Shown here: one piece after another, positions 1-64,000 of the stretch
How the letters are laid out: the number at the start of each line of letters is the position of its first letter
Position numbering within the stretch: the stretch's first letter is position 1
IMG/VR virus record: IMGVR_UViG_3300029911_000025
Location: 775 to 64,774 of that record
Reading direction: 5' to 3' (one strand)
Source: a virus
Taxonomy: Duplodnaviria; Caudoviricetes
Length of the DNA stretch: 64,000 nucleotides
Made by a program: the position numbers and the translations under genes
Notes under the pieces: model-generated
The model's input: the letters and a program-made list of their open reading frames with translations, nothing else
What the model was told of the DNA's origin: nothing
Databases searched by the model: none

Positions 1-141
1 ACACAAGAGGAAGTGGATCGGTTGCGGGAGGCGTGGATCGAGGCGGCGGAGGCTTATTAGCGGGACCCCAGCCCGTTGAGCGCGGGCCATGCGAATAAGG
101 CGGCACGCGACAAAGCATGGACAGCCTACCAAACCGCCCGC
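1..141. repeat. Terminal overlap block A, near-identical to 63513-63653
   Basis: Direct comparison at offset 63512 shows several substitutions. TAG at 58-60 corresponds to CAG in the right-end copy. Confidence 0.95.
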
Positions 142-164
142 ACCGCAAGAGAGGGAGAGGGAGA

Positions 165-314
165 ATGATCCGAGTCTGCCCAGAGCGCGACGCAGTTTGC
201 CCGCACGGCATGGACTGTCCCTACGTCCTTGACCGCTACGAGTGCAAGCCGGAACCCAGGCCCGAAACGCCACCAATGGCCAACCCTCAACGCCATGCGG
301 AAGAGGTGGGGTGA
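165..314 (+). CDS. Small Cys-rich hypothetical protein
   Basis: RBS GAGGGAG before ATG; MIRVCPERDAVCPHGMDC; stop overlaps the next start. Confidence 0.5.
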   Translation: MIRVCPERDAVCPHGMDCPYVLDRYECKPEPRPETPPMANPQRHAEEVG

Positions 315-589
315 TGGCTGAAAAGCACCACGCCGATCATGGGCCGATCTCTGCCGAGCATCACGCGCTGATGAACAGCCTGGCGCACGGTCTGGACGAA
401 ATCTTCAACGGCAAGGACTGCCCCGCCGACAAGAAGCGCGTCGGCTTCTTCCTGACCGTGTTCAACCTTGATGAATCCGAGGGTCGTTTCAACTACATCA
501 GCAACGCCGACAAACTAGATGTGCGGGTGATGCTGAAAGACGTTCTAGCGCGCATCGAAGCCAGACTTTCACCAGAAGGAACAGCATAA
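314..589 (+). CDS. Hypothetical phage protein
   Basis: MAEKHH start, translationally coupled to its neighbours, typical codon usage. Confidence 0.7.
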   Translation: MAEKHHADHGPISAEHHALMNSLAHGLDEIFNGKDCPADKKRVGFFLTVFNLDESEGRFNYISNADKLDVRVMLKDVLARIEARLSPEGTA

Positions 590-831
590 TGACCACTACA
601 GGCGAAACCCTGACTTTCGGACAAAAGGCCGTGGGCCTTACATTCAATCCGTCGGCTGATGCCGCCGTGAACGAGTGCAAGCTAACCCACGCTGCGGCCA
701 TCGATCAGATGGACACCTTCCGCAATCTGCCGACAACCTCGCCGGAGGCGAAGCGGCTCGCGTCCATCGCCATTACCGAACTTCAAGGCGCCCAGATGTG
801 GGCGGTGAAGGCGCTAACGTGGAAGCCATGA
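589..831 (+). CDS. Acb2/Tad1-like helical-hairpin protein (putative cyclic-nucleotide sponge)
   Basis: GxKAVGLTFNPS N-terminus and RLASIAITELQGAQMWAVKALT C-terminal helix resemble the Acb2/Tad1 hairpin family. Confidence 0.55.
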   Translation: MTTTGETLTFGQKAVGLTFNPSADAAVNECKLTHAAAIDQMDTFRNLPTTSPEAKRLASIAITELQGAQMWAVKALTWKP

Positions 832-1385
832 CCTCCCCCACAAACCCCACGGACAAGCTGGTGGAGGCGCTGAAACATGCGCGCGGATGGGTTGTGACGT
901 GTTCGGAGTCCGCCAAGGCCAGACGCGACCTCAAAGAGATCGACGCCGCTTTGGACGCCTACCGCAGCCGCGCACAGGACGATGGAGTGACGATGCTTGT
1001 CGGTCAAGAATGGCTTGACCGCAAGACCGCCTCTGACCCTGACGACGCCGACTGCGAAGTGCGCCCTCCCCTGATCGTCACGGACAAACTGGTGGAGGCG
1101 GTGGCGAGGGCGCTCTGCATCAGTCGCGACGGGCTCGACCTGTCCCGCGAGAAGGACCGCAAGTATCTCGAAGGCGAATGGTCGGACTGGAAAGACGAAG
1201 CCCGCGCCGCCCTAGAAGCCGCCCTAGCCCGCTCCGGTCCAGCCGAACACGACCGCGAGGAGTTGCTTGACACGATCGCGGACGCGATTGGCGACAGTAT
1301 GGATATGGACTGGAACTACCGCGACGGTGCGCGATCAGTGCTTGCAGCGTTGGTGGCTGAAAACATCGTGAAGGTGAAACCATGA
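828..1385 (+). CDS. Modular hypothetical protein; C-terminal ~52 aa shared with 63674-63991
   Basis: ATGA overlap with the upstream gene; TDKLVEA motif occurs twice; tail matches the right-end ORF. Confidence 0.7.
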   Translation: MTSPTNPTDKLVEALKHARGWVVTCSESAKARRDLKEIDAALDAYRSRAQDDGVTMLVGQEWLDRKTASDPDDADCEVRPPLIVTDKLVEAVARALCISRDGLDLSREKDRKYLEGEWSDWKDEARAALEAALARSGPAEHDREELLDTIADAIGDSMDMDWNYRDGARSVLAALVAENIVKVKP

Positions 1386-1394
1386 CAGACTTTG
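1227..1394. repeat. Terminal overlap block B, near-identical to 63833-64000
   Basis: Direct comparison at offset 62606 shows only a few mismatches. Confidence 0.95.
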
Positions 1395-1933
1395 CTTGGC
1401 TGATCGAGGCCCCCGGCCCGATGTATCTTCGCACCCGGACCATCGGACATCACCCTGACTTTGGGTGGACGCACGAAGCCAACGAGGCCCTCCGGTTCAT
1501 ATCCAAAGACCAAGCCGATGGCGTTATGATGGCGGTGCGTCGCATGGAGCCCGCGCTGTTCGCGTTCGAGAGCACGCTTGGCAACGCATGGCCCCGCGAA
1601 CACGGATGGCTAGCCCTCGCCACGGGAGCTGGGGGAATGACCGCCGGTCCGATCCTCGCGGTGAACAACTTGGAACAGGTTAAAATCATAGCGGACTCCT
1701 ACGTTTACAAATCCCGCACCTACACCGCCGAGGAAGTGGCTGCGGCGCTGGATGGGGTGGTCACGGAGGAAATGGTGGAGGCGGGGGCGAGGGCCTTGGC
1801 GGTATCCGTTGCGGACGGCCACGAGTTTGCCCCTTGGGACAAAAAACACCCGGACACGAAAGCCGAATATATCCGCAACGCCCGCGCCGCCCCTACCGCC
1901 GCCCTCGAGGCAGCAAAGGAGACGGAGCGATGA
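1382..1933 (+). CDS. Modular hypothetical protein
   Basis: ATGA overlap; contains a VTEEMVEAGARAL module; possible internal start near 1637. Confidence 0.65.
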   Translation: MTDFAWLIEAPGPMYLRTRTIGHHPDFGWTHEANEALRFISKDQADGVMMAVRRMEPALFAFESTLGNAWPREHGWLALATGAGGMTAGPILAVNNLEQVKIIADSYVYKSRTYTAEEVAAALDGVVTEEMVEAGARALAVSVADGHEFAPWDKKHPDTKAEYIRNARAAPTAALEAAKETER

Positions 1934-2139
1934 ACCCTGTCAATGCGCCCTACTGCCGCGCTTACGACTGCATCGGCAAATGCGCTGGATTTTACACCCA
2001 CGCCACCTGCCCGTTTAACAACCCGCCTCCCTCTGGAAACGGCATAGAGAGATATGAGCTGCTCAGAGACGTGATGATCCGCCTGAAGTCGTTGGAACGC
2101 GCGGTCGGGACGAATACCGTCGTTGGAGGACCAAAATGA
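1930..2139 (+). CDS. Small Cys/His-rich hypothetical protein
   Basis: RBS GGAG, ATGA overlap, CxxxxCxxxC...HxxC pattern. Confidence 0.5.
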   Translation: MNPVNAPYCRAYDCIGKCAGFYTHATCPFNNPPPSGNGIERYELLRDVMIRLKSLERAVGTNTVVGGPK

Positions 2140-2492
2140 GAATGGTTAGCGAAGAAGTGGAGCGACTGCAGGCGGCTCTAGCGGCTTATCCTAGAGGACA
2201 TTCCACAAACAATAAGGGGGCGCTCGTGGTTCAGGTGTTGGTTAACGATCTTCGATACGTTCTCTCTTTAGCTGAGTCCAAATCATCTCGCGCAAAGCTG
2301 GACGCGGGGGAATGACCGAGCCCCGCTGGGTCCGCAGGATCGACTGGGGCCTATGGGCGGCGGCGGCGGCTGGATCAACGGTCGCTTCTCTTGGCAGCCA
2401 TGCACCCCAGCTGGGACCGCGTATTGCGATTGGGAGTGTTCGTGTCCCAGCTCTGCATCTCACCGCGCCTCCCATAAACCCAAGGACCACCC

Positions 2493-2813
2493 ATGACCCA
2501 GGATGACAACGCGCTGTTTGAGCGCATCGAACAGGACTTGCGGGGACGACGCGATCCCAAGTGGGCACACAATTTCGATCCCGCCCTGACGGATGACTAT
2601 GAAGCCCTCCTCGCCCTCGCCCGCGCTCAACCGGAGGGGTGGGTGTTGGTGCCGAGGGAGCCGACCGAGGCGATGGTGCATGAAGGCGGCCTTATGTGCG
2701 ACGACGGGACCGAACATGAAGAGAGAGCCCGCGCAAGGGGTGTCTGGATTATGATGGTGGAAGCGTCCCCGCTTTGTCCCGCCGCTCCTACCAGTGATGG
2801 GGGAGAAGGGTGA
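2493..2813 (+). CDS. Hypothetical protein (GWVLVPREPTEAM motif)
   Basis: RBS AAGGA; the LVPxEPTxxM module is common in small phage proteins. Confidence 0.65.
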   Translation: MTQDDNALFERIEQDLRGRRDPKWAHNFDPALTDDYEALLALARAQPEGWVLVPREPTEAMVHEGGLMCDDGTEHEERARARGVWIMMVEASPLCPAAPTSDGGEG

Positions 2814-3097
2814 TGGGCGAGTCCATCTTAGACCTATCCGGCGCACCCTCGGAAGTCCTGCGGGGAAGCGAACCCGAGCCCGGCGACCTCTATCGCAAAG
2901 CTGGTGGTCCTCCCGGTTTCTGGTGGGTCATTTCCGTTGCGCCCTCTGGCGACTGCTACGTTCTCGCGCTGGACCTTGAAGGGCGCTTGACCGGCGCTGG
3001 TCGATACGCCGCGAGCTACTTCAACCGCAACGTCGCGCGGAGGGTTGGATACGCCGAACTGCCGAGCGTCCGCGTAACATGGGGCATTCCACAATGA
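2810..3097 (+). CDS. Hypothetical protein
   Basis: Coupled ORF with an RBS. Confidence 0.55.
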   Translation: MMGESILDLSGAPSEVLRGSEPEPGDLYRKAGGPPGFWWVISVAPSGDCYVLALDLEGRLTGAGRYAASYFNRNVARRVGYAELPSVRVTWGIPQ

Positions 3098-3194
3098 CCC
3101 TCCTAACCCACGCCCTCTTGCTCCTCCTCGCCTTCGCAGCTGGGATCATAACCGACATGGTGTTTTTCTCTAAAGGGCCGAAGGGACCGTTTGA

Positions 3195-3731
3195 GTGATG
3201 CTAGAGATACTGGGGAAAGACCTTGTGCTGACATACCCGCCAGCGTTGGCGCTTACGGCGGTTTCGGCGCAGGCCATGGGCGCTGTGATAAACTCGCACG
3301 CGGCCATGTACGGACCAAGCGAAGCAGCGGCGTTTCAAGCACTAAATGCGATTACGCTGTTCTCGGGTTCGATAAACTTTAACGACGAACAAATGAGCCG
3401 TTCGTTCACTGACCAAAAGACAGGGACGTTTTACTGGCTGGACACTGAGATCGCGCTGTACTTATCGGCGCCCGTCATGGCTTGCTATTTCTTTCATGAC
3501 TGCTGGCACATGGTCCAATTCAAACAAGACGACGGACCAGCGGCTACCCTGAGCGACGAAATAAATCGCGAAGTTGATGCGGTGGCGCGACAAGTCGTTG
3601 TGGGCGGTAAGCTCGGTGTCCCGCAGTATGTTCTTGACTTTCTCACCAAGTATGGCAATGACCGCGCCGCCATTGCCACGCGCATCGGCCAAGGCGTAAA
3701 CTCTTGCGCTTGCCGCATTGGTCAGGGGTAA
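3195..3731 (+). CDS. Hypothetical protein, possible zincin-like fold (HDCWH...E)
   Basis: 178-aa ORF upstream of polA with an HxxxH motif and a downstream Glu. Confidence 0.55.
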   Translation: MMLEILGKDLVLTYPPALALTAVSAQAMGAVINSHAAMYGPSEAAAFQALNAITLFSGSINFNDEQMSRSFTDQKTGTFYWLDTEIALYLSAPVMACYFFHDCWHMVQFKQDDGPAATLSDEINREVDAVARQVVVGGKLGVPQYVLDFLTKYGNDRAAIATRIGQGVNSCACRIGQG

Positions 3732-3733
3732 AT

Positions 3734-5656
3734 ATGAAGCGCCCGCCGCAAGTTGTAACTGTAGACTTTGAGACGCTGCCCATACAGCCGCGTCCGCAAT
3801 TTCCGCCGGAGCCGGTGGGTGTGTCCATACTCATGCCCTCTGAGAAGAAGGCGCGGTATTTCGCTTGGGGCCACCCGGCCGTGAATAACTGCACCAAGCG
3901 GCAAGGCGCCGCCGCGCTGAAGACCGCATGGACTGCGGGTTATCCCTTGCTGTTCCAGAACGCTAAGTTTGATATATCCGTGGCGCAAGAGAAATTGGGG
4001 CTTCCTTTCCCCAAAGAATACCACGACACGATGTTTCTTCTATTTTTACATGATCCACACGCGCCCGATCTTAAGCTGAAGGAAGCGGCAGAACGCATAC
4101 TAGGTGAACCACCACTTGAGCGCGACACTCTTAAAGAGTGGATCATGTCTCATAAGAAACAGATCGCTGAAGAGTTTGGTTGGGAATTCACACCTAAAGA
4201 GTGGGGCAGCGCCATTGCCTATGCGCCGGGCGACTTGGTAGGAACCTACGCCAATGGGGACTCTACGCGAACCCGTGGTCTGTTCAACCACTTGTGGCCA
4301 CGTATATGTGAGCGCGGCATGCAAGCCGCCTACCAGCGCGAAATCGACATCATGCCCATATTCCTTGAAAACGAGCGGGTAGGCTTGCGGGTCGATGTTG
4401 ATAATCTGCGTAAAGACGTTGATGTTTACAACAGAGCGATGGAGACAGCCGATCAATGGTTGCGCAAGCGCCTGAAGACCAAGGACCTTAACCTTGACAA
4501 CGATGGCGAAGTCGCTGAGGCCCTGAGCAAGACGGGCGTAATAGCCGCCGAAGACTGGGCTGTGACCGCCACGGGCAGGCGCAGCGTCAGCAAAGCGAAC
4601 CTTCTGCCGGGCATGTTCAAAGACCCCGCTGTCGCGAGCGTGCTAGGGTACAGAAATCGGCTGACCACTTGCCTTAAGATGTTCATGTACCCATGGCTCC
4701 GCCAAGCCGAGGCGCGGCCTGACCGCCACATAAGCACGAACTGGAACCAAGTGCGTCAGCCTAGGGGCACAAGCACGGGCGGTACGCGCACGGGCAGGCC
4801 GTCCACTGCCGACCCTAACTTTCTCAACCTGAGCAAGACTTGGGACGACAAGGACGACGGGTTCATCGAGCCGCACAAGCTTACCGGGCGGAACAAGTCG
4901 GACCCCGTACTCCAAAGCCTCCTAGGCTTGCCCCTAGTGCGCCGCTATATTCTACCCGATGCGGGCGAGACCTTTTGCCACCGCGATTTTAACGGTCAAG
5001 AACTTCGGGTCATGGGACACTTTGAAGACGGCGCGCTTCTTAAGGCATACCAAGAAGACCCAACGATCGATGTTCACTCCTGGGTCAAGGATATGATCCT
5101 TGAACACGCGGGGTTGGACTACCATCGCCACCAAGTCAAGGTAACTAATTTCAGGCGCATATACGGCGGCGGCGCGCCTGCCATGGCAAACGCCCTGCAC
5201 ATCAGCTTGGACGCCGCCAAACAGCTCCTAACGGCCCACAGTAAGGCGTTGCCGGGGCTTAAGGACCTGCAGGACCAAATAAAGGCGCTCAGCGCGGCGG
5301 GCGAGCCTATTGTGACTTGGGGCGGCCGAGAGTATTATGTGGAACCGCCGGGGTATTCCGAGCGCTTTAAGAGACACATGACTTATGAGTACAAGCTGCT
5401 GAATTACCTTGTGCAGGGCTCTGCGGCCGACATAACCAAGGAAGCGATCTTGCGTTACCATAGGCACCCCAAGCGCACGGGTCGGTTTCTTGTTACGGTG
5501 TACGACGAGATCAACGTAAGCGCCAAGAAAGCGGCGCATGAAATGGAGATACTTCGCCAGTGCATGGAGGGCATTGAGCTAGACGTGCTTCTGTTATCAG
5601 ATGGTAAAACAGGTCCCAACTGGGGAACGCTAACCAAATTCGTGGATACAAGATGA
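3734..5656 (+). CDS. polA: DNA polymerase, family A
   Basis: 3'-5' exonuclease motifs DFET and NAKFD; TRTGRPS; motif A DFNGQELR; motif B K..NF..YG; NYLVQGSAAD; motif C VYDE. Confidence 0.95.
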   Translation: MKRPPQVVTVDFETLPIQPRPQFPPEPVGVSILMPSEKKARYFAWGHPAVNNCTKRQGAAALKTAWTAGYPLLFQNAKFDISVAQEKLGLPFPKEYHDTMFLLFLHDPHAPDLKLKEAAERILGEPPLERDTLKEWIMSHKKQIAEEFGWEFTPKEWGSAIAYAPGDLVGTYANGDSTRTRGLFNHLWPRICERGMQAAYQREIDIMPIFLENERVGLRVDVDNLRKDVDVYNRAMETADQWLRKRLKTKDLNLDNDGEVAEALSKTGVIAAEDWAVTATGRRSVSKANLLPGMFKDPAVASVLGYRNRLTTCLKMFMYPWLRQAEARPDRHISTNWNQVRQPRGTSTGGTRTGRPSTADPNFLNLSKTWDDKDDGFIEPHKLTGRNKSDPVLQSLLGLPLVRRYILPDAGETFCHRDFNGQELRVMGHFEDGALLKAYQEDPTIDVHSWVKDMILEHAGLDYHRHQVKVTNFRRIYGGGAPAMANALHISLDAAKQLLTAHSKALPGLKDLQDQIKALSAAGEPIVTWGGREYYVEPPGYSERFKRHMTYEYKLLNYLVQGSAADITKEAILRYHRHPKRTGRFLVTVYDEINVSAKKAAHEMEILRQCMEGIELDVLLLSDGKTGPNWGTLTKFVDTR

Positions 5657-6019
5657 ACATACCGCGCGCCTACACTTGTCCGCTTATCGATCCTAAGCCC
5701 GCTGGCGTATGCCCGCATCGGGTGTACCCGTTTGTCGGCGTGGCTGGAAAGCAAGTGGCGCCGAACCTTAAGTCTTACTGCAATATTCGTGAAAAATGTT
5801 TAGCCAGCGGGAAGGGAAAACCGTGAGCACTCATCCCGTAAGATTTCCGCGCTTTGTGTTCGATGGACCGGGCCGCGTAGAAATCACCAAAGCTGACGGA
5901 ACGCTGCGCTGCCGGCAAGCGGTGATGCCGCCGTATTCTCTAACGCCGCGCCAATGTAAGAAGCGCGGCACGACACAAGAAGGTGTTCACTGGCTCTGCC
6001 GTAATCATAAAGGATTAAA

Positions 6020-6703
6020 ATGACAACGCCTCTCGTAACTGCATGGTCGTACACACGGTACGCTGATTACACTCGGTGCCCGCTGTATTTCAAGCTGAAC
6101 TACTTGGACAAAACCATCAAGTTTGAAGGCTCGCCCGCTATGCGGCGCGGGTCGAACATACACAAGGAAGCGGAGGACTTCACGCTTGGGCGCACCAAGA
6201 AGCTGCCTGACAGCCTGAAGAACTTCAAGACTCAGTTTGCCGAGCTTAAAGCGCTGAAGCCCATGGTGGAGCAGAACTGGGGCTTTCAGAAAGAATGGTC
6301 TTGGATCGGCCGCCCCGGCTGGTTCGGCGACGACGTGTGGTTGCGCGTGAAGGCCGACGTCTTCGCCCACTACGACGACGATACCGCGGATCTCATTGAC
6401 CACAAGACCGGACGCAAGTATGGCGTCAACATGGAGCAGGTGGAGCTCTTCGGCGCCACCGCGTTCATGCGTCTACCCACACTAAAGCACGTGAACATTC
6501 GGCTTTGGTACTTGGACATCGCCGATCCCAGCCAAAACGAAGAACTGGTCGAGATGACCGCCGCCGAGGCCGTGCTTATCCGCAAGGACTGGGACAAGAA
6601 GGTCAAGCCCATGTTCGCCGATCGGCGCTTTGCTCCGAAGCCAAACGATAAATGTCGCTGGTGTCCCGCGTCCAACGCTAACGGAGGAGTCTGTAAATTC
6701 TGA
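6020..6703 (+). CDS. PD-(D/E)XK Cas4-like exonuclease
   Basis: WSY..CP, RG..IH, D..DHKTG, C-terminal CRWC...C Fe-S motif. Confidence 0.85.
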   Translation: MTTPLVTAWSYTRYADYTRCPLYFKLNYLDKTIKFEGSPAMRRGSNIHKEAEDFTLGRTKKLPDSLKNFKTQFAELKALKPMVEQNWGFQKEWSWIGRPGWFGDDVWLRVKADVFAHYDDDTADLIDHKTGRKYGVNMEQVELFGATAFMRLPTLKHVNIRLWYLDIADPSQNEELVEMTAAEAVLIRKDWDKKVKPMFADRRFAPKPNDKCRWCPASNANGGVCKF

Positions 6704-6872
6704 CGTCCAAAGATTTCGCAGTCGTATGCTCTACCGCTGTCGCCGCCGTAGAGATGGAGTTTTACGAAAAGAGCGACGCTGACAAATACGCCAAGGCTAC
6801 GGCCGAGCGTAGCCCACAAGAAGAGTACTGGGTCGTTGAGATCAAGTCGAAATATAATGCGGGAGAAAACTG

Positions 6873-7292
6873 ATGCGTACACCCGACCTCATCATCGGAA
6901 CTGAGGAAGACCCATACTTGAAAAGATGGTGGGTCATACCGCGCAACCCGGTGTTCAACATATATCTGCACCAGATACTGCGGCCCGACAACGACGTGCT
7001 GCACGACCATCCATGGTGGAACTTGAGCATCGTGCTCAAGGGAGGCTATGTGGAGACCACGCCAAAGGACGCTTACACGCGGCGGGCGGGTAGCCTTGTG
7101 GCGCGGCGCCCCACGGCCCTGCACAGTCTTGCGCCGCTCCCAGGCGGCTGCTGGAGCCTGTTCATCACCGGCCCCCGGCTGCGGGTGTGGGGCTTTGCCT
7201 GCCCAAAAGGCTGGATACCGTACTACAAGTTCAAAAACTACGACAACCGCGCATCGGGCGAAGTTGTCGGTGAAGGAGGATGCGGAGAATGA
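6873..7292 (+). CDS. Cupin-like phage protein
   Basis: LH...D...HDHPW...SIVLKGGY.E...H metal-binding pattern. Confidence 0.7.
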   Translation: MRTPDLIIGTEEDPYLKRWWVIPRNPVFNIYLHQILRPDNDVLHDHPWWNLSIVLKGGYVETTPKDAYTRRAGSLVARRPTALHSLAPLPGGCWSLFITGPRLRVWGFACPKGWIPYYKFKNYDNRASGEVVGEGGCGE

Positions 7293-7810
7293 CCCACGTA
7301 ATGCTTGACCTTGAAACCTACGGCGTGGCGTCGGGATGCCCCGTGCTGAGTATCGGCGCCGTTGTGTTCAGCCCCGGTAGCGCCCCTAACGAGTTTTACG
7401 GCGTGGCGCGTAAAGAGCAACTCCGGTTCGGCCTATGGGAAGAACCTGAGACTGTGAAGTACTGGCAAGACCAGAGCGAAGACGCACGCAAGGTTCTCAC
7501 AGACCCGCGCGCCGTTGACCTGGACGTGCTTCTCAAGCGGTTCGCCGATTGGCTGGACCCCGCTGCGTTTGTCTGGGGCAACGGCGCGGACTTCGACCTG
7601 CCTATTTTGGCGACCGCTTATCGGGCATGCGGCATGGCTGTTCCGTGGCGCGGCTTCAACGGGCGGTGCTATCGCACCATGAAGAACTTGGCCCCTAGCG
7701 TCAAACTCATTCGCCAAGGTACTCACCACAACGCGCTAGACGATGCCAAGTCCCAAGCCGAGCATCTGACCCGCGTGCTTGCCGCGCTGGGTGGCCTTAC
7801 GCTAGGGTGA
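7289..7810 (+). CDS. DEDDh 3'-5' exonuclease
   Basis: MLDLET, WGNGADFD and HNALDDA motifs. Confidence 0.9.
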   Translation: MTHVMLDLETYGVASGCPVLSIGAVVFSPGSAPNEFYGVARKEQLRFGLWEEPETVKYWQDQSEDARKVLTDPRAVDLDVLLKRFADWLDPAAFVWGNGADFDLPILATAYRACGMAVPWRGFNGRCYRTMKNLAPSVKLIRQGTHHNALDDAKSQAEHLTRVLAALGGLTLG

Positions 7811-7813
7811 CGC

Positions 7814-8176
7814 ATGCCGGGGCGTAAAGATCACTACGGGACCACGCCCAAGGCGCGGCGCCTTGTGCGGCAGCTCGGGCAAAACGTGCGCGCCTTGCGT
7901 CAGCACTACGGCTGGTCTATGGTGGAACTCGGGCAGCGCAGCGGTCTAAGCTGGCGTATGATTGAGAAGATAGAGCAGGAAGGCAGCGCGCCAAGTTTTG
8001 TCGGTGTGGTATGGCTCGCAGAAGCGTTTGATGTTACCATAAATCAGTTGGTCTACATGCCGCTTATCTGCGTTGATGGACGGTTGCAGTCGCCTATAGA
8101 CGGAAGGTTCATAGTACACAATGCGGCGGGAACGCGAAGAGATAGAGAAGCCGGTACAACGGAGAGCACTTCTTGA
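7814..8176 (+). CDS. XRE-family HTH DNA-binding protein
   Basis: VRALRQHYGWSMVELGQRSGLS..MIEKIE...PS...LAEAFDV. Confidence 0.8.
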   Translation: MPGRKDHYGTTPKARRLVRQLGQNVRALRQHYGWSMVELGQRSGLSWRMIEKIEQEGSAPSFVGVVWLAEAFDVTINQLVYMPLICVDGRLQSPIDGRFIVHNAAGTRRDREAGTTESTS

Positions 8177-8516
8177 ATTACTTGTACCCTGCATCCCACT
8201 TAAGTTGATAGAGGGTAGTGAGACGGGGTGGCCCGACGGTATCTTCCTTATTCCAGGCGGGCGCCCGTTCTTCATAGAATTCAAATGGCCTGGAGAAGAG
8301 CCCGAGCCGAAGCAAGACTACATGCACACACTACTAAGGAACTTGGGGTATGACATCGAAGTCCACGACAACGTCGAAGAAGCTCTTGCAGCAATCAGAA
8401 CCCGCGCTGAAGCGGGTCGCCGTAAAATGGGAGCCCCTTCCATACATGAGGCGCGCCGTGAAGTTCTTACTGGAGCACGCGTGCGCCGCCCTGTTCCTCG
8501 ATCCCGGGCTTCGTAA
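8121..8516 (+). CDS. VRR-NUC endonuclease
   Basis: EIE, GWPD, FFIEFK and Q motifs. Confidence 0.85.
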   Translation: MRREREEIEKPVQRRALLELLVPCIPLKLIEGSETGWPDGIFLIPGGRPFFIEFKWPGEEPEPKQDYMHTLLRNLGYDIEVHDNVEEALAAIRTRAEAGRRKMGAPSIHEARREVLTGARVRRPVPRSRAS

Positions 8517-9837
8517 GACTTCCATCACCTACGCCGCGTTCTGCTTTCTGAAGAAGCAAGGCGTCGCCGATAAGATGCTTGTGATCGCGCCGATCAAAGC
8601 CTGTTACAGGGTTTGGCCTGCCGAAGCCGCCAAGTGGAAAGACTTCAGCCATCTACGCGTCGTCGTTCTTCATGGCCCTAAGAAGAACGAGCGGCTGCAC
8701 GAAGACGCCGACGTGTACGTGGTAAACCCCGAGGGCATCGAGTGGCTTGTTGGCAGTCGCAGCCTGCGCGAATGGAAGAAGCTTGGCTTTGATACCCTGT
8801 GCATAGACGAGCTCACAAAGTTTAAGAGCTCAAGCGGCAAGCGCTTCAAGATACTCAAGACGGTGCTGGACACTTTTAGCAGGCGGTGGGGCCTTACAGG
8901 CAGTCCGGCCCCCAACGGCCTGCTGGACCTCTTCGGACAGTGCTACGTGCTGGACCTTGGCCGCACGCTGGGCCGGTACATCACGCACTATCGGTTTGAG
9001 TACTTTGTCAACCCCGATAAACAAGGGTGGAACTGGGCGCTTAAGCCCGGCGCCAAAGAACGCATTTACGAAAGACTAAAGCCCCTTGCGCTGCGCATGA
9101 GCGCTGATGACTATTTGGACTTGCCGCCCATCATTGATATTGGGCTGGAGAAAGAAGAACGCCTTGAGCTGCCGCCTAAAGCGCGGGAACTCTATGACGC
9201 GCTTGAGGAAGACCTCATCGCTAAGATCGACGCCAAGATAGTCACGGCGGCCAACGCCGCTACAGCCGGAGGAAAGCTTTGGCAGATATGCAACGGCGGT
9301 CTGTACGTGGACCAAGACTTGGCGTCGATTATCAAAGGCGGCGTGGCGGGGCGCTCTACCATGAAGATACACGATGTCAAAACTGATTGGCTGGAAGAAC
9401 TCATAGAGTCTCTTAACGGCCAACCACTTTTGGTCGCGTACCAATACCAGCATGACCTGGAGCGCTTGCAAGAGCGCTTTGGCAAAGACATCCCCGTGTT
9501 CGGCGCGCACGATAAGAAGAACTCTCTCATAGAAGCCGCGTGGAACCGCAACGAACTCTTGTATGTGTTCGGTCAACAGGACTCCATTGCTCATGCTCTG
9601 AACTTGCAGGAAGGTTCTGCGGCGCACTTGGCGCACTACAGCTTGACGTGGAACCTTGAGACGTATGAGCAGCTTATCCGACGAATTCGCCGCTCGGGTA
9701 CGCAGGCCAAGCGCGTCTTTAGGTACCACGCGGTCATCAAGGATTCCACCGATGAAGACCGCGTGTACTCCATACGCCGCAAGGACAAAACACAGAAATC
9801 CCTTTTTGACGCATTGAAAGCGAGGCATGGCCGGTGA
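8350..9837 (+). CDS. SNF2/DEAD-like helicase
   Basis: DPGLRKT (motif I), CIDE, LTGSP, and C-terminal YEQ..RI.RSG. Confidence 0.9.
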   Translation: MTSKSTTTSKKLLQQSEPALKRVAVKWEPLPYMRRAVKFLLEHACAALFLDPGLRKTSITYAAFCFLKKQGVADKMLVIAPIKACYRVWPAEAAKWKDFSHLRVVVLHGPKKNERLHEDADVYVVNPEGIEWLVGSRSLREWKKLGFDTLCIDELTKFKSSSGKRFKILKTVLDTFSRRWGLTGSPAPNGLLDLFGQCYVLDLGRTLGRYITHYRFEYFVNPDKQGWNWALKPGAKERIYERLKPLALRMSADDYLDLPPIIDIGLEKEERLELPPKARELYDALEEDLIAKIDAKIVTAANAATAGGKLWQICNGGLYVDQDLASIIKGGVAGRSTMKIHDVKTDWLEELIESLNGQPLLVAYQYQHDLERLQERFGKDIPVFGAHDKKNSLIEAAWNRNELLYVFGQQDSIAHALNLQEGSAAHLAHYSLTWNLETYEQLIRRIRRSGTQAKRVFRYHAVIKDSTDEDRVYSIRRKDKTQKSLFDALKARHGR

Positions 9838-9937
9838 TGTGGTTAAAGATCAAGCAATGGCTATGGGCGGCCAAGCGCCGCCGTTACGAAAAACATCGTA
9901 CCAAGTGGCGCCGGGCTAACCCTATAAAGGATGTAAA

Positions 9938-10294
9938 ATGAGCAATGCAGGCTGGATCGGCGTAGACCTAGACGGCACGCTGGCGTTCTATGTAGACTGG
10001 GTACACCACGCCAATATCGGTGAACCCATTAGGCCCATGGTGAACCGGGTGAAGAAGTGGATCGCCGACGGCTACAAAGTGAAGGTGTTCACCGCACGTA
10101 TGTCCGTTGAGGATGAGGCCATACGCTCTGAGATCGCCGCTGCCATTCGGTTGTGGACCACGCGAAATATCGGCAAGCCCTTGGAAGCCACGTGTATCAA
10201 GGACCTCAATATGATCGAACTATGGGATGACCGCGCCGTGGGCGTGTTCCACAATACCGGCGAGCCATCCGGGCCGAGCCCGTTAGGGCTATGA
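9938..10294 (+). CDS. HAD-superfamily phosphatase (nucleotidase/PNKP-phosphatase-like)
   Basis: VDLDGTL, FTAR, K and WDDRA motifs. Confidence 0.8.
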   Translation: MSNAGWIGVDLDGTLAFYVDWVHHANIGEPIRPMVNRVKKWIADGYKVKVFTARMSVEDEAIRSEIAAAIRLWTTRNIGKPLEATCIKDLNMIELWDDRAVGVFHNTGEPSGPSPLGL

Positions 10295-10554
10295 GCACAA
10301 AGAATTCACCGATACACAAGCTGAACGCGGAAGCTGGTGAAATTGCGCGCACGCTTAAGCGCGCCGAGCGCCGGGAACCCACACTAATCCCAGCAGCAAC
10401 GCGCGACAAACCTACGATTAAGGTTGGTATCGTGATGGACGACAAAGTGCTTTCGCCGGAAATCTCCTGGGAAACTATAGGTGGCATGACTCAGGACGAA
10501 CTTGCCCGATGGATCGTAGATGAGATGCGGGAGATAAAGCATGTCAGACATTAG
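10291..10554 (+). CDS. Hypothetical protein
   Basis: Coupled ORF. Confidence 0.55.
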   Translation: MSTKNSPIHKLNAEAGEIARTLKRAERREPTLIPAATRDKPTIKVGIVMDDKVLSPEISWETIGGMTQDELARWIVDEMREIKHVRH

Positions 10555-11101
10555 GCAAAAGCTGCTGGAGTATGGCATCGAGCTCATGCAAGAGTTCTGC
10601 ACCGCCAATGCGCTTGCCACGCCCCATGTAGCGGTCTACCCTGCGGAGCGGTGGAGGTTCAAGAGCGCCTGCGCGTACTACCGGCCCACCACCATTAGCA
10701 TTTGCCCCACGGAGTGCGCCCACGTCGGTCGTGCGGGCATGGCGTGGAGCTATCCTGGGTACGCGGTGGACCGCACGCCCTACGGTGTAGTTCAGCACGA
10801 ATTGGGTCACCACGTAGATTTTGTGCTGTCCGACAATAAATATTCCTATGGCGGCGACTTCAGCGAGAAGTTACGCGCAGCAACGGGCGAAAAAAGAATA
10901 ACAAGTTACTGTCCGAATGACCAAGAATGGTTTGCCGAAATATTCAGGCTCTTCGTTACTAACTCTGATTTACTGAAGCTTATCAGGCCCATTACTTACG
11001 CCGCACTGCGCAAAGTCTATAAGCCTGTGGTGGACGCCCCATGGCGCAAGGTGCTTAGGCACGCGCCCGAGCGCACGATAGAAATGGCGCCCCGCAAGTG
11101 A
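10541..11101 (+). CDS. Putative zinc metallopeptidase-like protein
   Basis: HELGH motif plus downstream EWFAE. Confidence 0.65.
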   Translation: MSDIRQKLLEYGIELMQEFCTANALATPHVAVYPAERWRFKSACAYYRPTTISICPTECAHVGRAGMAWSYPGYAVDRTPYGVVQHELGHHVDFVLSDNKYSYGGDFSEKLRAATGEKRITSYCPNDQEWFAEIFRLFVTNSDLLKLIRPITYAALRKVYKPVVDAPWRKVLRHAPERTIEMAPRK

Positions 11102-11769
11102 CACGAAAAAAGCGCTTGCCAACTCCCTCAGAAAGAGCCTACGATGTTCCATTCGTTGCAATCAACCACGTAAGGAGCGTTGTTGGCGGACGGGCTCTAT
11201 TGGTAGCTGTGCTTGAAGTTGGAGATGGCTTTCTCTGTATCGAGTGGCAGCTAGGGATATCCCAAGTAGTTCTATGCGCCGTGAAGAAGAGTCTCTTCGA
11301 GGCGCAGTTCTTCAGTAAGACTCAGGACGATTTGTCGGACGTCGTGGCCGACTTTAAGTCTAAGGCATACACCCACGGCGCCACACTGGAGGCTATCCAG
11401 CTTTTGAAAGAGCTCACAGAGCTCACAACCGAAGAGGAAGACGAAATGGCCAAGACACCGGCTGCGAAGGCTGCGGCGGCTACCAAGCTGTCCAAGGCAT
11501 CTGAACCCAAGGCCGCCAAGGCCGAAGGCGGAAAGGCCGGGCGCGCCCCGGCTGAGTTCGACTACAAGGTTGTGAAGGGCGCCAAGAACGATACCCGCGA
11601 GGGTACCTGGACCCATCACATGGCCGAGACGATTCTGGCGCACACGTCCACCGCCGAGGCACGCGCCGCCAACGCCAAGGCCAAGGGCGCCACGCCGAAG
11701 GGCCAACCCTTCAGCGAGAAGGCGATGGACTTCGCTTGGGCCAAGGAAAAGGGCCTGATCACCTACTAG
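11098..11769 (+). CDS. Lys/Ala-rich protein with conserved WT..M..H..T...DF.W domain (paralog 1); likely internal start at 11446
   Basis: RBS GAGGAAG before ATG 11446; C-terminal domain shared with the ORFs at 49390 and 50564. Confidence 0.75.
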   Translation: MTRKKRLPTPSERAYDVPFVAINHVRSVVGGRALLVAVLEVGDGFLCIEWQLGISQVVLCAVKKSLFEAQFFSKTQDDLSDVVADFKSKAYTHGATLEAIQLLKELTELTTEEEDEMAKTPAAKAAAATKLSKASEPKAAKAEGGKAGRAPAEFDYKVVKGAKNDTREGTWTHHMAETILAHTSTAEARAANAKAKGATPKGQPFSEKAMDFAWAKEKGLITY

Positions 11770-11790
11770 TCGGCGACGCCGGCGACGACG

Positions 11791-11819
11791 GACCCCGCGC
11801 CATAACGGCGCGGGGTTTT
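11791..11819 (+). terminator. Rho-independent terminator
   Basis: ACCCCGCGCC-ataac-GGCGCGGGGT followed by TTT. Confidence 0.75.
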
Positions 11820-11839
11820 CGATATGAGGCTAAGACATC

Positions 11840-12811
11840 ATGCGAATTTTAGTGCTTGGCGGCGGCGGCTTCATCGGCGGTCACTTGACGACGAAGTTAC
11901 ACCGAGAAGGCCACTACGTCGTTCCTGTCGATATTAAGAACGAACCGGATTATCCAAACGAATTCCATCGTTATATACGCGCAGATTTGCGAGACCCGTA
12001 CATAGTTAACAGTATCATGAAGAATATCGACAGAGAACCCTGGGACGAAATATACCAGCTCGCGGCCGATATGGGCGGGGCTGAGTACATCTTCTCTGGC
12101 GAGAACGACGCCAATGTGATGCACAACTCGGCGCTGATCAACCTTAACGTCGCGAAAGCCGTGGTGGCGTACGCACCCACAGCGAAGCTATTTTTCTCGT
12201 CGTCGGCGTGCGTGTACTGCGAAGATCCAGACAACCCGTTCTGCCACGAAGATAGCGCGTACCCCGCCGAGCCCGACTCCGCCTATGGGTGGGAGAAATT
12301 ATTCTCGGAAAATATGTACGCGGCGGCGCAACGAAACTATAAGCTTGATGTCAGGGTGGCGCGGTTCCATAATATCTTTGGCCCCAAGGGCACATGGCGC
12401 GGTGGCAAAGAAAAAGCGCCCGCCGCCATCATGCGGAAGATAGCCGAGGCCTCCGAGCACGATATCATCGACGTATTTGGCGCCGGAACCCAAACTCGCA
12501 GCTTCCTCCATATCGACGAATGTCTAGAAGGCGTCCTGCGTTTGATGCGCGCCGATAAGAGCTACCCGCCGACAAATATCGGCTCAGATGAAATGGTATC
12601 CATCAATACGCTTGTGTGGATGGTGGCGGGCATCGCGGGCAAGCAGATCAAAACGCGTCACGTGGATGGCCCGCTTGGGGTGAACGGGCGCTGTTCGGAT
12701 AACCGACTTATACAAGAGCGCTTGGGGTGGAGACCTAATGAGGCTCTTGAAGCTGGGCTCCGCAAAACTTACCCTTGGATCGAAGAACAGGTGAAATCAT
12801 GGAAGTCGTAG
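11840..12811 (+). CDS. NAD-dependent sugar epimerase, GDP-mannose 3,5-epimerase-like
   Basis: GGGGFIG, LAADMGG..YI, SSACVY, YGWEK and RFHNIFGP.GTW.GG.EKAPAA are hallmarks of GME-type SDRs. Confidence 0.9.
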   Translation: MRILVLGGGGFIGGHLTTKLHREGHYVVPVDIKNEPDYPNEFHRYIRADLRDPYIVNSIMKNIDREPWDEIYQLAADMGGAEYIFSGENDANVMHNSALINLNVAKAVVAYAPTAKLFFSSSACVYCEDPDNPFCHEDSAYPAEPDSAYGWEKLFSENMYAAAQRNYKLDVRVARFHNIFGPKGTWRGGKEKAPAAIMRKIAEASEHDIIDVFGAGTQTRSFLHIDECLEGVLRLMRADKSYPPTNIGSDEMVSINTLVWMVAGIAGKQIKTRHVDGPLGVNGRCSDNRLIQERLGWRPNEALEAGLRKTYPWIEEQVKSWKS

Positions 12812-13560
12812 TCCCAAGCATCGGTCGTGTCCACGATGTCCGCACAATCGAGAGCCTCGTACAGGCGGGCATAAGCCCCGTGGTGGTAACGTGGCCCGCG
12901 CAGGCCGCCGCCTACGTCCAGGCGTGTCCCAAGGAGGCGCGCGTGGTGCTCTGCAAGGTGCGGGGCATTGCCCTAACCCGCCAGTGGGTGCTCGAGAATG
13001 TGTCAGACGAAAAGATCGTCATGGTGGACGATGATCTTAGCTTCCACACGCGGCGGTTGGACGACCCCACCAAGTTCGTTCCTGCGACACCAAAAGATAT
13101 CAAGTTACTGTTCAAGATGTTCGACAAGCATCTGAACAAGTACGCTCACGTCTCCATGGTGGGGCGCCAAGGTGGGAACCGAATTCTGACTGACCAGGAG
13201 TGCGCCCGGCCTTGGCACGTGTTCGGGTTCAACGTTCCCCGTGTGCGCGCCGTAGGGGCGAAGTTCCACAAGGGCTTGCTCCAAGACGACTTCGACATGA
13301 CGCTCCAACTACTGAGGGCGGGCCTGCCAAACCGGATCATGAGTCAGTGGGCGGTTAATCAACACCATGGACATGGAGCTCCAGGCGGTGCGGCCACATA
13401 CAGAACGGTGGAGGAGCACAACGCCAGCGTTCTTCTCCTTGCTAAGCGCAACGCCCCCTTCGTGGCGGTGCGCGAAAAGGAATACGCCCGCAACGATCCT
13501 CTCGGCACCCGCCTAGAGACAACAATCGCTTGGAAGAAAGCTTATGCAAGTCATTCATAA
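12799..13560 (+). CDS. GT-A glycosyltransferase, TET/base-J-associated (TAGT/GREB1-like)
   Basis: VVPSIGR, GIALTRQW, MVDDDL, QDDFDMTLQLL..G and PGG...YR motifs. Confidence 0.8.
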   Translation: MEVVVPSIGRVHDVRTIESLVQAGISPVVVTWPAQAAAYVQACPKEARVVLCKVRGIALTRQWVLENVSDEKIVMVDDDLSFHTRRLDDPTKFVPATPKDIKLLFKMFDKHLNKYAHVSMVGRQGGNRILTDQECARPWHVFGFNVPRVRAVGAKFHKGLLQDDFDMTLQLLRAGLPNRIMSQWAVNQHHGHGAPGGAATYRTVEEHNASVLLLAKRNAPFVAVREKEYARNDPLGTRLETTIAWKKAYASHS

Positions 13561-13831
13561 ATACCCAGTACTCGCCAAGCCGGGCGAGTCCGCCGATATC
13601 GAGATACCTATTGGAGCTAAGATCGTGCATTGCGCGCTTCAGAACTCAGGGCCGGTGCTTTGGGTTCTGATCGGCCCCATTCGCAATATTACGAAGAAGC
13701 GAAAATTCGCCGTGGTCGGTACGGGGTGGGACTTACCTGATGACGCGGAGCACATCTTCACCTTTATGGTAGGCGAATTTGTGTGGCACGTAATCGAAAA
13801 GAAGACCGCTGACGCCGTAACGGTGGCCTAG
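13544..13831 (+). CDS. Conserved hypothetical phage protein
   Basis: IHKY...P.GA....Q...LW....GTG...G.FVWHV.E pattern, common in phages. Confidence 0.7.
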   Translation: MQVIHKYPVLAKPGESADIEIPIGAKIVHCALQNSGPVLWVLIGPIRNITKKRKFAVVGTGWDLPDDAEHIFTFMVGEFVWHVIEKKTADAVTVA

Positions 13832-14126
13832 CTATCACCCCTGTTTAAGTTTATAGTGGCCCCATGTGTACTTGTGGAAACCGCTGGCCTTGGCTCCATT
13901 GCGGAAACAATGTCTGCAACTTCACGGCGTTCACCATGGAGCGGCGAGAAATAGCTTACGCACGGAGGAAGAGACTTGGCACTTTTAACTCTCCATGACC
14001 CGTACGAATGGTTCGACCCCGAGCGGGGCCGCCAGGGTGTTCTGATACATTCGTCACAAATAGGTAGCCCCGTGGTGCGCCGTATGCGGGAACAATCAAA
14101 CTGGATAGAAACATGGGAGGCATTCG

Positions 14127-14957
14127 ATGCGCACAAAGGAACTCGTGAAGTTCATCAAGGAACGCGAATCTATAAGGCTGAAGAAGGAAGCGGGCAAACC
14201 CCGCCCGTGGACGAAGGACCCGATACTCGGCAACTATCGCTTCTGTAACGTACACCGCGAAGATGACCGGGTTACGCGAGAACTTAAGGCACTGGCCCCC
14301 ACAGAAGATGCGAACCTGTGGTTCTGGTGGGTCATGGCGCGGCTGTTCAACAAGCCGCGCACCATGGCGCTTTTGTCCAACATGCGGTACATGGGCAAGC
14401 TGACCCTCAACCATGAGCAGATGCGCAAGACTTTGAAGGAAGCCCGCGAACACGGCCCTATCTTCAACGGCGCGTACATTGTGTCCACGAACGGCGTTTC
14501 CATGGACAAAGTGGACTACATAATCGACCGCGTGTTGAAGCCGCTGTGGGCGGCGCGTAAAGATTTGCGACCGCTGCAAAACCAATATCTGTCCGGGTAC
14601 CACGCGGATTTAATGCAGTTTGATGGGCTCGGAAGTTTCATCGCCGCGCAAGTGGTGGCGGACCTTAAGTACGTGGAGCCGCTCCTAAGCGCGCCTGATT
14701 GGGGGACTTGGGCCGCGCCCGGCCCCGGTAGCAGGCGCGGGCTAAACCGCGTGTTTGACCGACCTGTAGACGCTCCGTGGCGCACTGACGAGTGGCTGGC
14801 GCACCTTACCCAGCTACGCGCGGCCCTGAGCATGCGCGACAGGCTCCATGCGCAAGACCTACAGAACTGTCTGTGTGAATTCGATAAGTACGAACGCGCG
14901 CGACTAGGTGAGGGGCGGCCGAAACAACTTTACAAGGAGTCCTCGCTATGCAGATAA
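14127..14957 (+). CDS. 5-hmdU DNA kinase, helical-domain family (aGPT-Pplase clade 1)
   Basis: ERESIR..KE.G.P.PWT.DPIL..YRFCNV.REDDR, GLGSFIAAQVVAD, GPGS.RGL and QNCLCEFDKY. Confidence 0.85.
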   Translation: MRTKELVKFIKERESIRLKKEAGKPRPWTKDPILGNYRFCNVHREDDRVTRELKALAPTEDANLWFWWVMARLFNKPRTMALLSNMRYMGKLTLNHEQMRKTLKEAREHGPIFNGAYIVSTNGVSMDKVDYIIDRVLKPLWAARKDLRPLQNQYLSGYHADLMQFDGLGSFIAAQVVADLKYVEPLLSAPDWGTWAAPGPGSRRGLNRVFDRPVDAPWRTDEWLAHLTQLRAALSMRDRLHAQDLQNCLCEFDKYERARLGEGRPKQLYKESSLCR

Positions 14958-15072
14958 TCGAAGCACTCGGTTTCATTGTGGCCGCGCTTATATTAGCCGC
15001 CACATTCTCCTATGGTGGTTTTGGCCGCGCTGTAGGAGATTCCCCCCGCTGGCCACAAAAGGAATACTGTCT

Positions 15073-15372
15073 ATGAGTAAACAACTGAATGTCGGCGCGA
15101 CTTCCACGGCGACTGTGTCCTACCAGGACCCGGCTGGCGCTACCGTGCCGGTCGTGGGCACGCCTACGTGGACCGTGGATAACTCCGCCGTCGCAACGGT
15201 GGTCCCGGCCGCGGGCGGCCTCAGCGCCGTGGTCACCGCCGTCGCCGTTGGCACGGCTACCGTGACCGTTACGGCCGAGGGCGATCCGACCCCCGGCGTC
15301 GACACGATCACTCTGACCGGCTCGGTCGTCGTGGTCGACGAAGCCAGCACCGGCACGCTGACTTTCTCCTAA
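15073..15372 (+). CDS. Single Ig-like (Big_2) domain protein
   Basis: RBS AAGGA; TWTVDNSAVATV...VTAVAVGTATVTVTA. Confidence 0.75.
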   Translation: MSKQLNVGATSTATVSYQDPAGATVPVVGTPTWTVDNSAVATVVPAAGGLSAVVTAVAVGTATVTVTAEGDPTPGVDTITLTGSVVVVDEASTGTLTFS

Positions 15373-15462
15373 GCCTCATGGGGTTCTGCCCGGACTGGGC
15401 GGACGCAAGCGCTGGTAGGGCGGCCCCAGACTAGGACATTTCGCACCACTGGGGAACAACGA

Positions 15463-16539
15463 ATGTATGTGATACGCGCGCGTAATGTGCAGCAAGCACT
15501 GCCAGAAGCCCTTCTGGCGCTAAGGGCACACGGCATCCGAGAATCATCACGGGTGGGAGATGTTCTTCGCTTTCCAAGCCCGGTGACTACCGTGCTGGAG
15601 AAACCCATGGAGCGAGTTATCTTTCACGCGTGGCGAGACGCCAATCCGTTCTTTCACATAGTAGAAGCTGCGTGGATGCTTGCTGGGCGCGATACCCTTA
15701 GCGACCTCACGCCGTATGTGAAGAACATGGAGAATTTCAGCGACGACGGCGGGGTTACTCAGCCCGGCGCTTACGGTAAGCGGTGGCGAGAGCATGAAGG
15801 GCCACGCTTCGTTGATCAGCAGATATGGCCTGATCAGCTTAACTGGACGGTCAAGCGTTTGCGCGAAAACCCAAACGACCGGCGTGTAGTCGTGCAGATG
15901 TGGGACCCCGGCGTTGATATCGAAGCCGCTGACAACAACGGCAAGGACGTTCCCTGTAATCTGACGATGATACCGTGGGCCATGGGCGGCAAGCTTCACC
16001 TGACCGTCTTCAATCGCAGCAACGATATTATCTGGGGATTGTACGGCGCCAACGCTGTTCATTTCAGCATGTGCTTGGAGTACTTGGCGGGCCGCGTGGG
16101 TTTGGCCGTGGGAACTATGACCACGGTGTCCAATAACTTTCACGCGTACGTGGACAAAATACCGCCGATGGCCGTTGTCGAATCAAGCCTGTTCCATGCC
16201 GGTGATCCGTATTCAAATGCCCCCGATCTTGTGGCGCCCACAAGCTTGTTCGCTGACTGGGGCTTTAAGGTCATGGACGACGCCTACGAGCGCGTGATGC
16301 GGGAAGACCTGGACCAGTTCTTTAATCACGGGCCAATGGCCACGATGAGTGATGCCCGGTGGCCGTGGCTGCGCCGGGCGCTAGCGCCCATGGCGCTTGC
16401 GCACCAACGCCACAAGGGGCCTCGCCTAGGGCGGCGCGCGGGAACCCTTAGCATACTAAGCAGCGTAGAAGCCTCGGACTGGCGCCGCGCCGCTACCGAA
16501 TGGGCAGAGCGTCGATACCGGGTGCCCCATGGGGGTTAG
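15463..16539 (+). CDS. Thymidylate synthase-family dUMP hydroxymethylase
   Basis: DANPFFH, GAYGKRWR, RRVVVQMWD, catalytic PCN, and RSNDIIWG.YGAN (Asn implies a uracil substrate); resembles YuA/M6-type enzymes. Confidence 0.85.
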   Translation: MYVIRARNVQQALPEALLALRAHGIRESSRVGDVLRFPSPVTTVLEKPMERVIFHAWRDANPFFHIVEAAWMLAGRDTLSDLTPYVKNMENFSDDGGVTQPGAYGKRWREHEGPRFVDQQIWPDQLNWTVKRLRENPNDRRVVVQMWDPGVDIEAADNNGKDVPCNLTMIPWAMGGKLHLTVFNRSNDIIWGLYGANAVHFSMCLEYLAGRVGLAVGTMTTVSNNFHAYVDKIPPMAVVESSLFHAGDPYSNAPDLVAPTSLFADWGFKVMDDAYERVMREDLDQFFNHGPMATMSDARWPWLRRALAPMALAHQRHKGPRLGRRAGTLSILSSVEASDWRRAATEWAERRYRVPHGG

Positions 16540-16685
16540 AGGCCGCCCCGGCGGCAAAGGTCCGACGATGTTCTGGACCGCTAAGGAGCGCGCTTTGGTG
16601 CGGGCCGCTCTAAATGACTTAGTACGAAAGATACCCCGCCACACGCAGCGGGCCATTATCAGCCTTATGTTAAGAATGGAGAGCG

Positions 16686-17075
16686 GTGAATTCGATGATT
16701 AAACAAGTCGGCGGCGAGCACTACGAGTACGGAGACCCAGATAACCAACACTGGGATTTAATGGACCGCTGGGACATTGAGTACCTCCCGGCCACGGCAA
16801 CCAAGTACATCGTTCGCTTTGACCGCAAGGGAACTCCCAAACTCGACCTTGAAAAGTCGATAAGTTATCTGGAGAAGCAGCTCCAGTGCCATCCGAACAA
16901 AGGTTGCCGCCGACTTGTGCCGCTGTCTGAAATGGAAATTTGGTATCAATCCAATGAAGTGAGCGGCGCAAAAATGGTACTGCTGGAACTTGTTCTCGTA
17001 GAAGGCGCGCCAAGGAACTTGCGCCAAGCAATCAAAATCTTGAAGGAGATTATCAGTGCAGAATATAACAGTTAA
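16686..17075 (+). CDS. DUF3310/SaV-like putative nucleotide kinase
   Basis: QVGGEHY...KY..R...KG....DLEK..SY motif. Confidence 0.75.
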   Translation: MNSMIKQVGGEHYEYGDPDNQHWDLMDRWDIEYLPATATKYIVRFDRKGTPKLDLEKSISYLEKQLQCHPNKGCRRLVPLSEMEIWYQSNEVSGAKMVLLELVLVEGAPRNLRQAIKILKEIISAEYNS

Positions 17076-17553
17076 GAGACTTCCCCATAATCTTGACCTC
17101 CCGCTGCCCGCGTTCCAAACAAAGGGTTCGGCAGGCATGGACCTTCCCGCCGCCGTGCAGGTCCCCGTGACTATCGAGCCCGGCGAACGTATGATGATTC
17201 CCACGGGGTTGGCCATGGCCATACCGCAAGGCTTCGTGGGCCTCATCTGTTCGCGCTCTGGTCTCGGTGCAAAGAACGGAGTGGTGGTGCTCATCGCGCC
17301 GGGCCTCATCGACTCCGACTACCGTGGCGAACTATTGGTCACGCTCTTTAATTCAAGCAAGCGCGAACCGTTCACGATTAACCGTGGCGACCGCATTGCT
17401 CAGCTCATGGTGACGCCGGTGTTCCAGCCGGAGTGGCGCGAAGTCGACGAACTTACCGAGACGGAGCGCGGCGCGGGCGGCTTCGGCTCTACAGACAAAA
17501 AAGGCCCCGACATTGCTGCCGGGGCCAGTTCAGGGACGAGGAAGAAAGTTTAG
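17056..17553 (+). CDS. dut: Trimeric dUTPase
   Basis: AGMDL, RSGL, GLIDSDYRGE, GDRIAQ and RGAGGFGST. Confidence 0.95.
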   Translation: MQNITVKRLPHNLDLPLPAFQTKGSAGMDLPAAVQVPVTIEPGERMMIPTGLAMAIPQGFVGLICSRSGLGAKNGVVVLIAPGLIDSDYRGELLVTLFNSSKREPFTINRGDRIAQLMVTPVFQPEWREVDELTETERGAGGFGSTDKKGPDIAAGASSGTRKKV

Positions 17554-17765
17554 CTGCCCGCTGCGTCTCGGGCCGCCACATCGGCGTCCAACTTGGCGAC
17601 ATCCGCATCGAGTTGGACGCCGGAATTGGCAAACGCCGTATCAAGCTGCGTTTGAGTTTCCGGCGAGAAAGACGCCTTGATCGTATTGTAGTCGTTGTAC
17701 AGCGCCGGAATGTCGGCGATGCCAGCGTTGATTGCGGCGAGGATCACGCCTGCAAGTGCTCCCAT
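17550..17765 (-). CDS. Small hypothetical protein at the end of the lysis region
   Basis: RBS GGAG; follows the membrane-protein gene. Confidence 0.6.
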   Translation of the reverse strand: MGALAGVILAAINAGIADIPALYNDYNTIKASFSPETQTQLDTAFANSGVQLDADVAKLDADVAARDAAGS

Positions 17766-17777
17766 TGTGTCGGTCTC

Positions 17778-18407
17778 CTACTTGGTTGCGGGAAGCGCGG
17801 CGGCGACCACGGGGCTCGTGGCGGCTAGCTGCGTAGGCACGGCCTGGAGATTGGCGAGCTGCGCCGCAGCGAGCACCAAGTTCCCGGCCTTGTAGTACGT
17901 TCGCGCTTGCTTGGCGTAGCCGTCGGCCGCATCGGCGATGGCCTTGATCTTGTCCGCCACCGCGAGGCTCACAGTTTTGGTAGTTACCAAGCCATCGGCG
18001 ATAAGCACGGCGGCGTCCGCTGCCACCTGCGCATCGGTGATCGATTTCTCCACTGTCTGCGACGTGGTAAGCGCCGCGCCGCTAAGGCTGGCACAGCCCA
18101 CCAATGGGCCACCCAAGCCCACGGCGCCCCCTACGATCAGCAGGGGAAGCAGGAAGGCCGCCAGCGGCGGCGTTTTGGCCACCACCACACTGCCCGTGGC
18201 CGCCGCCGTGGCGATGGCGCTTTTCACGTGCAGAAAATCCCACACGCCAAAACCGAACAGAACGAAAGTGGTGAGACCGGCGAACGCGGCGGCTGCGTCC
18301 GTACCGGCGATCTTGCCAGAGGTGACAATGGGAAGCATCACTGCCGCCCCCGCACCAATGGATTGCAGCGCCTTGATCGCAAGCGCCTTAACGTCGGATT
18401 CTGTCAT
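17778..18407 (-). CDS. Membrane/lipoprotein of the lysis cassette (spanin- or holin-like)
   Basis: Hydrophobic segments and an internal LVGC lipobox-like motif; lies downstream of the endolysin. Confidence 0.55.
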   Translation of the reverse strand: MTESDVKALAIKALQSIGAGAAVMLPIVTSGKIAGTDAAAAFAGLTTFVLFGFGVWDFLHVKSAIATAAATGSVVVAKTPPLAAFLLPLLIVGGAVGLGGPLVGCASLSGAALTTSQTVEKSITDAQVAADAAVLIADGLVTTKTVSLAVADKIKAIADAADGYAKQARTYYKAGNLVLAAAQLANLQAVPTQLAATSPVVAAALPATK

Positions 18408-18835
18408 GAATATTTCTCCCAAGGAAGTTGAAAATGACCCCAGTCGTGGAAGGTAGACACAACGCCCGGTGTCCACGCGCCCACTGCCGCGCCGCCCCAT
18501 TCTATTGGGACGTTGAGGATATCTGCGGCATGTTGTATTTGACTGGCGATTTGCTTGAACGCGCCGCCCTGTGCGTTGGCCACGGCCCAATCTAACTGAC
18601 CGCCTGTGCCGATCACGCAGACGTCCACGGCACACGCCAGCCCGTGTTCGCCCGCTTGTGGCAAGTGGCGGCTATGCAGCGTCTCGGAATGCCCAGAGGC
18701 TACCAGCGCCGCTTCGGCCGTTGCCGTGCGTATGCCGTAAACAACTTGGAACGCAACAGGAGTTTGGGCCGCTGATAGAACGACCTTGGCCAAATCCGGG
18801 TGAACGCGCGATAGAAGACCATGCGGGTCAACCAT
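18404..18835 (-). CDS. Endolysin, peptidase M15 family
   Basis: VHPDL, GIRT, SRHL, AVD, WGG.W and D..HFQL. Confidence 0.85.
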   Translation of the reverse strand: MVDPHGLLSRVHPDLAKVVLSAAQTPVAFQVVYGIRTATAEAALVASGHSETLHSRHLPQAGEHGLACAVDVCVIGTGGQLDWAVANAQGGAFKQIASQIQHAADILNVPIEWGGAAVGAWTPGVVSTFHDWGHFQLPWEKYS

Positions 18836-19190
18836 GGTGTAGTGGCTTTGGCCTGCATGATATAGCCCACGCGCGGTTGAGATGGCGCCACACATGCACC
18901 GGGCGGCGCTGTCCAAGCATGTTTACCAGCATGACGAAATTGTAGAACGCCATGATACCTGAGAAAGCAGCGAGCGGAACAGCGGCGTCCCCGGCGAATT
19001 TCACGCCGTGGTGGCCGTAGAACAACGCGGCCAAGCCGCCGAGCGCCACGGCGGCCAAAAACATAACGACCCGCACGGCGGGCGGCGCGCACGGCCACAT
19101 CGTGTTCACACCTGACAGAAGTATCTGGCGCGTGCCAAGACAAATTCCAGCGATACCAAGAAATATCGTTGTTATGAGGTTGATGGTCAT
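18828..19190 (-). CDS. Putative holin / 3-TM membrane protein
   Basis: Three hydrophobic helices; adjacent to the endolysin. Confidence 0.55.
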   Translation of the reverse strand: MTINLITTIFLGIAGICLGTRQILLSGVNTMWPCAPPAVRVVMFLAAVALGGLAALFYGHHGVKFAGDAAVPLAAFSGIMAFYNFVMLVNMLGQRRPVHVWRHLNRAWAISCRPKPLHHG

Positions 19191-19192
19191 AC

Positions 19193-19516
19193 TTAGTGCC
19201 TCGCTCTAATGTTTGTACCGCCCAAACGGCGGACTAACCCGGTTCCCATTAGATGAACAATGCTAGGAGCAACCGGGTTGCTTATCATACCAAGGACAAC
19301 GGCGATGGCTCGAAGGTCAGCAGGTTGAGACTGGCGCACAACATCTCCAATGAATTGCGTGAACCCAGCGGATCCAATAGCACCGATTGCAAGGGCGATG
19401 ATACATTCTGCTGTACCCGTAGTTCTACGTCCGCCTGCCCACGCTACCAGCAATCGCGGGGCGGCATACACGAAAGCCCCAAAGAACCCCCAGATCGCTA
19501 ATTCATAGACAAGCAC
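19193..19516 (-). CDS. Putative holin / membrane protein
   Basis: Hydrophobic helices and a basic tail; GTG start assumed. Confidence 0.55.
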   Translation of the reverse strand: MLVYELAIWGFFGAFVYAAPRLLVAWAGGRRTTGTAECIIALAIGAIGSAGFTQFIGDVVRQSQPADLRAIAVVLGMISNPVAPSIVHLMGTGLVRRLGGTNIRARH

Positions 19517-19580
19517 CTTGCCCCTCCTTTGCGCAGTGTGCGCTGTTAGCCCCTGCCAACCTGTTTGTAAACCACCGCGA

Positions 19581-20333
19581 CTAGCTTCCACGCCCGTACA
19601 GGCTCACAACGGTTCCATTCGTGAAGGCGCTCCCGCTGTCGATAAAGACCGTGACCGACGTCACCGCCGCCGTGCCGGTCCAAACGCCGGAGACCGAGGT
19701 CAGGGCCGAAAAGTTTCCGCCCGCGAGCATCATCGACTTCGGGATCGTCGAGTTCGCGTAGTTCCCGATCGTGACCTCGAAGTGGCTGGGGTTCGGCGCG
19801 TAGCTGGAACCGCTCAGTCCATACCCGGCGAAGTAGGTCTGCGAGGACGCGGCGGCGCTGACGCCGCTTGAAACGGACCGCATGTATTGGAAGAAGTAGT
19901 CGGCGCCGCTGTCCCCGTTTAGCTGGACCGCTAAACTATCGTTCGTCACCGCATGGGTCGACGACCCGTCGACGACGACGACGAGGTCGCGGTAGGCGCC
20001 GGACACGGACGAAAAGGTCACGCTGGTAGCGGCCCCCGACGTTATGGTCTGGCTGATAAATTGCAGGGCCCCCGAGCCGCCGCCGGAGCCACAGGCCGCC
20101 CCGGCGTCGCCCACCTGATTCGCTGAGACGAACTTTGCGCAGTTTCCAGAGCCCGGCGTCCCGCTAACCGTCGGATAAACATTTGCTCCCCCGTCGGTCA
20201 GGGTGTCCGCCGATTGAAGCTGCTGCTGCTGGCCGGTCGGGCCGATGACGAGGGGCTTGCGGTTCGCGGCCTCGGCCTGACCGGCGATCAGCGCGGCGGC
20301 CCATAGGGCGACGAGAGCGAGGCGAGTTCTCAT
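19581..20333 (-). CDS. Virion-associated/fiber-like beta protein with N-terminal signal peptide
   Basis: MRTRLALVALWAAALIAGQAEA signal-like start; Ser/Thr/Gly-rich beta domain ending SLYG. Confidence 0.6.
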   Translation of the reverse strand: MRTRLALVALWAAALIAGQAEAANRKPLVIGPTGQQQQLQSADTLTDGGANVYPTVSGTPGSGNCAKFVSANQVGDAGAACGSGGGSGALQFISQTITSGAATSVTFSSVSGAYRDLVVVVDGSSTHAVTNDSLAVQLNGDSGADYFFQYMRSVSSGVSAAASSQTYFAGYGLSGSSYAPNPSHFEVTIGNYANSTIPKSMMLAGGNFSALTSVSGVWTGTAAVTSVTVFIDSGSAFTNGTVVSLYGRGS

Positions 20334-22993
20334 AGGAGTTGGTCCGGGCCGGGGTTGAACAGGAGGCGGGTGGCGTCGATCGCAGTCCCGACGATTTGCA
20401 AAGCGCCAGAGGAGGGAACCGTCGCCGTCATACCGCCGGAGGTCGAAAGGAAGTAGAGCGCGCCAGGGGTCAGGCCGGACAGGCCGGTGATAATCGCGCC
20501 GGGGAGATAGACCTGCGCGGTAGCGGAGGAGGAAAAGGACCCGAGGACGAAGCCGTTCGCCGGTTTCGAGGCATCGGTCGCATCGGCCAACACAAGACCG
20601 CTGGCCCCGTAGCTAACAAGTTGTCCGGCCGTCAGACTGACTGTAGCTGTTCTACTGACCGTCATCGGAACCGGGGCGAGCGGAGTGGCGTTGGCCCCCG
20701 TCGTGGCCCCCGACGCCCCGGCGGCGTTCGCGGCTTCAAGGAAGTAGGTGTAACCGGCGGCGATAGCGAGCGGCGTATCCGTGTAGGACGTCGCGAGGCC
20801 GGTCCAGATCACCGAGGCCGATCCGAACGACGCGCTAAGGCCCGGCGCGCGGAACAGGGTGTAGGCCGTCACGTTGTCAACTTCCGCATTTGCGGACCAT
20901 GAAAGGGCCGCACCCCCGGCGACTGCTGTCGCTGTGAAGCTCGTCGGAGTTTTAGGGGCGCCCGCCGTCCCAGAACCGTAACCCGCGCCCGTGGGCGTGT
21001 AAGTGTAGACCGTGCAAGTGGAGATATCTTGCACTTGATTGTTGTACGTGTTGAAGCTTTGCAGCTTTATCTTAAGCGCGACCCCTATGTATCCCGCAGG
21101 CAGCGGGAAGGTAAACAGGGAGTCATCAAGACGTCCGTACAGCGCCCCCGTGGTGTGCGCGCCTGCCGTGGTGCCATATTGGCCCCGATACAGGTCTGTG
21201 AGGTCGTATGCGTTCGCTCCAATTAGTGTGACAGTTTCAGGACTAAGAAGTTCAAAGCTGGTGGAGCAGACGCCGTCCTGGATGATACCAACGGTCACAC
21301 CGTTAGCCGCGTCCGCAGCGGTGGAGGCCGAGGCCAACTCACCATTGCTTTCCACGAGACTAACCGCCAGAGTATGCCCCGTATCGGGGTTGGTCCCGCC
21401 GTAACTCGCAAGACTAGCGGTGAGGTATCCTTGGCGCCCAACTGCCGAGATGGTGCCGATCTCAGCATAAGTCGTTCCGCCATCGGTGGAGACATTCACG
21501 AGTGCGCCGCCCCAGTTCGTATCAGAGCCAGAAGCGAGAATGCAAAGAATCGGGACACTAGAGCCGTTGTTCAAGCGCTGCGCAGCCAAGACATTCGGTT
21601 CAAACACAATCGGGTCGTTGGCAGTACCAGGGTTCACTTGCTGATTGCTGTAGGCGCGGCTTCCGCCTTGCGTAGTCTGCCCTATTGGTTGGCCAAGCGT
21701 ACCGGGGAATTCTTCGCATGTAAGCATGAGCGAGCCATCATCCTGCTCTTCAATCTCACGTATGCGAACAGGGTAGTTAACAACTTGAAGGATCGTGTCA
21801 GTGATCATGCCGCAGTCCATAGGCTCAAGCTGTGAGTACTCCGGGCCTACAGTGAAAACGTAGTTTTCGCGCAAGTAAGCCATGCGCTGCTCCAGCAAGC
21901 TGGCGACTTGAAACGCCATCGGTAGATAGCAGATTTCGTGTGCCTGAACCGTAGAACCATAGCGGCGCCCTATGAGCTCGTTCTGGCTTTGGTCTATGAC
22001 GTCGATCGGAACTGGGTCGTAATTTTGAGTGCGGTCCAGAACCTCCAGCGCCAGTGCGTTAGACGCATCAAACCAATCGGTGATGCTGACCAGAACAGGA
22101 TCGGCATCTTTATCTTGTATGTAGTCTTCGTCAGTAAAGTTGAACACCAACGATATGGGCGGCAAGTAGGTCACACCGTTGCCAGTGACCTCGGCGTCAC
22201 CAAACGGAACGAACTTCAGGGAGTACCCGGTCCAGGCGGGCGCCGTGTTAGTTATTTGCAGCCAGCGCGAAATGATGCCGGACGCCACTTCTTGGTTGTT
22301 GATAAACGGTGAAATTCCCCAGCCCATCGCCCGGCAATACGTCTGATATGCGCTGTCGCCCGTAGTGGTGGCGTCGGGACCGGATAGTAGTGAGCCACCG
22401 TCAAACGACGTAGTATCAAGGAACTGCGCGGGGAAGAGCGCGCCGTACTCGGGGTTCGTCAAGAACCGCTGGACTTCTAGCGCACAATCTGCGTCGCCCG
22501 CGCCGGTGTATCCCGTGTTATAGTTCGGGGCTTTGAGTTCAAAGGATGTCTGCGGAACCGTGGGCGTGCTGCCAAGATTGTAGTTCTCTGCTGCCATGTA
22601 GCAGATACCCTGATAACCGAAAGCATCGTTCGGATGCGTGGATACCAAGTACGACCATGGTGATTGCGGTATAGTACCCTCAAAGAATGAAAACCCGGCT
22701 GCAACAAACCCCGAGTAGTATCCTTGGTCCACCCATGTTTTGTCAACGCCGTCGGGGCACGGACCTTCACTCAGCGCCAGGAGTATGGTCGCCGAATAGG
22801 TGTAGGATTGCCCCTTGCCGCCGCCCTTGCCACCGCCCTTGTGGCCGTGAACGGTGTAGTCGGTGTAATAGATCAAGTTAGGTGTCGCGCGCACCAACCC
22901 ACCGGCGTAAGGTACGCAAGTGACCATCGACGATGTTTGGATACTAAGGCCCGAATAGTCAGGGACCGTAGTAGCAGGACCTCTACCTCCCAT
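20330..22993 (-). CDS. Tail tip / central fiber protein (GTA-type phage-tail) with FN3-like domain
   Basis: 887 aa; follows NlpC/P60; LEPMD and L.RG.YGT motifs; FN3-like segment. Confidence 0.8.
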   Translation of the reverse strand: MGGRGPATTVPDYSGLSIQTSSMVTCVPYAGGLVRATPNLIYYTDYTVHGHKGGGKGGGKGQSYTYSATILLALSEGPCPDGVDKTWVDQGYYSGFVAAGFSFFEGTIPQSPWSYLVSTHPNDAFGYQGICYMAAENYNLGSTPTVPQTSFELKAPNYNTGYTGAGDADCALEVQRFLTNPEYGALFPAQFLDTTSFDGGSLLSGPDATTTGDSAYQTYCRAMGWGISPFINNQEVASGIISRWLQITNTAPAWTGYSLKFVPFGDAEVTGNGVTYLPPISLVFNFTDEDYIQDKDADPVLVSITDWFDASNALALEVLDRTQNYDPVPIDVIDQSQNELIGRRYGSTVQAHEICYLPMAFQVASLLEQRMAYLRENYVFTVGPEYSQLEPMDCGMITDTILQVVNYPVRIREIEEQDDGSLMLTCEEFPGTLGQPIGQTTQGGSRAYSNQQVNPGTANDPIVFEPNVLAAQRLNNGSSVPILCILASGSDTNWGGALVNVSTDGGTTYAEIGTISAVGRQGYLTASLASYGGTNPDTGHTLAVSLVESNGELASASTAADAANGVTVGIIQDGVCSTSFELLSPETVTLIGANAYDLTDLYRGQYGTTAGAHTTGALYGRLDDSLFTFPLPAGYIGVALKIKLQSFNTYNNQVQDISTCTVYTYTPTGAGYGSGTAGAPKTPTSFTATAVAGGAALSWSANAEVDNVTAYTLFRAPGLSASFGSASVIWTGLATSYTDTPLAIAAGYTYFLEAANAAGASGATTGANATPLAPVPMTVSRTATVSLTAGQLVSYGASGLVLADATDASKPANGFVLGSFSSSATAQVYLPGAIITGLSGLTPGALYFLSTSGGMTATVPSSGALQIVGTAIDATRLLFNPGPDQLL

Positions 22994-22995
22994 TT

Positions 22996-23475
22996 TCAGC
23001 GCACCCTAAAAGCCCGCATCGGGCGGGGCTTGTTTCCAAATTGTGTCAAGTAAGAAACCATGCTGGTGTCGCTCTTATCTACGAAACCGAAACTGGCGTA
23101 GGCATGGATCACAAACGGCCACTCTGTAACGATGCCGCCGTGGCTGAAACTTTTACCGAACCGCCACACGACGATGTCCGCAGGCTGGATAGGTTCTTCG
23201 TGCCAGTCATACTCTTCGGTGTATTGCAGTATGAACGACAAATAGCGCTCTTCGCCATTGTGCATCATCCAGTCGCGGCCATACTTGCCGGTGGAGAACC
23301 ATTCGAGCGCGCCGACCGCAGCGTATGTTTCGATGAGTATTTGCGCGCAGTCTATGCCTACGCCCTTTAGCTGGCGGCCCGGTCGTTGCTCGCCGTCGCC
23401 CATGTGGTGATAGGGCGTTCTTAGCCAAGTGTGCGCCTCGGCTACAGCGGCGGCACGCAACTCCGGCGACATCAC
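22996..23475 (-). CDS. NlpC/P60 tail-associated peptidase
   Basis: WL.TPYHH, G.GIDC, SHGGI and IHA. Confidence 0.9.
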   Translation of the reverse strand: MMSPELRAAAVAEAHTWLRTPYHHMGDGEQRPGRQLKGVGIDCAQILIETYAAVGALEWFSTGKYGRDWMMHNGEERYLSFILQYTEEYDWHEEPIQPADIVVWRFGKSFSHGGIVTEWPFVIHAYASFGFVDKSDTSMVSYLTQFGNKPRPMRAFRVR

Positions 23476-24473
23476 AGGCCCATCTCCGCTTGTGGCACGC
23501 GCGGCGTGGCGCGAAACGAACTTTGGCGGCTGAAATAGATACAGTCGCTGACCGACCCTGACGCCAGCGGATCAGCACGGTTACAGCCCGGATAAGCTTT
23601 GAACGTGTCCCCCGCCAGTGGCGCCGTCGTGAACGGGTACGTAAGATAGATATTCGTTCCGTCGTAGGCCCTGATGGTGCGCGTTTGGTTTACCGCTGGG
23701 CCGCTCTCCATGAATATCTCGCCGTTGGCAAACGGGATACTCCCAGGTACGCCACCGCTCCAGGGAATAACGCTGGCGGACGGCCCCGTGCCCACCGTGC
23801 CGCTTTGCGCGAATGAGGACTTAACGGCGCCGCATGAACCAGAGTAGACGGTGTACGTGCAGTTCGGCTGAAACAGATTACGCGGCATTTGGATGTCTAG
23901 CATCACCAGCGCCGATTTGACTTTGTGAAGAACTTGCGTGCGACCAAGCTGGTCTATAGAGCTGGCGTACCCGTAGAACATCGGCATACCGCCAACCGGC
24001 GTGGGAAGGCCCGTCGGCGTAAGAATATCCGGGTCAAAGAACCAACGATCTCGTTGAACAACCGCGCCATCAAACGCGCGCTGGCGTACGGCCACCAGAA
24101 ACGGAACACCGGCAATGGTGGACGGAACAGCCGAGTTTAGGTTGGGGGTGAGCATCATCGATTGTTGGTCGACTTCAATGGCGCTTGTTGGGTCATTGCC
24201 TGAACCAGATTGGCCCGAAGTGGCTTTGAATTTGAGCGACCCCTTGTCGATACCTATATCATTCGATATGTAGGTGGTGTTTCCTGTGCCGTCGCATGCG
24301 GGCACGGTGAAATCGTACTGGTTCGACGTCAAGAACAAGTTGTACCCCTGCCATTGCTGGTAAGCCATGCGTATCGTGATGGCTTCAGCAAACGGCACAC
24401 TGAATGGGCGCCGTGCCATGAGCGCGTTGAAATCACCAGTGGTGAACCCCGCGTTAAGTGTGACCGGGCGCAT
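23472..24473 (-). CDS. Tail hub protein (DUF2163/BR0599-like)
   Basis: FDGA, C.....SG.C, GD.F..YPGC and C...F.F motifs. Confidence 0.8.
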   Translation of the reverse strand: MRPVTLNAGFTTGDFNALMARRPFSVPFAEAITIRMAYQQWQGYNLFLTSNQYDFTVPACDGTGNTTYISNDIGIDKGSLKFKATSGQSGSGNDPTSAIEVDQQSMMLTPNLNSAVPSTIAGVPFLVAVRQRAFDGAVVQRDRWFFDPDILTPTGLPTPVGGMPMFYGYASSIDQLGRTQVLHKVKSALVMLDIQMPRNLFQPNCTYTVYSGSCGAVKSSFAQSGTVGTGPSASVIPWSGGVPGSIPFANGEIFMESGPAVNQTRTIRAYDGTNIYLTYPFTTAPLAGDTFKAYPGCNRADPLASGSVSDCIYFSRQSSFRATPRVPQAEMGL

Positions 24474-25792
24474 TAGCTAACCTCACTAGAGAACGTGACT
24501 TTCTGTAGTTCGTACAGGCGCTGAGCGAACTCGTTGGTTTCCAGCTTGTCGTCATCAAAGCGACACACGAAGTAATAGTCAAAGTCGGCTGTGACCACCA
24601 CACCAGAGGCGGGCGCCGTGGCGAACACAATCTGGTTCGGCAGCGTAATAGAGACTTCGCTCGCTTGGTACAAGTGCTGATACGAGATCACCATTGATTG
24701 CCCGGCCTGCGCCACATTGAACGTGTAGACGCCCGCCGCGCTTACCGCGTATTGGTTTGACGCTGGCGTGCCAGAAACCTTTGTGAGCGCCGTGCCAGAA
24801 TGTGTGACGCCATAGTCTTGAACGAAGCCCGTGGTATCCGGCGTCAACGTATATGGGCCGGAACCGGGCACTGACAGCGTGGCAGTGCGCGCGCCGTACA
24901 CGCCAAAGCCCTTGGCAAGCGCTAGGGTGCCCGTGCCCTGCGTTGTAAGAGTCACGTAGACCCCGGCAAGCGCGTTGGGGCTGGTAGTAGCCAGCCGCAC
25001 CGTGTTAGCGTCTACAACGATCACCCAGTAAGCGGTGTTGGCAGCCGCACCGGACGGCAAAGTACCAGACGACGATAAGAACATCGGCCCTTGGCCATTG
25101 GTGAACCCATGGCCCGCTATCGTTACCTCAGAGTTTGACGTATTGACAGCGGTATACGCGAAGCTGGCGAGCGTCGTGAAATCTACTTGCCCAACGGGCT
25201 CCAACACCGTGCCCATGACAGCGGCGAAGAACGGCCACTGAAGAGTCACACCATCGCCGGTAGTAATGGAACCACCGACCACGTGATAGTCGTCCGGGTC
25301 TTGATATAGGAACGTGTACGCGCCGCCCGCAGTGTTCTTGAACAAGTCAATGATGGACTGCACGGAGTCCAAAGTATTGTTCATGCCTGACAAGTAGCGT
25401 GTGTCCGGCATAACTTCATAGTCAAGTTCGAAATTCCAGCGGGGGTAGACCATAAATGGCGTGACCGCACGCCGCCCCGTCGTCATTTCACGACGCGCGT
25501 TGTTGTAAGAGGGATTTTTCGCGCGGTCCCACTTCATACCGCCGCGCAAACTTGGAAAGCGTAATGTCGCCACAGGCAGAGGTCCTTGTGTTGGGCAGAG
25601 CACTTCTATACACATAAGCGCAACGCGGAGATGGGGGTAGCCAGCCGTCAAAGAATCAATGACGACAAGAGAATCCCTTAGATGAGGGTAGCCCTTGGTA
25701 AGAGATTCTGTGATAACAAGAGAATCACGCGCGTTCGGAGAACCTTTAGTCAGAGACTCCGTGACAACTAAGGTATCGCGGGTTTTCGCCAT
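24473..25792 (-). CDS. Distal tail protein (DUF2460-like) with inserted domains and N-terminal 17-aa repeats
   Basis: FLYQDPDD, GDG...W, F.TAP..G..VTADF.Y...CRFD; repeats of RDSLV.TESLTKG.P. Confidence 0.8.
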   Translation of the reverse strand: MAKTRDTLVVTESLTKGSPNARDSLVITESLTKGYPHLRDSLVVIDSLTAGYPHLRVALMCIEVLCPTQGPLPVATLRFPSLRGGMKWDRAKNPSYNNARREMTTGRRAVTPFMVYPRWNFELDYEVMPDTRYLSGMNNTLDSVQSIIDLFKNTAGGAYTFLYQDPDDYHVVGGSITTGDGVTLQWPFFAAVMGTVLEPVGQVDFTTLASFAYTAVNTSNSEVTIAGHGFTNGQGPMFLSSSGTLPSGAAANTAYWVIVVDANTVRLATTSPNALAGVYVTLTTQGTGTLALAKGFGVYGARTATLSVPGSGPYTLTPDTTGFVQDYGVTHSGTALTKVSGTPASNQYAVSAAGVYTFNVAQAGQSMVISYQHLYQASEVSITLPNQIVFATAPASGVVVTADFDYYFVCRFDDDKLETNEFAQRLYELQKVTFSSEVS

Positions 25793-26880
25793 CAGCCTAT
25801 CGAAATGATTTTCGGCCCCGCCTGTAGGGCGTTGATCTCAGATTGCGTCCAACCCGCGCTGGTATTTGGATCAAGTTCCCATATGTCTATATCAAAAGTG
25901 TAAGTTTCATAGAGTGAGTAGTTTGCCCCGGTGTAGTTTGTTCCGCCAGTGCGTAGAACATTCACTACGACAATCTCAGTAGCATCGTCCTGCCTGTAGC
26001 CGCCGCGCACTTGCACCCCATACGCCAGCGGCGCATTGACGGTGGCGCCCATGGCGTAGAGGTCGAGATCACCAACAGTTCCGTCATAATTGTAGGTGGT
26101 ATCGTTCAAGTTCGTATTTGACGCGGCTTGCCAATTCGTCGACGCTCCGACAGCGGTGAAATCTGTTGTGGCGCCTGCACCGGCCGGAAACTGCGTCTGC
26201 ACCCGGACGTTTCCGAGGAAGCTGTTATTCACCGACCCCGTCAGGTCGAGGAAGTAGAAGTCGTCGATCTGATAGCTAGTTGGCGCGCTCGTCAGTTGTG
26301 GTGCGAACAATATGGAGTCGAAGTAGGCGTGCCCGGTCACCTGCGTCACGCTTCCGGTTATGGAGAAGACGGCCACTCCATTGATCTTCGCAATCAGGCT
26401 CCCCGACGTTGCCGAGATCACGGCCTCGACCTCGAAATAAAACCATCCGCCGGAGACGAAGGTCCCGATCGGCGCTGTTGCGAGGAGCGTCCCGCTTCCC
26501 GGTGCCCCGCACCATACGTTCATTATTCCGTATTCATGGAAGGAGACGGAACACTGCGCGGCGTTGGCGGAGGAATCGAAGAACGCGATGTAGAAGGGCG
26601 CAACCAGCGCCGGGCCGATCTGCAAGGCCACGCCGACGACGCCGGAGACGCATGTCGAGCCAGGGATCTTTCTTAGAATGTTCGGCGGATTGGGACTTGA
26701 AGCCTGCTGATTGATCTCTAGACAGGTCCCCCCGAAGCGCCCGTTATAGGAACCGGGAACCGAGTAGCCGCTCCCACCGGGCTGGAAATACCAGCCGCCC
26801 GCTAGGAGCATTTGCGCCACAAGGGCGAAGGACGCCCCCGGCGGAATATAGTCGAATCCGTCAATTATACGGAGTGCCAT
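25792..26880 (-). CDS. Virion structural protein (lectin-like beta sandwich)
   Basis: Follows the tape measure gene; DGFD start, IDDFY and W...N.L.AG end. Confidence 0.65.
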   Translation of the reverse strand: MALRIIDGFDYIPPGASFALVAQMLLAGGWYFQPGGSGYSVPGSYNGRFGGTCLEINQQASSPNPPNILRKIPGSTCVSGVVGVALQIGPALVAPFYIAFFDSSANAAQCSVSFHEYGIMNVWCGAPGSGTLLATAPIGTFVSGGWFYFEVEAVISATSGSLIAKINGVAVFSITGSVTQVTGHAYFDSILFAPQLTSAPTSYQIDDFYFLDLTGSVNNSFLGNVRVQTQFPAGAGATTDFTAVGASTNWQAASNTNLNDTTYNYDGTVGDLDLYAMGATVNAPLAYGVQVRGGYRQDDATEIVVVNVLRTGGTNYTGANYSLYETYTFDIDIWELDPNTSAGWTQSEINALQAGPKIISIG

Positions 26881-26883
26881 GGC

Positions 26884-29800
26884 CTATGCCCCCGCATACG
26901 CGAATTTCCCATTGCGGTGCATTCCCTTTAGAAGTTTCGAAAAGTGAGTCTGCGCGCCTTCTAGTGCCTTCACCACTTTGCGGCCATCCATGTCTCCGCC
27001 GCCAGCACCATGGATATGGACCCCAAAATCCCCATGGAAGTCGCCACCACGGCTAGAGCGGTTGCCACCCGTCAGCGCGTTCATTATCGCCGTGTTGTCG
27101 GCTTTTGGCATGATACGTTCACCTTCGTGGATTTGCTGCACCATGTCACTCGGCACGTAGTTCGTACCTGTGGCGGCGCCCGCCAGCGCGGCAAAGCCAA
27201 GGGCATTGGCCGCCATAGCCTGCCCAAACGCGGGCGCTCCTAGGTCGATGGGGAAGGGAGCGCCCGCCATACTGGCTACGCCCGCCGCCCCGGCCACACC
27301 GGCATAGGATATCACCTGAGACTCGGCCGCCGTGCTTTGGGCCGCCTTGGCGACAACGAGGTTGACGATCCACTGCTCAACCATTTTCTCAATGGCGTTG
27401 ATGACCATCGAGATGGCTTGGCTTTCAATATCTTTTAGCACTTGGCCCCAAGACTTTGTACCTTCGATCAAGCCCTTGATCTCGTCGCCGGTGAACTTCA
27501 CCATGGGGTCGATCTTGGCGTGCCAAGCCTGTTGGATCGCTTGGGCGCTGGCGGCGTCCTGGTTCACCATTTGCGCCATCATCTGGCGATGCTTATTGGC
27601 GAACTCTAAGTCAGCCTGCTCCTTCGCCTTCACGGCTTTTGTGTAGGCGTCGGTTCCCTTTTGGGCGGTGTCGATATCATGCTGAAGAAGTATATCGTCC
27701 AGCGCTTTTTCTTTGTCCAAATCCGCCAAGTCTTGCTGCATCACCTGATGCTTCATGGCCGCTATCTGCTCTTCGGCCTTTATCTCCGCAAGCGGGTTTC
27801 CCGAATACTTGGCCTTGTACTGAATTTGGGACTCTGCTTCGCGTTCGTTTTCTTTGCGGATGGCCGCCGTGGTGGCCATGGTCTGCTTGAGTTCTTCTAT
27901 GGTCCTCGCCGCTTCACGACGTTGGATCTCCTGCATAGTTTTTTGGTGTTCGCGCTCAGCATCTTCGATTTTTCGCAGTTGGTCTTGGTACGCCTTGGCG
28001 TTGGCATCGCCTTTGTATGTCTTCAGAATATAGTCGGCTTCGGCCTGTAGATCAGCGCGGTACTTTTCCCAGTGGTCCTTGTCAGCGCTTGCTTGGCGTT
28101 CAAGCCCAGCCAAGTACTCATCATAGGCTTGGTGCGCCAGAGACTTTTGCAGATCAAAGATCTTAGACTGGACATCGAGCCAGTCTTTGGACCCAGCTTT
28201 TACAAGCGCAAGTTTAGACCGCCAGAAGATCAGTTCATCGGCCGTATTATCTCTAAAGAAGTTTTTGCTCGCGATTTCTTGAGCGTGGAGCTGTTCTTCC
28301 CACTCTGATACGATACTTGGCCCCTTGGGGCCTTTTTCGGTTGGGCCAAGCAGATTTTTGGGCGGCGGCCCTTGCGGCGGTGCCTTGGGCTCGGCGGCCA
28401 TCTTATCCTCGTCTTTGGCGCGATCAGCGCCGCCGAGTTGCTTAAGATGCTCAAGCAAACCAATCAAACTGCTGAACGGGTTCATCATCCGTTCAACTTG
28501 CTTCCCAATTTCTTTGAGTGTGTCAAGAAGACCAGTCGGCTTTATACCGAGCAGACGCTCAATATCTTCGACGGGCTTGTACAGCTTCTCCATTTTGCCA
28601 GTGAAGTCTTCAACGACATGGATCACATTGTTAATCGCGGTAGCCGTGTCATGCACGCCGCGCACAACATCGGCAAAATCGCGACCAAGATGGGCTATGA
28701 TCTGCCCCGCGCCCGCCGCAATGGGCGCCAGCGTTATGAACGCCGAGCGCAGTTCGCCATCAATTATGGTCTTCCATTCCCGCATTTTGTCAGCGGCTTT
28801 GGAGCTCGTTTCAATAACGTCGGCCGGTATGATGACGCCGTACTCGTGGGCTTCTGCGATTAGCCCAGCAATGGCGTTCTTGTGGTCGATCAATGACTGA
28901 ATAACTTCGGGGTCGACCTTGAGGCGCTTTTCAGCAGCCTCGCGCTCTTGCACGTTCATCTTAGACAAAGCGTCGACTATTTGGGGAATTTGTGTACCGA
29001 GATCACCCCAACCCCTGAGTTGCTCGGGGGTTATGTTGAGTTCGTCTTTGAATATCTTGGTGACTTGGCGCGCGCGCGTACCTCCTGCCTCGATTTGGCC
29101 GATGACGGTGTTCAAGCCAGAGAGGCTCTTTTCACCTTTCGCGACGTCTATACCCAAGCTTTGAAACACAAAGTCAAATTCTTGGAGTTTTGTGGTGGTG
29201 AGCCCGAGGGTGTCGGCAGTGCGCTTTAGCTTTTCAGCCCACTCTGCGTCCTTGGTTGCTTCATGCATGGCAGCGCCAAACGCCACAAGCGCCGCGATGG
29301 TCCCCGCCACGGCCACGCCCACTCCAGAGAACGCGTACTTCATAAGGTCAAGGCGCGTAGCCTCAACGGCGGTGGCGCTAGCCAGCCGCCCCACGTTGCC
29401 TGTCAGTATGGCACGCGCCGCCGCTTCGCCCTCGTACACCGAACGGCCTGAAGTCAACTTCTTGAAGAAGGCCTCTTTAGCCGTGGTCTCAGCATTCTGG
29501 GCAACCGTGTTGGCGATGACTTCGCCGGTTTCTAGCTTCGTGGCTTCGCCAGACTTTAGAAGCGCAATGACTTTTCGATTGTACGCGTTTGTCGCCTGCG
29601 CAACCGCCGCCGCGTTTTCTTCTTCTGTGATATTTCCGGCTTTTAGCTGCTCATTGGCCGCCTTGGTGGCCGCCGCTAGCCGCGCTTGGGCGGCGTAGAG
29701 CGGCACAGAGGTCACTACCTTCTCAGTAGCAACCTTCTCAGCAGCGGCGGCCTTGGCCACTTCCACTTCGCCAGCCTTCTCGGCCTTATAGCTGAGAGAC

Positions 29801-30420
29801 GCGGCCTTTTCTTCCGCTAGTATGGCCGCTAGCGCAGCGGCGTCAGCGTCGGCGGTTTCTTTAGCAGCGCTTTTAGAAACGGCGGCCTCTTCAGACGCAC
29901 GTTGTTTATTCATACGCTGGCGAAACGCCAGTGTAGTCGCAGCCGTGGCTTCTTCGTCTTGCGCTGCGGCTTTGGAGGCGGCGGCTTCTTCGGCAAATTG
30001 TTGCTTGGTCAGCCGTTGTTGCAGTGCGAAGTTAGCCGCGCCAGCGGCGACATCTTCGCTTCCGCGTTGCTTTGTCATCGCCATGCGAACGGCGAGTTGC
30101 TCTTGCTCTGCTTTTGTGAGCTGAATGCGCGCGAGTACTTCAGACTCCACGGCCCTAACGGAAGCCGCACTGTCGACTTGTTGCTGCGCGGCCAAGGCCC
30201 GATTGAGCCCGGCCATGAATTCTATACCGGCAGCATTTTTGGAGACAGTGCTACCGAGTTCACCGAGCGTGGCCTGCCCGCTGACAATCAGGTCAAAGTA
30301 TTTCTTTTGCGCCTGCGTCAAGTCGGCAATCGCCGCCTTCGCCGTAGCGGTAGCCGCTGCGAGCGAAGGGTCGATTACACCGCCGATATGAACTTCAACG
30401 TCGTCGTTGTTGTTTGCCAC
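26884..30420 (-). CDS. Tail tape measure protein
   Basis: 1178 aa, Ala-rich helical, C-terminal G..YVP.DM...IH.GE; follows the chaperones. Confidence 0.9.
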   Translation of the reverse strand: MANNNDDVEVHIGGVIDPSLAAATATAKAAIADLTQAQKKYFDLIVSGQATLGELGSTVSKNAAGIEFMAGLNRALAAQQQVDSAASVRAVESEVLARIQLTKAEQEQLAVRMAMTKQRGSEDVAAGAANFALQQRLTKQQFAEEAAASKAAAQDEEATAATTLAFRQRMNKQRASEEAAVSKSAAKETADADAAALAAILAEEKAASLSYKAEKAGEVEVAKAAAAEKVATEKVVTSVPLYAAQARLAAATKAANEQLKAGNITEEENAAAVAQATNAYNRKVIALLKSGEATKLETGEVIANTVAQNAETTAKEAFFKKLTSGRSVYEGEAAARAILTGNVGRLASATAVEATRLDLMKYAFSGVGVAVAGTIAALVAFGAAMHEATKDAEWAEKLKRTADTLGLTTTKLQEFDFVFQSLGIDVAKGEKSLSGLNTVIGQIEAGGTRARQVTKIFKDELNITPEQLRGWGDLGTQIPQIVDALSKMNVQEREAAEKRLKVDPEVIQSLIDHKNAIAGLIAEAHEYGVIIPADVIETSSKAADKMREWKTIIDGELRSAFITLAPIAAGAGQIIAHLGRDFADVVRGVHDTATAINNVIHVVEDFTGKMEKLYKPVEDIERLLGIKPTGLLDTLKEIGKQVERMMNPFSSLIGLLEHLKQLGGADRAKDEDKMAAEPKAPPQGPPPKNLLGPTEKGPKGPSIVSEWEEQLHAQEIASKNFFRDNTADELIFWRSKLALVKAGSKDWLDVQSKIFDLQKSLAHQAYDEYLAGLERQASADKDHWEKYRADLQAEADYILKTYKGDANAKAYQDQLRKIEDAEREHQKTMQEIQRREAARTIEELKQTMATTAAIRKENEREAESQIQYKAKYSGNPLAEIKAEEQIAAMKHQVMQQDLADLDKEKALDDILLQHDIDTAQKGTDAYTKAVKAKEQADLEFANKHRQMMAQMVNQDAASAQAIQQAWHAKIDPMVKFTGDEIKGLIEGTKSWGQVLKDIESQAISMVINAIEKMVEQWIVNLVVAKAAQSTAAESQVISYAGVAGAAGVASMAGAPFPIDLGAPAFGQAMAANALGFAALAGAATGTNYVPSDMVQQIHEGERIMPKADNTAIMNALTGGNRSSRGGDFHGDFGVHIHGAGGGDMDGRKVVKALEGAQTHFSKLLKGMHRNGKFAYAGA

Positions 30421-30684
30421 TTAAGCCTCGTAGTCTGGAAGTTCTTGCCCGTACTCTTCTGTCTCTTCCACTTCATCGCCAGGACGATCGTACCCAAAGT
30501 AATCCGCAACAAACTCATCCGCTGGCGGGCACCGCAGCAGTTCTCGACCATATATGTCGGCCCAGTCATGCAGCGTACCGTGATCCAGCCAGTACTCCTT
30601 AGTCTGACCAAAGAACCGGATGAGTTTTCCCAGTATGCGGTTGAAGTCTATGTCGGGGGCTCTTCCGTCCCCAGAGTTTCCCCC
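30421..30684 (-). CDS. Tail assembly chaperone, frameshift extension (gpGT-like)
   Basis: Open -1 frame overlapping the end of the upstream chaperone. Confidence 0.65.
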   Translation of the reverse strand, partial: GGNSGDGRAPDIDFNRILGKLIRFFGQTKEYWLDHGTLHDWADIYGRELLRCPPADEFVADYFGYDRPGDEVEETEEYGQELPDYEA

Positions 30685-31028
30685 GATGGTTCCTGACCCT
30701 CCGTACGGGAGCGCCAACCACCACACGCCTTGCGGGCCGCAAAGAACGCGTCAAATAGCTGCGGCGGCGTGATCGGTATTTCGTCGAAAGCCTCTTTGGT
30801 CATGTTGGTCTCGGCGGCGCTGCATAGCAGGAACGCCAGCGCGCCAAGGTCGTCCACTTCGCTGTCAGTAAGCGCCAGAGGTTCTTTTGGCATAACGATC
30901 CGCTCGGCCATCCCAGCATTGGACAAGCGCTGGCAAATCGGGTAGACCTTCATACTGAATTTGAATGGAAGACGCGGTACCGTGTACACGTTGTCACCGA
31001 GTTCGATGTCCCAAGTTTCTTCAGTCAC
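30648..31028 (-). CDS. Tail assembly chaperone (gpG-like)
   Basis: Lies between the major tail and tape measure genes, with a slippery site at its end. Confidence 0.7.
   Translation of the reverse strand: MTEETWDIELGDNVYTVPRLPFKFSMKVYPICQRLSNAGMAERIVMPKEPLALTDSEVDDLGALAFLLCSAAETNMTKEAFDEIPITPPQLFDAFFAARKACGGWRSRTEGQEPSGETLGTEEPPT
30678..30684 (-). other. Programmed -1 frameshift slippery site GGGGGAA
   Basis: TCG GGG GAA in the chaperone frame; the -1 frame stays open to 30421. Confidence 0.65.
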
Positions 31029-31405
31029 ATATCACCTGTTAGTTTGAGTCCTGTGCGTTGGGCGGCTTCCTTGATCATGCCGGGGCTGTCCAGCTTTTGG
31101 ACAGAAATCTTCGGTATGATAAGTTCGCTGTCAAGATAGTTTGGTCCAAGCTTGTCCAAGGTCTCTAGAAGAGCCCTTCGGTTTAGCTGGATAGCCCGGA
31201 TACCTTGATTTTCCAACGGCGGCAGGTGACGGCGAAAGCGGTATTCGCGTATCTTGCGCCCGACGAATTCCACCTCGTCCCAAACTTCCTTCTCAGAACG
31301 ACGAAACGTCGCCATGATCTTTTCAATTGATACGCCATTGGCGACATTTTGGAAGATCAGGCGACGTTCCTCGCCCCGCTTGCGGGGGTCGACCACTGCT
31401 GTCAT
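31025..31405 (-). CDS. Hypothetical protein
   Basis: RBS GGAG; inserted between the tail tube and chaperone genes. Confidence 0.6.
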   Translation of the reverse strand: MTAVVDPRKRGEERRLIFQNVANGVSIEKIMATFRRSEKEVWDEVEFVGRKIREYRFRRHLPPLENQGIRAIQLNRRALLETLDKLGPNYLDSELIIPKISVQKLDSPGMIKEAAQRTGLKLTGDM

Positions 31406-31414
31406 GACCTACTC

Positions 31415-32164
31415 CTAGGTCGCTTCGGCGAACGACAATGTGCCGAGCGTATCGGTACTGTCTGTCGAACACATGAAGTCGAACGTGGGCTTGGCGTAGT
31501 CCCCGTTCTTGTTGGCGATGGCGGCGCCCTGCGTGATACAGTTGTTGAACGTGAACACGTCCTGCTCAGTGCCATACGGCATGACCATGACGCCCTGGAA
31601 CGAACCTGCCGGACCCATCACGGTATTGTCCACCGTGATCTTCGAACCCAGTGTGGAGCTCGTATAGAGATAGCTGACCAGAACATTGAGCCCAGTATCC
31701 GCGGCCGCGAACGTATAGACGCCTGCCGCCACCGAATACTGCCCGGTCGTAGGCGAAGACGCAACCCGCGTGTAGACCTTGCCGGTTGTGTCGGTCACGC
31801 CCAGATCGGTAGTCCATGTCGCCGAGTTGGTGACGGTGACTTGGTACGGCGTGGTCGGGATGGCCCACGCTTCCTTGTCGGACTCCAAGATGGAGCCGGT
31901 GCTCTGCGCATCCGAGAACAGCAGATCGGCGAACATGCGCGAGTTGTTGGCACCGAGCGTCACCTTGCCGGTGATGGTGACTTCACCAACGGCGACGGCA
32001 ACCGGCAGGCGGTTTTCACCGAACAGCGACTTGGTGGCCGCTTTGAAATCGATGGACGAGTCCTGCATCGTTTGAAAACGCGTCGGCGTGGGGTTTGTCA
32101 CACCATTGATGCCGAAAAACCTCCCGGCGCCAAAAAGTTTCTTGCCCGTGAGGGAAGTGGTCAT
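31415..32164 (-). CDS. Major tail tube protein
   Basis: FGAG start, Thr/Ser-rich beta protein, synteny. Confidence 0.8.
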   Translation of the reverse strand: MTTSLTGKKLFGAGRFFGINGVTNPTPTRFQTMQDSSIDFKAATKSLFGENRLPVAVAVGEVTITGKVTLGANNSRMFADLLFSDAQSTGSILESDKEAWAIPTTPYQVTVTNSATWTTDLGVTDTTGKVYTRVASSPTTGQYSVAAGVYTFAAADTGLNVLVSYLYTSSTLGSKITVDNTVMGPAGSFQGVMVMPYGTEQDVFTFNNCITQGAAIANKNGDYAKPTFDFMCSTDSTDTLGTLSFAEAT

Positions 32165-32523
32165 TCTTCAGTCTCCTTGTCAGAAATTGGCGCGGGTTGC
32201 GCAGGCGGAAGAGGAAGTTCAAGTTCAAGTTGTGGGTGCGGCGGAGCCACGGCGCCGAGACGAACTCTCAGATCAGCAATGGCTGCTCTGACTTGGTTGC
32301 CCGCCGCCGTGTTATTGGCGATTGGCGCGTTGGAGAAACTGTCGCTGGCCCACGCCTCGACAATTCCATCGATTTTTGTGGGGTCTTTCAGATCGCTGAA
32401 CTTCTCACGAAGGGCGACCGTGGCGTCCCACACTTGCGCTGCCGAAGCTGCGTCAACGGCGAGCGGTGCGCAGAGCAGCTTCTCCTGCGCCCACTGCGCC
32501 ACAAGAACATTGTAGTCTGTCAT
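32161..32523 (-). CDS. Hypothetical virion-region protein
   Basis: RBS AAGGAG; coupled to the tail tube gene. Confidence 0.6.
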   Translation of the reverse strand: MTDYNVLVAQWAQEKLLCAPLAVDAASAAQVWDATVALREKFSDLKDPTKIDGIVEAWASDSFSNAPIANNTAAGNQVRAAIADLRVRLGAVAPPHPQLELELPLPPAQPAPISDKETEE

Positions 32524-32534
32524 TCATGCGCTCC

Positions 32535-33044
32535 TTAAGCGAAACGAATTTCAAACGGCACATACGCGACCGCTTGCCGGTAAAGGGGGTCGGAACTATT
32601 CTGCCCCAAGTTCTTGACGGATATACCAGAAAAGTCGGCGTGCTCAATAAGATCTCCCAACCCTAGGTTCGCGGGATAATCTGGTGTGAGTGCCGCGTTC
32701 AGCACATCCAGTATCGGGTTTAGAAGCGAAGCCGCTGGCGTACCGGGCATAGAGGTCACACCAACATGAAAGTAAACCGTGACTTTCGCAAAAGTCAGCC
32801 CAGTGCCACGGTCCACATACTCTTCAACAGCTTCGTCCATAAACAAGACGGGCTGGAGCAAGGGCGGCACGCGCTGAACTTCAATAGTCTCCCGGCTTAC
32901 GATATTGAACGGCTGCGCCGTAGTGGGCGCTCCGGGCAGTTGACCATCAATGGGTCCGCCCAAGGTCGCGCCCGGCGCCAGCAACGGCGCAAGGAAGTTA
33001 TTGAAGATCGCCCCGTAAAGGGTTTCGCGCGCGATATTGAACAT
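32535..33044 (-). CDS. Tail terminator/completion protein
   Basis: Synteny and size. Confidence 0.55.
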   Translation of the reverse strand: MFNIARETLYGAIFNNFLAPLLAPGATLGGPIDGQLPGAPTTAQPFNIVSRETIEVQRVPPLLQPVLFMDEAVEEYVDRGTGLTFAKVTVYFHVGVTSMPGTPAASLLNPILDVLNAALTPDYPANLGLGDLIEHADFSGISVKNLGQNSSDPLYRQAVAYVPFEIRFA

Positions 33045-33529
33045 TAGAGTTCCCCCGTGGCTTGCGCCACGACTTCGCGGATACCTTGATCAAAATCCCC
33101 TCGAAGATCGGCGAGGGCTTTGCTCACGTATGGACGGGCTGGAAAATTGCTACCGGGATGGTTGACGCGCTTGGCAAAAACCATGCCCGCAGGGCCTTCC
33201 CAAGCCAAAATGGACGCCGTGCGCGGCAAAATAACGTGCGGGCGGGTTTGGCCACCCTCTTCCAATATACGGGCGTATGGGACGTCCTTAACGCCCGCCA
33301 CGATGAGACCTTCGCGTTTCCACGCGTACACAGACTGAAACAGCCGCCCAGTCGAGTGAAACAGTTCAATGATATTGTGCTGTATCTCATCAGACAAGCG
33401 CACCGAGAACGCCGTAAGGAATGTGTCAAGGCTCGACTTGATATTCGGACCAATGGCCGAAAGCTTTCGGTAAGCCCCGACGGCCCTGATTTCAGTGCGG
33501 ATACTAAGTATTGTCATCTTCAGTATCAT
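33044..33529 (-). CDS. Neck/tail completion protein
   Basis: TG.L..S, YA...E.GG, V.HPG...ARPY motifs. Confidence 0.7.
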   Translation of the reverse strand: MILKMTILSIRTEIRAVGAYRKLSAIGPNIKSSLDTFLTAFSVRLSDEIQHNIIELFHSTGRLFQSVYAWKREGLIVAGVKDVPYARILEEGGQTRPHVILPRTASILAWEGPAGMVFAKRVNHPGSNFPARPYVSKALADLRGDFDQGIREVVAQATGEL

Positions 33530-33983
33530 CTATGGAGGGGAGCGGCGTTCCCTCGTTTCCGACAGGGGCGACCGGCTCGTAGTTCGTATCCATGTTCTTG
33601 TTGAAGTCTGGCGCCACGCGGTCAAGATCAAGTTCTTGCTGGACCTTATCGGCGATGGAGATGCCGCCCGCGTAAGGCATAGCGCCGCCTCGGGCTTTGC
33701 CCTGAATTTCAAGGTCGCGCGCACGACGCGCATACGCGCTCGCTTTAGACGAGAGCATTGTGCGCAAATCTTTATCGACGGTGTCCGCTTCGCGCGATAG
33801 TTTTGCTGCGAGCGCGCGACATACGTCGGCTGCCGCACCGTACGGACTTCCACGCTGAGTTAGGGCGAAGGCGATTTCCTCGTCCTGCATCTGCGGGGAA
33901 GTCTGCACAGTGTCGCCAATAAGAAAGCGAACTTGCGCCGTCTTATTGGTCGACAGCGTAGTCGGATCATACGACCAAGTCAT
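33504..33983 (-). CDS. Head-tail adaptor
   Basis: VRFLIGDT.....DEEI motif. Confidence 0.75.
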   Translation of the reverse strand: MTWSYDPTTLSTNKTAQVRFLIGDTVQTSPQMQDEEIAFALTQRGSPYGAAADVCRALAAKLSREADTVDKDLRTMLSSKASAYARRARDLEIQGKARGGAMPYAGGISIADKVQQELDLDRVAPDFNKNMDTNYEPVAPVGNEGTPLPSIDDTEDDNT

Positions 33984-33986
33984 AGT

Positions 33987-34385
33987 TTAGGCGCTCAGCA
34001 AACGATGCCAAGCCGCCGCCGTACCAACGGACGCCGCCTTGTACATGGCGAACTTACCAGCCGCCTGAGCGACGCCCGTGCCCGTGGCCACGCCGTTGAT
34101 GGTGTCGGTGCCTGAGCCGAACACTTGCATGGAGTTGGAGGCCGCGTTATTCATGACTTCCACCTCTTGACCGATGAACGACGGCACGGGGAGTTTCACC
34201 GAGTCATTTGCCGAACCGACCGTATCGACGCGGTTGAACTGCGCCGAAAGAAGAACAGCGTTGGTCTGCCCGCCGGTCGCGTAGGCCGTTATCCCGGTGG
34301 TCGTGCTGCCCGGTACAAAGATATTGCCCTTGCTGACGATGCCGCCAACCAGGATGCCGCCGAGAAAGCGTTGAAGAATGTTCAC
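33987..34385 (-). CDS. Virion structural/decoration protein
   Basis: TA.A.GGQ..A, V.LP and DTING motifs; head module. Confidence 0.6.
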   Translation of the reverse strand: MNILQRFLGGILVGGIVSKGNIFVPGSTTTGITAYATGGQTNAVLLSAQFNRVDTVGSANDSVKLPVPSFIGQEVEVMNNAASNSMQVFGSGTDTINGVATGTGVAQAAGKFAMYKAASVGTAAAWHRLLSA

Positions 34386-34810
34386 TTGGTATGCTCCTTC
34401 ATCTTAGCCTCGGCTTGTGCGCGGCTGAGGGGTTGGTCGGTGATTTGACGCCCCTTGACGATGTGGAACTTTTTGCCGGTTTCATCCGACATAAGAAAAC
34501 ACTCGCCAGTAGCGGCAGGCGGTGCGGATTTCTCCGCCAAGAGTTCGTTGAGGAGTTTGATCTCCTCATTGCGCTCTTTAATGGCTGATTTGAGTTCCCG
34601 GACTTGTTCGGAAGACGGCTCCGGGAAAAGTTCAATCAGGTTGAGGTTGATCAGCGAATGAAGGTTGGGAAGAGGAATGCTGGCGAGTTCCTCAGCCGCC
34701 AGCATATCCCCGTTCTTGACTTCACGCTCGCCGAAGGTAAACCGACGACGCACGTATGCGCCGCCAGCTTGCTCGATCTCCGACCCCGGAGTGACGGGAC
34801 GCGGAAACAT
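34382..34810 (-). CDS. Hypothetical protein downstream of the major capsid gene
   Basis: ORF directly follows the capsid gene. Confidence 0.6.
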   Translation of the reverse strand: MFPRPVTPGSEIEQAGGAYVRRRFTFGEREVKNGDMLAAEELASIPLPNLHSLINLNLIELFPEPSSEQVRELKSAIKERNEEIKLLNELLAEKSAPPAATGECFLMSDETGKKFHIVKGRQITDQPLSRAQAEAKMKEHTK

Positions 34811-34812
34811 GG

Positions 34813-35826
34813 TTAGGCCACGATCGACGTGAAGAAGTAGCCCAAGTCCGATCCAACCACCCTCATATCGAAGGCCATTTCCGCTTCACAGCGGGTGGTG
34901 GATCCCGGCTTGCCACGATTCGGCACGGGTTCGGACCAAGCGCTGACACCGTCAGCGTTGTTTCCCTCAAGCCCGGCCCATCCGAAGATGTACCCGGCGG
35001 AGGGGACCATAAGGCCCGGCTCCGGCGCACTGTGGCAAAGCAGCGCCGTTTTGCCCACGGCGAAGCTGTAGGAGCCCGTAAGACCCTCCTGTGCCGTGTT
35101 ATAGGTAGCCTTGGCCACCAACACCCGGTCCACGTCAAACGCCGCTGCCAGGAGCTCCGGCGTAATCGCCTTGGCGTCGGCCTGCATCGTGTATTTGACG
35201 CGGTCGATGACGAGGGGATGCTTCCGGAGTGCTTGGTACACCGGCCACGCGATGGTGAGCATGTTTGCCTCCTGCCCGGTGTTCTGCAGGATGGTGGTCT
35301 GACCCGCCGCCACGTCCGAGAACGGATCGGAGTTGGCGCCGTCGCTCCACTGGTAGACCTGCGAACCCGTGGGGGACGCTGCGCCAGTGATATCGGTGCC
35401 CCAGATGCTGGTCGTCAGATATTTGGAGGCAAACTGACGGTCGCGCCTGATGAGCAGCTTCTGCATCAGCATGCGCGTCACGGCGACCTCGATATCGACG
35501 GCGGGGTCGGCGTTGCGGCGCATTTGGTCACCGATGTCCTTGTGCAGCGCCCAAACGAGCGCGGCATAGGACGCCGTGGACAGGTTCAGACCGGAGCCGG
35601 CAGACTCTTGGCCATCACCGCGGAGTTGCGCTTCATCGCGGAAGAAGTCGTCCTTGTTCCAGATGTAGTACAGGTCGGACTGAAAGTCCACCGGCACGAT
35701 CGGAAACACCTTGTCAGCGATGTAGTTGGCCGCGTCCTGCATATACGCGACGGCGATGTTGGTCAGCGGCGCGTTGGTGTGGACGGAACCGGAAGTGATG
35801 GAAGCCTTGCGAAGATCGCGGGGCAT
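34813..35826 (-). CDS. Major capsid protein
   Basis: LTNIAVAY...IAD.VFP.VPV, L..HP; strong codon bias; RBS AGGAG. Confidence 0.9.
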   Translation of the reverse strand: MPRDLRKASITSGSVHTNAPLTNIAVAYMQDAANYIADKVFPIVPVDFQSDLYYIWNKDDFFRDEAQLRGDGQESAGSGLNLSTASYAALVWALHKDIGDQMRRNADPAVDIEVAVTRMLMQKLLIRRDRQFASKYLTTSIWGTDITGAASPTGSQVYQWSDGANSDPFSDVAAGQTTILQNTGQEANMLTIAWPVYQALRKHPLVIDRVKYTMQADAKAITPELLAAAFDVDRVLVAKATYNTAQEGLTGSYSFAVGKTALLCHSAPEPGLMVPSAGYIFGWAGLEGNNADGVSAWSEPVPNRGKPGSTTRCEAEMAFDMRVVGSDLGYFFTSIVA

Positions 35827-35868
35827 ATTCGTATTCTCCTTGTGAATGGGCGCTATGCCCCGTTGGGT

Positions 35869-36243
35869 TTAACCGAGCGAACCGAGATCGACGGTGGCGA
35901 CGCCGCCCGCGGAACCGGCTTCGATGGCCACGCCGACGACCGCATTGGTCGACGTCTTGGTCACGAGTTTGCCGGTTGTGGCTTCGGTCATGAGCTGATC
36001 ACCGGCTGCGAAGCCCGCCGCGCCGACTTGGGCTTGGCAAATGCCGCGTTGGACGATGATCGTGGCTTGACCAGCGGCGGGGTTGTTTTGAAGAATCCCG
36101 CAGATGGCCACGCCGCCGGTCACTTCGAGGGTGACCGTGCGCGCCGTGGTGGATTGCCTGACCGCGCAGTATTGCGCGGCGGCGAGAGTGCCGTCGGCAA
36201 TGCGATTGCCGCCGTCAGTAAGCTGAGAACCGGAAGTAGCCAT
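35869..36243 (-). CDS. Capsid decoration/cement protein
   Basis: G.LQN.P..G, GD.L....GK, G.A.EA motifs; lies upstream of the capsid gene. Confidence 0.75.
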   Translation of the reverse strand: MATSGSQLTDGGNRIADGTLAAAQYCAVRQSTTARTVTLEVTGGVAICGILQNNPAAGQATIIVQRGICQAQVGAAGFAAGDQLMTEATTGKLVTKTSTNAVVGVAIEAGSAGGVATVDLGSLG

Positions 36244-36284
36244 TTGATTTGTTCCTTGTTGATGGGATTAAGCCGCGATGGCGA

Positions 36285-37409
36285 TTAGGCCGCCGCTTCA
36301 GCCTTCATGCGCTTGACGATGTCGGCGTTCGCCGGATCGGTGTACGCCTTGGAGTACGCTTGGGCGGGCTTCAGGTTGGGATTGTTTTTCTTGACCTCCT
36401 CCACCTTGGCCAGGAGTTCGCCCTCGGCGCCGGAGGGGTTTTCGCCGTCACCGCCGAAGCTCTTGAAGAGGCCACCTTGGCGCACCTGCTCTTGGAGACC
36501 CTTGATACGCTTCTCGATTTCGAGCTGCGCCGCGGAGTCGCCCGAGTAAGCTTTGCGGAGAGTCGGGGCGAAATCGGCGCCGAAACCGATATCAGTCGAC
36601 CGCTTGGCCATGTCGGCAATCGCGGCGTCTTCCCGTGCCTTGGCCAAGTCAGCACCCTGAGCAACCAGTTTGTCGTTCTGGCTCTTCAGAACCGAGAAGA
36701 GTTCGTCGCCGACCTTGGCCTTCGCGATCACGACACCTTCCGGAGTGCGGAAAGCGGCGCCATCGGCCAGGGCCTTCTCGATGTCGGGCGCCGACTTGTT
36801 GCACTCGGCATCGCGCCCATCGCTGTCCATCGCCATGAACTTGTCCTTGGCGTCGCCGGTGAGATTGGCGGCGAATGCCTTGTGCTTGTCACTCATCTTG
36901 GCGAGGGTTTGGGCTTCAGCCAAATCGGCCTGAGCCTTGGTCAGGGCTTCAACGGACGCGGCCGACTTGGCCACGTTTTCAGCGAGTGCCTTGGTAACGT
37001 CGGCTTCCGTGGCCGTTTCCGGCAGACCGAGAACCTTTGCAAGTTCCTTCAACATAGTGTAGTTCTCCTTGGTTATGTCCCACTCCTTGGGAAGTTCCGA
37101 AGTTGCCCCCAACGCTTTTGCGCGGGAGATAATATGGGCGCGAATTGCGGCATGACTCCCGCTACCGCGCCCGATAGCGTGAATGGCGTTGTGGAGATCC
37201 TCCACATCGTTTATCGGATAAGAGCCGTCGTTCATGGCGTGGCCGTTGGCCGCCGCTGCGTCGCGCTCATCCGCTGTGAACTTTCTCTTGCAGAAATCTT
37301 CGTACGACTCGCCGCGCTTCATAATATCGGCGCTGGCGTGCTCTTGGCACGGGCGGTCGACAGCGGCCACCTTGTCAATGCGAAGTTCACGAAGTATTCG
37401 TCGTGTCAT
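36285..37409 (-). CDS. Scaffold protein with N-terminal protease-like strand (LRIDKVAAVDRP) and a small helical domain
   Basis: Ala/Lys-rich coiled coil; DGSYPI....DL.NAI...GR domain; ATGA overlap with the upstream gene. Confidence 0.75.
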   Translation of the reverse strand: MTRRILRELRIDKVAAVDRPCQEHASADIMKRGESYEDFCKRKFTADERDAAAANGHAMNDGSYPINDVEDLHNAIHAIGRGSGSHAAIRAHIISRAKALGATSELPKEWDITKENYTMLKELAKVLGLPETATEADVTKALAENVAKSAASVEALTKAQADLAEAQTLAKMSDKHKAFAANLTGDAKDKFMAMDSDGRDAECNKSAPDIEKALADGAAFRTPEGVVIAKAKVGDELFSVLKSQNDKLVAQGADLAKAREDAAIADMAKRSTDIGFGADFAPTLRKAYSGDSAAQLEIEKRIKGLQEQVRQGGLFKSFGGDGENPSGAEGELLAKVEEVKKNNPNLKPAQAYSKAYTDPANADIVKRMKAEAAA

Positions 37410-37681
37410 CTTTTCCATCCTAATTCGCGTTCAGCGCATGGTGTTTGGTCGTACGTGAACGGCTTTAGTTTCATGCGACGCTTTGGCTTTGCTTTTGGCG
37501 CGGCCGACGGCTTGCACGGTTTTCTCTTTCTTAGACGCAGAACATGCGAGGCGCGGTGGGCTACCGAAGCAGAGTTACGCGCCAAGCGCTCCGCGATTTC
37601 GTCGTAGGTCATTATCTGGTAGTTAGCACAGATGAACGCATCATCTGCAGGAGCCCAATATCTGTAGAGACGCGCCCCCAC
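37406..37681 (-). CDS. Small HTH/Myb-like protein
   Basis: W...DD.F...NY..MT..EIA.RL.R...SV..RA..L.L; GTG start assumed. Confidence 0.6.
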   Translation of the reverse strand: MGARLYRYWAPADDAFICANYQIMTYDEIAERLARNSASVAHRASHVLRLRKRKPCKPSAAPKAKPKRRMKLKPFTYDQTPCAERELGWKR

Positions 37682-37682
37682 G

Positions 37683-38630
37683 TTAGTCGTGCTCTTCGTA
37701 TGCGAGACGCTTGCCCTCGATGCTGAACCCAGTGTACTCGCCCGACTGGAACTTCGCGAGAACATCGGGCGGCGGCGCAAAGGCGCACATCAGGCCGGTC
37801 TTCTCGGTTGTGATTCCCATCGCTTTTGCGATATCTGTGGTCAGCGGAAACAGAAACGGGTAATGGCCACGGTCGGGGCCGTCGTGCATTTCATTGCCGG
37901 GCGTTGCCCCGGACTTCGTCATGTCGAAGGCCGCCTTGGTCATGACATCTTCGGGGATATGCTCTGGCACTCGCTCACCCGCGTGGGAGCCCACAGTATC
38001 GACGTTCAAGTCGTAGTAATCTTCGCCTTTGACCTTACAGACGACTGCCCAGCCAAACACAAGGCCGAGGCTCTTGTCGATTTTGGCCACGCGAAAACTC
38101 GGGTTCATCGGCGTCGTTGTTTCTGCCGACATGGACTCTGTCTCATCCTCGTTGCCAAGCGCCGTGGGGGTGTGAACGCTGGAAGCTGTGATATCTTTGC
38201 GCAAGCCCTTATCCTTCGCCCAGTTCTCATTCAGCGGCTGGTGAACCTCAGGCCCAAACTTCAGAGGAAAATCTGGTGGCGTCAACCGTGTCGGGTCAGG
38301 GTCTGAACTATCGTAACTAAGTGTGACGTGCGGATGATACCCATCGAAATCGTGGCTTGCCCCCGCCGCCATAGCCTGCGTATGCCGCGCTTGAAACGCG
38401 TCAGACGCAAAACTTAGGACCAGCGCTCCTTTGTCGCCCAGCATTTGGACTTTGCGCTTGACAATGACTGTGTCATCTTTGGGCGTAAAGTCTGTTACAG
38501 GCGCTCGCGAATAAACTTGTGTGACGTGCATCTCTTCAGGCGGTACGACGTTCTTGATACCACGCGCCACGGCCCAGTTATAGAGTTGCTCCGCATTGAG
38601 CAAAGGCCGGTAGACGTAGAGATTATCCAC
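37683..38630 (-). CDS. Fusion of an Acb1-like 2H phosphodiesterase and an XkdF-like prohead serine protease
   Basis: N-terminal half has two HxT motifs (MHVTQVYS, PHVTLSY); C-terminal half has LVFGWA, EMH and G.YTGFSIEG. Confidence 0.8.
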   Translation of the reverse strand: MDNLYVYRPLLNAEQLYNWAVARGIKNVVPPEEMHVTQVYSRAPVTDFTPKDDTVIVKRKVQMLGDKGALVLSFASDAFQARHTQAMAAGASHDFDGYHPHVTLSYDSSDPDPTRLTPPDFPLKFGPEVHQPLNENWAKDKGLRKDITASSVHTPTALGNEDETESMSAETTTPMNPSFRVAKIDKSLGLVFGWAVVCKVKGEDYYDLNVDTVGSHAGERVPEHIPEDVMTKAAFDMTKSGATPGNEMHDGPDRGHYPFLFPLTTDIAKAMGITTEKTGLMCAFAPPPDVLAKFQSGEYTGFSIEGKRLAYEEHD

Positions 38631-38780
38631 GATTGCGCTCCAGTGCCTCTGCGATGCGGTTCATCGTGTTCAAAAAGATGCCTACAAGACCCAGCGCGAT
38701 GCTCGCCGCATTTTTCTCATCGTCGATGGCAATGGCGCGCTGAAGTTTCATGAGTTCATTGTTGATGTGGTGTTCGTCGC

Positions 38781-39131
38781 TCACCGCCAAGCCACCGTCA
38801 CATCGGCCGCCGTGCCGGTTGCGGTCAGAACAGTGATGCCAAGCTTGGCCGTCACGTTGTATGTGTAGCAGCCGAGTGACGTAGTGTCCAACGTGGCAAT
38901 CACTGTGCCGCTGGCAGCGCTGGCGTTATCGTACACGGCGAGCACGTTGGCGCTGGCGCCCTTGGTGTTCACACAGATTGTGCCCAGTACGCCGGGACGG
39001 TTATCGACGACCGTGGTGGCGTTCGTGGAAATATGCGCGTAGTTATAGGTCGGAACCGAGGGACTGGGAAGCGCCAGCGCGGAAGAAGCCGCGCAGAAGA
39101 GCGCGGCGGCAAGAGCGAATTTGCGAAACAT
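38781..39131 (-). CDS. Small beta protein with signal peptide
   Basis: MFRKFALAAALFCAASSALA signal sequence. Confidence 0.65.
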   Translation of the reverse strand: MFRKFALAAALFCAASSALALPSPSVPTYNYAHISTNATTVVDNRPGVLGTICVNTKGASANVLAVYDNASAASGTVIATLDTTSLGCYTYNVTAKLGITVLTATGTAADVTVAWR

Positions 39132-39132
39132 A

Positions 39133-39438
39133 TTATCTGTCCTGTATGAGAATGGAGACCATGTCTTCAAACGTGCGCCCACCAGCCGTGATGATCTGGA
39201 TGAGCATGGTATATCTGTTACCAAGAGTGCCGCCTTCTAGCCAAGTAACCGTTCCTTGGTTTGTAAGCGCGCCCTGCACCGGGCCAACGCCGTGCGAAAT
39301 AATCACCAGCGCAGTATCCGGCCAATCTTGGGGTGAGAGTGTTGTTGACGCAATGGTGTCGGTCCCGAGCCCGCGTGTCGTCCAATTATACCCGTAATCC
39401 AAAACTTCGCCGGGTTCTTTGAAAGGCCATGCGCTCAT
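39133..39438 (-). CDS. Fiber/adaptor-like virion protein
   Basis: K.P.E.LDY...W, WL.GG..G..Y, T..GRT motifs. Confidence 0.7.
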   Translation of the reverse strand: MSAWPFKEPGEVLDYGYNWTTRGLGTDTIASTTLSPQDWPDTALVIISHGVGPVQGALTNQGTVTWLEGGTLGNRYTMLIQIITAGGRTFEDMVSILIQDR

Positions 39439-41720
39439 GCCGCCACAGTCCTATTTTCTTTGGGTGCGTTGATCACCCTATTTTCCGGCCATGCCGTGAT
39501 TAACCGGGTTTCTTTTGCCGCCGCTATTGCCCGACTCGGCGGTATTCCCGATGCAGACGTTATGTACGGCTTAGATATATCCACCGCCGCGCCGGTTTCA
39601 ACTACATAACTTGTAGGCGCGGGACCGGCAGTCGAAGAACTATCAGCCGCCGCGCCGGTTTCAGCTACTGCCGCAGCCGCAACGAGCAAGGCGTCGGTGA
39701 TATCTGCGGCAAGCCCCGTTTCAGAAACGCTCTCCGCTATTTGCAGCGAGACCGCGACGAAATCGGTTGCCGCGCCAACTTCGACAACGGAAGCCGAGGC
39801 CACTAACGCTGCTGAAGATGTATCGGTAGCGGTTCCGCTTTCTGTAACCGTAGACTGCGCAGTTAGCTTGGAGCTCACTGCATCAGAGGCCGCGCCACTT
39901 TCGGTGACGCTTACACCCGCGCCGACGCTCGTCGCCGTGGTATCCGCCGCCGCTCCTGTTTCTGTAACCGCGTTGGCGGACGAAACAAGCGCGTTTGCCG
40001 AATCGCTTGTGGACCCTGACTCTGAAACACTAGCGGCAAACGCGCCAGCGGCCGAAACTGTATCAGAAGCGGCGCCGCTTTCCGCAATGATGTCAGCGGT
40101 AGAAATAAGATCAGCAACGGTATCTGCCGCGCTGCCGCTTTCCGCAATGCTGTCAGCGGTAGAAATAAGATCAGCAACGGTATCTGCCGCGCTGCCGCTT
40201 TCCGCAATAACCACGATAGGCGTGTAGGTAACGACGATGACACCAGCGCCACCCGTCCCGCCGCCGCCTACGTTGTAGCCGCCGCCCCCGCCACCGCCGT
40301 ACGCGCCACCGTTAGAGCCGCTTAGATCAAAGGAACTACACGCGCCGCCGCCGCCGCCGCCTGACCCAACAACAGTCGGCGTAGAGGCGATGTTCTGGCC
40401 CGCAGCACCAGCCGTGGAAGCAACCGTCGTCGTGGATCCTGCACCCCCAGCGCCGCCGACCGCGGTTCCCGCGCCGCCAGACCCGCCCACTGGCGTAGCA
40501 AAAGCGCCCCCACCAACGGTACCAGCTGCGATATTGCTCCCCGCACCGCCGCCACCGCCACCGCCCCGAGCTGTAACGCCGAGACCACCCGCGCCACCCG
40601 CAAAAGACAGCGATCCGGAAAATACCGAGGGCGCTGCGCCGCCGGATGTCGTAGTAGCAGACGCGCCACCCGCCGCCCCGACCGAGGCGGTACCTACGGA
40701 AGTTCCGTTAAACCACGACGCCGCCGTGCCAGAGCCGCCCGCCGTGCCGCCCGCCGTCCCGACCTGTATATTGATTGACGCGCCGGGAGCGACGTTCACA
40801 TTGGTTTGCCGCGCGTACCCGCCGCCCGCGCCGCCGCCCCCACCCGTGGATGACCCGCCCGTGAAACCGTTACCGCCAGCACCGATGACTTCGACAAGGT
40901 TGCTGTTCGGATTGAAATCAGACGGAACAGTCCACGTAGAACCACTAGTGATAATCGCGACTTTGGCGATCGCGGGAACATACGTGATAACGATAAGGCC
41001 GCTACCGCCTACGCCACCGCCCCCGGCATTGTAACCGCCGCCGCCCCCGGCGCCGTGGCTCCCGCCATTCGCGCCGCCGGTATCGCCTGCGGCAAGAGAG
41101 CCGCCGCCGCCGCCGCCGCCGGACCCGACGCCCGAGAGCTGCGACCCAAAGTTCGTGCCCGACCCGCCGATGTTGGGCGGCGCGCTGGCCGTGCCCCCCG
41201 ACCCGCCAGCGGCTCCGCCGTTGCCCGCGCCGCCTGCGCCCCCCGTGGTGGCCGCGCCAGCCGCGCCAAGGGTTCCGTTGCCGGTCGGGCCCGCAGCCCC
41301 GCCCCCGCCGCCGCCGCCCACGGCAGAGCCGCCCGCCCCGCCAACGACGCCGTTCGTGACCGTGCCTGAGCCGGTAGTCCCACCAGCGCCGCCTCCGGTC
41401 GCGGAGACGGCGCTAACCCCGCCGCGACACCCCGCCGAGGCTGCGGCGACGGAGGCGCCGTTGAACCACGTCGCCCCGGTCGTGCCGCTTATGCCGCCGC
41501 CTGCGCCGACCTGATACTGGACCGAGTTGCCGGGGGTGAGCGCCACGTTCTCGACGAAGGCGTAGCTGCCCGACCCGCCGCCGCCACCGCCGCTTGTCGC
41601 CGCCCCGGTGTAGCCGTTGCCCCCAGCACCAAGACATTCGATCTTGTTGTTAGAAGACCAGTCAGCCGGAACTGTCCATGACGTCCCAGAAGTTAGAAGT
41701 ATAATATTCGGGACGGCCAT
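39435..41720 (-). CDS. Glycine-rich virion protein (two Gly-rich domains plus E[ST]G.A.D repeats)
   Basis: Duplicated W.VP.D...N..E..GAGG.G...G..VITY domain; ~20-aa repeats. Confidence 0.8.
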   Translation of the reverse strand: MAVPNIILLTSGTSWTVPADWSSNNKIECLGAGGNGYTGAATSGGGGGGSGSYAFVENVALTPGNSVQYQVGAGGGISGTTGATWFNGASVAAASAGCRGGVSAVSATGGGAGGTTGSGTVTNGVVGGAGGSAVGGGGGGGAAGPTGNGTLGAAGAATTGGAGGAGNGGAAGGSGGTASAPPNIGGSGTNFGSQLSGVGSGGGGGGGSLAAGDTGGANGGSHGAGGGGGYNAGGGGVGGSGLIVITYVPAIAKVAIITSGSTWTVPSDFNPNSNLVEVIGAGGNGFTGGSSTGGGGGAGGGYARQTNVNVAPGASINIQVGTAGGTAGGSGTAASWFNGTSVGTASVGAAGGASATTTSGGAAPSVFSGSLSFAGGAGGLGVTARGGGGGGGAGSNIAAGTVGGGAFATPVGGSGGAGTAVGGAGGAGSTTTVASTAGAAGQNIASTPTVVGSGGGGGGACSSFDLSGSNGGAYGGGGGGGYNVGGGGTGGAGVIVVTYTPIVVIAESGSAADTVADLISTADSIAESGSAADTVADLISTADIIAESGAASDTVSAAGAFAASVSESGSTSDSANALVSSANAVTETGAAADTTATSVGAGVSVTESGAASDAVSSKLTAQSTVTESGTATDTSSAALVASASVVEVGAATDFVAVSLQIAESVSETGLAADITDALLVAAAAVAETGAAADSSSTAGPAPTSYVVETGAAVDISKPYITSASGIPPSRAIAAAKETRLITAWPENRVINAPKENRTVAA
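40077..40209. repeat. 60-bp tandem repeat within the Gly-rich gene
   Basis: 40081-40140 is almost identical to 40141-40200. Confidence 0.85.
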
Positions 41721-41734
41721 GGGTCACACCCCGT

Positions 41735-42319
41735 TTAGATACTCATGGAGTACGATACATTGACCACGTCGCTGGTAAGAACGGCGCGCGTGCCGCCTGT
41801 GAACAACCCTGCCGAGATAAGCGTGCCCGAAGTGTTCATCAAAGTGGCAACCGCGCCGGAACCGCCGACCAGGAAGCAACCTTCCAACGTACCGCCAGAG
41901 GTCATTGTGAACGAAAGCGCCGATGCAAGCGCCTTAGCTCCGCCCGAGGCTGCGGACCAGCCGCCATTGGTAGTGATACGCGCGGTGAACGTAGGTGCGT
42001 TGGTCGAACCCGCCTCGGTCCAACCCGAGTGAGACGCCATGGTGTCACCCGCCACAATGGCCGTGTAAGACACCGAGGAGATAAGCCCCATGAACGGCCC
42101 AGTAGCGGTCCACGCCGATCCGGCGAGCGCTTGGTCGAGAATGAGGTTCTTGCCCACGTTCACGACAAGGTTGGGAAACTCATCCTCCCACTTGATGTTC
42201 CCGTCCGCATCGAGGCACTGGGCATAGTAGATGCCGATAGCCTCGCAACGATCAGCCGCGCCGTTGTTGCCGATAATCATCGCACCGACCATAGCTTGAG
42301 CGTTCAATTTATCGTTCAT
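41735..42319 (-). CDS. Virion structural protein
   Basis: DG..KWE....NLV.N.G motif, typical of tail/head-fiber-associated proteins. Confidence 0.65.
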   Translation of the reverse strand: MNDKLNAQAMVGAMIIGNNGAADRCEAIGIYYAQCLDADGNIKWEDEFPNLVVNVGKNLILDQALAGSAWTATGPFMGLISSVSYTAIVAGDTMASHSGWTEAGSTNAPTFTARITTNGGWSAASGGAKALASALSFTMTSGGTLEGCFLVGGSGAVATLMNTSGTLISAGLFTGGTRAVLTSDVVNVSYSMSI

Positions 42320-43920
42320 CTGCTCTTCTTTCGTTTTGATTTGATGGTGATATAGTTCCCACGTTCTAGGCGGCGGGCCAACATCCCCGCTATGTGCTTC
42401 TGCAACGACGCATCCGTGGCCGCAGCGGCGTTATCCGGCACGCGCCGAGGGTCTTGGACCCCAGGATCAGTGCTTGCCGGGCCTTCAACACCGCTTACTT
42501 CGGAGAGTTGACCCTCCGAGAGTTCCGGAAGGTCCGCAGCTTCGCGCAGATAGTTCTCAAGGTCATTATCAGGGAATAACCGCGCCCCGGCTTGGGACAT
42601 ATTGTAGATAAACGTGCCCAAAGAATCAAGGTCCGTGCGTTGTGGCATGCTCGGCACGAACTGCGGCATGGTGTCATCGCCTTCACCGTTCAAATCCCAG
42701 AGTCGGCCCACTCCATAATCGTTAAGAACGGCGGCATTGGAGTCTAGCCAGCCTTCAGTGGCCTGAAAAAACAGGTCCAACTTGGTCACACCAAGCGACT
42801 GCGTGCCTCTAGACGAGTGCCCGAGCATCAAAAAGTCAGCCAGGACACTCGTCATCATGTCGAGTTTGTACCTTTCGATGGCCGGATCGAAGTTGATCGC
42901 TACTCGGCCACTTTGGGGCACATTGTACTTGAATTCGTACATGGGGACCGTGCTCGGAGTTCCGTCGGGGTTTTCGTAGGTGTCCGACGGAGTTATGAGC
43001 CCCATTTGCTCGTCGACCTTGATATTGGTCACGATTTTCTTGAATTGCTCGATGCTGGCGAGCGCACCGGGGTCCCCTGTCGCTGCCGCTTCCATCACGG
43101 CATTTGGGATTCTATATTCCGGCGTGCCAGACATGCGCTCAAGGGCGATGGCTTCCTGCTCCTCAAGGCGGCTGGCGAACCACCACGGGCGGTAAGCGCT
43201 CCGAAGTATGGAGTTACCCTCGGGATTGTTCTTGTGCGCCCTCGGACGGAAAAGCAGCATCTTGTTTATCGGTATATCGATGAGGCCGCCGAACCACGGT
43301 TGCTGCGTGAGCCCGGTGACGTCGCCTTCTTCATCGAAGAACCACTTCAGAATGGTATCTTGTCCACGCAGAGCGATCTTGGCCCAGCCAATCTTACCGT
43401 CGTTGAACTTGCTGGACCGCTTCTTCGGCCCTACACCCGTATTGCGCTGACGTCCGTCGCGCTTCTTATACACAAGTTCGTGCGGTGCGAACCCATACGG
43501 GAGCATGCTCAGCGTTTCGGAGACAAAATCTGGCCATGGCTGGTTCATGTCCTCCATACAAGTCTCAAGGAATTCGGCCCCTTCGATCGCATTGGAGGCA
43601 TCGCTCGCAGAACTAACCCTCCAAGAGACTTGGCGCATGGTTTGTTGAATGGCGAACAGGATGGCACCCACGGTTGGGGAGTTGTCTTGCATCTCGCGGT
43701 AAGTCCGCGCCGCCTGCCGCCCTCTTAACTGAGGAAGAAATTCTTCTCGGACCCAGCCGCCATACTGGCGCAGTCCCGAGGAGCCACGCGTCCGCGAAAG
43801 TTGCTGCCAAGTAAGGTCGCTCGGCGGGCTGGGATACCCCATGCTCGCATCTGGGGCGATACCCCTGTTAGTCGGATCCGGGGCGAGAATTCCTCGGCCT
43901 CCGCGCGGTGTCTTTGCCAT
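42316..43920 (-). CDS. Portal protein (DUF935-like)
   Basis: Y.EM, GF...E.V, NP.G.S.LR..Y..W; follows terL. Confidence 0.9.
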   Translation of the reverse strand: MAKTPRGGRGILAPDPTNRGIAPDASMGYPSPPSDLTWQQLSRTRGSSGLRQYGGWVREEFLPQLRGRQAARTYREMQDNSPTVGAILFAIQQTMRQVSWRVSSASDASNAIEGAEFLETCMEDMNQPWPDFVSETLSMLPYGFAPHELVYKKRDGRQRNTGVGPKKRSSKFNDGKIGWAKIALRGQDTILKWFFDEEGDVTGLTQQPWFGGLIDIPINKMLLFRPRAHKNNPEGNSILRSAYRPWWFASRLEEQEAIALERMSGTPEYRIPNAVMEAAATGDPGALASIEQFKKIVTNIKVDEQMGLITPSDTYENPDGTPSTVPMYEFKYNVPQSGRVAINFDPAIERYKLDMMTSVLADFLMLGHSSRGTQSLGVTKLDLFFQATEGWLDSNAAVLNDYGVGRLWDLNGEGDDTMPQFVPSMPQRTDLDSLGTFIYNMSQAGARLFPDNDLENYLREAADLPELSEGQLSEVSGVEGPASTDPGVQDPRRVPDNAAAATDASLQKHIAGMLARRLERGNYITIKSKRKKSR

Positions 43921-45195
43921 TTAGGCTCCTGGTGCTCGGCGCGAACCAGATACTATGATCGGGCGGGCGAAAGGGATCACCCTGTTATGGCGCAGCGGCT
44001 CGGCCGCGTACCGCAGGGCATCGATGATGTGGTTGTGCTCGTCTTTTAGAACGGGCGTGACCAACTGAGTCTTGGGATCGATCTTGTAAGCGTAGAGGCT
44101 GAGTTCGTCGATGGTGCGGATACACTCAGGATGAACCACGATATCGTAAGACTTGAGAAACTCCACCCCATCTTCTACAGAACCCGGCCCCTTGCGGGCG
44201 GGTATCATGTTGAAATTCTTACGCCGGAGGTAGCTAATGGTCTCAGGGCGGGAGCTGTCAGCGACCACCGTCCACTTGCGGCCCCCCGGCGTAATACTTT
44301 CGTTCATGACTTGGTCATAGAACATAGGCAAATGGTCGATTTCCACACCGACCTTGTAGAGTTCCTTGTCTACATAGAGCGTTCGGCCATCGAGATAGCA
44401 CCGAATGAGGGTGGAGGGGTCAACGCTGAACCCAAAGTCGGCTCCAAAATAAAAGAGCGTACGGTTGTTTGTTTGGAACTCGTCATACGTTCCGATGCGC
44501 CAGTTCTTGAAGACGCGCGATTCAGAGTTCTGGCGATATTGCCCCAGCCAGACGTGATTGTATTTGTCGGGATCACGGCGTTTGTCCCATTCCATGTCCT
44601 CCCGAAGTGTATCGGGGAACCAAGGATTGTCGTAGTAGTTGACCTCGCGAATAATGGACCTCGGCGGCGGCCCAGCCGCGCCACGGAACATCACATCGAT
44701 AGGGTCGGTAGGGTCCCGGGGGTTCCAGTCAGCCCAGATTTCTGAATTTTTGGCCCGAATGGTCGGCGTTAGGATATCTAGGCTGGCTTGGCTAACGCTT
44801 CGGGCTTCGGTGATATACGCGATATCGATGCCTTCCATGGAGGCGATTGAGTCTGCATTGGAGCGCATACCGGCAAAAACGAACAGCGATCCGTCTTTTC
44901 CCCGTATTTCAGTATCAAGAGACTCAAAAGAACCATCACCGTTGACGCCCCAGCCGTGAGCCTTGATCTTGTTGTCAAGCAAACGCTTGATAGAGTCGCG
45001 GATAGAGTGCTGGATTTCACGAGCACACAGTATCATCAGCGGCTGCGCGCGTGCCTTTACCAGAAGAGCCGTCGCAAAAGAGTGCGATTTTGCGCCGCCT
45101 CGGCCCCCGTGGAACATCCTGTACCGGACGGGGTTCCCGTCATCGGCAAGGGGCTGGAACAGCGGCTCAAAAGCAGAGGGTAGGTTAAGTTCCAA
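43921..45195 (-). CDS. terL: Terminase large subunit (PBSX type)
   Basis: GGRGGAKS, CARE, G.DFGFS.DP and H.IDALRYA. Confidence 0.95.
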   Translation of the reverse strand: MELNLPSAFEPLFQPLADDGNPVRYRMFHGGRGGAKSHSFATALLVKARAQPLMILCAREIQHSIRDSIKRLLDNKIKAHGWGVNGDGSFESLDTEIRGKDGSLFVFAGMRSNADSIASMEGIDIAYITEARSVSQASLDILTPTIRAKNSEIWADWNPRDPTDPIDVMFRGAAGPPPRSIIREVNYYDNPWFPDTLREDMEWDKRRDPDKYNHVWLGQYRQNSESRVFKNWRIGTYDEFQTNNRTLFYFGADFGFSVDPSTLIRCYLDGRTLYVDKELYKVGVEIDHLPMFYDQVMNESITPGGRKWTVVADSSRPETISYLRRKNFNMIPARKGPGSVEDGVEFLKSYDIVVHPECIRTIDELSLYAYKIDPKTQLVTPVLKDEHNHIIDALRYAAEPLRHNRVIPFARPIIVSGSRRAPGA

Positions 45196-45511
45196 CGCGC
45201 TCCCCGTCCTCTACCCACGTGAACTCGCCATCAAAACCAACCGGGTAGTGGGTCCCACACGTCGCGCAAAAGGTCCCCGAGTAAAAGTACGGGTCCCGCG
45301 CGTAGGTTTCGCAAAGAGCGAGCCCCATGTGGGTGACGCCGCCGCAACGCGAGTGCTTGTAGGATCGGCGTAGCGGGCGAATGAACCCTTTGGCCCTTTC
45401 CTCCACGGAAAGTACGACATAGGCTTTCTGCATCCCTGTCTTGGGGTCTATGGTGGTGTGGGAATTATCCCCGGGAACGGGGGAGCCATCTATAAGGGTG
45501 CGGTCAGACAT
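45185..45511 (-). CDS. Conserved Zn-binding hypothetical protein
   Basis: H..CG...ETYARDP.FY..TFC..C motif. Confidence 0.7.
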   Translation of the reverse strand: MSDRTLIDGSPVPGDNSHTTIDPKTGMQKAYVVLSVEERAKGFIRPLRRSYKHSRCGGVTHMGLALCETYARDPYFYSGTFCATCGTHYPVGFDGEFTWVEDGERVGT

Positions 45512-46103
45512 CGCAGGACTCTACTAGTGAAAGCGGGGTTTCGGCCGGGGAGGGATGAGAAGGTGTAACATCAATCGGAGGCGAAGCTCTTTCAGCCGCG
45601 CCAACGAAGTTAATCGTGATATTTTGGTCTCGGGGCGCATCGCCTTGACCTCCCCTGCCATCTGCTCCTCGGTCGGCCCACTTGCGGCCATCTCGGTTTG
45701 TCAACCAGAACTTGCCCGCGCTGGTATCGGGAGGAACATGCTCGATAAGGTCGTGGACTACGCCCTTGCCGTCCTTGCCGACGATGACGCGCTGGCGGGT
45801 GTACTCATAACCCGTGGCGCGCTTGTGCATCGCCTTGGCGACCTGCGCATCGGCCAACGCGCCGCCCCGTGCTATTGCGTCGCGTAGTTCCTCGGAGTGC
45901 TTGACATAGTAGAGCCACGTTTCTCTGTCAACACGAAACAAAGCGGCGAGATCGTCGCCCTTGGCCCCTAAGAGGCTGTAGTTCTCCACTTGTTCGTAGA
46001 GATCTGGTTTATCGGAAAGAAGCCTGCGGAAATCCAGCGCTTTCTGGTTCTTGCTGACCATGATAGCATTGTCTGGCGGTGTGCTAGGCATCTCGCTACT
46101 CAT
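45504..46103 (-). CDS. terS: Terminase small subunit
   Basis: LA..F.V HTH, V..A..KRA.GY and PPD..A..FWL.NR...W. Confidence 0.85.
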   Translation of the reverse strand: MSSEMPSTPPDNAIMVSKNQKALDFRRLLSDKPDLYEQVENYSLLGAKGDDLAALFRVDRETWLYYVKHSEELRDAIARGGALADAQVAKAMHKRATGYEYTRQRVIVGKDGKGVVHDLIEHVPPDTSAGKFWLTNRDGRKWADRGADGRGGQGDAPRDQNITINFVGAAERASPPIDVTPSHPSPAETPLSLVESCDV

Positions 46104-46213
46104 TCATTTGACAACAGAAAAAAAGTTAAAATTCTGATCTCCGCCCGTGGATCGTGAGCTGCCGTCAGCGCCGTGGCCGATCGTGCGTTGCTGGCAGGGC
46201 GCGGCGCCCGGCT

Positions 46214-46278
46214 GGCAGGCCACCACGGGGCAGGCCACCACGGGGCAGGCCACCACGGGGCAGGCCACCACGGGGCAG
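46214..46278. repeat. 15-bp tandem repeat GGCAGGCCACCACGG x4.3, with an inverted half-copy at 46284-46292
   Basis: Read directly from the sequence. Confidence 0.95.
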
Positions 46279-46404
46279 CGGCGCCCCGTGGTACTAACCT
46301 ATCACCCTAACCAAATCGCCGTGTGGCTCGCTTATTTCGGTCTTAGCGTGGGTCTGCATTTATTTTCAGTAAAAGTGAAAATAGGGGCTAGGCAGACTGG
46401 ATTT

Positions 46405-46436
46405 CAACCCCTAAGCTGCATGCAGCTTAGGGGTTG
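46405..46436. repeat. Perfect 32-bp palindrome
   Basis: CAACCCCTAAGCTGCA|TGCAGCTTAGGGGTTG. Confidence 0.95.
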
Positions 46437-46466
46437 GCCCTAAGCCCCAACGGAAGGTCCAAGTAA

Positions 46467-46739
46467 ATGCAAATGTCCAACCTAGTAAAGTTTGCCGCGC
46501 GCCTAGCACAATGCAACGAATGCGCAGTACCAAGCGCGGGCAAAGTGGCCGACATACTGTTTAACGGTGGGTTCGCCACTAGCAAAACACTAACCGAAAT
46601 AGACGCGTGGCTTGCTACACTTACCGAAGACCAATTAGAAACACTGGCCGATGGTGAAGAAGAAGAACAGCAAGCTTTGGAAGCAACGGCGCCTCACGAA
46701 ACGCATAACGTAGTAACCGAATTGTTTGAATCGCTTTAG
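46467..46739 (+). CDS. Acidic hypothetical protein, antisense to the late operon
   Basis: 90-aa ORF with an RBS and its own terminator. Confidence 0.6.
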   Translation: MQMSNLVKFAARLAQCNECAVPSAGKVADILFNGGFATSKTLTEIDAWLATLTEDQLETLADGEEEEQQALEATAPHETHNVVTELFESL

Positions 46740-46788
46740 TAACCAACGGCGCGCCGCGCTTAACCGCTAACCCAGCCTAGAACTACAG

Positions 46789-46817
46789 AACCCCACGCCT
46801 TGTGCGTGGGGTTTTTT
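46789..46817 (+). terminator. Rho-independent terminator
   Basis: AACCCCACGC-cttgt-GCGTGGGGTT followed by a T run. Confidence 0.8.
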
Positions 46818-46934
46818 GTGACTTGGACCTGAGCCATAGCGCGGCACTGCATGGCGCCACGCGCCAATGCCCCTCGGTTGCTTGCTGCGGCGCCCGTTGG
46901 CGCTGCGATAACAAGTTAACGGAGTAGATCCAGC

Positions 46935-47447
46935 CTATGCCGCTAGATCTTTAAAGTCTACAATCGCTTTAATGTGCGAGTCTACCATAACGCGCACTGC
47001 GCCGTTCTGTTCAATACCGATTACCAAAGCTGAACGGTTAGCAAAGCTGGACCCGGCTACAAACCGCAGCAGATCACCGGCTGAGAAATCATGTAACAGT
47101 GCGCGCGATAATACTTTGCCCGAAGTATCGCAGCCCGCCATAATCTTTGCCATTACGTTGTCGGGAAGCAACGCGGGCTCGCCTTCGGCGCTTTTCAGGA
47201 GATAGTTCACGTCGCGCGTCGCTTTTACTAGCGCCAGTGCAGCATCGTCTTCTGTTCTACAGAACAAGTATCGTGGCCACCGTGGGATCTCTGTGTCTAC
47301 GGCCTTAAACACTGTGCGCCCACGTGTAGGGGCCTTGACGCGTTGCTTTTCCACAGTATAGGGGCAGAATACTTGGAGTCCTAGGGCGACCAAGCGGTCG
47401 CGCACTAAGAATTCTGTAGCGCCAACGGTGACTAGGACCGTCCACAT
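46935..47447 (-). CDS. NusG/RfaH-like transcription antiterminator
   Basis: NGN domain (W.V......E..V...L...G....P...P..PRYLF) plus a KOW-like GD.......F segment. Confidence 0.75.
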   Translation of the reverse strand: MWTVLVTVGATEFLVRDRLVALGLQVFCPYTVEKQRVKAPTRGRTVFKAVDTEIPRWPRYLFCRTEDDAALALVKATRDVNYLLKSAEGEPALLPDNVMAKIMAGCDTSGKVLSRALLHDFSAGDLLRFVAGSSFANRSALVIGIEQNGAVRVMVDSHIKAIVDFKDLAA

Positions 47448-47559
47448 TCGCCTGTATATTCCCCGACTACGCGCAACGGTATGGCCTAGGCTCCTAAAGA
47501 CGGTATAGGCTCAGGTCTCCGCCTCTCTGTTCTTCAGTGCTCGCGCGCGTTGGCAGGGT

Positions 47560-47920
47560 AAAAAACGCCGCAAATGCACAGTATTGGCCACCCCGTAAGT
47601 TATTGTTTTTATTAAACCTGAAACAAGCGTTGCCATGGCTGCGCACGCAACCAAAGTGAGCACAAACTATTAAAAAGCAAAGCAAAAAGGGCAAAAAACT
47701 ACGAATTGAACATAAGCCTCCGCACGGTAACCCCATTTTGGTGGAACCTTTACTAAACTAATTGGGATTTATTTAGTAAGGGGCGGAGCATATACTGCTT
47801 GCGGGCGGCTGTGTAGCAAACGCCTTTGTAGCAAAAACCGAATTTACTGAGTAAAAACAAGCACTTACGCGAAAATGCCCAAAAGCTAACCCATTGTTTT
47901 TATTAAACAATAAAGGAATT
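47560..47920. promoter_or_regulatory. AT-rich divergent control region with a 16-bp direct repeat
   Basis: ATTGTTTTTATTAAAC at 47602-47617 and 47893-47908; TATACT at ~47792; strand switch point. Confidence 0.55.
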
Positions 47921-47923
47921 CAA

Positions 47924-48346
47924 ATGCGCGAGGAAGTAAAGAACCGACTAATGCGGCAAGTTAACCTTGGAGTAGACAAAGGACTGCGCCTGGAACTGCG
48001 GTGGGAATCCGGATTTACAGTAACAGTCCACTCGTGGGAAGCAGCCGCCGTCATTACCAAGGCCGGACTACAGAAGCGGCAGAATAGTAAGAACAAAGCA
48101 TCTACGTTTAGAGTAAATTTCTACCAAGAAGTCTACGCCGACGGAATAATGTGCGTGAACCCGGACACTATGTCCGTAGAACTATGCTTTGTCGCCTTAG
48201 TACAGAACGCGCGCCGTGGTCCACCCGTTAGTGACGAAGTGCGAAAGCGCAAAGAAAAAGAGGTCGAGCTAAAAGTACAGGCGCGCGCTGTGAAGCTAAG
48301 AAAAGCCGAACTAGAGTTAGAACGACTGAGAGCCAAGCATGCCTAA
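47924..48346 (+). CDS. Basic hypothetical protein
   Basis: RBS AAGGA; 140 aa. Confidence 0.65.
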   Translation: MREEVKNRLMRQVNLGVDKGLRLELRWESGFTVTVHSWEAAAVITKAGLQKRQNSKNKASTFRVNFYQEVYADGIMCVNPDTMSVELCFVALVQNARRGPPVSDEVRKRKEKEVELKVQARAVKLRKAELELERLRAKHA

Positions 48347-48533
48347 AGTAGATCCTCGCTCCCCCGAAGAACTGAAGTACCAAGCTAAACTGAACAAAGT
48401 GAACAAACAGATACAGAAACTAAAAGGAGAACTGATGGCCGACCGCCTTGATGTCGCTTTATACTGGCGTAAGCATTACAGAATCAAGCTAAGACTTGCG
48501 CGCCATCACCGCAAAGCTTGTCCAAAAAGATAA
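48339..48533 (+). CDS. Small basic hypothetical protein
   Basis: Coupled ORF. Confidence 0.5.
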   Translation: MPKVDPRSPEELKYQAKLNKVNKQIQKLKGELMADRLDVALYWRKHYRIKLRLARHHRKACPKR

Positions 48534-49303
48534 ACGGAGATACAGGCCGACGGCGACCCTAGTCGGTGTAATGTTATCACCGCCCGCCCGGTCGGCCTGT
48601 ATCTCTCGCATTTTGGCCTTTACGGGCCGTCCCCCTACGCGGGCGGGCGGTTGCCGTACCCCGTGCAGCGCCAGCCGCCCCACGGTCCAAATAATGCTTG
48701 CATCTCCCATTAAAACGACCGACAAAGAGGTCGGCGCATAGTGCGCCTATGGAGAGCCTTGCATTTTGTAAACACGGGGCAACGCCCTAGGACCCGCCTT
48801 ACTTAGCGACCCGGATGGGCGCCACTAGGCCAACAGTACAACCTAACGCACAGGCATTGCGTAGGGAGCCCGGTTACAAGCGCCACCCCAAGAAGCGCCC
48901 CGCCCGATAATGCCACAGCCCGAGGTTAAGCCCGCCACAGCGTAGCCAGTGCGGGCGCCAAGGCAGACGGCGCGGCAAAGGGAGGCAGGGATACGGCTAG
49001 TAACAGAGCCGCGCTAGGGCGAAGCTTTGGCTGTATACAGCCGCAACAGTGCAACCGCCCGCCCCGCCATAAGCAACCGGCCACAACTAAGGCGATAGGT
49101 GAGACCAAGCGACTATAAGGACCGAGCAGACCCTAGCGCTACACAATAAAACTCTGCGATGCGCGAAGGGCGGCTGTGGCCAAGCTATAAGCGACGCATG
49201 AAAAACGCCCCATACCCGAATTTGGGGAGCGCCCGTTGGCGCAAATACAGCGACCCCGCCCCGCTATGCTGCAAAGCATGGCGGGGCGGTGACGTTTTAC
49301 TGA

Positions 49304-49354
49304 AGGCCGAAACGGCTATGCCGTCCAGACGTTATACGTTTGCTGACGAGGCCT
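49304..49354 (+). ncRNA. Hammerhead ribozyme HHR1, type II, canonical core
   Basis: AGGCC-GAAA-CGGC tat GCCG-TC^-CAGACG ttata CGTTTG-CTGACGA-GGCCT; predicted cut after C49325. Confidence 0.88.
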
Positions 49355-49389
49355 AATGCCCGATCAGATAACACTGAAGGACCAAAACA

Positions 49390-49989
49390 ATGACCAAGAC
49401 CGTTACTAAAGACACTCGCCCCTCCAAGGGCGGCGAACCGACCGTGACCAAAGTGGCTACGGCGCCCGCGCACGGCGCAACGGACAAAGCGCCGCATACT
49501 AAGCGCGCCGTTGCTGAAAACGCGGCCGCGACCAAGCTTGCCAAGGCCGAGAAAACCTTGGCCGACGCCAAGGCGGCGGTGACCGTTGCAACCGCAACCG
49601 CCACTAAGGCTAAGGGCGCCGCCCGCAAGGACGCGTTTACCGCCAAGGCGGCGGCCGAACTGGCTGTCATCGCGGCAAACAAGGCGGTCAACGCCCTAAA
49701 GCGTGAGGCAATGACCCCGGAAGAACGCGCCGCAACCGCCAAGCCCGCCAAGGCGGCGACCAAGACGCCCCGCGTCGCGGTGAACCGGACGATCTCCAAG
49801 GGGTCGGTCGTGTACGCCAACGCCAAGGGCGGCTGGACCTTGTACATGGTCACGCTGACCCTGAAGCACAAGGACACGGACAGCGCGACCGCCGCGCACA
49901 AGGATGGCGCCGCGAAAGCGGGTTACCCCGCGACCAAGCCGCTGGACTTCAAGTGGATGGACGCCAAGGGGTACATCAAGCTCGGCTAG
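49390..49989 (+). CDS. Lys/Ala-rich (H1-like) protein with conserved C-terminal domain (paralog 2)
   Basis: RBS AAGGA; WTLYMVTLTLKHKDT...LDFKWMDAKGYI. Confidence 0.8.
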   Translation: MTKTVTKDTRPSKGGEPTVTKVATAPAHGATDKAPHTKRAVAENAAATKLAKAEKTLADAKAAVTVATATATKAKGAARKDAFTAKAAAELAVIAANKAVNALKREAMTPEERAATAKPAKAATKTPRVAVNRTISKGSVVYANAKGGWTLYMVTLTLKHKDTDSATAAHKDGAAKAGYPATKPLDFKWMDAKGYIKLG

Positions 49990-50038
49990 TGTCCGCCCGC
50001 AAAGACCCCACGCCCGAAAATGGCGTGGGGTCCGAGCG

Positions 50039-50093
50039 CCTGTCCACGCCTATCGCTGGCGTGCCGATGATGGCCAAGCATGGCCGAAACAGG
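50039..50093 (+). ncRNA. Hammerhead ribozyme HHR2, type III, variant core CCGAUGAU
   Basis: CCTGTC^-CACGCC tatcgct GGCGTG-CCGATGAT-GGCCA agca TGGCC-GAAACAGG; predicted cut after C50044. Confidence 0.8.
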
Positions 50094-50101
50094 AGACCAA
50101 G

Positions 50102-50335
50102 ATGGCAAAGCTAACTTGCGCTCGGGTTATAGAGCGCGGTCCCAGAGGCGGGACCTATGTACGCCACGTTCTGGAAGAGAACGGCACGGAGATCGGGCGC
50201 TTTGTTAAGCGCTCCGAATGCCAGCGCGCCTATGGCAAGCGCCGCGCCGCGTTGCTCGCCGAGGGGAAAAACGTGTTCACGTTCACCCGCGACTGGCATG
50301 GTCACTGGGACGGAGTGGACCGGCGTGCGCTCTGA
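50102..50335 (+). CDS. Hypothetical early protein
   Basis: RBS AGGAG overlaps HHR2 stem III. Confidence 0.7.
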   Translation: MAKLTCARVIERGPRGGTYVRHVLEENGTEIGRFVKRSECQRAYGKRRAALLAEGKNVFTFTRDWHGHWDGVDRRAL

Positions 50336-50567
50336 CCCAAAGCTGAGCGCTGCGGACATCGCGATAGCGGTGAACCGCGCGCCAACCATGTTCAAAGCTT
50401 GCCAGCGCGTCGCCGCCCATGGGCGGGAGCGTTGCACTAGCGAAGACTTCGCCAAAGCGCTGCGCCGCTATGACGCGGACACGGTGAAGCGCTTGGAAAA
50501 TCGCTTTGCCGCGTTGTCCGCTGGAGAGCGCGCGGCGATCATATCCGCGCTCATGGCGCGCCTATGA
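50325..50567 (+). CDS. Hypothetical protein, paralogous to the N-terminus of the next ORF
   Basis: APTMFKACQ...CTSEDFAKA...D..T.....RFA; GTG start after GGAG. Confidence 0.6.
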   Translation: MRSDPKLSAADIAIAVNRAPTMFKACQRVAAHGRERCTSEDFAKALRRYDADTVKRLENRFAALSAGERAAIISALMARL

Positions 50568-51139
50568 TCGCCCCGACCATCTTCGCGGCATGCCAGAGCA
50601 TCTCGGCCGTACACTGTACGGTCGAGGGCTTTGCGCGCGCCGTGCAAAACGTGGACGCGGCGACGCTAGCCAAGGCTGAGAAGCGCTTTGCCAAGGCAAA
50701 GCCCGATCAGCAGATGGCCATGGCGCGTCAGTTCATGTACAACGAAAAACTCCCTCATGAGAAGGAACCGACTATGAGAGATCTCGCCGCAATGTGGACA
50801 GGGAAGGCGATCTTTACCGACGCCTTCCTAAAAGTCCTGCCAAGGCGCCAGACGACCGCCCAAGAGCCTGAGCCGCGTGTGGCGACTAAGAGGGTAGTGA
50901 CGACCCGCCAGACTCGCGTCCGCCAAGGCGCGACGATCTACTATACAGCGGGACCGGCTCAGCACCGACGTGGTCGCAACGTGATGAACTGGACGAACTA
51001 CATGGTCCGGACCATCCTCGCCCATGGTAACACGCGGGACGCGGTCGCGGCTCACAGAGAGTCCGGCGCGTATCAAGAGAAGAAGCTGGACTTCAACTGG
51101 ATGTTCAAAAATCAGTACATTACCAAGGCCGACCCCTAA
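50564..51139 (+). CDS. Two-module protein with the conserved C-terminal domain (paralog 3); possible internal start at 50774
   Basis: APTIFAACQ module plus WTNYMVRTILAHGNT...LDFNWMFKNQYI. Confidence 0.75.
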   Translation: MIAPTIFAACQSISAVHCTVEGFARAVQNVDAATLAKAEKRFAKAKPDQQMAMARQFMYNEKLPHEKEPTMRDLAAMWTGKAIFTDAFLKVLPRRQTTAQEPEPRVATKRVVTTRQTRVRQGATIYYTAGPAQHRRGRNVMNWTNYMVRTILAHGNTRDAVAAHRESGAYQEKKLDFNWMFKNQYITKADP

Positions 51140-51150
51140 CCGGGTCGGCC

Positions 51151-51216
51151 GTTCATGTCCAAGGCTAATGCCGCCTTGCCGATGATGACCCAAGGCATAA
51201 GGGTCGAAACATGAAC
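51151..51216 (+). ncRNA. Hammerhead ribozyme HHR3, type III, variant core CCGAUGAU, with loop I-loop II complementarity
   Basis: GTTCATGTC^-CAAGGC taATGCC GCCTTG-CCGATGAT-GACCC aaGGCATaa GGGTC-GAAACATGAAC; predicted cut after C51159. Confidence 0.85.
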
Positions 51217-51227
51217 AGGAGATCTAG

Positions 51228-52331
51228 ATGACAATCTGGAGAGCAAACATATACGCTGCGAAATGCAGTGTATGCGGAATGGAGCTCCCTCCAAACGAGG
51301 GGTGCTACCGCGTTGACTCAGTAATGGGGCGCAAATTCTACTGCGCGACACACAGGTACGAGTTCGACGTAAGCGGCGAACCGGCCCCTGAGCCCGCGTT
51401 TGCCAAGAACGCGGCAACGTCAGCGGTCAACGTAGAGGGCGTCGACGTCGACGACCTTGCGCGCAAGACTGCTGACCTCACCTTCGAAAAGGTGGCCGAG
51501 CATTTCGTGGCCACGGTCGGCCCCGGCGTCGAGAGGATGCTCCCAGCGCTTGTGCGGTCCGAGCTTCTCAAGGTCACCAAGGTCGCGGAGATCAAGATTG
51601 GTAAGGCGCCCAGTGTAAAGCTGGACAAGAGCCACGCCATGCTCCCGACGATACTTCAGGCCATGGTGGCGGGGTCCAACCCATTCTTGGTCGGCCCAGC
51701 CGGTTCCGGCAAGACCACACTGGCGAAGCAAATCGCCAAGGTCATGGGGCTGAAGTTCTACATGGCGGCGCGAGTCACCAGCGAGTTCAAGCTTATCGGC
51801 TTCGTGGACGCCCATGGCGCCACGGTTCGCACAAGCTTCCGCGAAGCGTACGAATACGGTGGAGTCTTTCTCTTCGATGAGGTGGACGCCAGCGACGCGG
51901 ACGCCATGACAAGCTTTAATGCCGCGCTGGACAACGGCATGTGTGACTTCCCGAACGGTCTTGTGCAAGTCCACAAGGACTTCCACGCCATTGCGGCGGG
52001 CAATACCTTTGGGCGCGGCGCAGACCGCCAGTATGTCGGCCGCAATCAACTGGACGCGGCCACTATCGACCGGTTCGACTTCTTCGAAGTCGACTATGAT
52101 GAAGCGCTGGAGCACGAAATCGCTGGGGACACGGAATGGACCACCTATGTCCAGAAGATCCGCGCGCAAGTGATGGCGCAACAAGTCCGGCACATTGTCA
52201 GCCCGCGTGCCTCTATACGGGGCGCGCGCATGCTCGCCGCCGGTATGGACCGCGGAGTCGTCGCGGACGCCACGATCTGGAAAGGTCTGGCGGCTGACGT
52301 ACGGCGCCGCATAGAGAACGGGGTGCTCTGA
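51228..52331 (+). CDS. MoxR/CbbQ/CobS-like AAA+ ATPase
   Basis: Walker A GPAGSGKT, Walker B FLFDEVD, AAGNT and LDAAT.DRF. Confidence 0.9.
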   Translation: MTIWRANIYAAKCSVCGMELPPNEGCYRVDSVMGRKFYCATHRYEFDVSGEPAPEPAFAKNAATSAVNVEGVDVDDLARKTADLTFEKVAEHFVATVGPGVERMLPALVRSELLKVTKVAEIKIGKAPSVKLDKSHAMLPTILQAMVAGSNPFLVGPAGSGKTTLAKQIAKVMGLKFYMAARVTSEFKLIGFVDAHGATVRTSFREAYEYGGVFLFDEVDASDADAMTSFNAALDNGMCDFPNGLVQVHKDFHAIAAGNTFGRGADRQYVGRNQLDAATIDRFDFFEVDYDEALEHEIAGDTEWTTYVQKIRAQVMAQQVRHIVSPRASIRGARMLAAGMDRGVVADATIWKGLAADVRRRIENGVL

Positions 52332-53170
52332 TGCGCCTGTCACAGTCCGGTAACATAGTCGTTCAGTTTGGTGACTCGTTAGACGACGTTGTGCGTTACT
52401 TGCGCACGACGCCGCGTGTCTGGACCTACAACAACTCCAAGACTAATGACTACGGTCACCGCTGGACTTTTGGCCTTGACTACGAGGGTGCGCTGGAGCT
52501 CGCCCTCAAAGGATGGCCCGACGGCACGGACCGCCTTGCCAAGGGCGTCAAGGCTATGCCCGCGCCACAAGCGGTCCACCATAAGCGCCAGTTCGATGTC
52601 GGGGGTGACTTCCCCGATGTCGGCCGCTTCGTGAGTGGTCAGCCTGACTGCATGGTCCGGCGCGGGCGCCAGTCCGGCATAAAGCCGGTGATCCACTTGG
52701 TAATCGCGCCCATGACTCACAGCGAGGTCACCGCCTATGAGTTCCTCACCATGGGGACTGCTATGGCATTGGTCATCGACCAGTTGGAGGCCTCGGGACG
52801 CCGCGTGGAGCTGGACGTTGCGTTCTACCGGCGGCTCCCCAACGGCAAATCGCTAGAGGGCTGGAAGATAAAGCGCGCTGACGAACACTTGGACTTCGGG
52901 GCGCTTGCCTTTAGCATTGCGCATCCGGCCTCTGTGCGGCGCCTCGGGTTCGCTTTGCGGGAGCGCACGCGGTACAGTATGCAGGACGATGACTACGGAC
53001 ACTCCATACCCATCACGGCTGAAATCCTGCCGCTCATCGACGCTGAGCGCGCCTTGTGTATCAACATAGCGTACTCCGACTGTAAGACCACGCGCGGCGC
53101 CGTGCGCTCGTTGGTCAACATAATCAACAACGCGGCGGGCGAGACCATTGTGGAGGCAGACTATGACTGA
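52331..53170 (+). CDS. vWA-like partner of the AAA+ ATPase
   Basis: Coupled to the ATPase; AL.GW, G...DV....G.P..M and HP...RR motifs. Confidence 0.65.
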   Translation: MRLSQSGNIVVQFGDSLDDVVRYLRTTPRVWTYNNSKTNDYGHRWTFGLDYEGALELALKGWPDGTDRLAKGVKAMPAPQAVHHKRQFDVGGDFPDVGRFVSGQPDCMVRRGRQSGIKPVIHLVIAPMTHSEVTAYEFLTMGTAMALVIDQLEASGRRVELDVAFYRRLPNGKSLEGWKIKRADEHLDFGALAFSIAHPASVRRLGFALRERTRYSMQDDDYGHSIPITAEILPLIDAERALCINIAYSDCKTTRGAVRSLVNIINNAAGETIVEADYD

Positions 53171-53332
53171 AGAACCACTGTACCGCATCCAAGTCAAGCG
53201 GGGCGACCAATGGTCGTATATTCTAAAGCCCATGTCGCTCGACATGGAGCGGCGGACTCTGAACAGCCTGCCGCCACCGATCAGGGTGACCGACGAGTTC
53301 GGCGCCCCGATCCCGGACCTCGTGTGGTACAG

Positions 53333-53746
53333 ATGACCGCCCCCTTCACCAGCGCCACCGAAGCACGCGCCTTCGTGCTCGGTGGCAACGCGCGGTTCAC
53401 CATAGTATCAAAGGTGACCAAGTATCGGTACACCTATCGCGTGAGAGCCAGTAAGGACAAGCGAATCTCATTCGTGCGCCTGCTGACCGAGCCGGGACAC
53501 TACACCTATCTCGGCTTCATCAAGAACGGAGAGCTCCGCCTTAGCTCGAAGTCCAAGATGACCACTGGATCTCTGCCAGTGGAGGCGTTCGCTTGGTTAC
53601 TGCGGCGCTTGAACAAGGGCGAGCTCCATCCCATGCTGGAGATATGGCATGATGGTCACTGCGGGCGTTGTGGCAGAGCACTCACAGTGCCGAGTTCCCT
53701 CGCAAGCGGGTTCGGCCCAGAATGTGTGCTCCATGTCCACCACTAA
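53333..53746 (+). CDS. DUF6011-like Zn-finger protein
   Basis: C.RCGR.LT.P.S...G.GPEC. Confidence 0.75.
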   Translation: MTAPFTSATEARAFVLGGNARFTIVSKVTKYRYTYRVRASKDKRISFVRLLTEPGHYTYLGFIKNGELRLSSKSKMTTGSLPVEAFAWLLRRLNKGELHPMLEIWHDGHCGRCGRALTVPSSLASGFGPECVLHVHH

Positions 53747-54053
53747 GCTCATGGCAATCCTTGCCATAGGACCCGTATCAGGGCCGCTTTTGTTTTACGC
53801 CTACCATTGCGCCCGCAAGCGCCAATGGTGGCGCGTAGCAGCGTCCCTGAGCCTGCTAGGGGCGTTTTATGTGCTGGCGCCCGCCCTGCTAGTTCGCCTG
53901 TTAGTTTAGGCTTATACTTGCTTCGTTGGCTAACCCGCGAGCACGGCTCCGGCCGCGCGGGTAGTTCACAAGTACAGAGGAGAGACCATCATGAATCCCG
54001 GAGGTTAAACCCTTCAAGCCAAGGCCGACTCTTCCTGACCCGCGGAGTCGGCC

Positions 54054-54103
54054 GGGTCCACGGCTATCTGTCGTGCCGATGTGCGCAACTAAGCGCGAAA
54101 CCC
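54054..54103 (+). ncRNA. Hammerhead ribozyme HHR4, type III, variant core CCGAUGU
   Basis: GGGTC^-CACGGC tatct GTCGTG-CCGATGT-GCGC aactaa GCGC-GAAACCC; predicted cut after C54058; AAGGAGG follows. Confidence 0.72.
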
Positions 54104-54116
54104 CAAGGAGGTCCTA

Positions 54117-54326
54117 ATGCTTATGCAAGGAAACAAGCCGGTGAAGTCCGGTGAACGAGTCATCGATCAGCTTGGCCGGTCGTGGCAGTACGAGCGTGAT
54201 ATTCCGGCCGCAAAGAAAACGCCCGCCATTGTCACGGTGCGGCGCATCGACATGACCGGCGAGCCCGTGCGCGGCGAGACTAACTTCGCCATCCCCATGT
54301 TCCCAGCCTACTGGGTGAAGTCGTGA
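54117..54326 (+). CDS. Hypothetical early protein
   Basis: Strong RBS AAGGAGG directly after HHR4. Confidence 0.65.
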   Translation: MLMQGNKPVKSGERVIDQLGRSWQYERDIPAAKKTPAIVTVRRIDMTGEPVRGETNFAIPMFPAYWVKS

Positions 54327-54498
54327 CCCGCTTTCTCGGCTGTCTGGCGTGCGCCATGCTGGCGTGGTTCGTCGGTGCAGGGCTCCACGTTCCAGTCTGG
54401 AACGCGGGCTGGGCGTTAGCCGCCATGGGCGACCGCTGTGATATGGCGTCCACGGCGTTCTGCGCCGCGATCTGGCTTAGTGCGGAAAGGAGAAGCAA

Positions 54499-54759
54499 AT
54501 GATCCGCGAAGACTACACGTTCAGGGGAAAACCCTTCAGCCGGTTCATCCATATCTCGGGCGAGATCTGGTACACCTATTCCCACGAGACCGGGAATATG
54601 AGCATGACCCGGCCGAACCAATGGCGCCCACTGGCTGTCATGGACCGCATGCCCAGCCGTGGCAAGGGTGTACGCGAGGGCGTGCCTAACGACCCCGCGC
54701 ATGCTCAGGCCGTGGCCGAGAGCCACTTGGTCAACTACCGGCAGAGGACCGCGCCATGA
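54499..54759 (+). CDS. Hypothetical protein
   Basis: RBS AAGGAG. Confidence 0.6.
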   Translation: MIREDYTFRGKPFSRFIHISGEIWYTYSHETGNMSMTRPNQWRPLAVMDRMPSRGKGVREGVPNDPAHAQAVAESHLVNYRQRTAP

Positions 54760-55376
54760 CCGTATCGCCAGAGCGGTTGAAAACCCGCGCCCGCGTTATG
54801 GCGGCGTGGCGAAAACGCCGCGAAGCCAAGGGTCAAGCCCCAACTGCCGACGCCATACAAGCGCGCATGCGGGACGTTTGGCCCACGATGTCACAAGACG
54901 AGCAAGAGTTCGTTTTTCAGCAGGAGGCAAAGCTGTGACCACATTCATCAACGGCGGGATAGACGTATATCGTGCCCGCGTCATCGCCAGCGGACTAAGG
55001 CTCTACGCCAAGACCGGTATGAAGCCGAACAGCGCCTACACACCAACGGCCATGCTCAGGGCCGCGTCCGCCATCACGGGCGAGACATACAAGCGCGGCG
55101 AGTACGAACGCGCGGCGGCGGACCTCACCAAGATCGCCGACGAGGACCTGCTCGTCGCCGTGGCGCGTGGGGATATCTCATGAACCGAGAACGCGAAGAT
55201 ACACTGGGCGAGTGTATCATCGTCGTTGTGGTCGGGCTGATATTCTTGGTCGGCTACATCAAGCACGAGCATGACGCGATGCAGATAACCCCGCCGCGCG
55301 TCAGGGCGCCGCCCTTTATGCTTTGCCTTGAAGAAGCGCTGAGCGGGGATCCTCTCAACCACTGCAACGGAGTACC

Positions 55377-55811
55377 GTGATGAAAGACTTATTCGCTGGT
55401 GAAATGCGCGACATGACCAAGGAAGAGGCCAACGTTCTCATGAGCGTTATGTTCGCTGAGACACGCGGCGCGTTACCGCCGGTCAAAGCCCCTGACCTGT
55501 TCGCCGACATTGAGCCGCCCGACGTAACCAAAATCATCCAGAAACGTCTGGAGCTAACCGATCTGGAGTATAGCCCCGGCGTCGTTCTGGTTCTGAGCGA
55601 AGTGGCGGCGTGCAATCCAGGCCGTGCTGTCATGCTGGCGCATGCGCTGTTCAAGGCGACGCGCGAATACGGCGAGCCCATCACGGTGCTGGCGTTCGGG
55701 CTGAATATCTTGCCACGCGGCTACCCGACCGACGACAATTTCCGCGCTGTCTGGAACTCCCAGAAGATCGGCAGCGGGAACTACTTGGACACGGCGGAGG
55801 CGTGGCAGTGA
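55377..55811 (+). CDS. Hypothetical protein
   Basis: RBS GGAG; coupled ORF. Confidence 0.6.
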   Translation: MMKDLFAGEMRDMTKEEANVLMSVMFAETRGALPPVKAPDLFADIEPPDVTKIIQKRLELTDLEYSPGVVLVLSEVAACNPGRAVMLAHALFKATREYGEPITVLAFGLNILPRGYPTDDNFRAVWNSQKIGSGNYLDTAEAWQ

Positions 55812-56092
55812 GCCGCATGTACAGACGGACCCTATTCTGCCTGTTCCTTTTTCTTCATTGATATGGCGGCCTAAGTGAGTATCTTCGATAACATTGTCGT
55901 AGAATACGGCGGCGCTCTTGCGATTGGGTCGAGCGCTGATTATCGCGCGCGCTCATGTTTAGAGTGGTGCCATATCACCTTGCTTAGGCGCGGCGCTCAG
56001 AAACGCGCCGAATACTGGGCAGACTCTTGGTTCTATGAACTTCAATGCGCCCACTACTGGGCGATGTACGCACTAGCCTTGGAGGAAAACTC

Positions 56093-56404
56093 ATGATCAA
56101 CTTCGAACTGAAACATCCACAAGCTACGCGCGAGATGCTCGGGTATATCCCCGGCTTCTTAAACGAACACGACAAGGATGATGCCGTGGCGCAGCTTCAC
56201 AAGTGCTACGCCCATGGGGGCGGGTGGTGCCCGTTTGAGGGCTTTACGATGCTCCCAAACGGCAACCTCCAGTATCCAGGAGACCCGCCGACCCGGTTAC
56301 TCGCCGAAGGAAAGCTTCGCAAAGAGGTAATCCGTATATACGAGCACGCGTGGGTAGCCGTTGTTCAGCCCGACGGGGCGTTTATTGTGGCCCGTATGGA
56401 CTAA
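56093..56404 (+). CDS. Conserved hypothetical phage protein
   Basis: RBS GGAGG; Y.HGGGW..F, YPGDP and RMD end. Confidence 0.65.
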   Translation: MINFELKHPQATREMLGYIPGFLNEHDKDDAVAQLHKCYAHGGGWCPFEGFTMLPNGNLQYPGDPPTRLLAEGKLRKEVIRIYEHAWVAVVQPDGAFIVARMD

Positions 56405-56537
56405 TACCCTGTAGCCAAACCCTTTGCGGGCGGCTATACTGGTTAGTTCCACCTGTGGCCGGGTGGTGGGGCGGCGCACTGAAGAGTTCTGGACCTTCGC
56501 TTTAGCGCGCCGCCCCTACTTTAGCGGGAGGGTCCAC

Positions 56538-58559
56538 TTGTTAGACATTGCGGCGGTAAAGGTTAAGAGCAGCGGGCTGACGCCAAAGGAAGCTGCCGAT
56601 CTTGGTATGTACAGCATCGAGAGCGCGCTAGTTCTAGGGTCCAACTTCAAGGCGACGCCCTCCCTTGTCATCCCGTATTACGATATCGCCGGTAAACCGT
56701 TGCGCGATGCGACGGTCCCGTTCTTCCGCGTCAGGTACCTAGACGCCAACCCTTCCGTCAAAGGGTTCAACGCCAGCAAGGCGCAGCGCTACAGCCAGCC
56801 CGCCTTTACCAGCGCGCACGCCTACTTCCCTAAGAGCCTACCGTGGTCCACAATCGCGGAGAACACGGACGAGCCCATAATCATAACCGAGGGCGAGCTC
56901 AAAGCCGCCAAGGCCGCAGCGCATAACTTCAGCGCCATCGGGCTGGGCGGCGTGCATAACTTCCGCGCAGCCAAAGACGGTATCTTCTGGCTCCCCGAAC
57001 TTGAGACAATCAAGTGGGCGCGCCGGGCTGTCTACGTGGCGTATGATTCAGACTATGTGGACAACCCCATGGTCTGCCACGCCATTAACCTTCTGTGTGA
57101 AGAACTCCAAGAGCGCGGCGCCAAGCCCCGGCTCATATCGCTACCCGATGTGTACGCCGATAAGAAGACTGGGCTTGATGACTTTCTGATAGAGCGCGGC
57201 GAAGAGAAACTCGTGGCCCTTATGGCCGAAGCCGAACCACTTGTTATATCAACCAAGCTATGGGAGATGAACGACGAACTAACGTATGTGCGTGACCCCG
57301 GCATTATCATAGCCTCATCAGACGGTGAGTCGTACAATATCAAGATGTCGCCCGCTGGGTTTACCGGTCATAGCGACTGGGCAACCCAAAGCACGCCCGA
57401 GCGCGTGGTAAAGCCGGGCGGCTCCCTTAGCTATGACAAGGTTAGCGCCGCCGCCGCCTGGATAAAGTGGCCACTGCGTAAGTCTGTTGCAAAGATCACC
57501 TATGCGCCGGGCGCGCCCAAGTTCACCGACGATGGTCTGTTCAACGAGTGGAACGGCTGGGGGTGCGAACCCAAAAAAGGCGACATCAAGCCGTGGACTG
57601 ATCTTACAAAATTCCTATTCGAAGATGCCGAGGCCGAGTTCCTAGATTGGTTCCTGGATTGGTGCGCCTACCCGATACAGTACCCCGGCACGAAGCTGTT
57701 CAGCGCTGTCATTGTGCATGGGCGCGCCACAGGTACGGGCAAAAGCTTGGTGGGATACACGCTAGGCTCTTTGTATGGCTATAACTTCACCAAGGTGACA
57801 AACCGCCAGCTCAAGTCAAGCTTCAACACATGGGCGGCAAACAAACAGTTCATACTTGGCGATGAGATATCCGGTACAGACAAACGAGCAGAGTCCGACG
57901 AACTCAAAGCTGTGATCACTCAAGAAGAAATTTCCATAAACACGAAGAACGTGCCGGAGTACACAATACCGGACGTGATCAATTACTATTTCACGAGCAA
58001 CCATGCCGATGCGTTCTATATCGAAGACAAGGACCGCCGGTATGCTATTCATGAAGTGACCCAAGATGAGCCGCTGCCTGACGAGTTCTACCGCAAGTAT
58101 CACGAGTGGCGGACCAACGGCGGCCCGAGCCATCTGTTCTATTACTTGCTACACAGGGACACGTCTAACTTCAACCCACATGCGCCCGCCTTCAAGACCG
58201 CTGCTAAGGCTAGAATGGTTGTTCACGGGCGCAGCGACCTAGGGGCGTGGTGCGCAGACCTGCGCGAAAACCCCGACGCTTATCTTATGCTTGGTAAGAT
58301 GCGGCATAGGCGTGACCTTTTCACTGCCAAAGATATTCTAGCCATGTACCAGCAGAATCACGACCCATCTGGTAAGGTCACCATCAACGGCATGTCCCGT
58401 GCTTTGGCCGCCGCTGGGTTTGCTCAAGCCCATAAGGGAAACCCCATACGTTTAGATGACGGCTCGCAAAGCCGCTTCTTTATCGTGCGCAATACAGCCA
58501 AGTGGAAGAAAGCTTCTTTGGCTGATCTTCTAAAGAACACAAAGGTAGGTCCGCTATGA
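56538..58559 (+). CDS. Primase-helicase (Toprim/DUF3854 plus D5-like SF3 helicase)
   Basis: ITEGELKA, YDSD, K.GLDDF, Walker A G.GTGKS, DE, TSNH and DRR; TTG start after GGAGG. Confidence 0.9.
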   Translation: MLDIAAVKVKSSGLTPKEAADLGMYSIESALVLGSNFKATPSLVIPYYDIAGKPLRDATVPFFRVRYLDANPSVKGFNASKAQRYSQPAFTSAHAYFPKSLPWSTIAENTDEPIIITEGELKAAKAAAHNFSAIGLGGVHNFRAAKDGIFWLPELETIKWARRAVYVAYDSDYVDNPMVCHAINLLCEELQERGAKPRLISLPDVYADKKTGLDDFLIERGEEKLVALMAEAEPLVISTKLWEMNDELTYVRDPGIIIASSDGESYNIKMSPAGFTGHSDWATQSTPERVVKPGGSLSYDKVSAAAAWIKWPLRKSVAKITYAPGAPKFTDDGLFNEWNGWGCEPKKGDIKPWTDLTKFLFEDAEAEFLDWFLDWCAYPIQYPGTKLFSAVIVHGRATGTGKSLVGYTLGSLYGYNFTKVTNRQLKSSFNTWAANKQFILGDEISGTDKRAESDELKAVITQEEISINTKNVPEYTIPDVINYYFTSNHADAFYIEDKDRRYAIHEVTQDEPLPDEFYRKYHEWRTNGGPSHLFYYLLHRDTSNFNPHAPAFKTAAKARMVVHGRSDLGAWCADLRENPDAYLMLGKMRHRRDLFTAKDILAMYQQNHDPSGKVTINGMSRALAAAGFAQAHKGNPIRLDDGSQSRFFIVRNTAKWKKASLADLLKNTKVGPL

Positions 58560-59278
58560 CTTCTAAATGGGTGGAAAGTTTTGATCATTACGCCGGTTGC
58601 GTCGACACGCCGTTGACGCCCCGCCGTGTTTTCCGAGGCGCGATGATGCTGATGATAGCGCTCGAAAGTGGCGAAGTAATTTTGAGCACGCCGTTACTCG
58701 AGGGTGAAACGACGGTGAAGATAATCAAGCACGGCGACGGGGTTATGGTGCAGCTATGATAATCGACACAATAGAATTCAACATGGCCGTCGAAGAATTT
58801 GACAGGTCGTTTCCTAATGCGTTTACGCTGATCAACCCAGAGCCCAAGTTCTGCTTCAACGGATGCGCGTTTGTTTTGGTCGAGATTGAAATGGTCCCAG
58901 TAGAGGACAACGCGCCGGTCATGCTTGTGTGTCGCGCTCACCGAACACTTGACATAAAATAGTGGATTGTGTCGCGGAAAATATCCGTGCTAGCCTTGAC
59001 GTACTGGCGCATCCCGCGCTAGCAAAGAGATACACCATGGCCACACGCTATATCCACGTAGACTTTGCCGGTACGCACAGCGAGGCGACCGGCTACCTAG
59101 CCGCGCGCCCCGCGCTGGGCTTGCTGCGCGTCAGCCGCCACAAGTCACCCAACGGTGACTGCATGATAGGCGCGCACTTGCGCACGCCCGACCACGAGGC
59201 GCAAGTGCGCGACCAACTGTTACAGCTTGACCCCGACCAATGGTCTGCCGACCACATCGCTTGTAATAGGCACTGACG

Positions 59279-59938
59279 GTGAAACGCGCCCTCGACCTAT
59301 TTTGTGGCGCCGGGGGCGCGACCCGCGGTTTACAGCAAGCGGGATATCACGTGACCGGCGTGGACATCATGCCGCAGCCCCGCTACTGCGGCGACGCGTT
59401 TGTACGGGCAGACGCCATGACGTACCCGCTAAAGGGGTTTGACTTTATCTGGGCAAGCCCGCCGTGCCAAGGCCACACGCAGATGAACAACGATAAATCT
59501 TCGCATGACCCATCTATGCTTGGCCGCATGCGCCGCCGTCTAGAGCGGCAGACAATCCCGTGGGCGTTGGAAAATGTTGTCAGCGCCAGTGCCCGCGCCG
59601 CTATGGGACCTTTGGCTGAAATTCTATGCGGCTCCATGTTTGGGCTGGGCGCCAGCCACGCGGGTAAATTCTACCAGCTACAGCGTCACCGGCTTGTGTT
59701 AGCGGGTGGCTTTGGCCCTGCGCTGCCGCCCTGCGCCCATACAGAGCCCGTTGTGGGCGTTTACGGCGGGCACGCGCGTTGTAGGGCCGCAAAGCACGGG
59801 GGCCGCGCTACGCGTGATCCCTGGGATCACCGCGCCGTGGCGAGCGAGGCCATGGGTATTGACTGGATGACTCTCAGTGAATTAAGCGAGGCAATCCCGC
59901 CCGCTTACTCCAAATGGGTGGTAGAGCAATGGACGTAG
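59279..59938 (+). CDS. DNA (cytosine-5) methyltransferase
   Basis: LDLFCGAGG, SPPCQ, ENV and AIPPAY. Confidence 0.85.
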   Translation: MKRALDLFCGAGGATRGLQQAGYHVTGVDIMPQPRYCGDAFVRADAMTYPLKGFDFIWASPPCQGHTQMNNDKSSHDPSMLGRMRRRLERQTIPWALENVVSASARAAMGPLAEILCGSMFGLGASHAGKFYQLQRHRLVLAGGFGPALPPCAHTEPVVGVYGGHARCRAAKHGGRATRDPWDHRAVASEAMGIDWMTLSELSEAIPPAYSKWVVEQWT

Positions 59939-60437
59939 GCCCCGGCACACCGCTGATATTTATTGGCCCCGAGATTGAAGATTACCCTAGTGGTCTTACC
60001 GTCGGCGCGCTGTATTTTGTCGCCGAAGTCATGCCCGGCTTTTGTACCATGGCTCGCGTGACGCTTCGTGGTGGTCCTGGATATTGGAGAGCGTACTGTC
60101 TCTGCGGCTTCAAACCGCTGGGCGACCCCGATGAAATTCTGGAAGAAGATAAGGTGCTTGAAGATGCCTGACATAATTCTGAAATTCGACGGCGTACCAC
60201 AATGCCAAGTCTTCTTAGATGGCTTCGTGCAAACCGGCGCGGTGGAAGTCAACCTTACCCAAGGCTATGTCAAGCGCGCCTTTACAGGTGAACCGGGGCC
60301 AGCCCAGACCAAAGTCGGTAGCCACGGCTACGTCTTCGACTTGGAGCAGGAAGACTTCGTGCTTGAAACTGTCAAAGGTGAGATTCACATAGACTGGGTT
60401 GACAAAGCGGCGGGCCGCGCTTGGTTGGAGAGACACG

Positions 60438-60692
60438 GTGACGCGTGAAGAAGCCCTGATCGCACTTGGCATAAACGACCCCGCCGAAGCCAGCGCCGCG
60501 TTTCGGCGACTTAGTGTAACATGCCACCCCGATTGTCGCACACCCGACGCGGCGCGCTGGGCGGAAATATCTAAGGCCAAGGGTGTTCTCATGACCCCTG
60601 TCAAGTGTGTTCTGTGCAAAGGGCAAGGGCGCTTTGTAACCCGCATCACACAAATATGTGAAGCGTGCAACGGCACGGGCTGGCAATCCTAA
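60438..60692 (+). CDS. Mini DnaJ-like protein (J-domain plus CxxCxGxG zinc finger)
   Basis: ALIALG...AFRRL...HPD; CVLCKGQG and CEACNGTG. Confidence 0.75.
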   Translation: MTREEALIALGINDPAEASAAFRRLSVTCHPDCRTPDAARWAEISKAKGVLMTPVKCVLCKGQGRFVTRITQICEACNGTGWQS

Positions 60693-60750
60693 ATCAAAAG
60701 GCTTATACTTTCTGGTGGGGCGCTGCCCCGCCGAAAACTCGTAACTCGTT
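60681..60750 (+). promoter_or_regulatory. Putative promoter TGGCAA-N17-TATACT plus ACTCGTAACTCGTT box
   Basis: Same architecture recurs at 61991-62039. Confidence 0.5.
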
Positions 60751-60953
60751 CAACGGAGAAATAAGATGCACATATCAGAACACATAGTCCTAAATATATT
60801 GAAGGACCTAAATGCCTGCGAAGCTATGGCGCTTGCGGCTTGCATCAATGCGAACCCGCGTTACGCGCAAGCTGCGGATTCTCTGCGCGCCGGACAGCGT
60901 GGCCCATCGCAACAGCTTCGCCGCGAAGCCCAAGCCAAGTTGGAGCAACGCTG

Positions 60954-61349
60954 ATGCCCACCATGAAATTCCCAAAAAGCATGGCCGCATGCGCGGACTT
61001 GCTGTACGACAAGCGCCAAGAGCGCCTAGCCGCCGATAAGGTGGCCGCCGCCCTGAAGGCCGAAGAAAACGACCTTGTCGAGTACATCATCAACAACCTT
61101 CCAAAAGACAGCGGCGGCGCCGTGGGCAAGCACCACAAGGTGGAAACCTACAATGCCGAGAAGCTGGTCGTCGCGGACTGGGACAAGTTCTACGCGTACA
61201 TCAAGCGCACGGGCCGGTTTGAGCTCATGCAAAAGCGCCTGAGCGAAGGCGCCGCCCAGGAACTCTTCGACGACAAGAAGAACGTCCCCGGCGTGGAACC
61301 CTTCACCGTGGTCAAGATCTCTTTGACCGCCGCCAAGGGGCGCAAGTGA
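60954..61349 (+). CDS. Conserved phage replication/recombination accessory protein
   Basis: V.DWD.FY.YI......L.QKR......VPG motif, usually found beside SSB genes. Confidence 0.7.
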   Translation: MPTMKFPKSMAACADLLYDKRQERLAADKVAAALKAEENDLVEYIINNLPKDSGGAVGKHHKVETYNAEKLVVADWDKFYAYIKRTGRFELMQKRLSEGAAQELFDDKKNVPGVEPFTVVKISLTAAKGRK

Positions 61350-61990
61350 TGCTGACTTACAAAGTCATCGCCGGTGCGCGAACACTGTTACCCAGCACGA
61401 CTTCCTGGGTCCGCGCTATCCGCTGTCTGTTAGACGCGGCGGAGAGCGTGGTTGAAAGCGGCCACGCGCACGTAATTCGCAGCGACGGCGTGGTCATCGC
61501 AGGCATAGACCTGGACCTTGGCGTCGCGATGAGGAGGAAATAATGGAAACCTTGTGTAGAGAAATCGAAGCCGCTGGCTTCATGTGGCTCGTGCGCAACG
61601 ACGAGCAGGGCGTCTACTTTGCCAACATCACGGTGAGACACCACAGCGCTCAGCACACTAAGCTAGGCGCGGGCTGTTGCTTTCCCAAGTACGCCGACAC
61701 GGCTGTAAACGCTCTGAGCGCTGCTTGGGGCGACTGCCGCGCTTTTCACGGCTTGGTGTCGTGATGATCACAGCCACACAATATCTAAGGCAGGCGGCGC
61801 ACGCCGAGCGAATGGGGCGCGATATGTTGCGGCGGTTCACTGAAGAGAAAGAAGCCGAGGGCTTTACAGTTACAGCCGTGAAAGACTCGGTAGTATGCTC
61901 GCCAACCCCGGCGCGGCTGGCGTACGACCAACTCTATCCGAACTTCAACCTTGGAGGCTTTGCCTTGTTCCGGCAGGGTTTTGAGGCAGC

Positions 61991-62039
61991 TAGTAATCCT
62001 TAACTGCCGGGTGTAAACTGTTTGCACTCGTAACTCGTT
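61991..62039 (+). promoter_or_regulatory. Putative promoter TAGTAA-N17-TAAACT plus ACTCGTAACTCGTT box
   Basis: Second copy of the motif, upstream of the SSB-like gene. Confidence 0.5.
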
Positions 62040-62056
62040 AACTGGAGACTGAATAC

Positions 62057-62887
62057 ATGGCTACCAAAGCAAAGCCGGGGACCGCCGTGGTCGACTGGCA
62101 AAAGGAAATGGCGGAGCAGGCGAAGATCGCCGCAGCCGCGCAGCGCGCCTCTGGTGGGGGCGGCAAGTTCTTCTCAATGCGCGCCGGGCAGTTGTCCTAC
62201 GACGGCGTGGCAATGCCGGGCAACATGATGGCGGTGATCATCTTGGCCGACACCATGGAGAACAGCTACTACGACACGCCCTTTGATCCGGACACGCCAA
62301 CGTCGCCCAAGTGCTTCGCGTTCGCCAAGAACGAGGAAGACCTTGAGCCCAGTTCGGCGGTGGACAACGATCCCTATTTCGAGCGCCAGCACGACACCTG
62401 TAACGGGTGCCCGCAAAACGCATGGGGGAGTGCCCGCACCGGCAAGGGCAAAGCATGTTCCAACGTCATGCGGCTCGCCATGATCCCTGCCGGCGAGTAC
62501 AAGAAAGGGCCGGGGCGCACCGCCGCTCTGGAGCTCGAAATGTACGACGAGCCCGAGCACTTCGAAAAAGCCGACGTCGCCTACATGAAGCTTCCCGTGA
62601 TGAGCGTGAAGAACTACGGGAATTTCGTGCGCGGCACGGCGGCTGAGCTCTTTCGCCCGCCGCACGGGGTTTTCACCAACGTCGTTGTTGAGCCTGACCC
62701 CAAGTCGCAGTTTCGCGTGGTGTTCGAAGTGATCGGCGCCGTGCCGGATGACCTCATGGCGATCGTCATGGCGCGGCACAAAACCGTGGAAGAAGGCATC
62801 GGGTTCCCGTACACGCCGCCCATGGCGCGTGACGAGCCTGCCGCGCCTGCCAAGCCGACGAACAGCAAGATGACCAAGCGGCGGTGA
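62057..62887 (+). CDS. Putative single-stranded DNA-binding protein (Zn-binding type)
   Basis: YY...FDPD...P.C, C..CP.N.WGS...G.GKAC....RLA and P..S.KN motifs. Confidence 0.75.
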   Translation: MATKAKPGTAVVDWQKEMAEQAKIAAAAQRASGGGGKFFSMRAGQLSYDGVAMPGNMMAVIILADTMENSYYDTPFDPDTPTSPKCFAFAKNEEDLEPSSAVDNDPYFERQHDTCNGCPQNAWGSARTGKGKACSNVMRLAMIPAGEYKKGPGRTAALELEMYDEPEHFEKADVAYMKLPVMSVKNYGNFVRGTAAELFRPPHGVFTNVVVEPDPKSQFRVVFEVIGAVPDDLMAIVMARHKTVEEGIGFPYTPPMARDEPAAPAKPTNSKMTKRR

Positions 62888-62919
62888 TACCGCTGGGCGC
62901 GGCGGTGATACCGCTGGGC
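62878..62919. repeat. 21-bp tandem duplication spanning the SSB stop codon
   Basis: GCGGCGGTGATACCGCTGGGC x2. Confidence 0.9.
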
Positions 62920-63224
62920 AATGCTTGGTTCGCGACCGGGCTAACCCCAGCGGCTAGGAACTGTGTGAAGCTAACCATATCCACAAACTGTCGTGAGTAA
63001 TCCGGCAGGTCAGACCATGGAAACCAAAATCACAGTTCTGAGAAGGGGCGGCATAGCGTGCACGGTTGTGTCGCCCCAACTTCTCCGGAGGCCAACAAAA
63101 TGAAATTCTTCATTGTGATACTTGTGCTGCTGACTGGCTGTCAGACCGTCGCCCGCATCGGCGTAGGGGTCACAGAGGCTAGCTGCTTTCCCCACAAGTG
63201 CCGCATCAACACAGGAGCCGCCCA

Positions 63225-63677
63225 ATGACCGCCCCCAAGACCTACACCCCCGAGCAGAGGGAAGCGATTGAGGATGTCGTAAGGTGGTTGGAAGTCAATG
63301 GCGTCGGCGACTGGACCCAGACGACCGCGCCGATCCGTCGTCACTTCCTCCCTCCCCCTGCGCCAGCTTCCTCAGATGTGCAGACAACGCCGAACAGGGC
63401 GACGATTGAGGCGGTGTGCGAGTGGCTTTCTGAGACGCGCCCACGCTACGTTGAGAACGGCTTAGTGATGGCCATCCGCACCCACTTCCTCTTTCCCGAA
63501 CCGCCCAAGATGACGCGGGAGGAGGTGGATCAGCTGCGGGAGGCGTGGATCGAGGCGGCGGAGGCGTATCAGCGGGACCCCAGCCCGTTGAGCGCGGGCC
63601 ATGCGAATAAGGCGGCACGCGACAAAGCATGGACAGCCTACCAAGCCGCCCGCTCTCTCGCCCAAGGAGACGAATGA
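63225..63677 (+). CDS. Hypothetical protein with an internal repeat; 3' part equals block A
   Basis: RBS AGGAG; IE.V..WL...IR.HFL occurs twice. Confidence 0.7.
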   Translation: MTAPKTYTPEQREAIEDVVRWLEVNGVGDWTQTTAPIRRHFLPPPAPASSDVQTTPNRATIEAVCEWLSETRPRYVENGLVMAIRTHFLFPEPPKMTREEVDQLREAWIEAAEAYQRDPSPLSAGHANKAARDKAWTAYQAARSLAQGDE

Positions 63678-63991
63678 TGACCACCCCAACCCGGTCGCGT
63701 GAGGCGGCGCTGACCCCCTCCACCCTCCGCTCCCTCTCCCTTGGCAACGCCGCCTTCCCCCTTGGCTCCCAGGAATGGGTCTTGGAGGCGAGTAGGGCGC
63801 TGGCGGAGGCGGGGGATGCTTTGGAGGCCGTTGCCCGCTCCGGTCCAGTCGAACATGACCGCGAGGAGTTGCTTGACACGATCTCGGACGCGATTGGCGA
63901 CAGTATGGATATGGACTGGAACTACCGCGACGGTGCGCGATCAGTGCTTGCAGCGTTGGTGGCTGAAAACATCGTGAAGGTGAAACCATGA
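63674..63991 (+). CDS. Alternative allele of 828-1385 (different N-terminus, same C-terminus)
   Basis: RBS AAGGAG; shared ARSGP.EHDREELL...VKVKP tail. Confidence 0.7.
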   Translation: MMTTPTRSREAALTPSTLRSLSLGNAAFPLGSQEWVLEASRALAEAGDALEAVARSGPVEHDREELLDTISDAIGDSMDMDWNYRDGARSVLAALVAENIVKVKP

Positions 63992-64000
63992 CAGACTTTG

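What the first reader, a model, noticed from the sequence alone, without database searches (positions are those of the whole stretch)
49256..54119. Serial hammerhead ribozymes punctuate the phage early operon (candidate self-processing mRNA system)
Seen: four same-strand intergenic elements have all three hammerhead stems, a GUC cleavage triplet and GAAAC (HHR1 49304-49354, HHR2 50039-50093, HHR3 51151-51216, HHR4 54054-54103). Stem sequences differ between copies while pairing is kept. Each is preceded by a strong GC hairpin (49256-49289, 50004-50032, 51127-51150, 54023-54053) and followed by a Shine-Dalgarno and start codon (49390, 50102, 51228, 54117). Known: hammerheads self-cleave to give 5'-OH and 2',3'-cyclic-phosphate ends, and they occur in phages with mostly unassigned function. 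Inference: the hairpin-ribozyme-RBS cassette cuts one early transcript into separately stabilised units (hairpin-protected 3' end, 5'-OH structured 5' end), a protein-free analogue of T7's RNase III processing sites.
Basis: partly seen in the sequence, partly recalled or inferred. Interest (0 to 1): 0.92.

Follow-up and report, generated by a model that had tools for sequence, protein, structure and literature searches.

The report
Serial variant hammerhead ribozymes, phage operon
Four hammerhead-type self-cutting RNA motifs, each behind a strong hairpin and in front of a ribosome site, really do sit between genes of this uncultured peat phage, but such clusters are already known in phages and three of the four have an altered catalytic core whose activity is untested.

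Summary
HHR1 (49304-49354) is a type II hammerhead with a consensus core. HHR2 (50039-50093), HHR3 (51151-51216) and HHR4 (54054-54103) are type III folds. A structural descriptor finds only these in the 64.8-kb genome: 3 type III against a mean of 0.07 in shuffles, and 1 type II against 0.0.

HHR2 and HHR3 read CCGAUGA+U, that is U4C plus an extra U after A9. HHR4 reads CCGAUGU and has no A9. Rfam finds none of the four at its gathering score.

The elements belong to a type III family found in viral contigs and bacterial genomes. In that family position 4 is C or U about equally often (10 against 10), the stems covary and loop I pairs with loop II. The layout of hairpin, ribozyme and ribosome site recurs: 17 of 31 elements have an abutting hairpin, against 12% of random positions.

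Clustered phage hammerheads and the mRNA-processing idea were published in 2011 (PMC3088659). An engineered stem-loop/ribozyme/RBS system works in this way (PMC9872166). Cleavage here is untested. Earlier notes of this scan report similar cassettes and C4 cores in other genomes.

Verdict: a real feature, a new variant of a known kind, of moderate interest.

The parts
49256..49289 (+). Hairpin 1: 15-bp GC-rich stem, followed after 5 nt by UUUU, ending 14 nt before HHR1
   Evidence: -32.5 kcal/mol
49304..49354 (+). HHR1: type II hammerhead with a consensus core (CUGACGA ... GAAA, A15.1-U16.1). GUC lies at 49323-49325, so the predicted cut is after 49325. Stem II is open (5 bp), stem III is closed by UAU, and stem I has 6 bp.
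   Evidence: The type II descriptor gives 1 hit against 0.0 in shuffles. Rfam Hammerhead_II aligns over its full length at 17.7 bits, below the gathering score of 37.
49390..49989 (+). Gene of 199 aa with no Pfam or PHROG match. It is a paralogue of the 191-aa gene.
   Evidence: BLASTP E = 1e-12
50004..50032 (+). Hairpin 2: 11-bp stem, starting 15 nt after the stop codon and ending 6 nt before HHR2
   Evidence: -22.7 kcal/mol
50039..50093 (+). HHR2: type III hammerhead fold with core CCGAUGA+U (U4C and an extra U after A9). The predicted cut is after 50044. Stems I, II and III have 6, 5 and 5 bp. Loop I GCU pairs with loop II AGC. The ribosome site AGGAGA overlaps the 3' strand of stem III.
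   Evidence: The model built from other contigs only scores it 66.4 bits, E = 3e-18. Loop pairing.
50102..51139 (+). Three genes between HHR2 and HHR3: 77 aa (50102-50335), about 81 aa (50322-50567, start uncertain) and 191 aa (50564-51139)
51127..51150 (+). Hairpin 3: 9-bp stem that abuts HHR3. The TAA stop of the 191-aa gene lies in its loop.
   Evidence: -19.3 kcal/mol
51151..51216 (+). HHR3: type III hammerhead fold with core CCGAUGA+U. The predicted cut is after 51159. Stem III has 8 bp. A 5-bp loop I/loop II pseudoknot forms (AUGCC with GGCAU).
   Evidence: Model R2 scores it 60.7 bits. Pseudoknot p = 0.013 against loop shuffles.
51228..53909 (+). Gene block between HHR3 and HHR4: AAA_5/CobS-like ATPase (51228-52331), DUF7192 protein (52331-53170), small ORF (53163-53336), DUF6011 protein (53333-53746) and a 58-aa ORF (53733-53909)
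54023..54053 (+). Hairpin 4: 10-bp stem that abuts HHR4
   Evidence: -17.7 kcal/mol. A C>T variant in its loop at 54043 appears in one run.
54054..54103 (+). HHR4: type III hammerhead fold with a degenerate core CCGAUGU (U4C, no A9), a 4-bp stem III and no loop-loop complementarity. The predicted cut is after 54058. It is probably weak or inactive.
   Evidence: Model R2 scores it 29.5 bits, E = 1e-6. Rfam HH9 gives a partial match of 20.6 bits. Loop complementarity.
54117..54326 (+). Gene of 69 aa after HHR4, preceded by AAGGAGG

Best explanation
The four elements are hammerhead-class RNAs in the plus-strand replication (probably early) gene block of an uncultured siphovirus-like peat phage. 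HHR1 is a consensus type II hammerhead. HHR2-4 belong to a phage and prophage type III lineage in which core position 4 is C or U and an extra U usually follows A9.

Proposed mechanism, all inferred:
1. RNA polymerase reads through the GC hairpin that follows the upstream gene.
2. The hammerhead folds. In HHR2 and HHR3 a loop I/loop II pseudoknot helps the fold, and the abutting hairpin may stack on the short stem III.
3. The RNA cuts itself 3' of C17.
4. The upstream RNA then ends in a 2',3'-cyclic phosphate a few nucleotides after a stable hairpin.
5. The downstream RNA starts with a 5'-OH and the stem I hairpin. Its ribosome site lies just behind the freed 3' strand of stem III.
6. One long transcript thus becomes separately stabilised and separately translated units.

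HHR1-3 are likely to be active. HHR4 has lost A9 and the pseudoknot and is probably slow or dead.
For: What is shown here is the fold, the homology and the layout.

- Chance. The three-way junctions are far beyond chance.
- Independent model. A covariance model built only from 27 elements of other viral contigs hits HHR2, HHR3 and HHR4 at 66.4, 60.7 and 29.5 bits. The next best match in the window scores 14.2 bits.
- Consensus relatives. The family includes members with the fully consensus core CUGAUGA. An example is L099:1743-1796.
- Position 4. In a scan that left position 4 free, the distinct elements split 10 C against 10 U, with no purine.
- Stem covariation. 97.5% of cells are paired, 11 of 16 pairs change on both sides, and 0 of 500 shuffles reach this. 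Alignment A1 gives 12 of 19 pairs.
- Loop contact. The last 3 nt of loop I are complementary to loop II in 16 of 25 distinct loop pairs. The permutation mean is 4.5 and 0 of 5000 permutations reach 16.
- Strand. G-U pairs in stem I of HHR1 and HHR4, and the placement of all copies on the coding strand, point to RNA rather than DNA.
- Layout. A GC hairpin abuts the element in 17 of 31 distinct family elements, against 240 of 2000 random positions. An SD plus start codon lies within 60 nt in 25 of 31.
- Serial copies elsewhere. L099 has 3. L096, L020, L023, L065, L105, L108, L111 and L112 have 2 each.

From papers (passages read):
- Tandem prophage hammerheads cleave about 2-kb polycistronic RNAs in vitro (PMC3088659).
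- In the engineered pRAP system, stem-loop + ribozyme + RBS units give balanced expression, and without the stem-loop only the last cistron is expressed (PMC9872166).
- According to PMC3088659, a U4C viroid hammerhead loses much activity in vitro but stays active enough in vivo.
Against: - No cleavage assay and no RNA data exist for this phage.
- Rfam 15 finds no hammerhead at its gathering score. The window gives 0 hits. HHR1 scores 17.7 bits against 37. HHR2 gets no hammerhead match at all in an 81-nt search. HHR4 scores 20.6 bits against 52. However, Rfam also misses the consensus-core (U4) relatives in 14 loci.
- U4 is treated as invariant in the published consensus, and core mutants were discarded from the published alignments (PMC3088659 methods).
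- HHR4 lacks A9.
- The per-sequence loop-shuffle test of the pseudoknot is weak: the mean is 2.79 observed against 2.12 shuffled, and only HHR3 and two others reach p < 0.06.
- The family members were retrieved with patterns taken from HHR2 and HHR3, so the scores and the invariance of the other core letters are partly built in.
- A single transcription unit is not shown.
- No close relative of the phage was found, so conservation at orthologous sites could not be tested.
- Population variants are uninformative.
Confidence: 0.55

Rival explanations
1. The elements derive from hammerheads but are catalytically dead or very slow. Under this reading the C4 cores (and the missing A9 in HHR4) abolish useful cleavage. 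HHR2-4 would then act only as structured leaders between genes, for example as barriers to 5' exonucleases, protein-binding sites or translation insulators. Only HHR1 would cut.
For: - U4 is part of the strict consensus.
- PMC3088659 says that the U4C variant 'considerably decreases activity in vitro' and that most core mutations cause drastic loss.
- HHR4 also lacks A9 and the loop-loop pairing.
- Rfam models do not recognise HHR2.
Against: - C4 is as common as U4 in the family (10 against 10), and no purine occurs there.
- C4 members keep stems I and III through compensatory changes, and most keep the loop I/loop II pairing. Their other core letters were fixed by the retrieval pattern, so they give no evidence.
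- C4 persists across diverged related contigs (L010, L054, L088) and in prophage-like regions of different phyla.
- This pattern looks like selection on a working ribozyme, not decay.
- PMC3088659 reports that the viroid U4C variant works in vivo.
Confidence: 0.2
2. The ribozymes cut, but segmental mRNA stabilisation is not the purpose. There are three alternatives. First, cleavage could release the ribosome site from stem III and so switch on translation. Second, segments flanked by two ribozymes carry 5'-OH and 2',3'-cP ends and could be ligated by a host RtcB-type ligase into circular RNAs. Third, slow C4 cores could act as timers or as cofactor sensors.
For: - In HHR2 the site AGGAGA overlaps 3 nt of the 3' strand of stem III. 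In HHR3 and HHR4 the site starts 0-2 nt after stem III.
- Same-polarity ribozymes flank 0.7-kb, 1.1-kb and 2.9-kb segments.
- PMC3088659 raises spliced or circular products as a possibility.
- An A6C phage hammerhead prefers Mn2+ over Mg2+, so core variants can change cofactor preference (PMC7151607).
Against: - Perreault et al. looked for spliced or circular products and found none ('data not shown').
- The ribosome site overlaps stem III in only one of the four elements.
- These readings do not explain the abutting hairpin, whereas the 3'-end protection model and the pRAP result do.
Confidence: 0.15
3. The hairpins are transcription terminators, and each ribozyme lies in the leader of a separately initiated transcript. 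There would then be no polycistronic precursor.
For: - Hairpin 1 is followed after 5 nt by UUUU.
- A weak terminator-like site lies at 53896-53911 and a promoter-like site at 53965-53992, both upstream of HHR4.
- A long non-coding stretch (48534-49389) precedes HHR1.
Against: - Hairpins 3 and 4 abut stem III with no gap, and hairpin 2 ends 6 nt before it. A promoter cannot fit between them, so the 5' strand of stem III must be transcribed together with the hairpin.
- Hairpins 2-4 have no U tract.
- Promoter-like and terminator-like sites in 46.5-58 kb are no more frequent than in shuffles: 5 against 4.6, and 13 against 13.0.
Confidence: 0.07
4. The elements are a chance resemblance or a DNA-level repeat with no RNA function.
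For: Rfam gives no hit at its gathering score.
Against: - Descriptor hits number 3 and 1, against 0.07 and 0.0 in shuffles.
- CM E-values range from 1e-6 to 3e-18.
- Changes are compensatory, and the G-U pairs work only on the + strand.
- All copies are intergenic and lie on the coding strand.
Confidence: 0.02

Closest known systems
Clustered hammerhead ribozymes that flank single genes or short gene blocks in prophages (Perreault et al. 2011, PLoS Comput Biol, PMC3088659; passages read)
   Same: Several same-strand hammerheads of mixed types (II and III) lie within a few kb between phage genes. The functional proposal is the same: long phage transcripts are processed into operon-length or gene-length mRNAs. 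A loop-loop pseudoknot serves as the tertiary contact.
   Different: Here three of four cores carry C4, two also have an extra U after A9, and one lacks A9. That paper's filters discarded such hits unless they were tested. Its main text mentions neither upstream hairpins nor ribosome sites: 0 occurrences of terminator, stem-loop, Shine-Dalgarno or ribosome binding. Its supplements were not seen.
[quoted passage not shown]
   Same: The unit order is the same: stem-loop, self-cleaving ribozyme, RBS, ORF. The ribozyme stays on the 5' end of the downstream cistron and the stem-loop ends the upstream one. The stem-loop was found to be essential for expression of all but the last cistron.
   Different: pRAP is engineered, uses a twister ribozyme and is driven by T7 RNA polymerase. 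The phage cassette is natural, uses hammerheads and is untested.
Natural hammerhead core variants: the viroid U4C variant (Ambros and Flores 1998, known to me only as cited in PMC3088659; the paper is not held), and an extra nucleotide after A9 in some viroid and satellite hammerheads (recalled from De la Pena and Flores 2001; not checked)
   Same: The two deviations are the same: C at position 4 and one inserted nucleotide between A9 and stem II.
   Different: The published cases are single variants in plant pathogenic RNAs. Here both changes occur together in a DNA phage and recur in a family of viral and bacterial sequences.
RNase III processing sites between phage T7 early genes
   Same: Intergenic RNA structures cut a polycistronic early transcript into units whose 3' ends are protected by hairpins.
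   Different: In T7 a host protein enzyme cuts inside the hairpin. Here the cut would be autocatalytic, next to the hairpin, and would give 5'-OH and 2',3'-cP ends.
Rfam hammerhead clan CL00010 (Hammerhead_II RF02276, Hammerhead_3 RF00008, HH9 RF02275)
   Same: The junction topology, the GAAA box, the A15.1-U16.1 pair and the GUC site are the same. HHR1 aligns along the whole type II model.
   Different: No element reaches a gathering score. Rfam also misses the U4 members of the same type III family.

Membership tests
Hammerhead ribozyme (strict consensus as in PMC3088659 methods) | Three helices around a junction, in type I, II or III topology, with paired positions next to the core | tested here: met
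   MFE folds. The descriptor hits only these four elements in the genome. HHR1 is type II and HHR2-4 are type III.
Hammerhead ribozyme (strict consensus) | 5' core box C3 U4 G5 A6 N7 G8 A9, tested for HHR1 | tested here: met
   CUGACGA at 49343-49349
Hammerhead ribozyme (strict consensus) | 5' core box C3 U4 G5 A6 N7 G8 A9, tested for HHR2 and HHR3 | tested here: not met
   CCGAUGA followed by an extra U: C at position 4 and a one-nucleotide insertion before stem II
Hammerhead ribozyme (strict consensus) | 5' core box C3 U4 G5 A6 N7 G8 A9, tested for HHR4 | tested here: not met
   CCGAUGU: C at position 4 and no A9
Hammerhead ribozyme (strict consensus) | G12 A13 A14, the A15.1-U16.1 pair and H17 (not G) at the cleavage site | tested here: met
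   GAAAC and GUC are present in all four elements, in the right register
Hammerhead ribozyme | Score at or above the Rfam gathering threshold of a hammerhead model | tested here: not met
   The window gives 0 hits. HHR1 scores 17.7 against 37. HHR4 scores 20.6 against 52. HHR2 gets no match. Control: U4 relatives with otherwise consensus cores are also missed.
Hammerhead ribozyme | Homology to elements that have a consensus core | tested here: met
   Model R2, built from other contigs only, scores 66.4, 60.7 and 29.5 bits. That family contains CUGAUGA members, and position 4 splits 10 C against 10 U.
Hammerhead ribozyme | Stems supported by compensatory changes | tested here: met
   12 of 19 pairs and 11 of 16 pairs change on both sides, and 0 of 500 shuffles reach these values. 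Caveat: the sequences were partly selected for folding, and alignment A2 is fitted to the model.
Hammerhead ribozyme | Tertiary contact between stem I and stem II (loop-loop pairing or pseudoknot) | tested here: inconclusive
   Family level: 16 of 25 loop pairs, with 0 of 5000 permutations reaching this. HHR3 has 5 bp (p = 0.013), HHR2 has 3 bp and HHR4 has none. HHR1 was not tested.
Hammerhead ribozyme | Site-specific self-cleavage that gives 5'-OH and 2',3'-cyclic phosphate ends | not testable with these tools
   No RNA run holds this DNA. This needs bench work.
Clustered phage/prophage hammerheads (Perreault 2011) | Several hammerheads close together, on the same strand as the genes, flanking single genes or short blocks in a phage genome | tested here: met
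   Four elements lie within 4.8 kb and flank blocks of 1, 3 and 5 genes on the + strand of a 64.8-kb phage genome
Stem-loop/ribozyme/RBS processing cassette (engineered pRAP) | A stable stem-loop just upstream of the cleavage site and an RBS just downstream of the ribozyme | tested here: met
   The gap from hairpin to element is 14, 6, 0 and 0 nt, and the hairpins fold at -17.7 to -32.5 kcal/mol. The ribosome site starts 0-22 nt after the element, or overlaps its 3' end in HHR2. At family level 17 of 31 have the hairpin and 25 of 31 the SD plus start.

The most novel reading that the evidence does not exclude
The unit of hairpin, C4/U9a hammerhead and RBS is a dedicated, modular RNA 'punctuation mark' that spreads among unrelated phages and prophages. 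Within it, the C4 core is not a defect but a tuned form, for example slower, pH-dependent or metal-dependent, that sets when each segment of an early transcript is released. The abutting hairpin would do two jobs: it would stack on the short stem III before the cut and protect the 3' end afterwards. This would give bacterial and phage hammerheads a defined function and would add a functional Y4 subclass to a core long treated as invariant.
Probability: 0.25. Interest if true: 0.65.

Novelty: new variant of a known kind. Interest (0 to 1): 0.4.

Why it matters
The biological role of the many bacterial and phage hammerheads is still open. A 2019 review says that 'additional work is needed' (PMC6765202).

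This phage gives a compact test case. It has four ribozymes in 4.8 kb, each in a stop codon, hairpin, ribozyme, RBS layout. That layout matches a design which synthetic biologists found necessary for ribozyme-split operons.

The family analysis also shows that C at core position 4, usually treated as disqualifying, is about as common as U in one phage type III lineage. That lineage is invisible to Rfam. Current hammerhead censuses may therefore undercount phage ribozymes, and the 'invariant' core may tolerate a pyrimidine swap.

Both points can be tested by simple in vitro transcription and by reporter assays.

Tried and rejected
- Rfam. The scan at gathering scores gave 0 hits in the window. 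E-value scans gave only sub-threshold hammerhead matches or none. I do not take this as refutation, because the consensus-core relatives are missed too.
- Close relatives of the phage, for orthologous covariation. blastn of 49000-54300 against phages gave no match. tblastn with the ATPase gave only matches below 60% identity in unrelated phages. The search for related loci in viral contigs and in metagenome contigs found no relative. A pattern specific to the window's lineage gave one locus, L113, which is a chance match at 9.4 bits.
- Shared genes. None of the 88 loci that carry a folded element shares a protein with the window at E <= 1e-5. The seven loci that have tblastn hits do not carry the element.
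- Expression. No RNA holder is listed among the 24 runs, all of which are peat metagenome DNA.
- Population variants. Contigs of 4 runs were laid. No variant falls within any ribozyme, and one C>T falls at 54043 in the loop of hairpin 4. This is uninformative.
- Pattern chance rate. Of the 88 loci from the first collection scan, only 12 pass my descriptor and 15 pass the CM. The other 73 are chance matches and were not used.
- Pseudoknot. The per-sequence loop-shuffle test has little power. I replaced it with a positional test. In one search, 3 of 30 sequences (L038, L008, HHR4) did not parse and were left out. In one search, 2 (L008, L096:7546) did not parse.
- Promoter and terminator consensus scan. 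It gave no excess over shuffles.
- Literature. Searches found no paper that describes a recurrent C4 hammerhead class in phages or a natural hairpin-hammerhead-RBS cassette. 'CCGAUGA' plus 'hammerhead' gave one unrelated paper on therapeutic ribozymes. The library holds only open-licence PMC papers and bioRxiv. Supplements, including Perreault's Figures S1-S7 and alignments, could not be seen and may bear on both points.
- Rejected readings. I rejected a C/D-box or k-turn reading of GCCGAUGAUG, because the archaeal sRNA matches score at most 10.9 bits. I also rejected a DNA-repeat reading.

Full report
CONTEXT

The window is bases 775-64774 of a 64,774-bp assembly with 58% G+C. All 24 public runs that hold the stretch are peat metagenome DNA, and the population is nearly clonal.

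On the minus strand, 17.8-47.4 kb carries the small and large terminase subunits, portal, major head protein, tape measure and tail genes. A NusG-like gene lies at 46935-47447.

The plus strand from 47.9 kb to the end of the window, and again from 1 to 17.5 kb, carries small ORFs without known families and replication or nucleotide genes. These are a CobS-like AAA ATPase, DUF7192, DUF6011, primase, methyltransferase, DNA polymerase, helicase and thymidylate synthase.

The four elements lie in the first 6 kb of this plus-strand block. 'Early operon' is therefore a reasonable inference from gene content. It is not shown.

THE OBSERVATION

Every coordinate in the finding is correct.

- HHR1 (49304-49354) reads GGCC GAAAC-GGC-UAU-GCC-GUC CAGACG-UUAUA-CGUUUG CUGACGA GGCC. 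It is a type II hammerhead with a fully consensus core.
- HHR2 (50039-50093) is a type III fold whose stems I, II and III have 6, 5 and 5 bp.
- HHR3 (51151-51216) is a type III fold with 6, 5 and 8 bp.
- HHR4 (54054-54103) is a type III fold with 6, 4 and 4 bp.

MFE folding of each hairpin plus element returns the hairpin and the three-way junction. The z-scores run from -5.6 to -2.7, and 0 of 200 shuffles fold as well.

A descriptor that demands the three stems, a C[U/C]GANGN or CUGANGA box, GAAA, the A-U closing pair and a non-G cleavage nucleotide finds exactly these four on both strands of the genome. In 100 dinucleotide shuffles it finds a mean of 0.07 type III and 0.0 type II.

The hairpins fold at -32.5, -22.7, -19.3 and -17.7 kcal/mol. 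They end 14, 6, 0 and 0 nt before the elements. Each element is followed by a ribosome site and an ATG (49390, 50102, 51228, 54117).

WHAT THE FINDING DID NOT SAY

Only HHR1 has the consensus 5' box. HHR2 and HHR3 read CCGAUGA plus an extra U before stem II. HHR4 reads CCGAUGU, which has C4 and no A9.

The published consensus treats U4 and A9 as fixed. Perreault et al. removed any hit with a core mutation from their alignments unless it was tested (PMC3088659 methods).

Rfam 15 reports nothing at gathering scores.
- HHR1 aligns along the whole Hammerhead_II model but scores only 17.7 bits, against a gathering score of 37.
- HHR4 gets a partial HH9 match of 20.6 bits, against 52.
- HHR2 gets no hammerhead match even in an 81-nt search.

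ARE HHR2-4 HAMMERHEADS?

I searched IMG/VR with a pattern taken from HHR2 and HHR3. It returned 88 loci. Most are chance matches: 12 pass the descriptor and 15 pass a covariance model.

A second scan fixed the GGCC stem II but left core position 4 free. It gave 22 loci. Their distinct elements split 10 C against 10 U, with no purine. The script counted 11 C because one L023 element matched in two registers.

CM searches of the flanks added members that the patterns had not demanded. One has the fully consensus core CUGAUGA with no insertion (L099:1743-1796). Others have G, UU or UA in place of the extra U.

A model built from the 27 IMG/VR elements alone scores HHR2, HHR3 and HHR4 at 66.4, 60.7 and 29.5 bits. 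The next best place in the window scores 14.2 bits.

The stems covary. 11 of 16 pairs change on both sides, 97.5% of cells are paired, and 0 of 500 shuffles reach these values. Slid controls are 34-50% paired. The smaller alignment A1 gives the same picture.

The last three nucleotides of loop I are complementary to loop II in 16 of 25 distinct loop pairs. The permutation mean is 4.5 and 0 of 5000 permutations reach 16. There are at least three covarying types: UCC/GGA, GCU/AGC and GCC/GGC. This is the kind of pseudoknot that Perreault et al. showed to be needed for fast cleavage.
- HHR3 has 5 bp (AUGCC with GGCAU).
- HHR2 has 3 bp.
- HHR4 has none.

Rfam also misses the U4 members of this family, so its silence says little.

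The same family occurs in bacterial assemblies. C4 forms are in Oscillospiraceae, Butyricicoccus and Tautonia. U4 forms are in Caulobacter, Allorhizobium, Myxococcota and Planctomycetota.

Caveats. The family was retrieved with patterns derived from the window, so the scores and the invariance of the other core letters are partly built in. Alignment A2 is fitted to the model.

My conclusion is that HHR2-4 are homologous to hammerheads and are a natural Y4 variant. Whether C4 cores cut at useful rates is not shown. HHR4 looks degenerate.

THE CASSETTE

Among 31 distinct family elements (27 from IMG/VR and 4 from the window), 17 have a hairpin ending within 4 nt of the element. The criterion was at least 7 bp, at least 4 G-C pairs and at most one mismatch. 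At random positions of the same loci the figure is 240 of 2000.

25 of the 31 have an SD-like site plus a start codon within 60 nt. 22 of the 31 have the stop codon of an ORF of at least 50 codons within 120 nt upstream. HHR2's hairpin ends 6 nt upstream and so does not count under this criterion.

Serial same-strand copies occur elsewhere. L099 has three within 1.3 kb. L096, L020, L023, L065, L105, L108, L111 and L112 have two each. None of these loci shares a protein with the window. The unit therefore recurs in unrelated phages.

MECHANISM

All steps below are inferred.

Hairpins 3 and 4 abut stem III, and hairpin 2 ends 6 nt before it. No promoter can fit between them, so the ribozyme must be transcribed by read-through of the hairpin. 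Hairpins 2-4 have no U tract.

Cleavage 3' of C17 would leave the upstream RNA with a hairpin, then 5-20 nt, then a 2',3'-cyclic phosphate (for HHR2-4). The downstream RNA would carry a 5'-OH, the stem I hairpin, the rest of the ribozyme and then the ribosome site. Stem III is short, with duplex energies of -5.1, -8.4 and -4.2 kcal/mol, so the two products should separate.

The closest experimental support comes from engineering. In pRAP, stem-loop + twister + RBS units convert a polycistronic mRNA into monocistrons in E. coli. Without the stem-loop only the last cistron was expressed (PMC9872166, passages).

From recalled knowledge, not checked here: 5'-OH ends are poor substrates for the 5'-end-dependent RNase E pathway, and 3' hairpins block 3' exonucleases.

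Rivals are listed separately. They are dead or slow structural elements, other uses of cleavage (ribosome-site unmasking, circularisation, timing), separate transcripts, and chance.

WHAT IS KNOWN

Perreault et al. 2011 described multiple hammerheads that flank genes in prophages. They showed in vitro cleavage of about 2-kb tandem constructs and proposed that long phage transcripts are processed into operon-length or gene-length mRNAs. A 2019 review repeats this as a suggestion that needs more work.

According to that paper, U4C is known from a viroid, with reduced in vitro activity but enough in vivo. The original paper is not held. An A6C phage variant prefers Mn2+ (PMC7151607).

My searches found no paper on a recurrent C4 class in phages or on a natural hairpin-hammerhead-RBS unit. 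The main text of Perreault et al. mentions neither hairpins nor ribosome sites. Supplements could not be seen.

Earlier notes of this scan, which are unpublished AI notes, report similar cassettes and C4 cores in many other genomes. They agree with what I tested here but are not independent evidence.

VERDICT

I file the feature as a new variant of a known kind: clustered phage hammerheads, here with a C4/U9a core lineage and an explicit hairpin-ribozyme-RBS layout.

My confidence that these are hammerhead-class RNAs is about 0.9. My confidence that HHR1-3 cleave in vivo and serve mRNA segmentation is about 0.55. Interest is 0.4.

Noticed in passing
window 48534-49389: A stretch of about 850 nt without a convincing gene lies between the 64-aa ORF and the gene at 49390. 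It is rich in long GC hairpins, for example around 48543-48600, and it ends at hairpin 1 and HHR1. Rfam gives only a weak narK-like match of 18.9 bits at 48684-48734. It could be a long structured leader or a non-coding RNA.
   Followed up: partly
window 47602-47617 and 47893-47908: An exact 16-nt AT-rich repeat (ATTGTTTTTATTAAAC) occurs twice in the AT-rich divergent region between the late (-) and replication (+) gene blocks. The second copy lies just before the first + strand gene. It may be an operator or a promoter element.
   Followed up: partly
window 46935-47447 (-): A NusG-like protein (Pfam NusG, E = 8.5e-8; PHROG 'transcription antiterminator') heads the structural-gene strand. A phage-encoded NusG paralogue suggests processive antitermination of the late operon.
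   Followed up: partly
window 49390-49989 and 50564-51139: The two genes that are each followed by hairpin + hammerhead (HHR2, HHR3) are paralogues (BLASTP E = 1e-12) and share a C-terminal ...LDF(K/N)WM...YI motif. Neither matches Pfam or PHROG. The cassette may have been duplicated together with the gene. The 81-aa ORF at 50322-50567 resembles the N-terminus of the 191-aa protein.
   Followed up: partly
window 53909-54022: This 114-nt gap before hairpin 4 holds a weak terminator-like site (53896-53911), a promoter-like site (53965-53992), and a 5-codon mini-ORF with a good ribosome site (ATG 53991, stop 54006-54008). HHR4 may therefore belong to a separate transcription unit.
   Followed up: no
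L099:1743-3022 (+); L105:4567-4908; L111:2044-2383; L108:2495-3544: Other viral contigs and bacterial assemblies carry two or three same-strand copies of the same type III family within 0.3-1.3 kb. Some C4 copies are nearly identical in sequence in Oscillospiraceae and in the planctomycete Tautonia. This suggests strong constraint or horizontal spread.
   Followed up: partly
window 20560-20601 (-): This is the only other place in the window with CCGAUG...CGAAAC. It lies inside the 887-aa tail gene and scores 14-15 bits with the models. I judge it a chance match.
   Followed up: yes

Follow-up and report, generated by a model that had tools for sequence, protein, structure and literature searches.

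Three type III hammerhead-fold RNAs, W1 to W3, lie between genes in a 64,000-nucleotide stretch of phage DNA (Caudoviricetes; positions 775 to 64,774 of IMG/VR record IMGVR_UViG_3300029911_000025), which at its full length is referred to here as the window. Their main deviation from the hammerhead consensus is a cytosine for uridine at core position 4 (U4C, or C4), and W3 is additionally without A9. W1 to W3 carry a rare, already documented one-letter core change in a known ribozyme family; judged from their sequences they are hammerhead folds predicted to cleave themselves, probably as slower self-cleavers. It is our preferred reading, held with moderate confidence, that they derive by U4C from a type III family widespread in phages and that, together with the type II hammerhead HHR1, they form intercistronic cassettes that would cut the transcript. 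Near-invariance of the hammerhead core has been the working assumption, and one on which most annotation pipelines depend; here, a single phage retains C4 in several copies that have diverged.

Four hammerhead elements and their upstream hairpins

Each of the four elements is preceded by a strong hairpin and followed by a ribosome-binding site and a start codon. The features are as follows.

49256..49289, plus strand: hairpin of 15 bp with a 4-nt loop, directly upstream of HHR1
49304..49354, plus strand: HHR1, type II hammerhead, core CUGACGA (sequence, fold, descriptor)
50004..50032, plus strand: hairpin of 11 bp with a 7-nt loop, after the stop codon at 49987-49989 and ahead of W1
50039..50093, plus strand: W1, type III hammerhead-like element, core CCGAUGAU at 50064-50071 (sequence, fold, descriptor, covariance model)
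51127..51150, plus strand: hairpin GGCCGACCC/GGGUCGGCC, overlapping the stop codon at 51137-51139 and abutting W2
51151..51216, plus strand: W2, type III element, core CCGAUGAU at 51179-51186 (sequence, fold, descriptor, covariance model)
54023..54053, plus strand: hairpin GGCCGACUC/GAGUCGGCC, abutting W3, of a stem family shared with the W2 hairpin
54054..54103, plus strand: W3, type III element, core CCGAUGU at 54076-54082 (sequence, descriptor, covariance model)

All four upstream hairpins are strong by folding. The one ahead of HHR1 (folded as 49246-49303) reaches -36.7 kcal/mol with z = -6.62, a stability equaled by 0 of 200 shuffles, and those ahead of W1, W2 and W3 reach -26.8 (z = -6.16), -19.5 (z = -4.17) and -17.9 kcal/mol (z = -2.73), respectively.

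HHR1 has the attributes of a type II hammerhead, namely CUGACGA (49343-49349; CTGACGA in DNA letters), GAAA (49309-49312), GUC, and three helices with stem II open. Its descriptor match has stems of 7, 5 and 5 pairs, and HHR1 folds at minimum energy into a three-way junction; cleavage is predicted between C49325 and C49326, and the next gene starts at 49390.

The core of W1 reads CCGATGAT in DNA letters (50064-50071). Stem III pairs 50039-50043 with 50089-50093, stem I pairs 50045-50050 with 50058-50063, and stem II pairs 50072-50075 with 50082-50085 (descriptor stems 6/5/5); GAAA occupies 50086-50089. C17 is position 50044, so that cleavage is predicted between C50044 and C50045. The Shine-Dalgarno sequence AGGAG (50091-50095) overlaps the 3' strand of stem III, and the start codon follows at 50102. 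W2 has the same core in DNA letters (CCGATGAT, 51179-51186), an 8-bp stem III (descriptor stems 6/5/8), C17 at 51159 and predicted cleavage between C51159 and C51160; on its 3' side lie AGGAG (51217-51221) and then the ATG (51228) of an AAA_5 ATPase gene (Pfam). For both W1 and W2 the minimum-energy fold is a three-way junction. W3 (CCGATGT in DNA letters, 54076-54082) combines C4 with a U in place of A9 and has a stem III of only 4 bp (descriptor stems 6/4/4); C17 is 54058, cleavage is predicted between C54058 and C54059, and AAGGAGG (54105-54111) and ATG (54117) follow. The helices of W3 are present in the sequence, and stem III is not formed in its minimum-energy fold (z = 0.06).

A first-pass annotation of this DNA had recorded U4C in three type III copies (50064-50071, 51179-51186 and 54076-54082), an extra U in two of them and an A9U change in the third, along with a canonical CUGACGA core in HHR1, and each of these readings is correct.

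Core, loops and helices of W1 to W3

The type III layout, in which loops close stems I and II while stem III stays open, is present in the descriptor stems of all three elements. Along the core strand C3-U4-G5-A6-N7-G8-A9, six of the seven positions agree in W1 and W2 (the exception being C4) and five of the seven in W3, and an extra U follows A9 in W1 and W2. GAAA followed by C, U16.1 and a GUC triplet occur in 3/3, giving G12-A14, A15.1-U16.1 and an NUH cleavage triplet. Stem II is closed by G10.1-C11.1 in each case (GGCC/GGCC in W1, GACCC/GGGUC in W2, GCGC/GCGC in W3). The letters C3, G5, A6, G8, G12-A14, A15.1-U16.1 and C17 are shared by the three elements.

Complementary loops had been put forward as a sign of tertiary-stabilised, active ribozymes, and both of the complements named are present. 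In W2, AUGCC (51168-51172) could form a putative 5-bp contact with GGCAU (51194-51198); we calculate that loops of 7 and 9 nt would share a 5-nt Watson-Crick match by chance with a probability of about 0.015. The 3-nt complement GCU/AGC of W1 would arise by chance with a probability of about 0.3 and is not meaningful, and W3 has no complement between loop I and loop II. In both W1 and W2, loop 1 agrees with the heptaloop motif UNmYN that passages of PMC2632901 give for tertiary-stabilised hammerheads.

In a reading of the three sequences, 7 helix pairs have changed on both sides and 0 are broken. The unpaired core letters are identical except for A9 in W3, and C4 has been retained though all three helices were altered by compensatory substitutions. 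These changes keep every helix in W1 to W3, which suggests selection on the fold. Across 12 type III elements, in an alignment that was fitted to the model, 86.7% of cells pair versus 61.9% in shuffles, and 12 of the 17 pairs show double changes, a result matched by 1 of 500 shuffles. Sequence comparison identifies W1 to W3 as paralogues, not independent events (W2 and W3 also have a common upstream hairpin stem), and recurrence within the window therefore counts roughly once. The proposal that recurrence marks a selected class is weakened to that extent; what survives of it is the compensation in the helices and the presence of C4 in unrelated phage contigs, described below.

Chance, assembly and database searches

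That W1 to W3 are chance look-alikes or sequencing artefacts is extremely improbable. Short motifs do recur by chance in large data, and the loose pattern CCGATG..T..GAAAC is a weak test, with 3 matches in the window against a shuffle mean of 0.61 and 3 of 100 shuffles also reaching 3. The three-helix type III descriptor, however, gave 3 C4 matches in the window against 0.03 strong matches per dinucleotide shuffle (maximum 1; 200 shuffles), and every element is intergenic, lies on the coding strand and immediately precedes a start codon. Four other DNA runs (X2, X4, X6 and X8) yielded contigs that cover W1 and W3 in all four cases and W2 in X2 and X4, with zero differing letters, and C4 is therefore not an assembly error. 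The descriptor shuffles and the identical contigs of the other runs together effectively refute a chance or artefactual origin. No RNA run holding the sequence was found.

A covariance model built from W1 to W3 plus two other elements scored W1 at 69.3, W2 at 68.3 and W3 at 51.0 bits, high values that are partly by construction; the informative outcome is that a search of the whole window found no further copies, the next best score being 11.8 bits. As had been anticipated, consensus tools miss the C4 cores: Rfam gave 0 matches at the gathering score and none to RF00008 at E <= 10, and the sole match among W1 to W3 was a partial HH9 for W3 (20.6 bits, versus a gathering score of 52). The canonical HHR1 was also missed, both by the Rfam scans and by a Hammerhead_II (RF02276) search, so the Rfam test is insensitive here.

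The extra U and the wider phage family

The extra U had been counted as part of a new variant, a claim that we do not retain. As judged from sequence matches, a type III family that is widespread in phages usually has the core CUGAUGAU, in which U4 is canonical. The 20-base frame GUCCA..UG CUGAUGAU..GAAAC with U4 gave at least 23 well-formed type III elements, at least 18 of them unique, among the 112 IMG/VR loci listed; the same frame with C4, in a complete IMG/VR scan, gave 2 well-formed elements among 67 stretches, or 4 counting the window's own two. Since it is the family norm with canonical U4, the extra U does not set the C4 cores apart. In 2001, De la Pena and Flores reportedly described a viroid hammerhead in which one more nucleotide stands between A9 and G10.1. 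That case resembles the present one in having one unpaired nucleotide between the end at A9 and stem II, and differs in that the extra base here is U and is the norm of a phage family with U4.

These counts bear on whether C4 and the extra U together define a positively selected, functionally distinct class, rate-tuned or conditional. Such a class might fix how much mRNA is processed relative to read-through, or act as a switch through C4 protonation at low pH or a bound factor, with the extra U compensating. In its favor, three of the four ribozymes in this phage are C4, as are 2 of the 3 type III descriptor matches in the loci selected through a protein, and peat metagenomes are the source of the phage. 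The nucleotide after A9 is unpaired or mismatched in 9 of the 11 C4 elements listed versus 12 of 34 canonical matches; these 11 elements, however, represent about 5 lineages, and the link is for that reason not significant. The extra U also occurs with U4, one C4 element (in contig L289) has no extra nucleotide, and U4 outnumbers C4 under the same frame. We therefore consider a distinct class unlikely; the evidence here does not separate rate-tuned or conditional behavior, as first proposed, from a change that is merely tolerated.

We think it very unlikely, more specifically, that C4 hammerheads form a distinct selected subclass with activity conditional on pH or a bound factor. The argument would be that an N3-H donor is required at the U-turn and that cytosine can provide one only in its protonated form, that the extra U after A9 provides a permissive background, and that the split of the early operon responds to pH or the factor. 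If this were true, a natural self-cleaving ribozyme would serve as a built-in regulatory switch in an acidic-peat phage.

C4 in other phages and its probable effect on cleavage

Sequence searches show that C4 recurs in unrelated phage contigs. It is present in L057, in the group of L037, L254 and L236, in L171 (3 of 7 copies) and in L289, where it lies in a type II element. In 160 loci selected through a protein, independently of the motif, the descriptor gave 35 matches; 32 of them have U at position 4 and 3 have C, roughly one match in ten, and never A or G.

Some of these contigs bear on the possibility that the C4 elements are catalytically dead or nearly so, and are either kept as structure (a 5'-UTR insulator, an RNase barrier, or a protein-binding or translational element near the ribosome-binding site) or are young pseudo-ribozymes that have not yet decayed. 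We regard this as possible, though doubtful. The C4 copies in L171 and L037 (the latter at 10162-10218, adjoining two U4 paralogues) lie among near-identical U4 paralogues, a pattern that equally fits early decay. In L258, the closest relative found (ATPase 71% identical), no element lies between the orthologous genes, so the cassette is dispensable. W3, with two core deviations and a weak stem III, also fits loss of activity. Against this, all other core positions are kept in three diverged copies, which pure structure would not need, and the elements of L037 and L254 (core UCGAUGA; that of L236 is CCGAUGA) keep C4 and a common stem I despite a wholly different stem II. The position 4 counts are likewise what one would anticipate were C the only substitute tolerated there.

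According to passages of an eLife 2023 study (PMC9901934), every single mutation in the CUGA U-turn of a type III hammerhead with tertiary stabilisation left it with low activity, and a second mutation rescued none except by a C3/G8 swap. Passages of Perreault 2011 (PMC3088659) describe hammerhead-like RNAs with core changes that showed no activity, among them, in the legend to Fig. S7, a Xanthomonas phage RNA with more than one core change, which may or may not include U4C. The same passages, citing Ambros and Flores 1998, describe a viroid in which U4C occurs naturally; its activity in vitro is much reduced and yet it remains infectious, which argues against the elements being dead. That variant changes the same letter of the CUGA turn, likewise from U to C, within a type III hammerhead stabilised by tertiary contacts, and is reported as weak in vitro and sufficient in vivo; it occurred within an RNA population and processes replication intermediates, whereas the window elements are DNA-encoded in a phage, comprise several diverged paralogues, and lie in mRNA leaders. 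Phage core variants reported in PMC3088659 include A6C (Bcep176), an A6a insertion, U13a, U15.1-A16.1, U3-A8 and U10.1-U11.1, and U4C is not among them in its sections 6 and 8 and passages of its discussion. A 2026 survey used the search descriptor CYGANGA and reported C/T degeneracy at position 4. U4C is thus already catalogued, as a viroid variant and in a published descriptor, which settles the first-pass question of whether it was unpublished.

A proposed cassette model for transcript processing

The arrangement of HHR1 and W1 to W3 is the clustered intercistronic layout published for prophages in 2011, in which hammerheads flanking genes cleave in vitro and in E. coli (Perreault 2011; passages of PMC3088659). 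[quoted passage not shown] An ORF starts 6-50 nt downstream in 11 of 11 elements examined, and the downstream proteins are mutually unrelated.

In the model that we prefer, the parent family has the core CUGAUGA plus one extra U before stem II, and each cassette, which runs from strong hairpin to hammerhead, Shine-Dalgarno sequence and start codon, would help to split a long early/middle polycistronic transcript into sub-operon mRNAs. We infer cleavage itself, its rate and the fate of the products. Cutting after GUC would leave an upstream RNA ending in the protective hairpin with a 2',3'-cyclic phosphate, and a downstream mRNA with a 5'-OH, stems I and II, and the ribosome-binding site directly after; in W1, three Shine-Dalgarno bases would also become free once stem III has lost its short 5' strand. 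C4, standing where the CUGA U-turn normally has its U, most likely slows cleavage and does not abolish it. Loop-loop contacts probably help, the clearest being the 5-bp kissing pair of W2, and the C4 state may have spread within the phage through cassette duplication. W3, with A9 absent and the weakest stem III, is the likeliest crippled copy.

If W1 to W3 cleave, hammerhead censuses undercount phage ribozymes, and position 4 tolerates more in nature than one would conclude from mutational scans of model ribozymes; if they do not, they would be a clean example of ribozyme-derived structural elements. The function of phage hammerheads was still called open in a 2017 review (passages of PMC6155905), and the cassette of hairpin, ribozyme and ribosome-binding site offers a concrete, testable model of it.

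The layout also has a functional analogy, and only that, to the processing of phage transcripts by a host protein enzyme that acts on double-stranded RNA hairpins. Phage T7 carries RNase III sites between its early genes, and the cuts leave a stabilising 3' hairpin on the upstream mRNA. In the window, by comparison, cutting would be done by the RNA, and the hairpin forms a module of its own, located upstream of the ribozyme.

Four hammerhead elements and their cores

The window covers nearly the whole of the 64,774-nt IMG/VR virus record, and at 49.2-54.2 kb it holds four hammerhead-shaped RNAs on the same strand as a long run of plus-strand genes:

49304-49354, + strand: HHR1, type II hammerhead, core fully canonical (CUGACGA, GAAA, GUC)
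50039-50093, + strand: W1, type III, first core strand CCGAUGAU
51151-51216, + strand: W2, type III, first core strand CCGAUGAU
54054-54103, + strand: W3, type III, first core strand CCGAUGU

The core sequences and coordinates that the first-pass annotation had reported for W1, W2 and W3 are exact in the sequence. These three elements have C in place of the canonical U at core position 4 (C4 rather than U4) and are otherwise canonical, with C3, G5, A6, G8, G12-A13-A14, the A15.1-U16.1 and G10.1-C11.1 pairs, and a GUC cleavage site; in W3, A9 has been lost, and the extra U typical of its type III family occupies that position. The three-way junction is the minimum-energy fold for HHR1, W1 and W2. 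The minimum-energy fold of W3 is not a three-way junction (z = 0.06). An alignment with HH9 hinted that W3 might be type I, a reading that we rejected because the sequence 3' of the alternative GGUC site cannot base-pair with the strand that precedes the core.

Complementary loops had also been noted in two of the elements, as expected of active, tertiary-stabilised ribozymes. Both complements exist; for AUGCC/GGCAU in W2, 5 nt long, we calculate a chance probability of about 0.015, which makes coincidence unlikely, but that in W1 spans only 3 nt and is not meaningful. As a whole, the first-pass observation is confirmed and its interpretation partly supported: W1-W3 are real elements, new members of a known ribozyme family, with a rare, previously documented core substitution.

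Chance, assembly error and detection

A loose motif provides a weak test, in that its three matches in the window were equalled by 3 of 100 shuffles. A descriptor requiring all three helices finds three C4 matches in the window; dinucleotide shuffles average 0.03, and none of the 200 gave more than one. A covariance model scores W1, W2 and W3 at 69.3, 68.3 and 51.0 bits, and everything else in the window at 11.8 bits or less; because the model was built partly from W1-W3 themselves, its informative outcome is that the window holds no further copies. Where contigs of four other peat-metagenome DNA runs cover the elements, they match the window letter for letter, with no population variation at position 4, and C4 is therefore not an assembly slip. 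No RNA run holding the window sequence was listed among the sequencing runs.

It had been anticipated that consensus-based searches would miss the variants. Rfam searches of the whole window and of a 5-kb slice, at gathering and E-value thresholds, together with family-specific searches, did miss them, but were insensitive enough to miss canonical HHR1 as well; the Hammerhead_II model did not report HHR1 on this genome even at E <= 10. Short phage hammerheads seem to be under-detected by curated models.

The extra U and the C4 substitution in other phages

The extra U had been taken as part of a new variant, which does not hold. Among the IMG/VR matches listed (112 loci), the same 20-base frame with U4, GUCCA..UG CUGAUGAU..GAAAC, yields at least 23 well-formed type III hammerheads, at least 18 of them unique, and in a wider descriptor run one extra nucleotide follows A9 in 12 of 34 unique canonical matches. 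De la Pena and Flores reportedly described an extra core nucleotide in a viroid hammerhead in 2001. The U after A9 is thus shared with U4 elements beyond W1-W3, which places these three in a widespread type III family of phages. The true deviation of W1-W3 is the change of U4 to C.

C4 is a recurrent natural state at low frequency. A complete IMG/VR scan with a tighter pattern for the 20-base C4 frame, leaving out the window's own record, returned 67 stretches, two of them well formed (in contigs L057 and L037); U4 versus C4 in this frame is at least 18 unique elements versus 2, or versus 4 when the window's own two are counted. In genome contigs, where the C4 frame matched at least 120 stretches, three good helices were absent from every one of the 121 matches listed, a listing that counts neither for nor against C4 there. 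A stricter descriptor, run on 160 loci (1.29 Mb) chosen independently of the motif, produced 35 unique matches: 32 have U at position 4, three have C, and none has A or G.

A search of phage and metagenome data, as the first-pass annotation proposed, places C4 in other phage contigs, namely L057, L037, L254, L236, L289 and L171. Of the three type III hammerheads in L037, one has C4 and the other two have U4. L254 and L236 come from loci fetched not by motif but by homology to the AAA_5 ATPase encoded just 3' of W2. The core of L236 is CCGAUGA; that of L254 (8488-8544) is UCGAUGA (U3 C4), which turns the C3-G8 pair into a U-G wobble, and it has an A-A mismatch at 10.1/11.1. The C4 elements of L254 and L037 have a common stem I, a completely different stem II and a different 10.1/11.1 mismatch. 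L289 contains a type II hammerhead with core CCGAUGA and a GUA site. L171, a 217-kb phage contig, has at least seven near-identical type II hammerheads with one common stem I, three with C4 and four with U4, all three helices being confirmed by descriptor in 3 of the 7 and read by eye in the others. They lie on the reverse strand at about 5800-10450 (reverse-complement coordinates), spaced by about 500-1500 nt, with small repeated genes separating them, and in some copies the cleavage triplet is altered.

Related loci required the ATPase alignment as query, a single ATPase query having given none; tblastn with the ATPase found nothing above 60% identity, and blastn against named phages gave no match. 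Weak covariance-model matches in L199, L246 and L331 were set aside, since they either lay in coding regions and only resembled the element or lacked A15.1. We also set aside a link of C4 with U at position 7, or with the extra nucleotide, as there are too few independent lineages.

Expected effect of C4, and selection or decay

In the CUGA U-turn, U4 supplies the U; according to Perreault et al. 2011 (PMC3088659), it contacts the A6-N7 phosphate. The same paper, citing Ambros and Flores 1998, states that a natural viroid U4C variant had "considerably" lower activity in vitro and supported infectivity. Activity was low for every single mutant of the U-turn in a tertiary-stabilised type III hammerhead, and second-site rescue came from a C3/G8 swap only (PMC9901934); tolerance of core variants differs between natural scaffolds (PMC3884650). 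These published data point to a real cost of C4. The reading that we favour is that W1 and W2 would cleave more slowly than their canonical relatives, and W3 may be badly impaired.

The first-pass annotation had argued that recurrence in copies with different stems favours a selected variant over decay. W1-W3 are paralogous, yet all three helices differ through compensatory changes: in seven pairs both partners have changed and no pair is broken (our own count). Every one of the unpaired core bases of the C4 copies is kept, apart from A9 in W3. Over 12 type III elements, 86.7% of cells pair versus 61.9% in shuffles, with double changes in 12 of 17 pairs, in an alignment whose fitting to the model favours the structure. 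These compensated helices suggest that the hammerhead fold has been selected since C4 arose, and selection on it is probable. Three points caution against reading too much into this: recurrence within the window is a single lineage, the C4 copies in L171 and L037 adjoin near-identical U4 paralogues, a pattern that early decay predicts as well, and a relative, L258, lacks the ribozyme at the W2 position.

Whether the variant had been published was left open in the first-pass annotation. U4C is in print for a viroid, as Perreault et al. 2011 record, and that paper was the only one found in the literature with a U4C hammerhead; a 2026 virome survey used CYGANGA as its search pattern and reported C/T degeneracy at position 4 (PMC13481778). 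A description of phage C4 hammerheads was not found in a literature search that lay outside the supplementary alignments and Figure S7 of Perreault 2011, and the matches listed for CCGAUGA held nothing on ribozymes. Those alignments, or Figure S7 with its inactive RNA from a Xanthomonas phage in which several core positions are changed (PMC3088659), may contain the C4 variant.

Gene context and cassette layout

All four elements are intergenic, directly 3' of a strong hairpin (z from -2.7 to -6.6) and 6-35 nt 5' of a start codon, with a good Shine-Dalgarno sequence between element and start codon for each of W1, W2 and W3. Between the four elements, terminator-like and promoter-like signals do not go beyond chance. 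The elements delimit four gene blocks:

49256-49289, + strand: hairpin before HHR1
49390-49989, + strand: block 1
50004-50032, + strand: hairpin before W1
50102-51139, + strand: block 2
51127-51150, + strand: hairpin before W2
51228-53909, + strand: block 3, including the AAA_5 ATPase and proteins with DUF7192 and DUF6011 domains
54023-54053, + strand: hairpin before W3
54117 onward, + strand: block 4, leading to a primase-like gene

Because the stem GGCCGACNC/GNGUCGGCC is common to the two hairpins that precede W2 and W3, hairpin and hammerhead appear to have been duplicated as one cassette (51127-51216 and 54023-54103). Cassettes also come and go: L258, the nearest relative found (ATPase 71% identical), has no ribozyme at the W2 position (820-870), where the flanking genes overlap stop/start as ATGA.

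Related elements in other contigs likewise follow a hairpin and precede a start codon, with an ORF start 6-50 nt 3' in 11 of 11 elements examined and mutually unrelated downstream proteins. This arrangement is already published, matching that of the prophage hammerheads in Perreault et al. 2011 (PMC3088659), where cleavage by clustered prophage ribozymes was shown both in vitro and in E. coli, and long phage transcripts are proposed to be processed into gene- or operon-length mRNAs.

Two further features of this region deserve mention. The roughly 720 nt at 48534-49255, which separate the HHR1 hairpin from a gene whose end is at 48533, hold no convincing ORF, are rich in GC hairpins, have no Rfam match, and could be a long structured leader or non-coding RNA. 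The proteins of 49390-49989 and 50564-51139, which match no Pfam or PHROG family, have a C-terminal motif LDF(K/N)WM in common with each other and with an L258 homologue (391-862), and the two may be paralogues, each at the end of a ribozyme-bounded block.
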